NCBI GenBank assembly: GCA_964016885.1
Contig: OZ024743.1
Location: forward strand, 325,686,001-325,750,000
Direction of reading: 5' to 3'
Length of the DNA stretch: 64,000 bases
Source of the DNA: Eledone cirrhosa
Lineage: Eukaryota
Shown: one piece after another, positions 1-64,000 of the stretch
Position numbering within the stretch: position 1 is the stretch's first letter
Layout: each line of letters starts with the position of its first letter
The notes under the pieces: model-generated
Database searches by the model: none
Seen by the model: the letters and a program-made list of their open reading frames with translations, nothing else
What the model was told of the DNA's origin: nothing
Translations under genes and position numbers: made by a program

Positions 1-360
1 CACTACCACACCAAAGCCACCAGCACTATTACAAACTACTACCATCACCACCATCTCCACAACTTCAACTTCCAACACCTCATTGCATTCACTGCTGCTG
101 TCACCACCACCACATCAGCATTGCCACCACTGCCATACCAGCACCACCACTACCACACCACCGCTACACCAGCATCACACCCCACCACCACATCACAATC
201 ACTGTCACACCAGCATTACACCCCACTACCACATCACAACCGACACCAGGCCATACCACCACCACACCACCTTCACAGCCCCCCCCCCCCCCCACCACCA
301 CCACCACCACCACCCCCACCCCCACCCCCACCACACCAGCACCACCACCAACTCCGCCAC
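1..360. repeat. CAC/CCA-rich low-complexity tract
   Basis: Imperfect (CAC)n/(CCA)n runs; the His/Pro/Thr-rich ORFs here are artefacts. Confidence 0.85.
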
Positions 361-2959
361 AAACCCAATCTGTAACAATAAACTACATGAATTTGGAACC
401 AATTTAGTGAACAGTGGGTCACAGTTTTAGTGGAGAATACAGCAAAATGTTTTGTTATGTTTTAATGCTGTGTTTCTGATGTCTGTATATATATATGTAA
501 AGGTTGGTGGTGGTAGTTATGGCATTATCTGTGACATTTAGAAATAATATACTTATCCCCTGGTTACATTTACATACTTTTGTTAAGAACGGAAACCAAC
601 CACAAAAGTTGTGGTCACTCCTTAAGTCTATCTAGGGTGTTGGAGTGTAGCCATGCCCTCACTTAAGTTAATTGCTATAGAAAGTATCGAGTGAGGATGT
701 CAAACAGAGGATATTTCTTCAACTAAATTTTACAAATATATATCATAATAACTGAACAGCTTTTTTTGTCTGTCTATCACACACGAATGCTACTATATGT
801 CAAAAAAAAGAAAAAAGTTTTGTAGAAGTGAGTAGATTTGTTTTTCATGGAAAAAACACTACTGTACAATATACATTAATCCACACATGGATTTAGAAAT
901 TCTACTTTACCAAACTAAGCATAAAGAGCTAATAAGGAAATATGAAAAATCTTTCATAAAATTTATCAAATAAACATATATACATATATACATATGTATG
1001 TATTGTTTTGGTGTGTTGTTTATCCATTTACTTTTCACATATGTAGATATGACATTCTCCCTAGTGTCAGCAATTTACATGATAAATACACCCAGTACAT
1101 GCTGTCAAGTGTGAAAGTGTACGTAAATGAGATGTATACTGTCTGAGAAGTTAGTAGTCTTGCTTCAGTACTGACTTGGCTTGCAGAAGACCTGTCCAAC
1201 CCAAAAGCAAACATTAAATGATGATGCTAGTTGTTTGAACAAATCTCATGACAAAAGAAAGAGTATTCAACAGAATACTCTGAAAATAAAGATAAATATT
1301 ATATATATTCACAATGTAGAATCTAATAAAACATGTTACTCAAAGTTTCAGATAAACACCTATGGAAAATAGGTATTGATTTAAATCAATACTGGAATAA
1401 ATCAATAGAGATATTAAATTTAAATTTCTCAGTTATAACTTGACTGTTCGGAAGTCTTTCATGTCCAAAGGAAATAGTCTTCCTTCTGTTTGCACTGAAC
1501 CCTGGGAGAAATGCTCATAGACTGCTTTATTGTGAAGCAAGAAAAAAAGAGATATTAGAGGGATCAGACAGCAGGGACATCTATGACAAAAGAATTGCAC
1601 CCCTTGTTATGACATCTGACCATAAAATAATATATAAGACTAACTTTAGCAGGCAGATATTGCATAATAGCAACATATGAGTAATAAGAAATGCCATGTG
1701 GAGCACTTGTTCAGCAAGGGCTCCACATGGGTTAAACAATCTTTGATGTTAGTATAGGATTGTTTGATGGAGCTGATATCTGTGACCTTGTAGGATTATA
1801 TGCATGTTACATGAGTGAAACTTCACAGTAAACTATCACTATAAAACATTATATTCATTCTATATTCAGTATATGAGTCCTTCAATCCGTGCATGTTTAG
1901 TATGTTTATCACACAAACTTATAAAATAAGCATATATACATATATATATATTTGTGTGTGCGCATATATATTTGTATATGTGTCATCATTACCATCATTG
2001 TTTAACATCTGCTTTCCTTGCTAGCAAAGGATATGTATATCTTTAAAAAAAAATCAGGTGTACATAGATATACATCTATGCTGACTGCCAAATATATATA
2101 TAATCATATGTATATATATTATTAGAAAGAGTCAGGGTTTGACAACTTTTGCCCTTTCAACAGCTAGTTCCAGACTGTTGTTAACAGATAGGCCAACAGT
2201 CAACTGGCCATTTCATCAGGGGTGTGGCTTGTCCATATAAGGGTAAAGGTTCTTAAAAGGATGTTAAAAAAAGTTTTTAGAATGAATTGACTATATTTTT
2301 TATATATACATATATATATATAGATATATCTTTTATATATATTTAGGGAGTAGTTGGGTATGTGGCTGTGCAAATGTGTGTGTGCATGTGTTTGTATGTG
2401 TGTGTAAGTTTCATTACTTATGTGGGGATGAGTGAGATGGAAGAATTGTCAAGGGGAGAGAGAATGTATTTATTATCTTGGTTTACTGGGGTGTGTCTAT
2501 GTGTGTGAGACTGTGTGGCATTCGGCATTTGTATGGTCGGAGTGGTCAGAAAACTTAGCCAGCTTAATTGCAGACACAGAGCCATTCATTGACACCACAT
2601 AAAGACACTAATGCTACACAATCAACTGGGCCAGTCATACATTGACAAACTCTATATATCTCTCAATAAAAGAACTTATTTTTTAGTTATCTCAATATAA
2701 TCATATTCTACTATCCCAAGTATCAAGTACTCTGTTGAATAATGGTCTAACTAGTTTTAAACTGGTTCAATCATCTGGTTTTCCTACTAGCAAATGTTGG
2801 ACAGGCTGTCACAGACCAAATCAGTACTTAATCAGAGCTCCTGATCTCTCAAAAACTCTAGGGGTCCACATCTCACATTCGTTTCTAGGTACAGGGGCTA
2901 ACTCTTAGCTAAGTACTTCTGCAGTTGTCTCACAAAGAAAAGGGAATCAGTAATATCCC

Positions 2960-3510
2960 TACCTTACATAAAGCCAAACTGCATTTCATCTAGCTTGATT
3001 GTGTCTCTAATTAGTTGTGCTGTAATTCTTTCAGCAGCTTCATCACCTGGTCCATCAACTTGATGCCTCTCTCTAGCAATTGTAGCAGTTTACAACGATA
3101 CTACTGCACCAGTCATTGGGTATGACACCGTCCTGTACTATTTGATTTATTAAGCATCTGACTAGCATGTAACCTACCATGCTGGATGTTTTTCCCATTC
3201 TAACTACTATACCAAATAGTCCAGATGCTTCTCCTACTTTCATATGCTTAATCACTAAGTTTATTACCATGAACTTTTATTGTTGGTTTCTCTGCTTCAG
3301 ACAGTCTCACTTACCCATTTATTCTTCTCATTCAGCAGTTTGCAGTCCTTTCTTCTTAGCCTCAATCAGAGCTCCATGGACATTTCAGGCATATTTCTCC
3401 CCAACCATGTCTCAGTTCTCTCTACCACACTGTCTTACAACCCAGAATACTTTACACCTTCCGTTTTAATGTCATATAACATGAACAAATCTCTTTTTGC
3501 TGCCACTCAA
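2960..3510 (-). mobile_element. Degenerate RTE-clade LINE fragment
   Basis: ORF 3073-3270 (QIVQDGVIPNDWCSSIVVNCY) matches the RTE copies at 16-29 kb; interrupted by stops. Confidence 0.75.
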
Positions 3511-3526
3511 CAAGTATATATATATA

Positions 3527-5122
3527 TAATAATAATAATAATGAAATTATTGTGTAAAGTGCTCAGGTGCACTACAACTCGTCAATATAGTACATAGAAT
3601 AATACACAAATGCCAGGGAAGTACATGTTTGTATGTGTTAGCTGTAGTGTTGGCGGATCTCGGGAAGCATGGAGGCCTTAAAGGATGCAGTGTCTCGACA
3701 GCTAACAACTGATGCAGGTAGTTTGTTCCATGCTTCAGCAACTCTGAGCGTGAAAAAATGTTTCCGAAAGTCATGGGAACTGTGCTGTTTTCTTACTTTG
3801 TGGGCATGTCCACGTGTGTTAGACACATGGAAATCGAAAAGGCACTCAGGGTTGTTGTTGGCAACATGGTTAACAATTTTGTGGGTGTTTACCAAGTCAG
3901 TTGCCAGGCGTCGGAGCTTCAATGAATCCATGCCCAGGGAAGCAAGGCGATCAGAGTATGGTAGATGCCTGATGGAGGGTATTCGCTTGGTTGCACGTCT
4001 CTGAACAGTTTCCAGGCGGTCAATGTCCTGAGCAAGATAGGGGTTCCAGACTGGTGATGCAAATTCTAAGTGTGGTCGCACCATAGCTGTATACAGCCTT
4101 AAATAGATATCTGGAGAGCGGCTGACAAAGGTCTTGCTGAGTGATGCTAAGACACCCTCGGCCCTCTTGACAATTTTAGAGACGTGCCTCGTCCAACGCA
4201 AATCGCTGCTGACCGTAATGCCCAGGTCACGTTCACAGGAAGACTTCTTGATATTAGTGCTGTGGAGGGAGTATGTGGACGCTGGGTTTTTACTCCCAAA
4301 ATGCATGGTGGTGCACTTGTCCACAGCTAGCTTGAGTTGCCAGTCTGAGATCCACTGTTGCATTGTGTCCAGGTCAGACTGCAAGCAAGATCTATAGTGT
4401 TCAGGATCTGTCCTTTTTATCTCAAGGTACAGCTTGATGTCGTCTGCGTACTTTAGTACTGTGGCATTCCTTAAGTTGGCATCTATGTCATTAATATATG
4501 CCACAAACAAAAGGGGGCCAAGAACAGATCCCTGAGGTACACCAGATGACATCTCATATGGTGAGGAATGCTGTCCCAGAACCGCGACTGAGAATGAAGG
4601 ACTTCAACCAGTTAAAAAGATCATCCTTCACACCCATTGCAGAGAGTTTTGCCATAAGCCTTTTGTGCGGCACAGAATTGAAGGCCTTCGCAAAGTCAAG
4701 GTAAACAACATCCACCCATGAGCCGCCATCAGTGATCCGGGTGATGTCCTCAAGAAACTCTATAAGTTGATCACAGCAGCTGGAGTTGGGGATAAATCCA
4801 AATTGTGAGGGCCGGATAAGACTGTGAGAGCTCCAGAAGTTCCAAAGTGTTTCTCTGACACAGGATTCCATCAGTTTGGCAATGCAACTAGTAAGACTGA
4901 CTGGACGATAGTTCACAGGTGATGTGCGGTCACCCTTTTTGAACAGAGGAATTACACTGGCAGTTTTCCACTGTTCTGGAGTAGCACTGTTGTTCAGACA
5001 GAATTGGAAGAAGCGTGATAACTGGTGTAGAAGGAAGTACCCACCACGTTTAAGAAGCAGGTACGTAACACCATCAAGACCAGGAGAGGCATGGTTGCGT
5101 TTATTTTTTAGGTGATGTCGCA
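3527..5122 (-). mobile_element. 5'-truncated CR1-type LINE copy (RT region, frameshifted)
   Basis: ORFs 3638-4552 and 4554-5261 carry YLDFAKAFNSV, GVPQGSVLGP, YADD and FFTLRVAEAWNKLP. (TAA)n tail at ~3527-3543. A ~14-bp deletion near 4588 relative to the full-length copy breaks the frame. Confidence 0.93.
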
Positions 5123-5169
5123 GCATCATCATCATCACCGTTTTACGTCCGTTCTTCCATGCTAGCATG

Positions 5170-5236
<67 letters not shown>

Positions 5237-5747
5237 TCATCATTTTACATCCATTTTCCATGTTGGCATAGGCTGGATGGATTGTTATGGTCTGACACTG
5301 AAAGAGGTCAGAAGGACCAAATCTTGCTCATATATTCCATTTCTGGTATGATTTCTATTGCTATTTCTATTCTATTGCTGGATGACCTTCCTAATGCCAC
5401 ACACATACAGAGAGAGAGAGTGAGAGATTAATACTAACAGCACCAGCAGACATAGTAAAAATAAGTACAGCATTAGTAGACAGAGACAAAACCAATTACA
5501 ATTAAAGCAGAACAAGTATTTGATGAATGAATATTCATTGGTAGACTCCTAGGTTTGGCTTTTGGCCATTCATCCAGCAGAACTACTAGATGCTATCATA
5601 TAGTAAGTAGAACCATGAGATGGTATCTAATGGTTAGTAGAACTACTACTTTATCTGAATCTAGAGCTACATAAACATAGACTTTCATATACAGCATGGG
5701 CGATATCATTTAACTATGACATAGTAAAACCAAATTATTGAACAGAA

Positions 5748-6500
5748 TCATCATCATCACCGTTTAACATCCATTTTTCCATACTAGCATAGGTTAGACG
5801 AGTTGTCCTGTTGTGAGACAAACCAGATCAGATGACTGTCATACTCATACTGGACTACTTTTTACTTGGTTTCTACGACTAGATGCCCTTCTTAATGCCA
5901 ACCACATTTACAGTGTGTACTAGGTGCTTTTTTGTCGAGATACCTGCACAACCACTTTACAGTGTGGACTGGTTATTTTTTGTCATGACACCAAAATGAC
6001 TATTTTACAGTGTGGACTGCGGGCTGATGGACTTATTTGGTTAAGGGTAGGGTGCTAGGGCATGGGTGGAGAGTTAGGACGTAGGTGCAGTGTTAGAAGG
6101 TGGGAGGTGTATGGAATGGGAAGGGGAAGCTAGTGCATACTAGATGTATGCTTCAACCCGTGCCCATGGGAAGGCGGGTCTTCTGTATTACAGCATAATG
6201 CCAGAGATCTCGATCCTGTGTCAATGCCTTTGAGAGGTGCAATTGTGCAAGGTCAGCTTTTATCACCTCATCCAAAGTCTCCTGGGTCTTCCTACTCCAT
6301 AGCTTTAATCAACTTTGAGTGCTCTGCACCTTTTTATACAGATGTCATCCTTTATACGCATCACCAGTTCATACCTCCACAATCTCCTCTTCTGCACACT
6401 GCATCTGATCCCTCTTATGCATATTTTCTCTCTCAGTTCATTTATATTACTATTACACATCCATTAGAGCAAGCAAGCTTCATTTCTTTCCAATCTAAGC
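5748..6500 (-). mobile_element. Degenerate RTE 3' fragment
   Basis: (ATC)n tail and GGATGCCCTTC-like 3' UTR shared with the RTE copies; remnant of the GRPRKTW region. Confidence 0.75.
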
Positions 6501-6670
6501 CTGCATTCTCTACTACACAGTCCGCACTCCAGTCCGCACTCACCTGCACCAAATCATGCTTACAGGTCATAACACAATGGAACCTTCTCCACCACTTTAG
6601 ATATTTCCATAACACTACTATGTAGCAAAGATATTTAGTGATTTATTTATTAATCACAAGAAATTATTAT

Positions 6671-7345
6671 ATACTAGCAGATTGGCCCGGCGTTACTCGG
6701 GATTTGCTCTAGGGTTCTTATATATTTTATATATATTTATCCTTATTGAGCCTCGTGAAATAAATACGTTTATTTATATTTTGTTATTGTGTATGCAAAA
6801 ATATCTGTACACGAATATATAATTATATATATATCTATATATCTAAAACAGAGAATGTCTGTCTGTCAGCTCACTAAAACTTGAGAACCATCCAATCGAT
6901 TGTTTTCAAACTTTAGACATGTAATACTTATGGTCCTGTGAGTGTTTTGAGCAAAAATTATTTCAAATTTTCAATGCCCTAGGGACCGCATTAGGCGATT
7001 TAGCGTTCTCTCTATATAATTCTTAGTCTTTCTTTTTAGATAGATACATAGATATAACGTTGCGCCTTTATAATATCTGTCTGTATGTCTGGCTGTCTGC
7101 ATTACGTCATTATGACGCGCTCAGCGCGATTCCCTCGGCCTCAGTGACCAAAGTTAGTGGAGAGGGGAAGGTAATGTTTCTGTAGCACGTGTTTTAGCGT
7201 CTATTCACTCTCTCTCTCTCCCTCTCTACCTCCCGATATCCCCCTCTCGTAGTCTGTCTCTTTCTTTCACTCTCACTCTCTCTCTACGCACGTGTTTCCA
7301 CTGTCGGACAGACAGAGAAATTGCTGGTTATATATATAAGTAGAT
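6671..7345. mobile_element. Helentron-associated (HINE/DINE-1-like) non-autonomous element
   Basis: Starts ACTAGCAGATTGGCCCGGCGTTACTCGGG (short palindrome), contains (GTCT)n/(CAGA)n tracts and ends in a TATATATA..AGAT terminus; recognised from family architecture only. Confidence 0.55.
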
Positions 7346-7527
7346 TTAACAAAGATCATGCCTACATGAACAATCTCTCAAACTTTTACGAAGTGCTGAG
7401 GTGATAAACTTAATATTAAGTATGGTGTGCTATGAAATAGCATCTTCACACAAGAACATACCATTCTTTACATTAATATTTTATATTTAATTTAATTATA
7501 CATTATTATAAAACTGTGATCTTTTAA

Positions 7528-7805
7528 CCCTTTAACATTTAAACCGGCCATATCCATCCAGAATTCTCTCACCTCTTTCTGTTCAAACCAGCCATAACTG
7601 GCTGCTCATACTGATATTAAGGTATTGTTCTCAAAATAAATAACAAAATCTCATAGATTCGATATTATGTGAGATATTATGTGAGATATTATGTGAGATA
7701 TTATGTGAGATATTATGTGAGATATTATGTGAGATAATTATGTGAGGTAAATCCTTTACCATGAAAATATAATAGTATATATAGAGTAATGTAAATGTTA
7801 AAGGG
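7528..7805. mobile_element. piggyBac-type MITE with TTAA target duplication
   Basis: TIRs CCCTTTAACATTTA / TAAATGTTAAAGGG flanked by TTAA (7524-7527, 7806-7809); internal 12-bp tandem (GATATTATGTGA) x~6. Confidence 0.85.
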
Positions 7806-7954
7806 TTAAAGTTCAGTAATACACAACTCTTGAGGTCTGCACTCTAAGTAGCTGTCAAGTTGGCCTTAATGGTATTACCAACTCTACGTGAGTCTACACA
7901 AAAACAGCAGCAAAAACAAAATGAATCAGTTAATGAAATAGAAGAGTGCCATAC

Positions 7955-8137
7955 CTGTTTTCTTGTGCAGTTTGTTATTGATGAAATCAAACACATTTGT
8001 AGGTTCAATCTTGTTATAAGCTGCTTTGTTCTTCTTCTCAATGGTCTTCTTCTTTACCTTTTCATTGTTCAGTACATTAAATAAGTTTTTATTAGCTGCT
8101 TCCTCTTTCAACTTCATCACAGTGTCAAGGGATTTAC
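7955..8137 (-). CDS. ZGPAT: ZGPAT coding exon 10
   Basis: cag|GT AAA TCC CTT ... ACA G|gtatgg; GKSLDTVMKLKE...NVFDFINNKL resembles the ZGPAT region after the G-patch; phases match the neighbouring exon. Confidence 0.88.
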
Positions 8138-8176
8138 CTGGAATGTAAGTAATATAAAATACTATTATTATATCAT

Positions 8177-8410
8177 AGGATGGTAGGTTGGCAGTATCAG
8201 TAGAGCATCAAACAACATGCTTTATGGCATATAGTTACATCCCTTTACGTTCTGAATTCTAATTCTACTGAGGTTAGTTTTTTCCTTTCATCCTTATGAG
8301 GTCAATAAAATAAAGTACCAGTAATGCACTGGGTTGATTTAAACAACTTTCTCATCCCCCAAAATTGTTGGCCTTGTACCTAAATCAGAAACCATTATAT
8401 CATCATCATG
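8177..8410 (+). mobile_element. tRNA-derived CORE-type SINE (octopus OR-like); further copies at ~35430-35645, 38320-38540, 49680-49870, 50715-51125, 53880-54085, 58895-59095
   Basis: Recurring TGGCAG..TTCTGAGTTCAAATCCCGCCGAGGT..TTTGCCTTTCATCC..TAAAGTACCAGT..TGGCCTTGTGCC motif with an ATT/ATC tail. Confidence 0.7.
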
Positions 8411-9622
8411 AAAGTTGGGTGAGATTGATGAAACTAAATGGGTTTTCTCTAACTATGCTTTATTGAGATAGGCAGAAAAGAATCTAAGAGTGGGTACATT
8501 CAATGCCTTTATTGTGAAATTTTGCTTGTTGGAAATTTATTGTTTTTGTTAATTTTGATGTTTTTTACTTGATGTAAACTACATTTTGTGTTGTAATTCA
8601 TGTTTGTATTGTCTCCAGTGTCTAGGCCCCTCTGGCCAATAAAAGAAATCATTATCACTATTATTAGCATTAATATTATTAGTATTTCCAAGTTCCATTT
8701 AGAAAAGCAGGTGGGGTGAAGAAGGACATGCTGCTCCTTCTCCATAGTATATTTGGTCAGTGAATGTAGGCTGGAAGCAATAGCGGAGAGAGGGACACTT
8801 TGCCTATGGTGCCCTTTGTTATCAGGGTGATCTTGGATCTGTGGGGTTCCTTAATTGCCCCTGGGTAAAACTCCCTACAATTGGGAAAATTCTCTTGTTA
8901 TAAATTTATAGTAATTTTGTTACCTGTTTTTATTTTCTATTTACTCACTTTTGTAGCAGATTGGCCTGCTCCTATAATTAATGAGCAAGTGGCTGAGCAT
9001 TCCATAGACACATGTACCCTACGTGTATTTCTTGTGGAGATTCAGGTGTAAAAAATTACAGGTACAACTCAATGGACTAGATCAATGTAAAATAAAGTGA
9101 CTTGCTCAAGAGCACAATGTGCTACTAGTAATCAAACTCATGACCTTATGATTGTGAGTCAAACACCCTAGCCACTATGCCACATACTTTCACTGATAAT
9201 ACACTACAATATCATGCAGCTTAGTATTTAGAGTGTTTGACTGCAAATTGTAAGGTCATAAGTTTGATTTTCAGAGGTGCATTGTATCCTTGAACAGGAC
9301 AGTTTATTTCACATTGCTCCAGTTCGATGAGCTGGCATAAATGAGTTGTGCTTGTAAGTCAAAGGGCCAGCCTTGTCACAGACACTGTCACACTCAATCT
9401 CCCTGTGAACTAAATTAAAGGTGCACATGCCTGTGGATTGCTCAGCCACTTGTGCATTAATTTCATGAGTAGGCTGTACCATTGTTCAAATAACTGACAT
9501 ATGTCCAACACATGTTGTTTGACAATCATATTTTGATCATATTTTAATGTGGTACCATTATAATATCCCATGGTATGTTGTGGGATACATATGGTGTGAA
9601 ACAAGGATATCATGCAACGTAC

Positions 9623-9731
9623 CCACTGGCAAGACCTCAATGGGAACTGGTTCTGTTTTTCCTTCATTATTTCTTCCAAGACCCTGACCAGTGATGTAAC
9701 CCATCTTGGCCATCAAACGAGAACCAAATCC
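9623..9731 (-). CDS. ZGPAT: ZGPAT coding exon 9 (G-patch)
   Basis: aag|GGA TTT GGT ... GTG G|gtacgt; GFGSRLMAKMGYITGQGLGRNNEGKTEPVPIEVLP fits the G-patch consensus. Confidence 0.93.
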
Positions 9732-10624
9732 CTTAAAGACAAAATGAAAGTAAAATTATATTAAAATTAAATAAACAATTAAAACCCTTTCAGCAAAAAA
9801 CTACCTGAAACCATTCCTGGTTCTATGATACAAAGTTGTTTGTTTTAAAGTGTTTATATTTATTTAAGAACCTTCCTTTGTAATTTTATGTAAGAACCTT
9901 TATTAAATTATGTTCAAAACACCAACTTAGCTCCTTTGATACCAAACCACATGAAACTGTCTCTGGTTCTACAATACAAAGCTGTTTGTTTTAAAGTGCT
10001 TATTATATTTATCTACAAAACTTCTATTGCAATTATATAAGAACTTCTATTGCAATTTTATATAAGAACCTCTGTTGAGTTATGTTCCAAATACCAGCTT
10101 AATATTGAGAAAGTTAGTTATGTAACTAAATCCCTTCAAAACTTAGATTATTTTCAAAATCATTTAAAAATCAGTCAGTGTCTTTCATTAGAAATCTAGG
10201 AAGGAAAAGGGTGAAACATCAATGGGAATAAGATACAGAAAAATAGTTTTAAAGTGATTCTTCCCTATTTACACAATGACGTTTGTGTTGTGTATGTTGA
10301 TAGGGCATAATTAGTAGTCAGTTGTTATAATAATAATAATATAATAATAATAATAATGAAATTATTGTGTACAGTGCTCAGGTGCACTACAACTCATCAA
10401 AGGTGCATGTATAGTACATAGAATAATGTACAAATGTCAGGAAAATAAACAGTGTATGAGTCATGATATAATAACAATAACGAAATATTGTGCACAGTGC
10501 CCAGGTGCACCACAACTCATCAAAAAAGTGCATGTACAGTACATAGGGCAATGCACAAACATCAGTAAAATGAACAGTGCACGAGTCATGATACACACGT
10601 GTGCATGTGTATGGAAGGGGTACA

Positions 10625-13390
10625 TCAGGTGTAGTTTTGGCGTATTTTGGGAAGCATGAGTGTCTTAAAGGATGCAGTGTCTCGGCAGCTAACAATTGAC
10701 GCAGGCAGTTTGTTCCATGCTTCAGCAACTCTGAGCGTGAAAAAATGTCTGCGAAAGTCATGGGAGCTGTGCTGTTTTCTTATCTTGTAGGCATGTCCAC
10801 GTGTGTTAGACACATGGAGATCAAAGAGGCGCTCAGGGTTGCAGTTGGCGAGATGGTTAAAAACTGTGTGGGTATTCACCAAGTCCATTGCCAGACGTCG
10901 GAGCTTCAATGAATCCATGCCCAGGGAAGCAAGGCGTTCAGAGTATGGTAGGTGTCTGATGGAGGGTATGCGCTTGGTTGCACGTCTCTGAACAGTTTCC
11001 AGGAGGTCAATGTTCCGAGCAAGATAGGGGTTCCAGACTGATGATGCGAATTCCAAGTGTGGTCGCACCATAGCTGTATACAGTTTTAAATAGATGGCTG
11101 GAGAGCGGCTAACAAAGGTCTTGCTGAGTGATGCCAAGACACCCTCGGCCTTCTTGACAATCTTAGAGACATGCTTTGTCCAACGCAAATCGTTGCTGAC
11201 AGTAATGCCCAGGTCACGTTCACAAGAGGACTTTTTGATGTCAGTGTTGTGGAGGGAGTATGTGGACGCTGGATTTTTCCTTCCAAAATGCATGGTGGTA
11301 CACTTGTCCACAGCCAGCTTCAGTTGCCAGTCTGTGATCCATTGCTGCATTGTGTCCAGGTCTGATTGTAGGAAAGAGTTGTAAATTTCAGGATCAGTCC
11401 TTTTGATTTCAAGGTACAGCTTGATGTCATCTGCATATTTTAGTACCGTGGCATTCTGTAAGTTGGCATCTATGTCATTAATATATGCCACAAACAAAAG
11501 AGGACCAAGAACAGATCCCTGTGGTACACCAGATGACATCTCATATGGTGAAGAATGCTGTCCTAGAACCGTGACTACTTCCTTTCGGCTGAGAATGAAG
11601 GATTTCAGCCAGTCGAAAAGATCATCCCTCACACCCATTGCAGAGAGTTTTGCCATAAGTCTTTTGTGTGGCACAGAATTAAAAGCCTTAGCAAAGTCAA
11701 GGTAAACAACATCCACCCATGAGCCGCTGTCAGTGATCCGGGTGATGTCCTCAAGAAACTCGATAAGCTGATCACAGCAGCTGGAGTTAGGGATAAATCC
11801 AAACTGTGAGGGCCGGATGAGGCTGTGAGAGCTCCAGAAGTTCCAAAGTGTTTCTCTGACACAGGATTCCATCAGTTTGGCCATACAGCTAGTAAGACTG
11901 ACTGGACGATAGTTGACAGGTGACATGCGGTTGCCCTTTTTGAACAGGGGAATGACACTGGCAGTTTTCCACTGCTCCGGAGTAGCACCATTGCTGAGAC
12001 AGTATTGAAAGAAAAAAGAAAGCTGGCGCAAAAGGAAATCCCCGCCACGTTTGAGAAGCAGGTATGTCACACCATCAAGACCAGGGGAGGCATAGTTGTG
12101 CTTATTCTTAAGGTGACGTCGCAACATTGCAGGTGTAAATTCCATAGTTGTTATGGAATTTGATGTTAGAGATGGTGGAGATGGTACATTCTGGTCTTCA
12201 ACAGTAAAAATACTTGCATAGCACTCAGCAATGAGTTCTGCGCATTCCTTGGGATTGTCAGTGATCTGGCTTGTGTGGGGATTGCGAAGAGGACCAACTG
12301 GAGAGTGAGGTCTCTGCTTTGAATGAACATATTTCCAGAACACCTTACTGTCAGGATTGGTTGCGATGCACTGTTCAAATTCAAGCACTGCCTTCTTTGT
12401 CACTTGCTTGAGATGGTTAGAAGATTTATTCCGCTTTTTTCTGTTGGCATCTGATCTATGCAGTTTATATTCCCGTTCAGCGTTCCGACGTTCTTTCCTG
12501 GCAAGTCGGACCGCTGAAGTTTCCCAGATTGCACTTTTGGGGTGGTTATTTTTCCGCTTCCGTGGCACTGATGTTGCACACGCTATCCATATTGAGTCCA
12601 GGATGCTCTGGAGTATAGAGTTCACATCTCCAGATTTATACATCTCATGCCAGTTTGGGCGCTGTAGCTCAGTGCAGTACAAGTTCCAATCCGCCCTCTT
12701 CCAATCAAAGCAAGCAGATTGGAGATGGCCCTGGTTTTTGTTGCTGCCCTCAAGTGCCAGATTGGCAATGATCATAGCATGATCAGAGTCGCCTAGAGGT
12801 TCCTCAGTAGTACAACTGATAACCACTTCAGGAGTAGTGGTGAAGATCAGGTCCAAAGTGTTGTCACCTCTTGTTGGAGAGGTGACTACTTGTGACCAGT
12901 TTGAGTCCAGCACTAGTTGAAGGAAATCGTTTGCACCCTGTGGCCAACGAAAGGTTTCCCAATCGATCTCAGGATGATTGAAGTCACCTGCAATAAACAC
13001 ATAAGTGGCTGTTTTCTTGGCAGCAACTCTGAGGATATCGCAAAGCTGTGTGTCCTGATGGTAGTTTGGGGGTCGATAAACAACACCAAGCAGAAGTGTT
13101 GACATGGTCATACGTATGTCACAGAAAAAAACTTCTTCCTGTGATTCGTTCAAATCAACGCAAGGAATTACCGAAAAGTTTGAACGAACGTAGACCATCA
13201 CACCACCACCACGGCGGTTAATGCGGTCCTTACGGAAAAGGTTGTACCCAGTAATGGTGAAAACCCCATCACAGAGTAAGGAATGTGCCCATGTTTCCGT
13301 GACTGTGATGAAGTCAGGGTCGATGCTTCTGACGTAGGATTCGAACAGATGTATCTTGTTGCATAAACTGCGAGCATTTAATGACAACAA
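10625..13390 (-). CDS. CR1 ORF2: AP endonuclease + reverse transcriptase (frame open upstream to at least 13456, no upstream ATG)
   Basis: LNARSL, TETW, YRPP, GDFN, LDL and SDH (APE motifs); NYRPVSLT, QFGF, LDFAKAF, GVPQGSVLGP, YADD and DLG (RT motifs); no stops. Confidence 0.95.
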   Translation of the reverse strand: MLSLNARSLCNKIHLFESYVRSIDPDFITVTETWAHSLLCDGVFTITGYNLFRKDRINRRGGGVMVYVRSNFSVIPCVDLNESQEEVFFCDIRMTMSTLLLGVVYRPPNYHQDTQLCDILRVAAKKTATYVFIAGDFNHPEIDWETFRWPQGANDFLQLVLDSNWSQVVTSPTRGDNTLDLIFTTTPEVVISCTTEEPLGDSDHAMIIANLALEGSNKNQGHLQSACFDWKRADWNLYCTELQRPNWHEMYKSGDVNSILQSILDSIWIACATSVPRKRKNNHPKSAIWETSAVRLARKERRNAEREYKLHRSDANRKKRNKSSNHLKQVTKKAVLEFEQCIATNPDSKVFWKYVHSKQRPHSPVGPLRNPHTSQITDNPKECAELIAECYASIFTVEDQNVPSPPSLTSNSITTMEFTPAMLRRHLKNKHNYASPGLDGVTYLLLKRGGDFLLRQLSFFFQYCLSNGATPEQWKTASVIPLFKKGNRMSPVNYRPVSLTSCMAKLMESCVRETLWNFWSSHSLIRPSQFGFIPNSSCCDQLIEFLEDITRITDSGSWVDVVYLDFAKAFNSVPHKRLMAKLSAMGVRDDLFDWLKSFILSRKEVVTVLGQHSSPYEMSSGVPQGSVLGPLLFVAYINDIDANLQNATVLKYADDIKLYLEIKRTDPEIYNSFLQSDLDTMQQWITDWQLKLAVDKCTTMHFGRKNPASTYSLHNTDIKKSSCERDLGITVSNDLRWTKHVSKIVKKAEGVLASLSKTFVSRSPAIYLKLYTAMVRPHLEFASSVWNPYLARNIDLLETVQRRATKRIPSIRHLPYSERLASLGMDSLKLRRLAMDLVNTHTVFNHLANCNPERLFDLHVSNTRGHAYKIRKQHSSHDFRRHFFTLRVAEAWNKLPASIVSCRDTASFKTLMLPKIRQNYT

Positions 13391-13446
13391 TTTGTACCCT
13401 GCTTGCAGTTTATGATGGTGTGTAGAGGGTGGCAGGTTGTTCTGGT

Positions 13447-14844
13447 TTAGTTTCCCAGAGTTGTAGCAGTTTTTACATTGCCAGTTATTGCGGGTAGATC
13501 ACACTCAGACCAGCTGGTATCTCTCTTCCACGTTTCACCAGCCTTGACAAACCTCCAGATCTGCCCATCATCACGCAGACTGAAACTTTCATCTTGTGCT
13601 GAGTTCCGATTCAAGGAAGCTGCAGCACGTAGTTTTGGACGTACATGGGGTGGTAGGCCTGGGCGTGTTCGGAAGGTAATCCGATTTTCACGCACAGCTT
13701 TAGCAGAGGCCAGATGATATGAGGTTGCCTCTGCGGGGTCCGAGAAAGACAGCCTGATGAGTCTGGGTTTTGGACCAGGTCGACCAAGGCGGAGGGCACC
13801 CTTTGGGGGAACACAGCCTAGGTCTTTGGCTGAGCTGGCAGCAAATGCCTGAAGATCAGCCTTGTCCTCTGGTACCCCAATGGCAATCACTTCATGGGTA
13901 GCAGATTCCGCAGTCTTTTCAGTCTTTCCAGCAAGAGGTACAGGGAGATTCTTTAGCAAGGCATTCCGATAAGACCCCTCATTGTGGGGTCCTACCCGAA
14001 TGCTTGCCTCTATTCCTGCAACTTCCCTTCTCAGAGCAGAAATCATTAGTTGCAGTTCCGCAAAATCTGTACTGGTCGGTTGTTGTTGTTGTTGTTGTTG
14101 CTGCTGCTGCTGCTGTCGTTGTTGGTGATGATGATGTTCCTCCACGGGAATGGCAGGGGAGGACACAGTCGCAGGTTGTTGCTGTTGTTGGTGATGATGA
14201 TGTTCCTCCACGGGAATGGCAGGGGAGGACACAGTCGCAGGTTGTTGCTGTTGTTGTTGTTGGTGATGATGATGTTCCTCCACGGGAATGGTAGGGGAAG
14301 ACACAGTCACCAGTTGTTGGTGTCGAGATGTACTGGGAGTGGAAGACATGGGTTGTTGTTGTTTCTGATGTTCTCCCACAGGAATAACAGTAGAAGCCAG
14401 TGTCATAGATTTTTGCCGTTGTTCAGTAACAATGGTAGAGGAAGACACAGTCATTGGTTTTTGTTGTTGTTGTTGTTTTTCAATAACATTAATAACATTC
14501 GTGGAGGCAGGCACACAGGCCAGACACTGAAAGGACCAGGATTTTAGCTGGACCATCTCCCATATTCCATCCATCATAGCATTATGATGTCTCTTTTTTT
14601 GGCCTGGGATCCTCCGGAAGCCTGTGGCGCATTGAAGGCAGACAGAGATGCGACAGGTTCCACATTCGACCCAGCGATTACGGAACGAGTTTTCGGGTTC
14701 CGCACAGATATGGCAGATGTGATTTTCTGGGCAATGTTCTATCTTGGGACATCGGCCGGTTTTGTCGCATATTTCATCGATGGATATCACCATGGCAATT
14801 TTGTTATTTCTACCCATCCGTAGAAAAACACAGAATGTAAACAA
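13447..14844 (-). CDS. CR1 ORF1: PHD-like Cys cluster, Q/H-rich repeats, coiled-coil-like segment
   Basis: CHIC..WVECGTC..VCLQC..WSFQCLAC; KPRLIRLSF motif typical of LINE ORF1; lies directly 5' of ORF2. The true start may be the ATG at ~14817. Confidence 0.88.
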   Translation of the reverse strand: MFTFCVFLRMGRNNKIAMVISIDEICDKTGRCPKIEHCPENHICHICAEPENSFRNRWVECGTCRISVCLQCATGFRRIPGQKKRHHNAMMDGIWEMVQLKSWSFQCLACVPASTNVINVIEKQQQQQKPMTVSSSTIVTEQRQKSMTLASTVIPVGEHQKQQQPMSSTPSTSRHQQLVTVSSPTIPVEEHHHHQQQQQQQPATVSSPAIPVEEHHHHQQQQQPATVSSPAIPVEEHHHHQQRQQQQQQQQQQQQPTSTDFAELQLMISALRREVAGIEASIRVGPHNEGSYRNALLKNLPVPLAGKTEKTAESATHEVIAIGVPEDKADLQAFAASSAKDLGCVPPKGALRLGRPGPKPRLIRLSFSDPAEATSYHLASAKAVRENRITFRTRPGLPPHVRPKLRAAASLNRNSAQDESFSLRDDGQIWRFVKAGETWKRDTSWSECDLPAITGNVKTATTLGN

Positions 14845-15673
14845 TATAGGTTTAGCGCACTTGATTACGATAGAAATAAAATGTCTGTTTTTTTGTGTAT
14901 TTTGTTTCCGTTTTCCTAAATGTTGTGTGTGTACAGAAGAGTCTGAATTACATTACATGTAAACAAATAAATATGCTGCGTAAGTTAAATGAAACGTACT
15001 GTAGAAGGCAGTTGTTTATTAACAGCGAAATAAGGTTTTTTTTTGTTTTTTTTTAGTGACAGGTCAGGCTTGTGACCTAGTGAGGTTGCTTCTGACTACT
15101 TCTCCTTCCCATCCCCACCACCACTATCACCACCATCATCATCATCTGCCATTTTCCAGGCTGGCATGAGTTGTCACAGCGTGAGACAAGACATGGTCAG
15201 AGAATTACATCTTGCTCATATGTTCTAGATTTCCGCATGGTTCATATGGCTGGATGCACTTCCTAACATCAACCACTTTACAAACTGCACTGAGTGTATT
15301 TTATCATGGCATCAGCACTACAGGGCTTTGTACAGTTTCAACATACTAATTATATTCACAAGACATTAGTCAGCTCAAGGCCATAGTAAAAGACACTTGC
15401 CCAAGATGACATGAAGTGGGATACATTCAGAAACCACATAGTTGTGAAGTAAACTTCTTAATCAGACAGCCATGCCAGTACCTATAGCCATACATAAACA
15501 TCATCATTTTACATCCATTTTGTACCATGCTAGCATGGGCTCAATACTTCATTGGACCCAGTATCTATCAAATCACATTTACATATGTTCCAGTCTGGGC
15601 ATGGTTTGTACAGCTATATGCCCTTTCTATCACCAATCACTTTACAGAATATATATATATTGCATAAACATAC

Positions 15674-15840
15674 CTTAGTGTGTGTTTCCCATTCTCCTAA
15701 TGCCATTGTAGTTTTTGGAGCTATATACATCATAGCAGAGGTAGAGTGCCTTCCATCATCATCATCATCATCATCATTACCAACATCATCATTGTCATTA
15801 ACATCTTGTTCTGTGTCTGACTCAGAAGATAATTCTTCTT
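15674..15840 (-). CDS. ZGPAT: ZGPAT coding exon 8
   Basis: Acidic tract then ALGEWETHTK|gtatg (human WEVHTR precedes the G-patch); an alternative in-frame acceptor would start the exon at 15849. Confidence 0.85.
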
Positions 15841-16171
15841 CTGTAACAGCTTTAGAATAACAGATACTATTTTAACAGATGAATAATCAGACAGACAGAT
15901 ATAAAGGCAGTGGATAGACAGATAGACAGAGAGTAGAGAGATAGAGAGACAGGCAGTGGTCAGTTAGAGAGACATGTAGATGGATATAGAGATAGACAGT
16001 GATAGGCAGTGGGGAGACAGAGAGACAGGCAATGAAGAGAGATATGGAGAGATATGTAAATAGATACAAAAATAGAGAGACAGTAGCAGGCAGTGGGTAG
16101 ACAGACGGACAGACAGGCTGGCAGTAGAGAGACAAATAGACAGTGGAAGGCAGTGGACAGATAGATTGATT

Positions 16172-19100
16172 TCATCATTATCATCATCGTTTAACGTCCA
16201 TCTTCCACGCTAGCATGGGTTTGGACGGGAGTTTTCCCACTTGAGGCAAGATTGGTTGTCTTGCTCGTATAGGACTGTCTGGCGGGTTTTCTACGGCTTG
16301 ATGCCCTTCCTAACACCAACCACGTTTACAGTGTGGACTGGGAGGTTTTTACCGTGTTACCTACACGGCCACATTACAGCGTGGACTGTGTGTTTTTTTG
16401 TCGTGACACCTACACGACCTCATTTATTTAGGACTGGATGTTGTGGTACCAACATAGCTTTACATTGAAAGGGGTGGTGTGGATGGGGTGGGGGTAGTGG
16501 GACGGGGGTGTATTTTTGTTAGAGGTGCCTACTGACTGTAGGTTTCGCTTTGTACTTAGGCAAGGCGGGTCTTCTGTATTACTGTGTAGCGCCAAAGATC
16601 TCGGTCCAGTGACATTGTCTTGGCGAGGTGTAAGTGTGTGAGGTCAGAATTATCAAATCGTCCCAGGTTTTTCTGGGTCTGCCTACTCCGTGGCTACCGT
16701 CTATTTTTATTGCCCTGCACTTTTTTATACAGCTGTCGTCTTTCATGCGCATCACGTGACCGTACCAACGTAGTCTTCTCTCGAGTAAACAACATCTGAT
16801 CCCTCTTATTCCTAATTTCTCACTTAGTTCATTTATGCTTTGCCGTTCACGTATATTACTATTACACATCCAGCAGAGCATGCAAGCTTCGTTCCTCTCC
16901 TGTCTGCGTATATCCTCTGCACACAATACCCAGGTCTCACTGCCATGTAACATTGCTGTTCGTATGCAGGCATCATACAGCCTGCCTTTCATTTTTAGAG
17001 AGAACCATTTAGCGGCCACTAGTGGTATAAGCTCTCTGAACTTTTTCCATCCCATTCTGACTCTAGCTACTGTACTTTCAGAGCACCCTCCACCACTGCT
17101 GATTTTGTCACCCAGGTAACGGAAGGTGTCCACTATTTCAATAGAACCATCTGTGCAATGGAATGAGCTAGTATTCTGTGGGCACTTGCTGCTACTTATT
17201 GCACCTGAGCACCGGCCACATATAAAATTTATATTCTTAGTTAGCTTACCTGTGATCCCACATCTTTTATGCACCCATACTTTTCATTTTGGACATAAAA
17301 TGGAGTTTCTGCCTACTCCTTTCCTACACACTGAGCATGGCCATTTCCCAGATGGGACTGGTGCCCTAATTTCCTTCCTACAAACTAAAACTTTAGTCTT
17401 AGACAGGTTAATTTTAAGGCCTTTTGATTCTATCCCATGCTTCCATGTTTGGAATTTCTTCTCTAGTTCAGCCATTAATTCAGCTATGAGCGTTAGATCA
17501 TCTGCGTATAGGAGTTCCCATGGGCAGCCGGTCTAGAACTCCTCTGTTATAGCCTGAAGGGCAATAATAAATAGTAGGGGGCTAAGAACGGAGCCCTGGT
17601 GAACACCAACTTTTACGCTAAACTCTTCACTATATTCATTGTTAATTCTAACCTTGCTGACTGTTTCTTTATACATGGCTTGTATAGCTCTCACAAGCCA
17701 TTCATCAACACCTAGTTTTCTAAGAGCCCACCAGATAATGGAGCGGGGAACTCTGTCAAAGGCTTTCTCCAAGTCAACAAAAGCTAAATATAGAGATTTA
17801 CTTTTAGCTAGGTACTTCTCCTGTAGTTGTCGTACAATGAAAAGAGCGTCTGTGGTACTTTTACCTGACACAAACCCGAACTGCATTTCATCTAGATCAA
17901 TTCTCTCTCTGATTAGTTGCGCTATTACTTTTTCTGTGACCTTCATGACCTGGTCGATTAATTTAATGCCTCTATAGTTTCCCCTATCTAGGGCATCTCC
18001 TTTACCCTTGTAGCAGTTAATGATGATGCTGCTACGCCAGTCCTTCGGAACGACCCCATTCTGTATGACTTGGTTTACTATCCGGGTGACGATAGTGTGT
18101 CCCACCGTTCCAGATGCTTTCAGCATTTCAGCAACTATTTCCGAAGGCCCAGCTGCCTTACCCGTCTTCATATCTTTGATTGCCTTACTTATTACTACCT
18201 TCAACTTGCACTGCTGGTCCCTCTATTGGATCGATGTGGGGGAGACTGTCTTTCTCCCATTTATTCTCCTCATTTAGTAGCCTTTCGTAGTGACACTTCC
18301 AATCTACCTTCTTATCAGCGTCAGTGATGGCAAGTACACCATCATCATTAAGGACACACTTCTCCCCGACAATATCACGGTTTTCCTTGACACATTGCCT
18401 AGCAATCCTGAACACCTCACGTTTTTGGTCCTCGCGTTGTAGAACATGCTTGAACTTTCTTTCCTCTGCTTCCCTTCTTGTGAAGTACACCTGTCTCCTA
18501 GCTTCCCTCCTGGCCACTTGATAGTCTTCTCTACTTCCCCCATCCCGCCATATTTTCCAAGCCTGCTTTTTGGCCTTGATTGACTCCTCCACCTTACTGT
18601 TCCACCACCACATTACTCTCCTCCTGCCTATAGGTCTGCTCCAACCACAGACTTCATCTGCCGCCTTCAGCAGGTTAGCTTTCAGGAATTCCCACTGTTC
18701 CTCTATATTGTACGACTCTAATTGCTCTTCCTTACTGTCAAAAGCATCAAGTAATATGCTTTTAAATTTATTACTGGCTGTGGAGTCCTTTAGCTTCCAT
18801 ATTTTTCTCCTGAGGATAGTCTCCCTCTGTTGTCGAGTACGTCTTGTCCTGACTATGAAGTCGCTGACTATGAGTCTATGTTGGGAGGTGCATTCTTCAT
18901 GGGGGAGGGATTTAGTGTTTACAACAGACACTCTGTCACGTCTCCTGGTAAGGATATAATCTATCTGACTGGCGTGTTCCCCTGATCAAGTGATTGTCTC
19001 GTTTTTTGAAGTTAGTGTTACAGATAGTTAGGTTATTTGCGTCACAGAATTCCAGGATTCTGGAGCCTTCCTCATTTCTAGTACCAAACCCATAGCCTCC

Positions 19101-19482
19101 ATTGATTCCGTCATAGCCATCACAATGTTGTCCAACGTGACCATTTAGGTCGCCAGCAATAATTATGTAGTCACTGTCGGTTATTTGGGAGGTAGTGAGC
19201 ATCAATGTCTCATAGAATCTGTCTTTTATAACGCCAGGCAGTCTGGATTGGGGTGCGTACGCAGATATTACTGTCACAGTAGTTCGATTTAGGACAAGTC
19301 TTATTTTAATTATTCTGTCGTTCACTCTATTTACGTCTATTATCTTATCTACCCACTTTTCTGCTAACATGATTCCTACTCCACCCACCCTGAAAAGCTT
19401 ATAGCATCGTTTTTTACCCACAATGAATCTAGCAGACCCACCCCTCGACCTGGTCTCTTGGATACAACAAACATCAACTCCT
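16172..19482 (-). mobile_element. Near-full-length, decayed RTE-clade LINE (APE + RT)
   Basis: Frameshifted ORFs with SAYAPQ, GDLNGHVG, NYRGI, FVDLEKAFD, GVHQGSVLSP, YADD, FRYLG and GRPRKTW; (ATC)n tail. Confidence 0.92.
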
Positions 19483-19485
19483 TAT

Positions 19486-20168
19486 TTCATCATCATCATC
19501 ATCATCATCAGGTTTAGAGTCCGTGTTCCACGCTTGCATGGGTTTGGACGGGGGTTTTCCCACTTGAGGCAAGAGTGGTTGTCTTGCTCGCATAGGACTG
19601 TCTGGCGGGTTTTCTACAGTTGGATGCCCTTCCTAACACCAACCACATTTACAGTGTGGGGCTGGGAGGTTTTTACCGTGTTGCCTACACGGCCACATTA
19701 CAGCATGGACTGTCTGGCGGGTTTTCTACAGCTGGATGCCCTTCCTAACACCAACCACATTTACAGTGTGGGGCTGGGAGGTTTTTACCGTGTTGCCTAC
19801 ACGGCCACATTTACAGCGTGGACTGTGTGTTTTTTGTCGTGACACCTACACGATCTCATTTGTTTCGGCCTGGATGTTGTGGGACCAACATAACTTTACA
19901 TTGAAAGGGGCGGTGTGGGTGGGGTGGAGGTGGTGGGACGGGGGTGTGTTTTGATAGAGGTGCCTACTGACTGTAGTAGGTTTTTACTTTGTATTTAGGT
20001 AAGGCGGGTCTTCTCTATTACTGAGTACCGCCAAAGGTCTCGGTCCAGTGACATTGTCTTGGAGAGGTGTAAGCGTGTGAGGTCGGAATTTATCAGCTCG
20101 TCCCATGTTTTTCTGGGTCTGCCTACTCCGTGGCTACCGTCTATCTTTATTGCCCTGCACTTTGTTAT
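19486..20168 (-). mobile_element. RTE 3' fragment; inverted near-copy of 22487-23278
   Basis: (ATC)n tail, 3' UTR with 112-bp tandem units, and the end of the ORF; reverse complement of the 21-23 kb element's 3' part. Confidence 0.9.
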
Positions 20169-20823
20169 ACATTTTTTGTAAATGTATACAGAGATAGAGA
20201 GACAATGAGACAGTAGACAGAGATAGAGTGGTAGACATCTAAATCCATAGATGAGACAGTCAGGCCTCTAAGAATAAAGATAGACATATAGATGGATATA
20301 GAGACAAATAGACAGACACAGACAGATAGATATAAAGACAGAGACAAACATAAAGAGATAGAGTGACAGGTAGAGACAGACAGACACAAGTGGAAGGATG
20401 GATCTAGAAACAAAGAAACAAGTATAGATAGATAGTTAGATATGCAAAAAGGAAGGACACAGTGGACAATGTAAGTACTCTATGCAGAGACAGCTTTTCA
20501 TGATTAGAAGGCCTTTGATCACAAATCTGCTTAATCAGGGTAGGCTTGGGTTTAAATAGCAACTAACTTAGTATGGTGTTATCATAACATCTGTCTTAAC
20601 TCTTCTGATACAAAATCGCCTGAAATTGTCCCTGACTTTAGAATACTAGACTGTTTGTTTTAAAGTCTTTATATTTATCTAAAAACTTTCCATCATGATT
20701 TTATATAAGAACCTTTGCTAAGTTAAGTTAAGTTATGTTATGTTCCAAACACCAGCTAAATGCCTCCAAGTTCTTGAGTATTTTTCATTAGAAATATGTT
20801 AACAAAAGGGATAAAATACTCAC

Positions 20824-20981
20824 CAGCTGGCATGATTTCATCGGATCCAACAACAAGGACATCATTACGACCTTCAAAGGCAACAACAAAACGCCCATCT
20901 TCTTCAATCCCTTCAATCTTTGCATTGCACCACAAACCATCAATGTAACGAGCCAGACACTTACCCCCTATTTGCAAGGAA
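20824..20981 (-). CDS. ZGPAT: ZGPAT coding exon 7 (Tudor domain)
   Basis: cag|T TCC TTG CAA ... GCT G|gtgagt; LQIGGKCLARYIDGLWCNAKIEGIEEDGRFVVAF. Confidence 0.92.
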
Positions 20982-21087
20982 CTGTTAATAACAAATATTA
21001 TATATTACACATCAGTCTCATATATAAATTCTAAAACATCATCACACTGTATATATATAAATCTATGATATATATAATAATAATAAT

Positions 21088-23278
21088 AATGAAGGCATCT
21101 GGTTCGGTGGGACACACCATGGTCACCCGGATAGTTAACCAAGTCGTACAGAATGGGGTTGTTCCGAAGGAATGGCGTAGCAGCATCATCGTTAACTGCT
21201 ATAAGGGAAAAGGAGATGCCCTAGATAGGAGTAACTATAGAGGCATTAAATTAATCGACCAGGTCATGAAGGTCACGGAAAAAGTAATAGCGCAACTAAT
21301 CAGAGAGAGAATTGATCTAGATGAAATGCAGTTCGGATTTGTGTCAGGCAAAAGTACCACAGACGCTCTTTTCATTGTACGACAACTACAGGAGAAGTAC
21401 CTAGCTAAAAGTAAACCGCTATACTTAGCTTTCGTCGACTTGGAGAAAGCCTTCGACAGAGTCCCCCGTTCCATTATCTGGTGGTCTCTTAGAAAACTAG
21501 GTGTTGACAAATGGCTTGTGAGAGCTATACAAGCCATGTATAAAGAAACAGTCAGTAAGGTTAGAATTAACAACGAATATAGTGATGAGTTTAGCGTAAA
21601 AGTTGGTGTCCATCAGGGCTCTGTTCTTAGCCCCCTACTATTTATTATTGCCCTTCAGGCTATAACAGAGGAGTTCAAGACCGGCTGCCCATGGGAACTC
21701 CTATACGCAGATGATCTAACGCTCATAGCTGAATCAATGACCGAACTAGAGAAGAAATTCCAAACATGGAAGCACGGCCTAGAATCAAAAGGCCTTAAAA
21801 TTAACCTGGCTAAGACAAAAGTTCTAGTTTGTAGGAAAGAAAATATGGCGGCAGTCCCATCTGGGAAATGGCCATGCTCAGTGTGTAGGAAAGGCGTAGG
21901 TAGAAACTCCATTTTATGTCCCAAATGCAAAGTATGGGTGCATAAAAGATGTAGTGGGATCACAGGTAAGCTAACTAAGAACATAGATTTTACATGTGGC
22001 CGGTGCTCTGGTGCAATAAGTAGCAGCAAGTGCCCACAGAATACTAGCTCCTTCAACTGCGCAGAGGGTTCTATAGAAATAGTGGACAGCTTCCGTTACC
22101 TGGGTGACAAAATCAGCAGTGGGGGAGGGTGCTCTGAAAGTACAGTAGCTAGAGTCAGAACTGGATGGAAAAAGTTCAGAGAGCTTATACCACTATTAGC
22201 CGCTAGAGGGTTCTCCCTAAAAATGAAAGGCAGGTTATACGATGCCTGCATACGAACAGCAATGCTGCATGGCAGTGAGACCTGGGCATTGTGTGCAGAG
22301 GATATACGCAGACTAGAGAGGAACAAAGCTTGCATGCTCCGCTGGATGTGCAATAGTAATATACGTGAACGGCAAAGCATAAACGAACTAAGGAAAAAAT
22401 TAGAAATAAGAGGGATCAGATGTTGTTTACTCGAGAGAAGGCTACGTTGGTACGGTCACGTGATGCGCATGAAAGACGACAGCTGTATAACAAAGTGCAG
22501 GGCAATAAAGATAGACGGTAGCCACGGAGTAGGCAGACCCAGAAAAACATGGGACGAGCTGATAAATTCCGACCTCACACGCTTACACCTCTCCAAGACA
22601 ATGTCACTGGACCGAGACCTTTGGCGGTACTCAGTAATAGAGAAGACCCGCCTTACCTAAATACAAAGTAAAAACCTACTACAGTCAGTAGGCATCTCTA
22701 TCAAAACACCCCCCCCCCCCGTCCCACCACCTCCACCCCATCCACACCGCCCCTTTCAATGTACAGTTATGTTGGTCCCACAACATCCAGGCCGAAACAA
22801 ATGAGATCGTGTAGGTGTCACGACAAAAAACACACAGTCCACGCTGTAAATGTGGCCGTGTAGGCAACACGGTAAAAACCTCCCAGCCCCACACTGTAAA
22901 TGTGGTTGGTGTTAGGAAGGGCATCCAGCTGTAGAAAACCCGCCAGACAGTCCACGCTGTAATGTGGCCGTGTAGGCAACACGGTAAAAACCTCCCAGCC
23001 CCACACTGTAAATGTGGTTGGTGTTAGGAAGGGCATCCAGCTGTAGAAAACCCGCCAGACAGTCCACGCTGTAATGTGGCCGTGTAGGCAACACGGTAAA
23101 AACCTCCCAGCCCCACACTGTAAATGTGGTTGGTGTTAGGAAGGGCATCCAACTGTAGAAAACCCGCCAGACAGTCCTATGCGAGCAAGACAACCACTCT
23201 TGCCTCAAGTGGGAAAACCCCCGTCCAAACCCATGCAAGCGTGGAACACGGACGCTAAACCTGATGATGATGATGATG
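21088..23278 (+). mobile_element. 5'-truncated RTE LINE with intact RT frame (ORF 21065-22660)
   Basis: Uninterrupted RT motifs to the stop at 22660; 3' UTR with three 112-bp tandem units (starts 22891, 23003, 23115); (ATG)n tail. Confidence 0.94.
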
Positions 23279-23279
23279 A

Positions 23280-24062
23280 ATGAAAATTTTGTGTACAGTG
23301 CTCAGGTGCATTACAACTCATCAAAAGTGTATGTATAGTACATAGGGTAATGTACAAACATCAGGAAAATGAACATGTGTGCATGTGTATGGAAGGGGGA
23401 CATCAGGTGTAATTTTGGCGAATTTCGGGAAGCATGAGGGTTTTAAAGGATGCAGTGTCTCGGCAGCTAACAACTGACGCAGGCAGTTTGTTCCATGCTT
23501 CAGCAACACTAAGTGTGAAAAAATGTTTCTGAAAGTCATGGGAGCTGTGCTGTTTTCTGATTTTGTAGGCATGTCCACGTGTGTTAGACACATGGAGATC
23601 AAAAAGGTGCTCAGGGTTGTTGTTGGCGAGATGGTTAATAACTTTGTGGGTATTTACCAAGTCCATTGCCAGACGTCGGAGCTTCAATGAATCCATGCCC
23701 AGGGAAGCAAGGCGTTCAGAGTATGGTAGGTGTCTGATAGAGGGTATGCGCTTGGTTGCACGTCTCTGAACAGTTTCCAGGAGGTCAATGTTCTGAGCAA
23801 GATAGGGGTTCCAGACTGATGATGCGAATTCCAAGTGTGGTCGTACCATAGCTGTATACAGCTTTAAATAGATGGCTTGAGAGCGGCTAACAAAGGTCTT
23901 GCTGAGTGATGCCAAGACACCCTCGGCCTTCTTGACAATTTTAGAGATGTGCTTTGTCCAACGCAAATTGCTGCTGACAGTAATGCCCAGGTCACGTTCA
24001 CAGAGGACTTCTTGATATTAGTGCTGTGGAGGGAGTATGTGAACGCTGGATTTTTCCTCCCA
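23280..24062 (-). mobile_element. 5'-truncated CR1 copy, tail-to-tail with the RTE
   Basis: ORF 23403-23966 is nearly identical to the C-terminus of ORF2 at 10625-13390. Confidence 0.92.
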
Positions 24063-24101
24063 TATATCATTTCATCATATTTTTTTTTTTTAAATGAAAT
24101 G

Positions 24102-24136
<35 letters not shown>

Positions 24137-24497
24137 CAAAATGCCCTTCCAAACACCAACCCTTTTGCTTGCTTCTTACAACACGCAGTGATATGGTGTA
24201 CCTATTCTAAACTGGATACACATGTATATATGCACATATGTAAGTGATATGCAGGTCTCTCTGTCCATCTGAAAGGTCATAGCTCTGCTTGAGTACTGAC
24301 TCGACATTAGACGATGATTGTGATAATGAGGATGTCACTCTCGCTGTAATTCAACACTAGAAATACATTATAAATGTAATGAAACGGTATTACAATATTG
24401 ATACAAAATAAGAGCTACTAAACCCTACTTATTTCCCTTAAATTAAGTGATCGTATAGTTATCTCCCTTAGATTATTAGTGAACCAATTGATATATC

Positions 24498-25125
24498 AAA
24501 TATAAGTATGTATACGTACATACATATATGTATACAGACGTACAGTAGTATGTATATATATACATACATGCACACATATATATATGTACGTATGGATTTA
24601 CCGAACATTTATTATAATGTTTGGTTTGTTTGTAAACAAAAGTATCAGCCGTACTAAGAGTGAGAAATGAAATTCCGTTTCATTCTTTTCCATTTATCGT
24701 TTTCAGCACGCCCGGCCGACTAACTCACTCGATATGCAAATTAGGCTGCTCAGCCGTTAATATGCATAAGGAAAGTATATACTTTCAAACATTCAATCAT
24801 CTGAAGGTATACGATGCTGACGGATAGCTAATAAGCTTGAAACTAGTACATCGTTCCTGTGTCAGTGTTTAACAAAAAGGTGACGATGGTTGCGAACACT
24901 GTACGGCTTAATTAGGGATGTTTGTTTGTTTACAAACAAACCGAACATTATAATAAATGTTTGGTAAACCCATACGTACATATATATGTGTGCATGTATG
25001 TATATATATACATACTACTGTACGTCTGTATACATATATGTATGTACGTATACATACTTATATTTAAGTATCAGCCGTACTAAGAGTGAGAAATGAAATT
25101 TCGTTTCATTCTTTTCCATTTATAG
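24498..25125 (+). mobile_element. Non-coding hammerhead element, family A (retrozyme- or PLE-like): inverted partial arm plus 1.1 tandem monomers of ~427 nt
   Basis: 24498-24640 is the reverse complement of ~24925-25066; AGTATCAGCCGTACTAAGAG recurs at ~24641 and ~25067; 10-bp flanking duplication TTGATATATC (24488-24497, 25126-25135). Confidence 0.8.
24811..24854 (+). ncRNA. Minimal type I hammerhead ribozyme variant
   Basis: ACGAUG CUGACGGA U AGCU-aaua-AGCU U GAAAC UA GUA CAUCGU: perfect 6-bp stem I and palindromic ACUAGU stem III; extra G in the core. Confidence 0.65.
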
Positions 25126-25710
25126 TTGATATATCTATAGTCATATTCTGGGTGAAGAGCTGATTTTGCTCTATGAACCTGACAAACAAAAAACATACGA
25201 CGGATTTCCACGTGACTTGTTGTGGAAGGTTCTGTAGGAGTATGGCATCGACAGACAGCTTTTTGCTGCCTTGAAGTCACTATAGGAATGCTTAGGTACT
25301 AAGTCAAAACCAATCAATATGGGTCTCATACTCTACCAAGGGTGTGTACTGTCAACTCTCCTATTCATAATCTTCATGAACAGGATTGACATGTGCAACC
25401 AGGTACAAAGTGGTATCAAAACCAGCAGGTGAAGGATCAGTCGACTCAAATTTGTAGACGACATGATGCTACATATCTCATCAGGAGATAATTTCTAACT
25501 ATGGCACAAAATTTATATATCTATGTGTTATTGGTGGACATGAGAAAAATAACTCAATACTGACATAGAGTTTAAGTATTCATTTATTACGGCTAAGTAG
25601 TGAGCCTTGCACACTCGCATGTGCACAGCTGATGCTCCAGAGTAATAACTTAGCCATAGATGAAGATAATGATATATCTATAATACATATTTGTATAAAT
25701 ACATGCATAC

Positions 25711-25773
25711 CTATAATCTGGTTCATGATAAGGCCGTATGTCATCCAAATTAGCAACATAACCATGGGAAAAA
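25711..25773 (-). CDS. ZGPAT: ZGPAT coding exon 6 (end of the CCCH finger)
   Basis: ccag|T TTT TCC CAT GGT ... TAT AG|gtatgc; FSHGYVANLDDIRPYHEPDY. Confidence 0.92.
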
Positions 25774-26223
25774 CTGGAAAAAATGGAATTAGAAAATACA
25801 CCAATACATGCTGAATATACAAATGCACATACACAAAGAGACAAATATATTTATTCACCCAACCACATGATGATTATGATATATGTATATATAATGGGAA
25901 AATAAATTAAAAACAGCAAATACATACACACACATGTATGTGTACAGGCACATAATTATATAAGGTCGAGTGACGCAACTTCGAGTGATTAGCAGCCTTT
26001 AGACTCACCTGATCAATGAAACAATTGTTAATACTTGAAATAAAGCCCCTTGTTGTACAGCCGACCATGGATGCTTCATTCCTTTCCAGTCTGCGCAGAT
26101 CCTCTGCACACAAAGCCCATATATATATATATATGTGTAAAAGGTAAACAGAAATAACAACACAATCGGTACAGTACATGGAAGGAATATATTAGGTTAA
26201 CGCTTGAACCAGCAGGAAGAGTG

Positions 26224-26259
26224 TCTCAACGTTTCGGACGCTAGTCCTTCATCAGAAGA
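26224..26259 (-). ncRNA. Minimal PLE-type hammerhead in a ~220-bp fragment (26130-26350) between (TA)n tracts
   Basis: UCUU CUGAUGA A GGAC-uagc-GUCC GAAAC GUU GAGA; loopless, palindromic stem III (AACGUU). Confidence 0.8.
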
Positions 26260-27129
26260 AAGAATGAGAAATTAGATAGATTGAAGGGACAGGCGGGGTG
26301 GAATTGGAAAAAATGTCTTTAGATAAAAATAACAGGTCCATTCATGTTGCCATATATATATATATATTTTTATATATATACATATATATATATACACACA
26401 CAAAAGAAATTGTTAAGATGCAAAAGACATTTGCTCACTTAATATAATTTTCAGGCAGACTCGTTGTGATAATCCTGACCCTCACAAGTACAGATAAAGT
26501 CAATGCTGTGAACTTCTACACAGATCCAATAATTTGGCTTACAAGGTTTAGGGCAACCTGAAGCTATCATAAAAAAGCCCTACCTGATTTGGTGCCATGC
26601 AGTGGGATAAAACCCAGATCTTCATGGTTTAAAATCAAACATTCAGCCATACATGTGCACAAACTAACACATAAAACAGACAGACATAAACACTATACTA
26701 CTACAACGACAATTTGGGTAAAAGAAAATACAGGAGGGTCAGTTAATTATGATTTTATTCAACACATTGCCCTCTCAGATTCACACACTTACTGCAGTGG
26801 TTTTTATGCCCTGTAAAAAGAACTCAGAAGGTTGGGCCTCCAACTACCCTTTTGCAATACCCTTAAAGCCAAGAACTTTTTAGTACTCCTCATATATGTG
26901 TTGTTTTAAGACTATTTTCCCTACTAAAGTAGGGGTTAGCCATGCAGCCCTCGTATTAGGTTTCATGCACATCATTAGGTCGGGGGGGGGGGGATATTTT
27001 ATGGCTGGATGCCCTTCCTTACACCAACCCTTACAACAAGCAGGGATATGATGTACCTATATTAAATTGGATACACATAGAAAAACACATACATGCAATC
27101 TAATTATAAGGAAAGATGTTCTGTATTAA

Positions 27130-27350
27130 CCCTTTAGCATTTAAACTGGCTGCATCCAGCCAGAATTCTCTCACTTCTTTCTATTCAAATTGCCTGTAAC
27201 TGGTCACTCATACTAATGTTAAGGTATTGTTCTCAAAATAAATAATATCAAAATCTCATAGATTCGATATTAGGTGAGATAATTATGTGAGATAATACTG
27301 TGAAAATATAATAGTATATATATATATAGAGTAATGTAAATACTAAAGGG
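27130..27350. mobile_element. piggyBac-type MITE (same family as 7528-7805)
   Basis: TTAA-CCCTTTAGCATTTA ... TAAATACTAAAGGG-TTAA; internal sequence alignable to the 7.5-kb copy. Confidence 0.85.
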
Positions 27351-27359
27351 TTAACTTAC

Positions 27360-27454
27360 TTGCATTTGTTGTCAGAAAATCTACATTTACCATTGAGGTA
27401 ATACTGACAAGGTACCATTCTACGATGCATAGGATTACAAAACATAACTTGGAC
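27360..27454 (-). CDS. ZGPAT: ZGPAT coding exon 5 (CCCH zinc finger)
   Basis: cag|GTC CAA GTT ... TGC AA|gtaagt; VQVMFCNPMHRRMVPCQYYLNGKCRFSDNKC. Confidence 0.93.
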
Positions 27455-27527
27455 CTGTAAGGTGAATCAAGACAACAGTTATAAAATAACATTCCACAGA
27501 TATTGGTATCTTGTTCTGAATTCAAGC

Positions 27528-29755
27528 AGGATAGAAAATTCAAGCATGTTTTACAACGTGAGGACCAGAAACAGGAGGTATTCAAGATTGCGAGGCAGTG
27601 TGTCAGAGATAGTTGTGATGTCATTGGAGAGAAGTGTATCCGGAATGATAAAGGTGAGCTTGCCCTCACAAGTGCTGAGAAGAAAGATGCATGGAAGAGT
27701 CACTATGATAGATTACTAAATGAGGAGAATGCATGGGAAGAAGAGACCCTACCCCAAGTAGACCCTATAGAGGGACCAGCAGTACAAGTCAGCAGCAGCG
27801 TAGTAAGTAAGGTAATCAAAGATATGAAGATGGAGAAGGCAACCGGTCCATCGGGTACAGCTGCCGAGATGCTGAAGGCATCTGAGTCTGTAGGTCACAC
27901 TATAACCACACGTATCGTTAACCAGGTAATACTAGAAGGGGCCATACCAAAAGATTGGTGCAGTAGCATCATTGTCAACTGCTACAAAGGTAAAGGCGAT
28001 GCACTAGATAGAGGAAACTATAGAGGTATAAAGTTGATGGACCAGGTCATGAAAGTAACAGAAAGAGTTATAGCACAGCTGATTAGGGACCGGGTGAAAA
28101 TAGATGAGATGCAATTTGGGTTTGTACCAGGAAGAGGCACCACTGATGCCCTCTTCCTTGTGAGGCAATTACAGGAAAAGTACCTAGCTAAAAGTAAGCC
28201 ACTCTACTTGGCATTTGTCGACCTTGAGAAAGCCTTTGACAGAGTTCCACGTGCTGTAATCTGGTGGGCTCTTAGAAAACTAGGAGTAGATGAATGGCTT
28301 ATGAAAGCGGTACAAGCCATGTATAGGGGAGCAGTCAGCAAAGTTAGGATTAGCAATGAGTATAGCGAGGAATTTAGCGTACAGGTTGGGGTCCACCAGG
28401 GCTCTGTTCTTAGCCCTCTCCTGTTCATCATAGTCCTGCAGGCAATAATGGAGGAGTTTAAGACCGGATGCCCATGGGAACTCCTGTATGCTGATGACCT
28501 CGCACTCATAGCTGAATCTATGGTAGAACTAGAGAAGAAATTCCAAACCTGGAAGCAGGGACTAGAAAGAAAGGGTCTCAAAGTCAACATGACAAAGACT
28601 AAGGTCCTTGTAAGTAAACGAGAAAACAGAACCCAGACCCCCTCAGGGAAATGGCCTTGCTCAGTATGTAGGAAAGGTGTAGGTAGGAACTCCATTCTCT
28701 GCCCCAAATACAAACAATGGGTACACAAGAGATGTAGCGGGATCTCAGGAAGCTTAATTAAGAATGTAGGATTCACATGCAGCAGCTGTGCTGAGACAGC
28801 AAGCAGCAAACAGCCACAGGAAACAAGTACCACCAATCTCTGGGAGGGCCCTGTAGAAACAGTAGACAGCTTCTGCTACCTAGGTGACCGAATTAGCAAT
28901 GGAGGTGGGTGTTCAGAAAGTACAATAACTAGGGTAAGAACGGGATGGAAGAAGTTTAGGGAACTACTACCACTGCTAGCTGCAAAAGGCTTCTCCCTCA
29001 GAATGAAAGGCAGACTGTATGAAGCGTGTATCCAAACAGCGATGTTGCATGGTAGTGAGACCTGGGCACTGAAGGTGGAAGACTTACGTAGATTAAAGAG
29101 AAACGAAGCCTGCATGCTCCGATGGATGTGTAACAGTAATATACGTGAATGACAAAGCATAAATGAATTGAGAGAGAGACTGAGCATAAGAGGAATCAAA
29201 TGCTGTGTGCAGGAGAGGCGGTTGCGCTGGTATGGACATGTGATGCGTATGAAGGATGACAGCTGCATAAAAAGGTGCATAAAAAGAGCACTAGAAGTTG
29301 ATGGAAACCACGGAGTGGGGAGACCCAAGATGACCTGGGATGAGGTGATAAAAGCCGACCTTACCCAATTACACCTCTCAAAGACAATGACACACGACCG
29401 TGACTTCTGGCGTCATGCAGTAATACAGAGTACCCGACCTCCCATGGGTACAAGCTGAAGCATATAGACAATATGCCCCCACCGCAAGGTGGTCGTGGAG
29501 GTGCCACGGCAAAAAAGCACCCAGCACACACTGTAAAGTGGACGTGTAGGCGCCACGAAAAAGCACCCAGCACTCACTGTAAATGAGGTTGGTGTTAGGA
29601 AGGGCATCCAGCTGTAGAAATCAAGCCAAATCAGTTCCTGTATGAGCAAGGCATGGTCAGCCAACCAGACACTGCCCACAACAGGACAACCCGTCTAACC
29701 CATGCTAGCGTGGAAGAACGGACGTAAAACGGTGATGATGATGATGATGATGATG
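27528..29755 (+). mobile_element. 5'-truncated RTE LINE, second subfamily, with one premature stop
   Basis: ORFs 27503-29152 and 29168-29458 with RT motifs; (ATG)n tail at ~29732-29755. Confidence 0.92.
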
Positions 29756-30079
29756 TATGTGTATGCATATACAGAAATGTGTGTGTGTGTACATGCATAA
29801 ATATAGGTATGCCTATCATCATCATCATCATCATCATCATCGTTGTCACTGTTTAATGTCCATTTTCCACGCTAGCATGTGTTGGAGGAGTTGTCATTTT
29901 TGAGGCAAGTCAGATCAGGTGACCATGTCTTGCTCACACAGAACCTTAGCAAGGAGCAGAGATTGAAAGGGTAACATAATTACCTTAGCAGAGGACAGGG
30001 ATTGAAAGGGCAACAGAGCATCAAAGGGCAACAGAATTACCTTAGCAGGGGACAAAGCATCAAAGGGCAACAGAATTAC

Positions 30080-30427
30080 CTTAGCAGGGGAGAGAGCATC
30101 AAAGGGTAGCACATCTGTTATGAGAGCATTATGGCAGCCATACATGGCCCAGGAAGTACTGTAAGTGACACGACATTTGGTCCCAACCAACTCCTGCAAC
30201 CTTTCAGTTAACTTTCGGTTTTCTTCTTCATCTTCATCCTCCTCCTTATCATCATCATCATCATCATCATTACTGTTTTCCCCTCTTCTCTCTGTTCCTC
30301 CATCATTAAACTTTTTCATCCTGTCAACTATGTCACCAGAACAGTTGGGCTGCAGTTCACTACCGGAACAACCAGCCGACACCTCGGGAGGAGAATTTTT
30401 AGTAAAGTTGACATCAGAGAGTGAAGC
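30080..30427 (-). CDS. ZGPAT: ZGPAT coding exon 4 (first donor shown; alternative donors downstream)
   Basis: cag|GCT TCA CTC ... GCT AAG|gtaatt; LVGTKCRVTYSTSW...HNALI resembles the ZGPAT segment before the zinc finger; 348 nt, phase 0/0. Confidence 0.87.
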
Positions 30428-31472
30428 CTGAAATTATAGAATGGAATGCTTTCATTAACAATTAGAAACAGGTAATAACAGGTATATATACACATACATA
30501 TAAGTATATATATTATATGTGGTTTGTAGTTTCAGTTTACTGCATATATATTGGTGATAGGAAGGGTACCTAGCCATAGAATACTTGGAGTCGAAAGGAC
30601 CCTTCAGTTGTGTCAAAGTCCTATCATCTAAACTATCAGTTTAGATGAAAAATTTGTTTCCATGAGTTCCAGTTTCACTCTGATGTTGGAGATATTTAAA
30701 AATCTTCCTTTAATCCAATCATTCTTGCAAATTTACTGAGAGGGAAATAAATTACCATTCCTTTATTGTGCATGTTTCAATTCGTTTCTTGTGTGTCTTA
30801 TTATACATCCATGTGCCTGTCTATACTCTACTAACTATTGTATTAGTAATAATAATAATTGTTATTGGTATTGTTATTAATATTATTTATTTTATGCCTT
30901 AAGATACCTGCATGTCAGTCTGTATTCTAACCCGCTGTTTGCTTTAATTCACATTTCCTTCTTCCTCAATCTTTCTATCAGATTGTAATAACCCATTTCC
31001 ATATATATATATATACATATATATATATGCACACATACATGTATATGTATATACACATATATATATGCACACATACATATATATATACACACACATATAG
31101 ATATTTGTGTGTGTTAGTGTATATGATTGTGTTTTTAAATCTTTTTTTTTTTCTTCAAGATGTTTCATATTTCCTTATTGTTCTTTGTGTTTAGGTTGCA
31201 ACAATAATGTTCCTCTCTATCTATTATCATTTCTTTATCTCATCTTCTGAATAATATATGATGATAGCAGCCCTTTCCTGCGGCAAAGTATCGTCTCAAT
31301 GATGTAACTGCTAAAATCATCATCGCCCAAATTTAAAATTATTTAACTATTAACTACTGGTTGATTTATTATGTGCTATATCAGTGTGTTGAGGTTTTGT
31401 TATTTACACTTTACTGTTTATTAAGAAAATGACATGATTTCTGCTGTTATACTTTATAATATAGAGTATAGA

Positions 31473-32182
31473 CAGGCACATGGCTTAGTGGTTAGAGCAT
31501 TGGCCTTGCAATCGAAAGGTTGTGAGTTCAATTCTCAGATCGGGTGATGTGTTGTTTCCTTGAGCAAGACACTTTATTTCACATTGCTCCAGTTTACTCA
31601 GCTGTAGAAATGAGATGATAGGGACTGGGGTCCCTATCATTCCACTGCAAAGTGGTCGTGGAGGTGCCACGGCAAAAAAAGCACCCAGCACTCACTGTAA
31701 AATGAGGTTGGTGTTAGGAAGGGCATCCAGCTGTAGAAATCAAGCCAGAATCAGTTCCCGTCCCACCCTTACAAGCAGGGAAAAGCGGACGTAAAAATGA
31801 TGATGATGATGTCAATTAATATATTCCTGTTTAGTTTTGTTTCATCATCATCATCATCATTTTACGTCCGCTTTTCCCTGCTTGCAAAGGTGGGACGGGA
31901 ACTGATTCTGGCTCGATTTCTACAGCTGGATGCCCTTCCTAACACCAACCTCATTTACAGTGAGTGCTGGGTGCTTTTTTGCCGTGGCACCTCCACAACC
32001 ACTTTGCAGTGGGATGATATGGACCCCAGTCCCTATCACTTCATTTCTACAGCTGAGTAAACTGGAGCAATGTGAAATAAAGTGTCTTGCTCAAGGAAAC
32101 AACACATCAACCAGTCTGAGAATTGAACTCACAACCTTTCGATTGCAAGGCCAATGCTCTAACCACTAAGTCATGTGCCTCC
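31473..32182. mobile_element. Tail-to-tail inverted pair of tRNA-derived SINEs with RTE-derived 3' ends (third copy at ~47823-48150)
   Basis: GGCACATGGCTTAGTGGTTAGAGC (A box) ... GAGTTCAATTC (B box) ... (ATG)n on plus at 31473-31812, and its reverse complement at ~31842-32182. Confidence 0.88.
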
Positions 32183-32513
32183 ATGTTTCATGTTCACTAA
32201 TATATTTTACTACAATGACTCTTTATTGAAAACACATGATCAACCAAGCAAGTCGATGTTTCATTTGGCTGTTTAATGGAGCATAAAGGACAAATAAGGA
32301 AATATGAGAAAAACAAACAAATGTTTATTAAAGAAATATCTGTTGTATCTTTGATATAACATGTATATGTATTTGTGTGTATGTATATATGTATATGTAT
32401 AATAAATATATATATATATGTATGTGTATATATATGTGTATATATATCTATATATATGTATATATATATATGTATGAATGTGTGTGTGTGTATATATATT
32501 TATATATGTATAA

Positions 32514-33545
32514 GAAGCAAGTGCCCACAGGATACTAGCTCCTTCTATTGCCCAGATGGTTCTATAGAAATAGTGGACACTCTCCGTTACCTGGGTGACA
32601 AAATCAGCAGTGGTGGGGGGTGGTCTGAAAGTACAGTAGCCGGAGTCAGAATGGGATGGAAAAAGTTCAGAGAGCTTATACCGCTGTTGGCCACAAAAGG
32701 TTTCTCTCTAAAAATGAAAGGCAGATTGTATGATGCCTGTATACAAACAGCAATGCTACATGGCAGTGAGACATGGGCATTGTGAGCAGAGGACCTGCGC
32801 AGACTGGAAAGGAACGAAGCATGCATGCTCGTGAATGGCAAAGCATCAATGAATTAAGAGAGAAATTAGGAATAAGAGGGATCAGATGCTGTTTACTTGA
32901 GAGAAGACTACATAGGTATGGTTACGTGATGCGCATGAAAGACAACAGCTGTATAAAAAAGTGCAGGGCGATCAAAATTGATGGAAATTACGGAGTAGGT
33001 AGACCCAGAAAAACCTGAGACGATTTGATAAATTCCGACCTTACACACTTGCACCTCTCTAAGACAATGTCACTGGACCGAGATCTTTGGCGCTACGCAG
33101 TAATACAGAAGACCTGCCTTGCCTATGACCTAAGTGAAACCTACAGTCAGTAGGCACCTCTTAACCAAATATACACCGCAATCCACTACCCCTACTCCAT
33201 CCTCCCACTCCCACCAACTTCTCTCTGTAAAGTTGGTACCACAACATCCAGTCCAAATAAATGAGATAATGAGATCGAGATCGTGTAGGTGTCACGACAA
33301 AAAAACACACAGTCCACGCTGTAATGTGGTCGTGTAGGTAACACGGTAAAAAGTTCCCAGTTCCACACTGTAAATGTGGTTGGTGTTAGGAAGGGCATCC
33401 AGCCATGGAAAACCTGCCAGATAGTCCTATATGAGCGGGACATGGTCACCCGACCAACCTTGCCTCAAATTGGGACAACTCCCATCTAACCCATGCTAGC
33501 GTGGAAGATGGACGTTAAACGATGATGATGATGATGATGATATCA
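32514..33545 (+). mobile_element. RTE 3' fragment
   Basis: LRYLGDKISSGGG...GRPRKT remnant with stops; 3' UTR and (ATG)n tail. Confidence 0.88.
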
Positions 33546-34005
33546 TCAATTAATGTCCATTTTCCCTAGTAGAAAATGTTGGACAGGTCACGACACACCA
33601 AGTCGGCACTTAGCCTGAACCACTGATCTCCCAGACATTGGTACATTTCAAATATGTCCCTGTACTTTACAGGGGTACTGAGTCCATTTTATCTTGGCAC
33701 CAGCCATAGGAAGGTGGTTATATATTTGACACAATTGAAGAGTTCTCCCAAACCTTTGTTTGGCAAGTTTTCTATGGCTGGAAGCCCTTCACAGCATATG
33801 CACACATACATACACATGCACATATATACATACCCACACATAAGTACATACAAACAAGCACACCCACATACATACAATCATACACATTCATAGAACTAAG
33901 CATACACACACATGCAAAAGTCATGGGCATTATCCCTTTGCCTCTAACTAACTTATATATTTTTGTTTTTAAATCAGAAAGAAAATGGTCAGTAAATGTT
34001 ATCAC

Positions 34006-34178
34006 CTTGAAGGCCTCATACTCAGCATCAAAATCTACATCTTTGGAAGATTGTATCTGAATCGGTGGAGCATCTGGACAATGTGAAGTGGCTGGTGGTG
34101 ATCGTGATGGTGACTTCTCCACATTTGTAGATTCTAAGTGCATCAAGATTTGACTTTTTCTCAATGCTAGAAGACTCT
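34006..34178 (-). CDS. ZGPAT: ZGPAT coding exon 3
   Basis: ccag|AG AGT CTT CTA ... TTC AAG|gtgata; ESLLALRKSQIL...DAEYEAFK. Confidence 0.88.
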
Positions 34179-34279
34179 CTGGAAAGATAATCAAGAAAGG
34201 GAATTTCATAAGAAAATCAGAAAGTAGAGAAAATACTTTGAAGAAATAATTATTCCTTACAATATAACAGTATTATAAT

Positions 34280-34740
34280 ACTGCAGTGTACTAGAGAGGA
34301 CCTGCCCAATACTCTGATACAGTCAAGAGAACCTGCCCAACATTGTGATATACTAAAGAGGATCTACTCAATACTGAAACATATTAGAGATGCCAGCTCA
34401 ACAGTACAGACACTGTGGTGCTGAGACCAGCTCAACAGGACAGTTACTGTGGTGATAAGACCAATTCAACTGTACATACTGTAGTGCTAAGACCAGCTCA
34501 ACTGTACGGGCACTAGAATACTAATACCAGTTCAACTGTGCAGGCACTGCAGTGCTAAGACCAACTCAACTGTACAGATACTATGGTGTTAAGATCAGCT
34601 CAACTGTACAGGTACTATGGTGTTAAGATCAGCTCAACTGTACAGGTACTGTAGTGCTAAGACCAGCTCAACAGTACAAGTACAAGTGCAGTACAAGTAC
34701 TGCAGTGCTAAAACCAGTTCAACTGTATAGGCACTACAAT
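34280..34740. repeat. Degenerate 34-bp minisatellite
   Basis: Unit ACCAGCTCAACTGTACAGGTACTGTAGTGCTAAG; roughly 11-13 diverged copies. Confidence 0.85.
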
Positions 34741-35282
34741 ATATGCATTGAGCATATTAATTTTTTTCATACCAACTCACCAGAGACCACATTGCTTTTA
34801 TGACACAGAAATTCTTGTTTTAAAGTGTTCATATTTAAATCAAAACTTCCAATCATTATTTTACCTAAAAGACTTTTGTTAGGTAGCTGACCTTCTGTCC
34901 AGAGTCTTGTACTCCCAGTAGCTTAACCTTTTTGATACCAACCCTGCCAAAAACACCTCTAGTTCTATGAAACAGAACCACCAATTTTAGAGGGATCCTA
35001 TCTAAATTCAAACTTTCCAACATAATTTTATATAAGAACCATATCTTAAGTTACTATTTTAGTAATGAATAATCAATAATTTTAGTAAATCTCTCAAAAT
35101 ATTTCTTTAATTAATTGAAATAAAGTGTATTTCATCAAAGATTTTATCATGAAAGGGTAAATGATTATGAAACATGGATAAACTGCAGCTCAATGAGCCT
35201 CTAGGCCTGGAACAGAGGAATAAAATGAAAGGATGCTACAGATAATTAAAAGAAAGTTCCAGAAAGAAAAACTGATAGAGAC

Positions 35283-35379
35283 CTTCTGTTAATTTTATAA
35301 CTTCTTCCAAGTCTGTCTTCAGTTTCAACAGATCATCATTGGGACCTGAAGCCTGTAACGCTGCTTCCACCTGGGTTAA
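35283..35379 (-). CDS. ZGPAT: ZGPAT coding exon 2
   Basis: ccag|TTA ACC CAG ... GAA G|gtctct; LTQVEAALQASGPNDDLLKLKTDLEEVIKLTE resembles the human N-terminus. Confidence 0.9.
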
Positions 35380-36504
35380 CTGGAAAACAATAACAATAAC
35401 AACAATGATAATGATGATGATAATAATAATAGTTTCTGATTTAGGCACAAGGCCAACAATTTTAGCGTCAGGTGAAAGTCAATCAAATTAACCTCAATGC
35501 ATTACTGGTACTTTATTTTATTGCCCCCATAAGGATGAAAGACAAAGCTAACTTCGGTGAGATTTGAACACAATATAGAAAGTTGTCACTAAATACTGCT
35601 AAGGATTTTGTCCGACACCCTACTGATTCTACCAATCCACTGCTTTAATTCAATAATAATAATAATGATTTCTACTATAGACACAAGGCCAGCAATTTTG
35701 GGAGAGGGGAAAGTCAATTAAATTGACTCCAGTACATTACTGGTACTTTATTTTATAATAATAATAATAATAATCTCTATTATTTGCCACAAGGGCATCG
35801 GATGAAGGAGACATTACAAAGACAGGTTAGAACATGAATGTGGGGGTTACATAGAAATGAGAAAAATATGAGTAACAAGTTAGGTACACATTGAATTATA
35901 TGAGGCATTCAGTCTCCCTAGTAGAAAGAACTGAATACGTAAGTCTAATTGAGGAACCCCACAGACACACAATCACCAAAGAAGGTTAGCCCCTCTCAAC
36001 AGCTGATGTCTAGCCTACGGGTCACTCATTATTTTCGCTACTTTCACTCAATTGTTTCTAATTTAGGCACAAGGCCAGAAATTTGTTAGGGAGAGGGTAG
36101 TCAGTTAAATCTTAATGTCCTTTACCACACGAAACCACATTAGCAAAACATCCTTAATAAGTACAAAACAGCATTATGGTTGCATCTCATAAAAAATTGG
36201 TCTTTAGTTTACTACATAATTTTCATGATTTGTTCACCACTATAAACATTTGAATTAACAAACCCATTTTTAGATATTTTCTGCTGAATCATTACAGGAA
36301 GTTAAGCGTTAAATCAACCCAGTACCCAGTACATAACAGGAACTTTATTGATCCTAGAAGGATGAAAGGTAGAGTTGAGCTTGGTGGGATCGGAACTCAA
36401 AATAAATGCTGAAAAGCATTTTATCTAATATTCTAACCCTTCTGTTAATTTGTTGCTCATTCTATTAAAATCTCAGCAATTAATTCTTAATTATTAATTT
36501 TGTT

Positions 36505-36775
36505 GTGTTCTTTTTTTTCTTCTTTGCCCACTTATTCCTAAGAGTGTTGTGGGAGCAGAATCCTCAAACACTCCTTCCTGCAGGTCCTGTCAAAAGCAAC
36601 CATTTCCAACTGATCCAACAGGATCCCCAAGTGAGACCAGCCAAGCTCATGGGTGTTATTCAACCATCTTGCTCTGGGTCTCTTGCTGGTTGGTTTTGCC
36701 CGTAAAATCTGTCCAGCAATTCTTTCTTAAGACATTCTAACGACATGCCCATAGTATCAGAGCTGTGATCACTCA
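36505..36775 (-). mobile_element. Old LINE 3'-end remnant (second copy at ~55316-55610)
   Basis: Two alignable copies ending in (GAA)n-like tails. Confidence 0.55.
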
Positions 36776-38670
36776 AGTTTTATTGCCATTATCAATTAAC
36801 TATCAGTATACCATTTCCCCAGATCTGTCCTAAAAAGTTTACAAATGTTTATGCTGTAAGGAATAAAATGAAAGGAAATTTCTATATGTAACTTTCCCTC
36901 TATCACCTTTCCTCAGAACTGGATCTCTGAGGAACTTCCATCTGGTCTATGCTGGTGCTTTACCTGAATCTATTGACCTATAATAGTTCAAACTGACCTC
37001 TTTAATCTTTATTAAGTAATCTATATATCTCAGTGTATGGTGGCAAATTGGCAGAATCATCTGAACATCGGATAGAATGGTTTGTGATATTTAATCCAGA
37101 TCTCTACATGCTGAATTCAAATCCTACTGAGGTCAACTTTGTCTTTCATCCTTTTAAGTACTGGGGTCAATTCTTCCTCTTCTCTGTTCTCTCTCTTTTT
37201 CTCTAGAAGTAATCAGTTGTGTTCAGACCTGAAGAGAGATAGGCTCTACCAGCACCCCCATGACTCAATCAGGAGTTAAGGTCCCATGGCTGGGTAGACA
37301 TCTCAGTCTAGGAGACCCTACAAATAGCTATGGACACAATCCCTATACCCAAAGTAAAAATGATTTTTTTAAAGTCTGCAAACAGATAAGTTTTTGAGAA
37401 GCCTGCCTGTGTATGTGTGTGTTTATATGTACTTATGGATATAACCATGGCCAAGTAACCATGAGATCTCAGGTTCGATCTCACAGCATGTCATAATGAA
37501 CATCTTTTACCATAGTCTCAGATCAACTCATTCCTTGTGAATGGAATCAGATACATGGAAAGTATGGAAGCCCGTTGGATGAATTATACCTGTAATTCAA
37601 TGACCCAGCCATGTCACACACTGTGTCATGTTAATACTGCTTAAGGATTACATTAAGAATACATACGTCTGTAGAATACTCAGCCACTTACAGGCTAATT
37701 CAATGAGTAACCAGTTCAGTTAATTTAACATCTGGTCTACTCACTGTCAAAACCCATGGAGATCCATTCATTATATATTCACTAAATCACATGTACACAT
37801 TATTGCTTATGATAAATCACTGCTTATTGTCATACTGTGCATATAGAGTAAGTAAACATCGCAGAGACTGTGTAAGAAGTCGTCGGCGTTTGTATGTATT
37901 TTGGAATTAAAAAAGAAAAAGGAAGCGGAAATCTTTTAATAAGCCACTTTGTTTAAAACACCAGGAATTATCGGCAAACATTTTCTTTAGCATGTGGCTT
38001 TCGAAATGTTTAGGGGAGCTTGTTATTGTTGGTGGGTCGCCTTACTGAAGTACAAGGTGATGCTCGCAAAGGTGCTTGGTTATTCCAGCCTCTTAGCCAC
38101 ACTATCATCAGCAGCAATGCCTCAAAAATTAATAGATGGAAATTCCAGCTCCCCTCGTGGCGTGTAACTGAATTTTTGTGTGTGTCTTCTTCTGTTCATA
38201 TATATATATATATATATATATAGTGCTTCTTTTATCAATTATATTCTTACTGAATAAACATGCTTGCTTCTGTGTACCATGTGTATATAAAAACCTAACA
38301 CCTTGGCATGTAAAGAATAACGGTTTCTAATTTAAGCACAAGGCCAGCAATTTGAGTACAGTAGAAAATCAATTAAATCGACCCCAGTATTGAATTGTTT
38401 TTTATTTTACCGACTCCGATAGGATAAAAGGCTAAGTTGATCTAGAAGGGGAAATTGAACTGAGAATGTAAAGTACTATAACAAAATATCACAATGTATT
38501 TTGTCGGACACTATACCAATTCTGCCTATATACCGCCCTGCATGTAAACAACGATCACCAACAATAATAAACTACAGCACACATTTCAACCATGCAGCAC
38601 CGTTGGGTAGTAAGACAACATGACAGCTGGTAGTGTATGTTACAAAAATGGAGGCAGTAATATTGTCTAC

Positions 38671-38718
38671 CTGAACAGTGTAGAGATCAATATCCTGTTG
38701 GAGGCTGTCCACATCCAT
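38671..38718 (-). CDS. ZGPAT: ZGPAT coding exon 1
   Basis: ccATGG context; MDVDSLQQDIDLYTVQ|gtagac (human MDEESLESALQTYRAQ); phase 0 joins exon 2. Confidence 0.88.
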
Positions 38719-39374
38719 GGTCAATCAATGATAGATTCATACAAACCCGGCAATTATTAACAACAAGCTTCTACGCACCGTTAAATATAATTTCTTTCAT
38801 TATAGCCACACTTTCGTAAAAAGTTCGAAACTTATTGATAATTGTTATTTTATTTTTAGGTAGATTCGTATTTTTAAAATGTATCATAAAGGAAAATATT
38901 AATGTTTATATGCTATTAAATTACTGTCGTTACTTCTTATACACACATATATACACATAAATAATCTTATTCTTTTAGTGGTTTCAATAATAAAACCTGT
39001 AGCCATGCTGTGATTTAGTCGATCATATTAAATACAATATGTATTTTCTAAAATCTTATAAATACACATACATTCATATGTATACACACAGCAGGCTTCT
39101 GCAATCATCACCTACCAAAATTCACTCACGACTCGAGGCTATACTCGAAGATACCTGCCAAAGTTGTTACATTGTGAGAGTGAACTCATATGTATGTGAT
39201 AATTTATTATGCTACTGCTCCAGAGAAAGACATGAATGTCACAATATCCCAAGTATACCCCCCCCCCCCATTTTTTCCTGCCTGTCTAAGAAGCAGCACA
39301 TGTTGGTGTTTTCACTCACGTGAACTCTAAATGATCAAGACAATTCCAGTTATGGAAATCCTATCTAGTTTTAC

Positions 39375-40175
39375 AACGTTGAGGGCCACTTTCGACTCCC
39401 TCTTCGTCCAGTCAGATCAGTTTGCAAGGTGCCTCTTACTACCTGCCAGCGCCAAATACTCAGGCGACTGGGTCGATGCCCTACCCGTGGCCAACGTTGG
39501 TGGCCTACTCAGCCTGGACGAACTTCGTGTCTCCATCGCCCTCAGAGTGGGAGCCGACGCCTACATGGGTTTGAGGTGCCGATGCGGGAAACTCCTCGAT
39601 TCTACAGGCCTCCACGGTCTTTCTTGCCGCCTGAATGTCGGCCGCTTCGCGCGTCACACGGAGCTAAACTTCATTCTGAAGAGAGCTTTGTCCCGGGCGA
39701 ATATCCCCTCGGTCTTGGAACCATCTGGGTTGTCCAGAAGTGACGGCAAAAGACCTGACGGTCTTACCCTGTGTCCCTGGTCGAGAGGCAGGTGCTTTGT
39801 CTGGGACGTCACTGTTAGTGACTCCTTTGCTCTTTCCCACATCCTGGATGCTGCGGTTAGGACGAGAAAGACCCTCAAATATTCTGCTCTGTCGGCCAGC
39901 TACATTTTTCAGCCTGTGACTTTCGAGACGTTTGGGGGAGTCGGGCCGCTGACTGCGAGGTTCCTTTCCTCAGTGGCGGCTCGCCTAATTGAGGTGACTG
40001 GCGAATCTTGCGAGGGTGCTTGGCTGTTTCAGCGCATCAGCCTCGCCATCACCCGGGGTAACGCTGCGAGTGCGCTGGCTTGCCTCGAAAATCATTAGAG
40101 AGGTTGCCCAGTACTCGCGGCATTGCTGTCTTTCGCTCTGGTGTTGGCTCCGTTGTTCACCCCTTACGGTGTATA
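39375..40175 (+). mobile_element. 3' part of a CRE-like non-LTR element with restriction-like endonuclease (shorter 3' fragments at ~38000-38130 and ~50260-50570)
   Basis: ORF 39331-40098: CRCG..D..GLHGLSC zinc knuckle, then RH..LN, EP.GL.RSDGKRPDG, WDVT, KY and ETFG (PD-(D/E)xK-type RLE); GC-rich island. Confidence 0.8.
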
Positions 40176-40876
40176 ACGTTAAGTTACAATCTTATTAGTG
40201 AAATTTTAGTAAATTCTTCAAAATTCTTCATTAATTAATTGAAATAGTATATTTCATTACAAATGGTCATGAAAGGGTTATTTTTTATTTTAATTTTAAA
40301 AAAAAAAAAAATTTTTCACTTGAATTTCTCTGCTTATCCAACGTGTCTTTTTAAAGACAGTAGGGTATGAATTGAGAGAGATTTGACTGCTACTTCTAGC
40401 ATATTGAACAGCTATATATGTGTCTGTTTCCACGTTAGCACAGTAGTCTCCAGTGTTGTTATTTGGGTTTACATAGAGTTATCTCCCACCAACCTTTTCT
40501 ACGATGAATGCTATTTTTTTAAATAAGATGATAGAGAAACTTAATATCTAATTCGTTGTAAATATTCATATACTCGAACTCTACCGAACGCTTTCTTTTC
40601 GTGCTGGTCGCCATCGAAACTATTGATGTCTTCTGTTCTCAGACTGCCGTTTTCCTCTGCAAAATTGGGAGGAATGCATCTTACGTGAAGTGAAGTGGCT
40701 GATGTAGCGGGAGTCACTGGCTGTTCTCCCCTTCCTATTACTTTCAGTATTTTTTCCTCTCTTTTTTTATTGCAAACCTTATATAATATAATTGATATTT
40801 GTTGAATAAATGGATTCGTCACTTCACATCTCACAACGTGGTTTTTCAACTTAGACATGTTAGTATAAATAATTGT

Positions 40877-41519
40877 AAATATAAGTATGTATACGTACAT
40901 ACATATATGTATACAGACGTACAGTAGTATGTATATATATATATACATACATGCACACACATATATATATGTACGTATGGATTTACCGAACATTTATTAT
41001 AATGCTCGGTTTGTTTGTAAACAAACATCCTGAATTAAGCCGTACAGGGTTTAGCAACCGTCGATGCTCTTTTGTTCAATACTGACAAAGGAACGCTGTA
41101 CTAGTTTCAAGCTTGTTAGCTATCGTCAGCACCGTATACCTTGCTGCCAGATGATTGAACGATCCTTGTGCATATTAACGGCTGAGCAGCCTAATTTGCA
41201 TATCGAGTGAGTTAATCGGCCAGGCGCACGGAAAATGATAAATGGAAAAAAATGAAACGAAATTTCATTTCTCACTCTTAGTACGGCTGTTACTTAAATA
41301 TAAGTATGTATACGTACATACATATATGTATGCATGTATGTATATATATACATACTACTGTACGTCTGTATACATATATGTATGTACGTATACATACTTA
41401 TATTTAAGTAACAGCTGTACTAAGAGTCAGAAATGAAATTTCGTTTCATTTTTTCCATTTATCGTTTTCGGTGCGCCCGGCCGATTAACTCACTCGATAT
41501 GCAAATTAGGCTGCTCAGC
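40877..41519 (-). mobile_element. Non-coding hammerhead element, family A, second copy (different permutation, inverted arm at 41331-41519)
   Basis: Alignable to 24498-25125; minus-strand monomer plus partial repeat, then strand inversion near 41330. Confidence 0.8.
41093..41135 (-). ncRNA. Minimal hammerhead variant (family A)
   Basis: ACGGUG CUGACGA U AGCU-aaca-AGCU U GAAAC UA GUA CAGCGU; canonical CUGANGA/GAAA core, one mismatch in stem I, U-U closing stem II. Confidence 0.7.
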
Positions 41520-41522
41520 GCA

Positions 41523-41579
41523 CTGATGAAAGCGCACCATAATTTGTCTTGGTTGCCCTTGAAATATGTATAATAAAGT
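41523..41579 (+). ncRNA. Hammerhead (Naiad-like type) lacking the 5' strand of stem I
   Basis: CUGAUGA AAG.GCA.CCA-loop-UGG.UGC.CUU GAAAU AUGU AUA AUAAAGU; same 3' half as the 46348 and 48462 motifs. Confidence 0.6.
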
Positions 41580-41792
41580 AAATATGGTTTTATAAATATA
41601 GTTTCCATTTATTAATATATTGTATAAATATATATATATATATAAGGATTAGAATACTGGAGCGTGTTTGAGTGTATTAGTATTATTTAGCGTGTATTAG
41701 TATTATTTTCACTATTACCATGCTTATTTTTAATATTCAAACTTCTAATAGGGCTTAATTTCTGTGTAATAGAAAATAGATATGTGTATTGT

Positions 41793-41909
<117 letters not shown>

Positions 41910-42243
41910 ATATATACATGTATATATTGTACCTTTTGATTTTTAATTTGGAATTTTAATGTTGGTATAAATATATTATTATTATAATGTATTATATTGT
42001 GTTATATATAATTCCTGCTCTATATAACCAAATTTGTTTAGATTTAAGTTGGTGGCTTTGGACTATATTTGTAATATGGTTCTTAATGTTATCTACATCC
42101 TTAGTTATTATAATTTTATTATTTTTATCTTTATTTTCATTTTTATTATCGTATATCTTTGCAAGACATTAGTGTATGTACACTCCATATTCTTCAGAGT
42201 TTCTGGCTTGTATCTGCCGAAATTACCTCTTGTTGTTTTGATT

Positions 42244-42281
42244 GCCCTGATGAGTCCCTAATAGGACGAAACATTGTCGGC
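42244..42281 (+). ncRNA. Canonical minimal type I hammerhead ribozyme
   Basis: GCC CUGAUGA GUCC-cuaaua-GGAC GAAAC auu GUC GGC, immediately followed by AAUAAA and a (TA)n tract. Confidence 0.88.
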
Positions 42282-42326
42282 TAATAAAAACTTTTGATGT
42301 ATTAAAGGATTCTTTGTTTTACTCTC

Positions 42327-42413
<87 letters not shown>

Positions 42414-42475
42414 AATGTTTGTTGAGTGAGTTGGAATTTGGCCGGAGTATCGCTAAAAAGCTTTCTCCGATATTG

Positions 42476-42566
<91 letters not shown>

Positions 42567-42796
42567 CAGGAGTATATATATATATATATATATATATTTG
42601 TGTGGGGAGGGGAAGAGTCAGGACCCCAACAGCTGAGCTCCAGCCGTTTCGACACCTGTCGAAACGGCCGCTGCTCAGCCGTCGGGGTCCTGACTCTTTT
42701 TCTATTGCCCACTCAACTACCCTAAGTATCGAGTAGTATGGTGCGTTATGGTCCACCTGGTTTCTTACCATACTTCCTTGTTATATATATATATAT

Positions 42797-43653
42797 ATAT
42801 AGAAATCACATGAATCAAAGTTCTGTTCAAACCATTTATTAGCTCACAATTGTTTCGTCCAAACCGAGGTTTGGTGTCTTCGGAGCAATTTTTCAATGAT
42901 TGTTTACATACATGACCTCCTTTCCAACATAAGAGACATACAGAAACATATGTATATATCAATGCACAGTGGGATGACATCCATTATAATATTTTAGCAT
43001 GGCAATATACATTCAAAAATTAAAATCATATTAAAAGAAAATTAAAACAAAATTAAAGTTAAAATACAACATCGGCAGTTTACGAAGTGGATAGTTTGAA
43101 ATAGTTAGTGTATGCAATAGTTACACGTGTGTCTTATTTATATAAGATTAATGTGCGGCAAGGTGTTATATGCAATACAAGCACTTTAAGCGGGTAATCA
43201 AGCAATACAACCCCCATAATACTCTTGATTACCCGCTTAAAGTGCTTGTATTGCATATAACACCTTGCCGCACATTAATCTTATATAAATAAGACACACG
43301 TGCATGCCCCACGTGTAACTATTGCATACACTAACTACTTCAAACTATCCTCTTGCATTATCTTCGTAAACTGCCGATGTTGTATTTTAACTTTAATTTT
43401 GTTTTAATTTTCTTTTAATATGATTTTAATTTTTGAATGTATATTGCCATGCTAAAATATTATAATGGATGTCATCCCACTGTGCATCGATATATACATA
43501 TGTTTCTGTATGTCTCTTATGTTGGAAAAGAGGTCATGTATGTAAACAATCATTGAAAAATTGCTCCGAAGACACCAAACCTCGGTTTGGACGAAACAAT
43601 TGTAAGCTAATAAATGGTTTGAACAGAACTTTGATTCATGTGATTTCTATATA
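42797..43653. repeat. Long palindrome (~410-430-bp arms, ~21-nt spacer) with a hammerhead-like motif near each outer end
   Basis: 42797-43202 is the reverse complement of 43224-43653 with a few indels; motif GCU CCGAAGA..CCAAACC-uc-GGUUUGG..GAAAC AAUU GUA AGC at 43563-43607. Confidence 0.88.
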
Positions 43654-43850
43654 ACTGCTCTGTAGAACAACTGATGTTATTACATTGAGCTATTTATCTT
43701 ACTGGTAATAAGGTAGTAATAAATTACTGTCTTTCACTGTTTAGGGTTTAAAATATATATAACTATAAAAAGTTTTAGTATATACATAACCATAAATAGT
43801 ATCCTTAAAATACAAATATTAATAAAATAGATATTCTTTTGATCAATTAA

Positions 43851-43903
43851 ATTTTATTATACATATTTCAGAGGTACAACAGTACGTCCTCATCAGACAA
43901 AAT
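43851..43903 (-). ncRNA. Hammerhead ribozyme in the left PLE arm
   Basis: Reverse-complement copy of 46348-46400. Confidence 0.78.
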
Positions 43904-44244
43904 ATAATGGTACATGACATACCCTGAGATGTTAAATGGTTAAGATTTAATCAAGGTAATGATTAACCTATTAGAAAACTCAACATTTATACCCTAATAA
44001 TGAGAAAATGCGAAAACGTAATAAATTCAATAGAGAAGGTATGAGTAAGAAAAACGTTGCTTTAATGTAACAGTTATAGAGATTTTAAAATGTGGAATAC
44101 TACAAATTATGATTATCGAGGAAGATGTCTCTGGAATTATAATTTTATTACAGTTTATGAAGGCAACTGATAGATGATTAAAGAGAGGGAGAGATAAAGG
44201 GGAGTAATTTATGCAGAAAACTTTTTTTTTGCCCCTTAAGGACT

Positions 44245-44770
44245 CAAAATTAAACACTAAAATTCTAAAGCAGAATCAGCATAATGATCTTAATAATAGC
44301 GTTAACATAAAGGATAATAAACCAAAATGTAATTGTAGAAATAAAATTGATTGCCCTCTGCAAAATAATTGTTTAGATAGTAATTTGGTGTATAAATGCA
44401 CCGTAAAAACTGATTACAACACATACAACTACATAGGATCGACTTCTTCTACATTTAAAGCCAGATTTGCGAACCATAAATGCTCATTTTTGAACTCCAA
44501 GAGGAAATCATCCACTTATTTATCACTGCTTATATGGTCATTAAAAGAGAAGAATTTAAAATACTCCATTTTTTGGACGAAACTTCGGAATAGTGGAGTT
44601 TAACGCAACTCAAGTATATCAAGTAACTGCGCGCTGACCCTGGAGACCCTGTTGGTTATTAATATTTATGAGACCTTAATTAACAAAAAAAAGTGAATTA
44701 TTCTCTAATTGCCTTCATAAAGCTTTGTCTACATTTCAAGCCTCCCATAAGACCAGGAAAAAACAGTAAC
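44245..44770 (+). pseudogene. PLE GIY-YIG endonuclease remnant
   Basis: CNCRNKIDCPLQNNCL (CxCx5C), LVYKC..YIGSTSSTFKARFANH, LS..IW.LK; after a stop/frameshift, LINKK.ELFSNCLH. Confidence 0.85.
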
Positions 44771-45604
44771 CAACCAAACTTTGTTTTTAGACGTACATAA
44801 TCAACAGTTGAAAACCTTAATGGCCTTTAATATTGCTTTATCTTATAACTATCTATAAAAGAAAAAGAAATGACACTTGTTTAATAACATGCTGACACGT
44901 TGATATACATAACATAATATTATTAGCTTTGATCCATACCATTATTTCTCTATCTTTATTTTTCTATCTATGTTTTAATATAGTTCAAATGACCAACCTG
45001 TAAATTTTTACGGACCTTATTTTGAACTGTGAATCATTCATGCGTTTACACTCCTTTATTTATATATATATGTATGTATTTAACTTTTGCATGTTTTTAA
45101 GTATACCTATCTTTATTTTTCTATCTATGTTTTAAATATAGTTCAAATATCCAACCTGTAAATTTTTACGGACCTTATTTTGAACTGTGAATCATTCATG
45201 CGCTTACACTCTTTTATATATATATGTATGTATTTAACTTTTGCATGTTTGAATCTATTATATAAGATTATAATCGTTATCATTTACCAAAAGTATACTG
45301 TCTCATTAATACTTAGTATATCTCTCTATACCTAATTTTTTGCAAATATATGTATATTGTATAATAACATAATCATATTATTAGTTACGTTTATCTCTGC
45401 ATTTGTTTTTTTGCATCTATATTTATAATGTATAATAACTTAATCATAATTACCGTTTCGGTTTAACGCTATATATAGTTTGTGCAAATATAGATATATT
45501 GTACAATAACATATTCAGTATTTAGAGTTCATTCCTCCCATGAAGGTAGAACTAATATAGTGATTTAATATAATATAATAAATATTAATTTATTACGATA
45601 AATG

Positions 45605-45656
<52 letters not shown>

Positions 45657-46347
45657 TGAAAAATCTTTAGACAATGTATCTACTTGACAATAAATTTTTC
45701 GATATTTCTAACAGTAAGTACTTCATAAATTTTACATACCGAAAATGTTGACACTGTTATAGGTAATTTTTGTTAAAGATTACATTTAAGAAAATATTCA
45801 ACAGTGTTTATTTTTCTTTCGCGGGCCTAGTAAATCATTTAATTTTGTTTTCATAAAATTCAGAATTTTAGAAATGTAATACATTTTTTTTTAAATTTAT
45901 AAAATTTATAAAATAATAAATATAAATAACCATCAACTTTTAAAAACTTAAAATTTTGATTCTTCACCCTAAAATAACATAAATTAAATATTTTGAAATT
46001 AACCGCTTAGTCCTTAAGGGGCAAAACAAATGTTCTGCATAAATTACTCCCCTTTATCTCTCCCTCTCTTTAATCATCTATCAGTTGCCTTCATAAACTG
46101 TAATAAAATTATAATTCCAGAGACATCTTCCTCGATAATCATAATTTGTAGTATTCCACATTTTAAAATCTCTATAACTGTTACATTAAAGCAACGTTTT
46201 TCTTACTCATACCTTCTCTATTGAATTTATTACGTTTTCGCATTTTCTCATTATTAGGGTATAAATGTTGAGTTTTCTAATAGGTTAATCATTACCTTGA
46301 TTAAATCTTAACCCTTTAACATCTCAGGGTATGTCATGTATCATTAT

Positions 46348-46400
46348 ATTTTGTCTGATGAGGACGTACTGTTGTACCTCTGAAATATGTATAATAAAAT
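46348..46400 (+). ncRNA. Hammerhead ribozyme in the right PLE arm
   Basis: AUUUUGU CUGAUGA GGA.GUAC-uguu-GUAC.UCU GAAAU AUGU AUA AUAAAAU; 7-bp stem I, AUA cleavage triplet. Confidence 0.78.
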
Positions 46401-46641
46401 TTAATTGACCAAAAGAACATCTATTTTATTAATATTTGTATTTTAATATTAATAACTCTGGAAAATATTTTCTGTAGAGTGCTTCCAATCTACTGTAAAA
46501 CTTATTCTTTGATGTACTCATTGAATCTTGTTTAACTCTTTAATATATATTGATGAGGGACTAATTTTATAATATGTAACCCATGTGCAACCACGCAGTT
46601 TACCTCTTTCTTCCCATGTTTTTCATATATATATATATATA

Positions 46642-47285
46642 TAAACAATTAAGTTAAAAATGTACATCTACATATGCATACTGAAATACTAGTGTGTATA
46701 TGAATACACACACGTATACATATGTAGGTGTACCAAGTCTTTCACTGGTCGCTTTACAGCGAGCGGCCCAGCCACTCTGTATGTAAACACACAGACAAAC
46801 CGGTTTTTAGAGTCATACTGGTTTTGGGGGGAACACCTTCCCCCTATTCTCCAGAAAGCCAGACAAGGAATATTGAACTAGTTTCGTTGTTGTTACAACT
46901 CATCAGCAATATTTACCTATCTACCGGCCTTTCTGGAGAATTGTAAAAGCACATATCGTTATATGCTTTTTCTATGAAAATTAGTAGTGGGCAGACTAAT
47001 TTGCAAGCGTCAGTCATACAAAAGTGAGTTACAAACGAAACGAAATTTAATTTCGTTTCGTTATTTGTTTTTATCGTCTCCGCTGGACCGGTGCGTACTC
47101 ACACTCTATGCAAATTAGTCTGCCCACTACTAATTTTCATAGAAAAAGCATATAACGATACGTGCACATATTTCAGTATGCATATGTAGATGTACATTTT
47201 TAACTTAATTGTTTAAGCGTCAGTCATACAAAAGTGAGTTACAAACGAAACGAAATTTAATTTCGTTTCGTTATTTGTTTTTATA
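46642..47285 (-). mobile_element. Non-coding hammerhead element, family B (~465-nt monomer) with an inverted, internally deleted second copy
   Basis: 46642-46688 is inverted at ~47168-47215, and 46949-47005 at ~47109-47165; AGCGTCAGTCATACAAAAG is duplicated at ~47006 and ~47216; octamer at 47108-47115. Confidence 0.8.
46869..46913 (-). ncRNA. Hammerhead ribozyme with perfect core (family B)
   Basis: AAUAUUG CUGAUGA GUUG-uaacaa-CAAC GAAAC UA GUU CAAUAUU; 7-bp stem I, G-C closed stem II, palindromic ACUAGU stem III. Confidence 0.9.
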
Positions 47286-47378
47286 TATATATATATAAAA
47301 TCAATAATAATGAGTTCAAATCTCAGGCGATCATTTACAATGAAATAGCTCGAAGAAAGAGTATTTCTGAGCCGTGTA

Positions 47379-47735
47379 ATATAGGTTAACACAAATCAAT
47401 ATATTTGATAAACACAAATATCCTCATATTTATGTTTGTATTGTAAATGACCAAGTTAGCTAGATAGAAATATACTAATAATAATATTACAGTTTGCCTA
47501 TCATGACTTAAGATAATACATCATAAATCAACAAATCAACAAAAACAAATTGTATTGGCAACGGCCATTGCCAATACAATTTGTTTTTGTTGATTTATGA
47601 TGTATTATCTTAAGTCATGATAGGCAAACTGTAATATTATTATTAGTATATTTCTATCTAGCTAACTTGGTCATTTACAATACAAACATAAATATGAGGA
47701 TATTTGTGTTTATCAAATATATTGATTTGTGTTAA

Positions 47736-47742
<7 letters not shown>
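47379..47742. repeat. Near-perfect palindrome (~180-bp arms, 6-nt loop CGGCCA)
   Basis: Arms are reverse-complementary apart from an ~8-nt duplication in the left arm. Confidence 0.92.
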
Positions 47743-47821
<79 letters not shown>

Positions 47822-48284
47822 TGGAGGCACATGGCATTGGCCTTGCAATCGAAAGGTTGTGAGTTCAATTCTCAGACCGGGTGATGTGTTGTTTCCTTGA
47901 GCAAGAGACTTTATTTCACATTGCTCCAGTTTACTCAGCTGTAGAAATGAGATGTTAGGGACTGGGGTCCCTATCATTCCACTGCAAAGTGGTCGTGGAG
48001 GTGCCACGACAAAAAAGCACCCAGCCCACACTGTAAATGAGGTTGGTGTTAGGAAGGGCATCCAGCTGTAGAAATCGAGCCAGAATCAGTTCCCCGTCCC
48101 ACCCTTGCAAGCAGGGAAAAGCGGACGTAAAATGATGATGATGATGATGACCAAAGATTAGTATGGTTCGTTGATTACTCAACGAATACAATTTAGAAGC
48201 ACTCGACAAAAAAAGTTTTCCTGGAGTTTTTAATATTATTCAAAATGTTAACAAATGAAAAATATTCACATAATCAAAATATAT

Positions 48285-48348
48285 ACTTTATTATATATAT
48301 TTCAAAGGTACTGTGTTGTTTTTTCAGTACATCCTCATCAGACAAAAT
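48285..48348 (-). ncRNA. Hammerhead ribozyme (left arm of the 48.4-kb palindrome)
   Basis: Reverse complement of 48462-48525. Confidence 0.72.
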
Positions 48349-48461
48349 ATATGATTTGATATATGACATACCACTACGGTCTTGACTATTCAATTCCAGT
48401 ATTGCCAATACTGGAATTGAATAGTCAAGACCGTAGCGGTATGTCATATATCAAATCATAT

Positions 48462-48525
48462 ATTTTGTCTGATGAGGATGTACTGAAAAAACAACACAGT
48501 ACCTTTGAAATATATATAATAAAGT
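48462..48525 (+). ncRNA. Hammerhead ribozyme (right arm of the 48.4-kb palindrome)
   Basis: AUUUUGU CUGAUGA GGA.GUACUG-loop-CAGUAC.UUU GAAAU AUAU AUA AUAAAGU; related to the Naiad-arm motif. Confidence 0.72.
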
Positions 48526-48585
48526 ATATATTTTGATTATGTGAATATTTTTCATTTGTTAATATTTTGAATAATATATATATAT

Positions 48586-48619
<34 letters not shown>

Positions 48620-49027
48620 ACAAACTCCACCTTAAATGATGTATTTAAACACACGAAACATGTCAGAACTATCTGCGGGAATTGAATTATATATCGTATT
48701 TTGTACTTCACACAGAGACACATATTAGAGAGAGACCGAGCATGTGTTGTGCACAGTTACTGTTCTTGTATATAGTCATGTAAATGCAATACTAGACATG
48801 TGACAGGTCAAAGGTTTTGAGTTACAAGATACCGATCAGGAAGAGGGTGGCAGAGATTTTAACTCTTCGAAACCTATTTTGACTTGTATCTTTATTTACT
48901 GACGGCATTACTCGATCCATTGTATTGGACAACATTGTAAACACATATATCATCTACTTATACGCTGAAATTATTCCACTAACTTATCACATACGTGTCA
49001 GATTCACTCTCACCTTTACAACTGGCC

Positions 49028-49101
49028 ATGGAATCAACACAAGACTCCACTCGGCCTCCTATAATTAGCTTTAATGAAATACCAGACGACAAAACAAAAA
49101 G
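49028..49101 (+). CDS. GALK2: GALK2 coding exon 1 (inferred)
   Basis: gccATGG; MESTQDSTRPPIISFNEIPDDKTK-AG|gtgatt; phase 2 joins the next exon to give R-YEEL. Confidence 0.72.
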
Positions 49102-51498
49102 GTGATTTTTCATTCTTTAAAACATTTTTGTCTCTAACCTCTATTATTCCTTTCATCTTTTTTCTTCCGTTGTTTATTTGTTTATATATAACAGGAAGTC
49201 GGCATAAGTTTACTTCGATAAAAATGCATACAAATAAGAAGAATGTATCTTTCATTGTATCATCCTTTATAGTGTTACCGAAGTATTTATAATGTTATTT
49301 AAAACATATTTGTTATGTTATTCTACTGTAAATTTATTTATATCCTATTTATATTTTCATTTTGAAGGAATTGCAAACGATTTGTAATGTTGTTTGTGCA
49401 ACTATGAATAAAAGTATTTTGACAACCAATAAGAAGTTTTTATTTTAATGAGAGAGAGAGGGGATTTGGAGATGACCGGCATACTCAATCACACGCCCCA
49501 AGAGATTCTTCAGTTTCACTCTAATAATTTTAAAGACAAGTCAACACCTTCGCAGTTTTTTCCGCTGGTGATACGACTCTAAGGCGCTGGAATAACTAAG
49601 AGCCCTTGCAAGGCAATCCGTCAACAATGACAAGGACCTCGTCAATTTTAAGTGCCTGTATTCCAGTGCGTCTCTCATTATTTCGGTGGATTGGCAGTAT
49701 TGGTAGAGGGTCGGACGCCATGCTTTGACGTATAGAGTTACGGTCCTTGCCATTCTGAGTTCAAATCCCGCCGAGGTTAACTTTGCCTTTCATCCTTACA
49801 GGGTCGATAAAATAAAGTACCAGTAATGCACTGAGTAATTGTTGGCCTTGTGCCAAACATAGAAACAATTATTTCATCTAACTATTAATTTTATTTACAT
49901 ATAAACACTGCTTAGCAATTTATGAAAATACAGGTACAACAACGATTTTCCAGATCAGTGCCGAATTATCTGTTTAGCCAAACATTACGTGATAATTCCA
50001 AATAAACTACTATCAGGCTGCCGCCACGTTATTAAGATTTTCACTACGAATCTTCGCATCGCAGTCTTGTTTATTCTTTAAAGCACTTTCTCCCTACACC
50101 ATGATGTTAATATAAATGTGTAAATATTATGCCACTTACACGTGTTTCGAATGTTAGTAAAATATACAAAGAATGTTCCCTAATTCACCAGAGCTGCAAC
50201 AGTCACCGATATTTAGATAAGTACAAATAACACACAATTCCGCTTGTGGTCCCCCATTCTCTGGCGGCTCGCCTAACCGAGGTAACGGGTGATACTCGTG
50301 AAGGCGCTTGCCTGTTCCAGCGCATCAGCCTCGCCATCACCCGCGGTAACGCTGCGAGCGTGCTGGTTTGCCTCATAAATTATTAGGGAGGGTTTCCAGT
50401 GCTCCTACCAATATTGTTATCTTTTGTTCTGGTAGCGGTTCGTTTGTCCACCTCTTTCGCTTGCCTTTTGTTGTATGCGGTCCTAGATGTGTGTACTACC
50501 TGCTTGTGTGTGTGTTTTTTTCTTTTCTTTTTTCCTTTTCCTTTATTTATACAATTGTGAATAAATTAACTTTGCTCCTTTACCCAGTAAAATACTCTGG
50601 TGAATCGCAGGAAATTCAAGTATCCACCCATAATTATGTTCGGATTAAAAGCGGTGCCGGAAAATCAGTGTTGTACCGGTATTTGGGAAATTACGAAAGA
50701 GACAATACTGTTATAGCAGAAAAATAATTGTTTCTACGTTTGGCACAAGGCCAGCAATTATCTCAGTGTATTATTGGTACTTTATTTTATCGACCCCGTA
50801 AGGATGAAAGGCAAAGTTAACCTCGGCGGGATTTGAACTCAGACCATAAAGGGCCGTAACTCTTTGCTGCCAATCAGAAAAATAATTGTTTCTACTTTAG
50901 GCACAAGAGACAATACTGTTATAGCAGAAAAATAATTGTTTCTACGTTTGGCACAAGGCCAGCAAATACCCAGTGTATTACTGGTACTTTATTTTATCGA
51001 CCCCGTAAGGATGAAAGGCAAAGTCAACCTCGGCGGGATTTGAACTCAGATCGTAAAGGGACGTAACTATGTTGGAAAGCATGGCGTCCGACCCTCTACC
51101 GATACTGCCAATCCACCGAAAAATAATATTAGTAGCTTCGCTACACTCAAGATTCAATACTTTCATTCGTTTCGACACACTCCTCCAAAAAGTCTTCAAT
51201 TTCATACTTCTTAAATATTGGTACATTTTGGAGCCCTCTAAGTAGTCAGTAAAAATAGTGTTATATGAAAAGTCTTCTATAAAAGATACAACATTGTGTA
51301 TTTACAAATAATTACTAGATAAACATAATTATAATTTCGTTTTTGTATTTGTTTTGAAAAAGTTTTGATGTGACATCGTGTGTGGAAACAGATAGTTATA
51401 CTTTGGGAAGGTCATGTTACCAATAAAAGCAGCACCAGAGATACAGGGAAGCAAGAATACTCGTTGGGAAGGCCTCGGGGTGTGCGACGAAAGATCTT

Positions 51499-53809
51499 TA
51501 GCAGAAAACCAGTAATAGTAATATCACCAAGAAGAATTATAATGAATATTGTGTATTTGTTGTAACAGGAAAGGTGTGGATTTTGTTAAACGTGAGATTA
51601 GTGAATGTTTGTGGAATTAGTCGTAAAGCCTTCGTTAACATTTTTACATGTTTTATTTACAACTAATTACAAAGAGTTAAGTTGAGTGACATGTCAAAGT
51701 AAGAACAGACATTGCTAAGGGTTGAGAAGTGAATGTGGCATTGTGCCAAGGCTTAAGTAGGCCGACAGGCCAAAGTAAAATTCTCACCGTTACATGACTG
51801 TGTCTTGACCTTTCAGAGTCCAAGCAGCAAGAGAGAGATTTATAAATCGCTGCGGGGAATTTTTCCCTCAAGGTGGAAGTCGAGATACATTCTCCTACGC
51901 TGTCGGCGATTGGCTGAACTGAGCCAAACAACGCACGGAGAATGTATCCCTGAGCCCTCGGAATGTAGGTCACTACAATATCGCCTATCTAGTTGCAAGA
52001 CGATATATAAAATTGAATCAGCCGAAAAAATGCTGAAAGAGGGCACATCAATGAAAAAATTGAACAAAAGAATGCATGCAACAAGAAAAATTAGGCGCTA
52101 AAGGCTGTGTTGTGCCACTGTGTCAAATGACTAGCTGTTTTGCTATTTATGCGTGACCACCCGGGTACTAACAGAAAACGGATAAAGTCTGACATGGGCA
52201 AAGTTGCTGCTCTTGCATTAAATGTTAGCTGTTATGGTAGTTTACCAGTAGCTGTTGTCAATGATGGTGCTGTTCATGCTTTACCAGAACTGTATAGCTG
52301 TTATGGTAAGTGTTATACCAGAGCTGTTATGGTAAATGTTATACCAGAGTTGTATAGCTGGAGCTGTTATGGTAAATGTTGTAGCAGAGCTGGCAAGAAG
52401 ATGATGGGTAGGTGAGAAATTGTCAGCCTCCCAGATGAATTGCCGGAAGTGCTAGGCAGCCAGGAAAAAAATGGCTAGTTGCTTTGAAAAGAAAAAAGCA
52501 AGTTGAATCTGTAGGTAGGTAGTAGTTGAAGTGGTAATTCCATAATTCTGGCGAATCCATAGGAGAAATGCTGACAGGTCCAGTTCCATTTGTTGTTTTC
52601 CCAGTGAGTTGGGTAAAGTAACAAGATGGAGGTTGTTACGCTTGCAGATCATATACTATAAACAACAACATGTTGGTGTGTGACAAAGAAATGTGTGTGC
52701 ATATGCAGGCATGTAATACAGCAAAGAAAATGTGTGCGTGCAGTCATATATACAATGATAGAGAAAAAAAATGAATTTTCATATACTGTTTAAAAGAAAT
52801 AAATGTCCAAACATTGCCTGTAAAAAAAAAAAGAAAGAATTGTTTTTTAACAAAAAGTTCACTTTTTCTTTTCTTTGGGATAATTTTCGCTCTTACTAGG
52901 AAGCTAGTAGAATTGTTGTTGTTGTTGTTGCTATCGAGACGAAGTCACAGTAAATCTTCAGTAGAATCGAAGTCGAATTCACCATGCGTTGTTTATGGTT
53001 AGTGGTTAACCAATGTTGTCGCTGCTGCTGATGGCACCGAAGTTGTCATTGTAACCGTGTCGAAGCTGTGGTAGTCACTGTAGTGGTAAATGTGTTACCA
53101 GAAGCTGTAGGTGACTGCTATCCGTTGTGGTGGTAGTTGCGGGGGTATAACTACAAAGGTGTCACTCTGCATCAGTTGTTGCTGATGGCTGGTAGTAGAG
53201 AAGTACTTGGTGATAGCCATTTTGAAAATATTGTCCTTGTGTTCATGTTGAAATTTTTTGAAATACTGCAAATTTTTTCATTTTAAAGGAATATTTCGTA
53301 CTTAAATATTCCTCCGTCGGGGCTCACCAATTTGGCAGAAAACTAGTAATAGTAATATCACCAAGAAGAATTATAATGAATGTTGTGCATTTGTTGTAAC
53401 AGGAAAGGTGTGGTTTTGTTAAACGTGAGATTAGTGAATGTTTGTGGAATTAGTCATAAAGTCTTCGTTAACATTTTTACATGTTTTATTTACAACTAAT
53501 TACAAAGAGTTAAGTTGAGTGACATGTCAAAGTAAGAACAGACATTGCTAAGAGTTGAGAAGTGAATGTGGCATTGTGCCAAGGCCTAAGTAGACCAACA
53601 GGCCAAAGTGAAATTCTCACCGTTACATGACTGTGTCTTGACCTTTCAGAGTTGAAGCAGCAAGAGGAAGATTTATGAATTGCCGCAGGAATTTTTCCCT
53701 CAGGGCAGAAGTCGAGATACATTCCCCTACGCTGGCGGCGATTGGCTGAACTGAACCAAACAACGCACGGAGAATGTATCCATGAGCCCTCGGAATGTAG
53801 GTCACTACA
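51499..53809 (-). mobile_element. Non-autonomous LTR retroelement in GALK2 intron 1
   Basis: ~477-bp direct repeats at 51499-51977 and 53333-53809, starting TGTAGTG (minus) and ending CA/TA; tRNA-Trp-like PBS TGGTGAGCCCCGACG at 53329-53315; flanking duplication GATC(TT); ~1.35-kb interior with no pol. Confidence 0.88.
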
Positions 53810-55679
53810 GATCTTTGACAATTAGTAATTAAACAATCGACCAGTTAAACTAACCGATGTATGGATTACTTGTTCAACAAATAATGATTTCTACTATAAG
53901 TACAAGGCCAGCAGTTTGGTGGGGGAGGGGAAAATCGATTAAATCGACCCCAGTGCATTGCTGTTGCTTTATTTTATCGACCCTGTAAGAATAAAGGGCA
54001 AAACTAACCTCAGCGGGATTTGAATCAGAACGCAAAGGGCCAGAACTCTATGCTGCAAAGCATGGTGTCTGACGCTCTACCGACTGAAGTGAAACTCAAC
54101 TAGTGCGTGTGTTTTTATTAACAACATTGCCCTCCTAAAGTATATCATAATTCTTATCGTTACAATGCAATAATATTTATGTCCATAGAAATATCAAATA
54201 TCATTTTAATTCATTAAAGTAGAAAAAGAAGTAGAAAAAATAAAGAAAACTCAGTTTATAATCAAAGTAGCTATAACCTAAATTGCATTGTTTTCACCAC
54301 CCAATACCTACATCTAGGAATGAGACCACAAACTATATAAAAGGAATGACATATTCCACAGCTGGTATATGACTAAACATATACCAGCTGGTATTGATTG
54401 ATAAACATGATGTCTTGACTATAATTGATAATAGAATATAGTCAAAACAAACTATTATTTTGATATTATTATAGTAATGTACTGGGTAATTACTGGCCTT
54501 GTGCCAAAAGTAGAAACAATTATTATTTTACCTTGATGATGGGGGAGTGACAAAAACGGTTAAGTACCTGAATAAATGCCTTGCAGTAGTATATACCTTT
54601 ATGTTTCTGAGTTCAACTCCCGCCATTGCCTTTCATTTTTATGTGTTTAGGTTTGTGTTTATATTTTCATTCTGAAAGAATTGTGAACAATTTGTAATGT
54701 CCTTGCTTTTCCCTCCTTTTTCTCTCATGGCATTTATAGTCCTTTCCTCTACTTTCCCATACAGCCAGATCTGCCCTTCTTTACCCCCTTCTCCTTTTGT
54801 CATTACTTATTACTTTTGCTTTTATCTTTCTTTTTAATATTTATGTAATTATCAATGGTTTTTAAGCCAATTTTGTGAATAAATCAATATTGTTCTTGTT
54901 TACTTGACAAAAATCATTATAAACTATTCTCAATAAAATAATTTAAGTTTTATGCTTTAATAAAAAATATATGATTGTATTTTTGCAAAAAAATTGTAAT
55001 TTTATTTATACAACTCTAAGTTGATAAAATAAACTACCTTGCCCCCAAAAGGTGTATGACTTGTTTAGTCATAGATCAATGGTAACAACAACCACTATAC
55101 CATCACCACAAACACCTACATGTATATCACCCCTAGTAGTGGTAACAGCCACTATACCATTAACACAAGTACCTACATGTATATCACCTCCAACCAGTAG
55201 CAGCAACCATAACTTCACCATTAACACCACAAACCCCTGGTAGTGGCAACAGCCATAACTTCTTTTAGTTTAAAATCATTAAATCCACAAAATTCTCTAA
55301 AATACTAGACACTCAATGTTCTTCATCTTCTTCACCCTCTTATTCTTAAGAGGGCTGTGGGAGCAGAGTCCTCAAAGACTCCTTCCAGTGGGTCCTGTCA
55401 GAAACAACCATCTCCAACTGATCCAGCTGGATCCTCAAGCAAGACCAGCTAAACTTATGGATGTTATCCAACCATCTTGCCTGGGGTCTACCCCTGGGTC
55501 TCCTGTCAGTTGTTTTTGTTGTAAAATCTGTCCAACGATTCTTTCCTGAGACATTCTAACCACATGCCCATAATATCGGAGCTGTGATCTCATAATTCAG
55601 AGAAGTAGTGTATATATCAAATGCAGATATTTTTTTTCATAAAATGTCTTTTATTAACTCTTACTTTGCCTTATTTCAG

Positions 55680-55768
55680 ATATGAGGAACTTATTTCTGT
55701 CTTCCAGCAGAAATATGGTAAACAACCCCAGTTCTTTGCTCAGGCTCCAGGAAGAGTTAACCTCATAG
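55680..55768 (+). CDS. GALK2: GALK2 coding exon 2
   Basis: cag|A TAT GAG ... ATA G|gttagt; FFAQAPGRVNLIG is the galactokinase signature. Confidence 0.93.
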
Positions 55769-56298
55769 GTTAGTAAAGAATATTCAATTAACTATTTCTT
55801 CCTAATCCTGCCAGTGATATTTAAATGATTTTAAAAACATTAAGAAATTGGCTGTTACAATAGTCAATGTTATGTTATTGAATATTAAAGTGGCTATGTG
55901 ATATTCATTACAAAATGGTATCATGATAAAATGTACCCAGTACATTCTGTAAAGTGGATGGTGTTAGGAAGGGCATCCAGCTGTAGAAACCATGCCAAAA
56001 TATGGAATGTATGAGCAAGATGTGGTTAGCTGTCTCAAATCATTATAATCCGTACAACCCATGGAAAATGGACATAAAATGATGATAGTAATCTGTAGAC
56101 TGAGAAAAATTGATAATCATTATATTGTTTCCAGAAACATGAGTGTGATAAAGTCTTTTGAAAATGTATTAAAAAGGAACTTCGTGGTTTATTTAGCTGC
56201 CTAAATGATTTATAACAAAGACATATTTATCAAAACTTTACCATCACTGCCTTACTTTTGGTAATGTTCAATGATCCTTCTCTACTTGATTTCTGTAG

Positions 56299-56422
56299 GA
56301 GAACATGTTGACTATTGTGGTTACTCTGTCCTACCTATGGCTGTTGAACAAAACATCATAATTGCAGCTGCTTGCTCTGATGATAATAAAATACTCCTGG
56401 CTAATAAAGACTCAAATTTTGT
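56299..56422 (+). CDS. GALK2: GALK2 coding exon 3
   Basis: tag|GA GAA CAT ... TTT GT|gtatgt; GEHVDYCGYSVLPMAVEQ. Confidence 0.93.
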
Positions 56423-57075
56423 GTATGTATTTATATCTTGATTCAACATGTGTTTTATGTTATCTTAAGCTGCTTAGAGATTCTAGAAAAACCATTATGC
56501 TATTTTAGTTAATTTGTGTATAAATGTAATGCAAGTCCTAATTTTGTCTACACTGCAGTTATAAAGTCTTTTAAAATATTTTTTTGTTAATGTACAATGA
56601 TAGAGAGGATATAAAGAATATAAAATCTGAGCACATTCAGACTACAAGACTCTATTTGTTTCTATACATTTCATACAGAGACTCTGTATGGTGTTTTTGC
56701 CACAACAGTTTGTTGACACACAATCAGTGCATAAAATGTATTCCTCTTTCTTATATCTATGGGGTATTTAAGTTTAATTTCTACCCATACTCTTATTTCT
56801 CAATCTATCTTTACATTTAGTTTCAAAATGTACTGCTGTTTTGCTCTAAGATTAACTATTATCTAAGGAAGCTGTCTTTAAAACATGGCATTCCTTTAAA
56901 AAAGAATTAAATATGTATGGTGAGGGTGTTGACTGTTTCTTTCAGCTCATGAACATTATTTTTCCCCTTCTCTAAGGCACTCATTCTCTCCTCATTCATC
57001 TGTTCTCTTTCTTTATGTATTTCTATATTTTACCTTCACTCACACTTTTCTCTTTTTCCCATTCTTACACTCCAG

Positions 57076-57316
57076 TGACTTTGAGTGCCACTCTACAAAC
57101 CTGACCATCGCTGAAGGTACAACTTCATGGCACGTGTATTTTCTGTGTGGTCTTAAAGCTATTGAAGACAGTGGTCGTCTCCAACACACAATGACTGGTC
57201 TCTGCTGTATGGTGGATGGTGTGATCCCTAAGAGTGCTGGACTATCCAGTTCCAGTGCCCTTGTTTGTTGTTCTGCTCTGGCCACTGCTTTTGCCAATAA
57301 TCTGAACTTCACTAAG
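57076..57316 (+). CDS. GALK2: GALK2 coding exon 4 (GHMP kinase ATP-binding motif)
   Basis: cag|T GAC TTT ... ACT AAG|gtaggt; WHVYFLCGLK..VDGVIPKSAGLSSSSALVCC. Confidence 0.94.
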
Positions 57317-59157
57317 GTAGGTAGCTAGATAAATACACTCACTCACTCTTTGCTGTTGTTATAATTTCTTTTCTTCTGTCCTATAATCGGATTTAATATT
57401 TATTTGAGTGTGTCACTCATTAGCTACTGTGGTTTAGCCCCAGCCCTGATCAAGCAGACGTATGCTTAAAAATATTGAAACTGTTACCATCCAATCTTTA
57501 CCCACTCTACATTAGCCGAAGTGTCCACTTTTTGTTTGTCATGCTGCTGCTACGAAAAAAGGCCCCCTAGGTCTCTCTGTAATGTGGTAGTGCTGGTGCC
57601 AAAAGAAAAAGCACCCAGTACACACTGTAAAGTGGATGGCTTTAAGAAAAAGCATCCAGCCATAGAAACTGAGTGTATGAGCAAGTCGTGATCACATGAT
57701 CTATCCAGTCTCAGAACGTGACAGTCTGTCTAATTTATGCAACCATGGAAAATAGACATTAAATGGAAATGCCAGCAGGGAAAGCAGACATTAAAACGAC
57801 AATGATGATGATGATATATATACATCTTTTAATTCTTTTATTGATTTCATCTGTTTGTGTGAGGCTATGCTGGCACACTACCTGGAAGGTTGATCATATT
57901 GACCCCTACTATTTTAAATCTGGTAGTTTATCTATCTCTGTTGAACTGCTATGTTACTGACTGTGATAAAATAATTGTTTCTTGTGTTTTACTTGTGGTG
58001 GCGTGCACCCGGAGTGGATTGAGCCAGCTCCATCAAAGGAGTTCACAGTGTAAGTTCATTTCAATCGGGTTTCTTTGGGTGATTGGTTTTACAAGTGGTG
58101 CCCAGCCGCAAGTATATGCACGTTAGGATGGTGCAATCCAAGCATTACATCGGTTATAGCGCCAATCTCTTCCTTTCACACCCAACCTAATTTGGTGGAG
58201 CCAATGCCGCATGGGAGGGAGTTTGGCTGGCAGAGGTAATTAACATAACCTATTTGAGCCATTTTGTAGGCCAGCAGGAGCTCACCCCACTGTTCAGCTC
58301 AAACAAACCAACCCTCAGCACTGTTGTCTTGAACTTCCATTGATTCCAATGATGAGTGTTCCTATTGTTCAAACAATTGAGCTGCCTGCTCAGAAAATGT
58401 GCAAGTGCTGAGCATTCCAAAGGCTCATTAACAGTTCTCAAGGAGATTCAGCATGACATAGTGTGTGACAAAACTGATCCTTTGAATTACAGATACTCAT
58501 TTTTCCAGCTGAGTGGATTGCAACAATGTAAAGTCTCTTATTCAGGGACACAACACACTTCTGGGAATCAGACACAGGACTTTGCTATCATAAACTGAAC
58601 ATTTAACTACCAAGGCTTCACTAATGATTTATATACTATGTTAGGCTTCAGCAAGATTATATTTTATCTGCTGAGAAGTAATTTGGTGTATACTCCTCAA
58701 AACCAATGTTGTTAGACAGCATATACAACTGGCTATTTTGATATTAGTACCAAATTTAGGAGAGAAGATTGACAAAATAATTAGAGCTTCTAGAGTCAAT
58801 AAAATAAGTACTTTTCAAGTATTGGAGTTGACATAATAGACTGCCCTTCACTCTTTAAAATATTTCTAGTCTTGTGCCTGTGTAAGAAATCATTAAGGCG
58901 GTGGATTGGCAGTATCAGTAGAGCGTCAGACTACATGCTTTGTGATATATAGTTACGTCCCTTTACATTCTTAGTCAAATCCCACCAAAGTTAGCTTTGC
59001 CTTTCATCCTTACAGTAATGCACTGGGGTCAGTTTAATCGTCTTTCCCTCCCAAAACATTGCTGGCCTTGTGTCTAAATCAGAAATCGTTATTAAAACTT
59101 TCCTTCTCTATAGTATTTCTTCCTGTTCTTGTTTTATTATTTTTTCTTTTACTTCAG

Positions 59158-59256
59158 TCAGAATTATCTGAATTGTGTACTGTCAGTGAACGGTATTGTG
59201 GAACTCAAGGTGGAGGAATGGACCAGTCCATAGCTTTCATGGCAGAGGCAGGCCAG
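59158..59256 (+). CDS. GALK2: GALK2 coding exon 5
   Basis: cag|TCA GAA TTA ... GGC CAG|gtaaga; [23 protein letters not shown]. Confidence 0.94.
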
Positions 59257-59549
59257 GTAAGAAACATTTACCATTATCAATGGACCAATCCATAGCTTTC
59301 ATGTTAGAAGAAGGCCAGGTAAAAAGCATTCACCATCGTAAAACTGTCAGCTAAGTAACTTTTATTATGTCAAGTTTGCCTGGCTATACTAGATATGAAC
59401 TGCACACTCACAAAAGAGATGAAATTTAAAAAAAAATTGTAATGCTGGTGCCTTGGTAAAAGGTATCCAGCCCACGCTGTAAAGTGATAGTGCTGGTGTC
59501 ATGTTAAAATACACCCAGCCCATTCTGTAAAGTGGAAATGCTTAAGCCA

Positions 59550-62500
59550 TGATAAAATACACTCAGTACACTGGTAGTGTTGGTGCCAGATAAAATACAC
59601 TCAGTACACTGGTAGTGTTGGTGTCAGATAAAATACACTCAGTACACTGGTAGTGTTGGTGTCAGATAAAATACACTCAGTACACTGGTAGTATTGGTGT
59701 CAGATAAAATACACTCAGTACACTGGTAGTGTTGGTGTCAGATAAAATACACTCAGTACACTGGTAGTGTTGGTGTCAGATAAAATACACTCAGTACACT
59801 GGTAGTATTGGTGTCAGATAAAATACACTCAGTACACTGGTAGTATTGGTGTCAGATAAAATACACTCAGTACACTGGTAGTATTGGTGTCAGATAAAAT
59901 ACACTCAGTACACTGGTAGTGTTGGTGTCAGATAAAATACACTCAGTACACTGGTAGTGTTGGTGTCAGATAAAATACACTCAGTACACTGGTAGTGTTG
60001 GTGTCAGATAAAATACACTCAGTACACTGGTAGTATTGGTGTCAGATAAAATACACTCAGTACACTGGTAGTGTTGGTGTCAGATAAAATACACTCAGTA
60101 CACTGGTAGTATTGGTGTCAGATAAAATACACTCAGTACACTGTTAGTATTGGTGTCAGATAAAATACACTCAGTACACTGGTAGTATTGGTGTCAGATA
60201 AAATACACTCAGTACACTGGTAGTGTTGGTGTCAGATAAAATACACTCAGTACACTGGTAGTGTTGGTGTCAGATAAAATACACTCAGTACACTGGTAGT
60301 GTTGGTGTCAGATAAAATACACTCAGTACACTGGTAGTATTGGTGTCAGATAAAATACACTCAGTACACTGTTAGTATTGGTGTCAGATAAAATACACTC
60401 AGTACACTGGTAGTATTGGTGTCAGATAAAATACACTCAGTACACTGGTAGTGTTGGTGTCAGATAAAATACACTCAGTACACTGGTAGTATTGGTGTCA
60501 GATAAAATACACTCAGTACACTGGTAGTGTTGGTGTCAGATAAAATACACTCAGTACACTGGTAGTGTTGGTGTCAGATAAAATACACTCAGTACACTGG
60601 TAGTATTGGTGTCAGATAAAATACACTCAGTACACTGGTAGTGTTGGTGTCAGATAAAATACACTCAGTACACTGGTAGTGTTGGTGTCAGATAAAATAC
60701 ACTCAGTACACTGGTAGTATTGGTGTCAGATAAAATACACTCAGTACACTGGTAGTGTTGGTGTCAGATAAAATACACTCAGTACACTGGTAGTATTGGT
60801 GTCAGATAAAATACACTCAGTACACTGGTAGTATTGGTGTCAGATAAAATACACTCAGTACACTGGTAGTGTTGGTGTCAGATAAAATACACTCAGTACA
60901 CTGGTAGTGTTGGTGTCAGATAAAATACACTCAGTACACTGGTAGTATTGGTGTCAGATAAAATACACTCAGTACACTGGTAGTGTTGGTGTCAGATAAA
61001 ATACACTCAGTACACTGGTAGTGTTGGTGTCAGATAAAATACACTCAGTATACTGGTAGTGTTGGTGTCAGATAAAATACACTCAGTACACTGGTAGTGT
61101 TGGTGTCAGATAAAATACACTCAGTACACTGGTAGTGTTGGTGTCAGATAAAATACACTCAGTACACTGGTAGTGTTGGTGTCAGATAAAATACACTCAG
61201 TACACTGGTAGTATTGGTGTCAGATAAAATACACTCAGTACACTGGTAGTGTTGGTGTCAGATAAAATACACTCAGTACACTGGTAGTATTGGTGTCAGA
61301 TAAAATACACTCAGTACACTGGTAGTATTGGTGTCAGATAAAATACACTCAGTACACTGGTAGTGTTGGTGTCAGATAAAATACACTCAGTACACTGGTA
61401 GTGTTGGTGTCAGATAAAATACACTCGGTATACTGGTAGTGTTGGTGTCAGATAAAATACACTCGGTATACTGGTAGTGTTGGTGTCAGATAAAATACAC
61501 TCAGTACACTGCTAGTGTTGGTGTCAGATAAAATACACTCAGTACACTGGTAGTGTTGGTGTCAGATAAAATACACTCAGTACACTGGTAGTGTTGGTGT
61601 CAGATAAAATACACTCAGTACACTGGTAGTGTTGGTGTCAGATAAAATACACTCAGTACACTGGTGGTGTTGGTGCCAGATAAAATACACTCAGTACACT
61701 GGTGGTGTTGGTGTCAGATAAAATACACTCAGTACACTGGTAGTGTTGGTGTCAGATAAAATACACTCAGTACACTGGTAGTGTTGGTGTCAGATAAAAT
61801 ACACTCAGTACACTGGTAGTATTGGTGTCAGATAAAATACACTCAGTACACTGGTAGTGTTGGTGTCAGATAAAATACACTCAGTACACTGGTAGTGTTG
61901 GTGTCAGATAAAATACACTCAGTACACTGGTAGTGTTGGTGTCAGATAAAATACACTCAGTACACTGGTAGTATTGGTGTCAGATAAAATACACTCAGTA
62001 CACTGGTAGTATTGGTGTCAGATAAAATACACTCAGTACACTGGTAGTGTTGGTGTCAGATAAAATACACTCAGTACACTGGTAGTATTGGTGTCAGATA
62101 AAATACACTCAGTACACTGGTAGTATTGGTGTCAGATAAAATACACTCAGTACACTGGTAGTATTGGTGTCAGATAAAATACACTCAGTACACTGGTAGT
62201 ATTGGTGTCAGATAAAATACACTCAGTACACTGGTAGTATTGGTGTCAGATAAAATACACTCAGTACACTGGTAGTGTTGGTGTCAGATAAAATACACTC
62301 AGTACACTGGTAGTATTGGTGTCAGATAAAATACACTCAGTACACTGGTAGTGTTGGTGTCAGATAAAATACACTCAGTACACTGGTAGTATTGGTGTCA
62401 GATAAAATACACTCAGTACACTGGTAGTATTGGTGTCAGATAAAATACACTCAGTACACTGGTAGTGTTGGTGTCAGATAAAATACACTCAGTACACTGG

Positions 62501-64000
62501 TAGTATTGGTGTCAGATAAAATACACTCAGTACACTGGTAGTATTGGTGTCAGATAAAATACACTCAGTACACTGGTAGTATTGGTGTCAGATAAAATAC
62601 ACTCAGTACACTGGTAGTATTGGTGTCAGATAAAATACACTCAGTACACTGGTAGTGTTGGTGTCAGATAAAATACACTCAGTATACTGGTAGTGTTGGT
62701 GTCAGATAAAATACACTCAGTACACTGGTAGTGTTGGTGTCAGATAAAATACACTCAGTACACTGGTAGTATTGGTGTCAGATAAAATACACTCAGTACA
62801 CTGGTAGTATTGGTGTCAGATAAAATACACTCAGTACACTGGTAGTGTTGGTGTCAGATAAAATACACTCAGTACACTGGTAGTGTTGGTGCCAGATAAA
62901 ATACACTCAGTACACTGGTAGTATTGGTGTCAGATAAAATACACTCAGTACACTGGTAGTGTTGGTGTCAGATAAAATACACTCAGTACACTGGTAGTGT
63001 TGGTGTCAGATAAAATACACTCAGTACACTGGTGGTGTTGGTGTCAGATAAAATACACTCAGTACACTGGTAGTATTGGTATCAGATAAAATACACTCAG
63101 TACACTGGTAGTATTGGTGTCAGATAAAATACACTCAGTACACTGGTAGTGTTGGTGTCAGATAAAATACACTCAGTACACTGGTAGTATTGGTGTCAGA
63201 TAAAATACACTCAGTACACTGGTAGTATTGGTGTCAGATAAAATACACTCAGTACACTGGTAGTATTGGTGTCAGATAAAATACACTCAGTACACTGGTA
63301 GTGTTGGTGTCAGATAAAATACACTCAGTACACTGGTAGTATTGGTGTCAGATAAAATACACTCAGTACACTGGTAGTATTGGTGTCAGATAAAATACAC
63401 TCAGTACACTGGTAGTGTTGGTGTCAGATAAAATACACTCAGTACACTGGTAGTGTTGGTGCCAGATAAAATACACTCAGTACACTGGTAGTATTGGTGT
63501 CAGATAAAATACACTCAGTACACTGGTAGTGTTGGTGTCAGATAAAATACACTCAGTACACTGGTAGTGTTGGTGTCAGATAAAATACACTCAGTACACT
63601 GGTGGTGTTGGTGTCAGATAAAATACACTCAGTACACTGGTAGTATTGGTATCAGATAAAATACACTCAGTACACTGGTAGTGTTGGTGTCAGATAAAAT
63701 ACACTCAGTATACTGGTAGTGTTGGTGTCAGATAAAATACACTCAGTACACTGGTAGTATTGGTGTCAGATAAAATACACTCAGTACACTGGTAGTATTG
63801 GTGTCAGATAAAATACACTCAGTACACTGGTAGTGTTGGTGTCAGATAAAATACACCCAGTACACTGGTGGTGTTGGTGTCAGATAAAATACACTCAGTA
63901 CACTGGTAGTGTTGGTGTCAGATAAAATACACTCAGTACACTGGTAGTATTGGTGTCAGATAAAATACACTCAGTACACTGGTAGTGTTGGTGTCAGATA
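59550..64000. repeat. Homogeneous 38-bp tandem satellite (>115 copies, runs off the window) in a GALK2 intron
   Basis: Unit GTCAGATAAAATACACTCAGTACACTGGTAGT(G/A)TTGGT; no spacers. Confidence 0.97.

Follow-up and report, generated by a model that had tools for sequence, protein, structure and literature searches.

A 467-nt non-coding repeat in the genome of Eledone cirrhosa is probably a young retrozyme that resides in TA microsatellites, cuts itself, becomes circular and is copied in rolling-circle fashion by a Penelope-like element of the Hydra clade. A more specific version is put forward only tentatively: the arrays of this family would record single A-to-I-edited circles, reverse-transcribed from two sites by one Hydra-clade enzyme, whose 68-nt tail the retrozyme would mimic without homology. 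The repeat was found in a stretch of 64,000 nucleotides (the window), positions 325686001-325750000 of contig OZ024743.1, in a 3.0-Gb genome.

Anatomy of the insertion

Positions 46642..47285 of the window contain a rearranged two-armed insertion of the unit, which is numbered here from the predicted ribozyme cut (the cut lies between 467 and 1). The (TA)n target microsatellite is recognizable on the left (46624..46641) and on the right (47285..47297). The left arm (46642..47005, minus strand) consists of unit positions 338-467 followed by 1-234, crosses the ribozyme cut site without a break and has four differences from a natural tandem unit; its outer end is designated site A. On the plus strand, the right arm is composed of an inner piece (47005..47165, unit 234-394) and an outer piece (47169..47284, unit 188-303), the outer end of which is designated site B, with 260 nt of the unit absent between the two pieces (an internal deletion). 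The 'tail', which extends from site A (234) to site B (303) and has a long hairpin, is situated at 47216..47284 (plus). An octamer, ATGCAAAT, occupies 47108..47115 (plus; unit 337-344) and forms the 5′ arm of a hairpin in the fold of the unit.

Every feature named in the initial annotation was found where it had been placed. There is, though, no contiguous monomer at the locus, as had been claimed, and there is a single ribozyme. The head-to-tail junction reported at ~47215 does exist as a junction point, but its position is internal (234/235) in a permuted unit; the hairpins are likewise present, but two of them had been given from the strand opposite the ribozyme. It is apparent that the unit lacks coding capacity, as had been proposed: when the tandem trimer was scanned, the longest ATG-started frame was 20 aa, and the RT + GIY-YIG ORF of an autonomous Penelope-like element was absent.

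A high-copy family

Exact genome matches numbered 6,724 for a 25-mer just after the cut site (control, 0) and 4,470 for a 40-mer spanning that site, while the junction of end B with (TA)n gave 2,316 matches, a lower bound on the number of insertions. Copies are dispersed, range from monomers to multimers and have no ORF attached. The unit repeats head-to-tail inside (TA)n, with a tandem spacing of 467 nt, in arrays of up to ~30 units, and both tandem and permuted copies, which had been suggested as a check on the retrozyme proposal, were found genome-wide. The length first given as ~465 nt proved to be 467 nt (461-470 nt across 202 full cut-to-cut units from 64 loci). The ribozyme core is kept in nearly all of these units, which fall into three main subfamilies that differ by as much as 13%; the G+C content of the unit is 38%. 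Judged by its sequence, the repeat is a young, high-copy, new family of retrozymes of the non-LTR type, and the proposal of a non-autonomous hammerhead retrozyme family agrees with the data in every respect in which sequence can be compared with that class.

An older sister retrozyme family has a unit of about 435-472 nt, the same layout and a GUA triplet. Two of its insertions are situated in the window, at 24500-25125 (unit match 24640-25120) and at 40860-41520, and 2,741 candidates, with tandem copies present, were detected genome-wide. Its tail (A to B) measures 54-58 nt, and it carries the same octamer block.

Two further observations concern the distribution of the unit. Contigs from the sequencing runs (kind unrecorded) of two other organisms cover parts of it. 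In the array at L285:1265-6306 (C744), one subfamily haplotype gives way to another no more than 70 nt from the point at which the ribozyme is predicted to cut; a template switch or a hetero-multimer is a possible origin of this change.

The hammerhead and the fold of the unit

A type I hammerhead (46869..46913, minus) was identified from its core, its fold and its Rfam model score. The core, CTGATGA, lies at 46900-46906 and is accompanied by a 7-bp stem I (46907-46913 / 46869-46875), a 5-bp stem II followed by GAAA, and a minimal palindromic stem III, with a predicted cut after GUU, between 46876 and 46875. An extension of stem I (46847..46940, minus), for which there is evidence from folding and covariation, includes a 12-bp helix (46929-46940 / 46847-46858) and closes the unit across the cut site. 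The 111-nt ribozyme hairpin has a fold z of -4.6, a value equalled in 0 of 200 shuffles. The match to Rfam Hammerhead_HH9 (38.6 bits, E 4.3e-8) falls below the cut-off of 52, and an Rfam scan of the whole 64-kb window gave zero matches at the gathering score. The hammerhead had been described as perfect, which is correct for the core and not for the remainder, in that stem III comprises 1-2 pairs round a palindrome and U stands at residue 17. Across the 64 sequences compared, that residue is U in 41, C in 22 and G in one.

Cleavage as a dimer is plausible for the 467-nt unit. In the folding model, a two-copy structure is feasible and reaches -20.4 kcal/mol, as compared with twice -8.5 kcal/mol for single copies. 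An axolotl hammerhead motif with a minimal palindromic stem III is described as needing dimers (PMC7229834). GUU figures among the cleavable hammerhead triplets in the literature, in which a cleavage rate for this triplet was not found. According to a preprint, cleavage in vitro was seen for only 1 of 9 Xenopus retrozymes (bioRxiv 10.64898/2026.07.22.740005).

The unit folded as a circle has an MFE of -162.4 kcal/mol (z -11.8, 40 shuffles), and this fold is branched rather than rod-like. Among 63 distinct units, two-sided covariation was detected at 6 of 142 predicted pairs, one of them in ribozyme stem II; these counts lean towards the structure, which was derived from the same sequences. One-sided changes on the ribozyme strand kept the pair as G-U in 14 cases vs 2 giving A-C (p 0.002, with non-independent sites), and variable columns amounted to 26/284 of those paired vs 49/183 of those unpaired. 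The extensive folding noted at the outset is upheld by the covariation and by the G-U-keeping changes as structure selection on the ribozyme strand.

Insertion ends

The 3′ ends in 68 insertions cluster at two sites, A (224-236) and B (299-305), where they are joined to (TA)n; nearly all of the ends have this context. Single-armed insertions account for 18 of the 68. One A and one B end were found in 43 of 50 two-armed insertions, A|A in one, B|B in none and an unclassifiable end in six. A second sample was drawn from contig 1 and comprised its first 100 B ends (26 loci in common with the set of 68, and one pair that is probably a segmental duplicate); 62 of these were joined to an inverted arm ending at A, 0 to one ending at B, and 38 had no resolved partner. 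The modal spacing from site A to site B is 68 nt (86 retrozyme ends). All of the insertions are primed on the same strand, and the lengths of paired arms are uncorrelated (rho 0.17, p 0.19). A target duplication of ~35 bp was observed at one locus (L104); in general, (TA)n masks target-site duplications.

Insertions of Penelope-like elements are described as having inverted arms and a tail at one end only (PMC8557442), and in vitro the tail arises from two reverse-transcription start sites (PMC11167929). The retrozyme insertions work like this Penelope type, being tandem and inverted, with a one-end tail and two start sites. The least variable stretches of the unit, 222-260 and 272-306, have both end sites inside them, and we infer that the tail, as the most invariant part of the family, is the region in which the reverse transcriptase binds and starts.

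A candidate helper

A Penelope-like family of the same genome, PLE1 (L175:2800-7660; C1:154.87 Mb), is high-copy and young, with intact 758-aa open frames and 94-100% identity among its best 150 hits. It has a tandem unit of 4.8 kb, carries a hammerhead of its own and is rich in microsatellites in its 3′ region. The PLE1 protein was not recognized in Pfam or PDB searches, and PLE1 is assigned to the Hydra clade because of its motifs (DKT, RWR, CxCx5C, CxxC and CxH, compared with those given in PMC8557442).

PLE1 also ends at two sites, with A|B in 3/3 two-armed copies, and its modal A-B spacing of 68 nt (7 ends) is equal to that of the retrozyme. The comparison of spacing covers four Penelope-like families; for the three others, all hammerhead-bearing, the ends are 171-172, 94-96 and 92-96 nt from the anchor motif. 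Between the unit and the PLE1 terminal repeat there is no similarity beyond nested insertions and microsatellite-like DNA, so that the role of PLE1 as helper is drawn from spacing, target and age. A Hydra-clade element of the PLE1 type is a likely candidate for copying the retrozyme RNA. The A/B end rule and the 68-nt spacing common to both support the idea, already expressed in the initial annotation, that Penelope machinery is used.

Two loci considered as retrozyme-Penelope chimeras were rejected: at L020 the Penelope part belongs to an old copy that has an A end of its own, and at L241 a LINE piece intervenes. An ORF directly joined to the unit at C13:27.4 Mb belongs to an old (87-92%) copy with its own A end.

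Nature of the template

The cut site is crossed by 76 of the 100 B arms, twice by 34 and three times by 15, and truncations within 5 nt of it show no enrichment (6/152 vs 3.3 expected, p 0.11). It follows that the main template is something other than cleaved linear monomers. Junctions are exact in 430 of 438 cases, and imprecise template jumping is therefore unlikely. Divergence between units is 0.37% within an arm, 0.22% between the arms of an insertion and 4.02% between loci; one insertion holds 18 identical full units across both arms. In only 16 of 43 cases is the sister arm nearer than any other arm sampled.

Rare changes common to all units of an insertion comprise 32 distinct A>G sites vs 7 T>C sites, as compared with 38 vs 39 for changes in single units (Fisher p 0.0007 against the shared set). 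With four divergent loci removed, the shared ratio is 22:6 (p 0.013). None of these 22 A>G sites has a 5′ G, the background being 22/147; ADAR disfavours a 5′ G. Clustering and a neighbour preference are described for squid editing sites (PMC4384741). Strictly private alleles give an A>G:T>C ratio of 4:3, and fixed subfamily differences are unbiased (A>G 8, T>C 5). Part of the A>G bias could stem from selection for G-U pairs. A haplotype with clustered A>G changes has four genome matches, all in one insertion and in both of its arms, and its A run differs from unit to unit; such a pattern would be left by a single edited circle that had been read several times. In like manner, the uniform arrays would fit one edited circular RNA copied repeatedly. 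The source locus of private haplotypes may be missing from the assembly.

The same element and enzyme could have used another template, an uncut linear multimeric read-through RNA, with the ribozyme slow or otherwise used and with long uniform arrays owing their origin to source arrays that were already uniform and to unequal exchange at the inserted copies. This is the most serious of the alternatives, although we consider it unlikely. It draws on the anole Penelope element, the only in vitro Penelope system, in which uncut RNA served as the chief template and mutation of the ribozyme did not prevent insertion (PMC11167929), as well as on the minimal stem III and the GUU triplet of the unit. 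Several uniform arrays of an octamer-less haplotype could have served as sources, and two long arrays (C1:5.74 Mb and C1:56.39 Mb) carry periodic shared variants, from which it follows that tandem expansion after insertion occurs. Copying from linear RNA should, however, leave edits that are unit-specific, yet it is the shared changes that are biased towards A>G and the single-unit changes that are symmetric. One haplotype without a source in the assembly fills both arms of its insertion, the ribozyme pairs covary, residue 17 avoids G, and a 13-unit arm would require a 6-kb RNA with 12 uncut ribozymes. A circular template is still preferred here.

The octamer

The initial annotation also suggested that the unit may carry its own promoter, of the octamer-containing snRNA type. 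Some features of the octamer invite such a role: its chance expectation is 0.03 per unit, it is intact in 57 of 64 loci, and the 12-nt block round it is identical in the sister family, though the pairing partner differs. The octamer may well be bound by something. That it forms the core of an internal snRNA-type promoter driving the element is nevertheless improbable, given that host U1/U2 genes lack it almost throughout, with one instance, at -399, in 19 upstream sequences. The U1/U2 promoters (L107-L110, L179-L205) contain instead an AATTAA-like box at ~-90, TCAGT at ~-57 and a TATA-like box at ~-30. On the profile of these promoters the unit scores -4.4, vs 16-36 for 8 of 9 true promoters, and does not match, as 22 of 100 shuffles score as well. 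Furthermore, the octamer-less haplotype is represented by 69 copies at 7 loci, in unusually long arrays (up to 17 + 7 units), so the octamer is not needed for spread. Unit positions 240-303, considered separately as a U2-promoter-like region, found no support in the U1/U2 profile.

Other readings of the family

Replication from RNA to RNA in the manner of viroids or satellite RNAs, with the genomic copies as by-products, would be in keeping with the strong circular folds of both strands (z -9.4 for the opposite strand, 40 shuffles, beside the -11.8 given above), with the seeding of 7 loci by one identical haplotype, and with the differences described between mussel circles and genomic copies (PMC7229834). 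We regard it as very improbable, however, since the ribozyme is found on one strand of the unit only, every insertion is primed on the same strand, the fold is not rod-like and the selection for structure is strand-specific; on account of the single-strand ribozyme, the term 'viroid-like', used in the initial annotation, is unsupported in this sense. The notion that the copies are just the usual pseudo-LTR fragments that an autonomous Penelope-like element leaves has in its favour the Penelope type of the ends and the Hydra-type ORF pieces in the flanks of 16 of 140 sampled loci, but is scarcely credible and already largely refuted by ORF-free arrays of up to 30 units, by a PLE1 ribozyme and terminal repeat that differ from those of the unit, and by six inspected ORF junctions, in 0 of which the unit frames the ORF as a terminal repeat.

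Proposed mechanism

The preferred reading, that of a self-cut, circular retrozyme copied by a Penelope-like element, may be set out as a series of steps. Tandem copies would be transcribed, and paired ribozymes would cut the RNA after GUH, probably as dimers, whereupon a host ligase would close the monomer. The resulting circle would sometimes be A-to-I edited in its stems. As the ends suggest, a Penelope-like protein would then cut (TA)n and use the two DNA ends as primers for cDNA, starting at site A from one and at site B from the other. Each cDNA would pass through the cut site, once or many times over, before terminating at one of various scattered positions, and the products would be joined back to back, all of which can be read in the arms themselves; later tandem expansion, evident in the two long arrays, would add units. 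Several results weigh against this explanation, namely the dissimilarity of the PLE1 terminal repeat, the uncut template of the anole element and the periodic variants in arrays. The weakening of the A>G bias in stricter sets, the figure of 16/43 for sister arms, the uncorrelated arm lengths and the cleavage of 1/9 Xenopus retrozymes in vitro count against it as well.

Other features of the window

Hammerhead motifs of a different kind ('family A') were observed at 41523, 43896, 46355, 48341 and 48469 of the window; elsewhere, Hydra-type Penelope copies terminate in motifs resembling these, and their end sites are separated by 92-96 nt. A compact hammerhead motif at 42247-42275 adjoins a (TA)n tract. 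Near-perfect long inverted duplications at 47379-47742, 48233-48577 and 42790-43650 are probably the arms of other Penelope-type insertions. A nearly intact LINE (10625-13498, minus) is represented by an open frame of 957 aa in which endonuclease and reverse-transcriptase domains were recognized. A 38-bp satellite (59551-64000; 117 copies, 97% match) runs past the window end. The stretch 29915-30433 (minus) may be a coding exon of the host; it has an acidic tract as well as short duplications within it, and gave no Pfam match above the cut-off.

Comparison with known systems

Hammerhead viroids and satellite RNAs are likewise small structured circles processed by hammerheads, both of which properties are predicted for the unit. 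They differ from it in that the unit is genome-encoded, has its ribozyme on one strand and spreads through DNA insertions. Newt satellite 2 reportedly has an octamer/snRNA-type promoter, a promoter type that finds no support in the 467-nt unit. It resembles the unit as a tandem hammerhead repeat with a weak stem III, described as cleaving as a dimer (PMC6155905).

Penelope elements of the Hydra clade, as described in PMC8557442, and the anole Poseidon element PAc (PMC11167929) share with the unit tandem and inverted copies, a one-end tail, two starts and (TA)n. The unit differs from Penelope elements in having no ORF, a tail of 68 nt vs their 30-40 bp, and no similarity to the PLE1 terminal repeat. 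As far as its sequence indicates, the 467-nt element works like a Penelope substrate without being a Penelope element.

The closest relatives of the unit are the non-LTR retrozymes described from coral, mussel and axolotl (PMC7229834; bioRxiv 10.64898/2026.07.22.740005), whose tandem units are likewise non-coding and contain one type I hammerhead each. As these sources describe them, the metazoan elements have in common with the unit the absence of an LTR-type layout, thousands of copies, a strongly self-paired circle fold and co-occurring Penelope-like elements, as in the genome studied here. Stem III of the axolotl HHR_Amex1 is like that of the unit, a single pair and a palindromic tetraloop (PMC7229834). 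At 467 nt, the unit is longer than the 170-400 nt given for retrozymes in the 2020 paper (PMC7229834) and within the 51-972 nt given in the preprint (bioRxiv 10.64898/2026.07.22.740005). Unlike the retrozymes in the published descriptions, so far as the sections available extend, the present family has (TA)n and inverted arms, an A/B rule, a matching partner and shared A>G changes.

The retrozyme class and its link to Penelope are already published (PMC7229834; bioRxiv 10.64898/2026.07.22.740005, in the parts available). The preprint ties retrozymes to Penelope by co-occurrence and phylogeny and, in those same parts, favours local satellite-like expansion (bioRxiv 10.64898/2026.07.22.740005); a 2020 review states, in the portion concerned, that retrozyme sequences carry no motif pointing to a helper (PMC7761336). 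Neither source settles which enzyme mobilizes animal retrozymes or whether circles are the template. Searches of open-access literature found no report of this family, its end rule, a matched helper or array editing, though supplements may list cephalopod families. What is new here is a footprint of mobilization, i.e. fixed A and B ends at the two outer ends. The young family described here keeps its reaction products, namely a strict one-A-one-B rule and arrays that resemble single molecules, and the length of the tail singles out one helper family among the four measured. For a direct assay, the family supplies an RNA region (unit 222-306), an enzyme family and the sites at which copying should start, and its end rule bears on the still unexplained mechanism of tandem and inverted Penelope insertion. 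If the more specific version, that of single edited circles copied by one enzyme, is true, RNA editing has been written into germ-line DNA and drives the evolution of the family, and the unit and PLE1 would be the first retrozyme-helper pair amenable to reconstruction in vitro.
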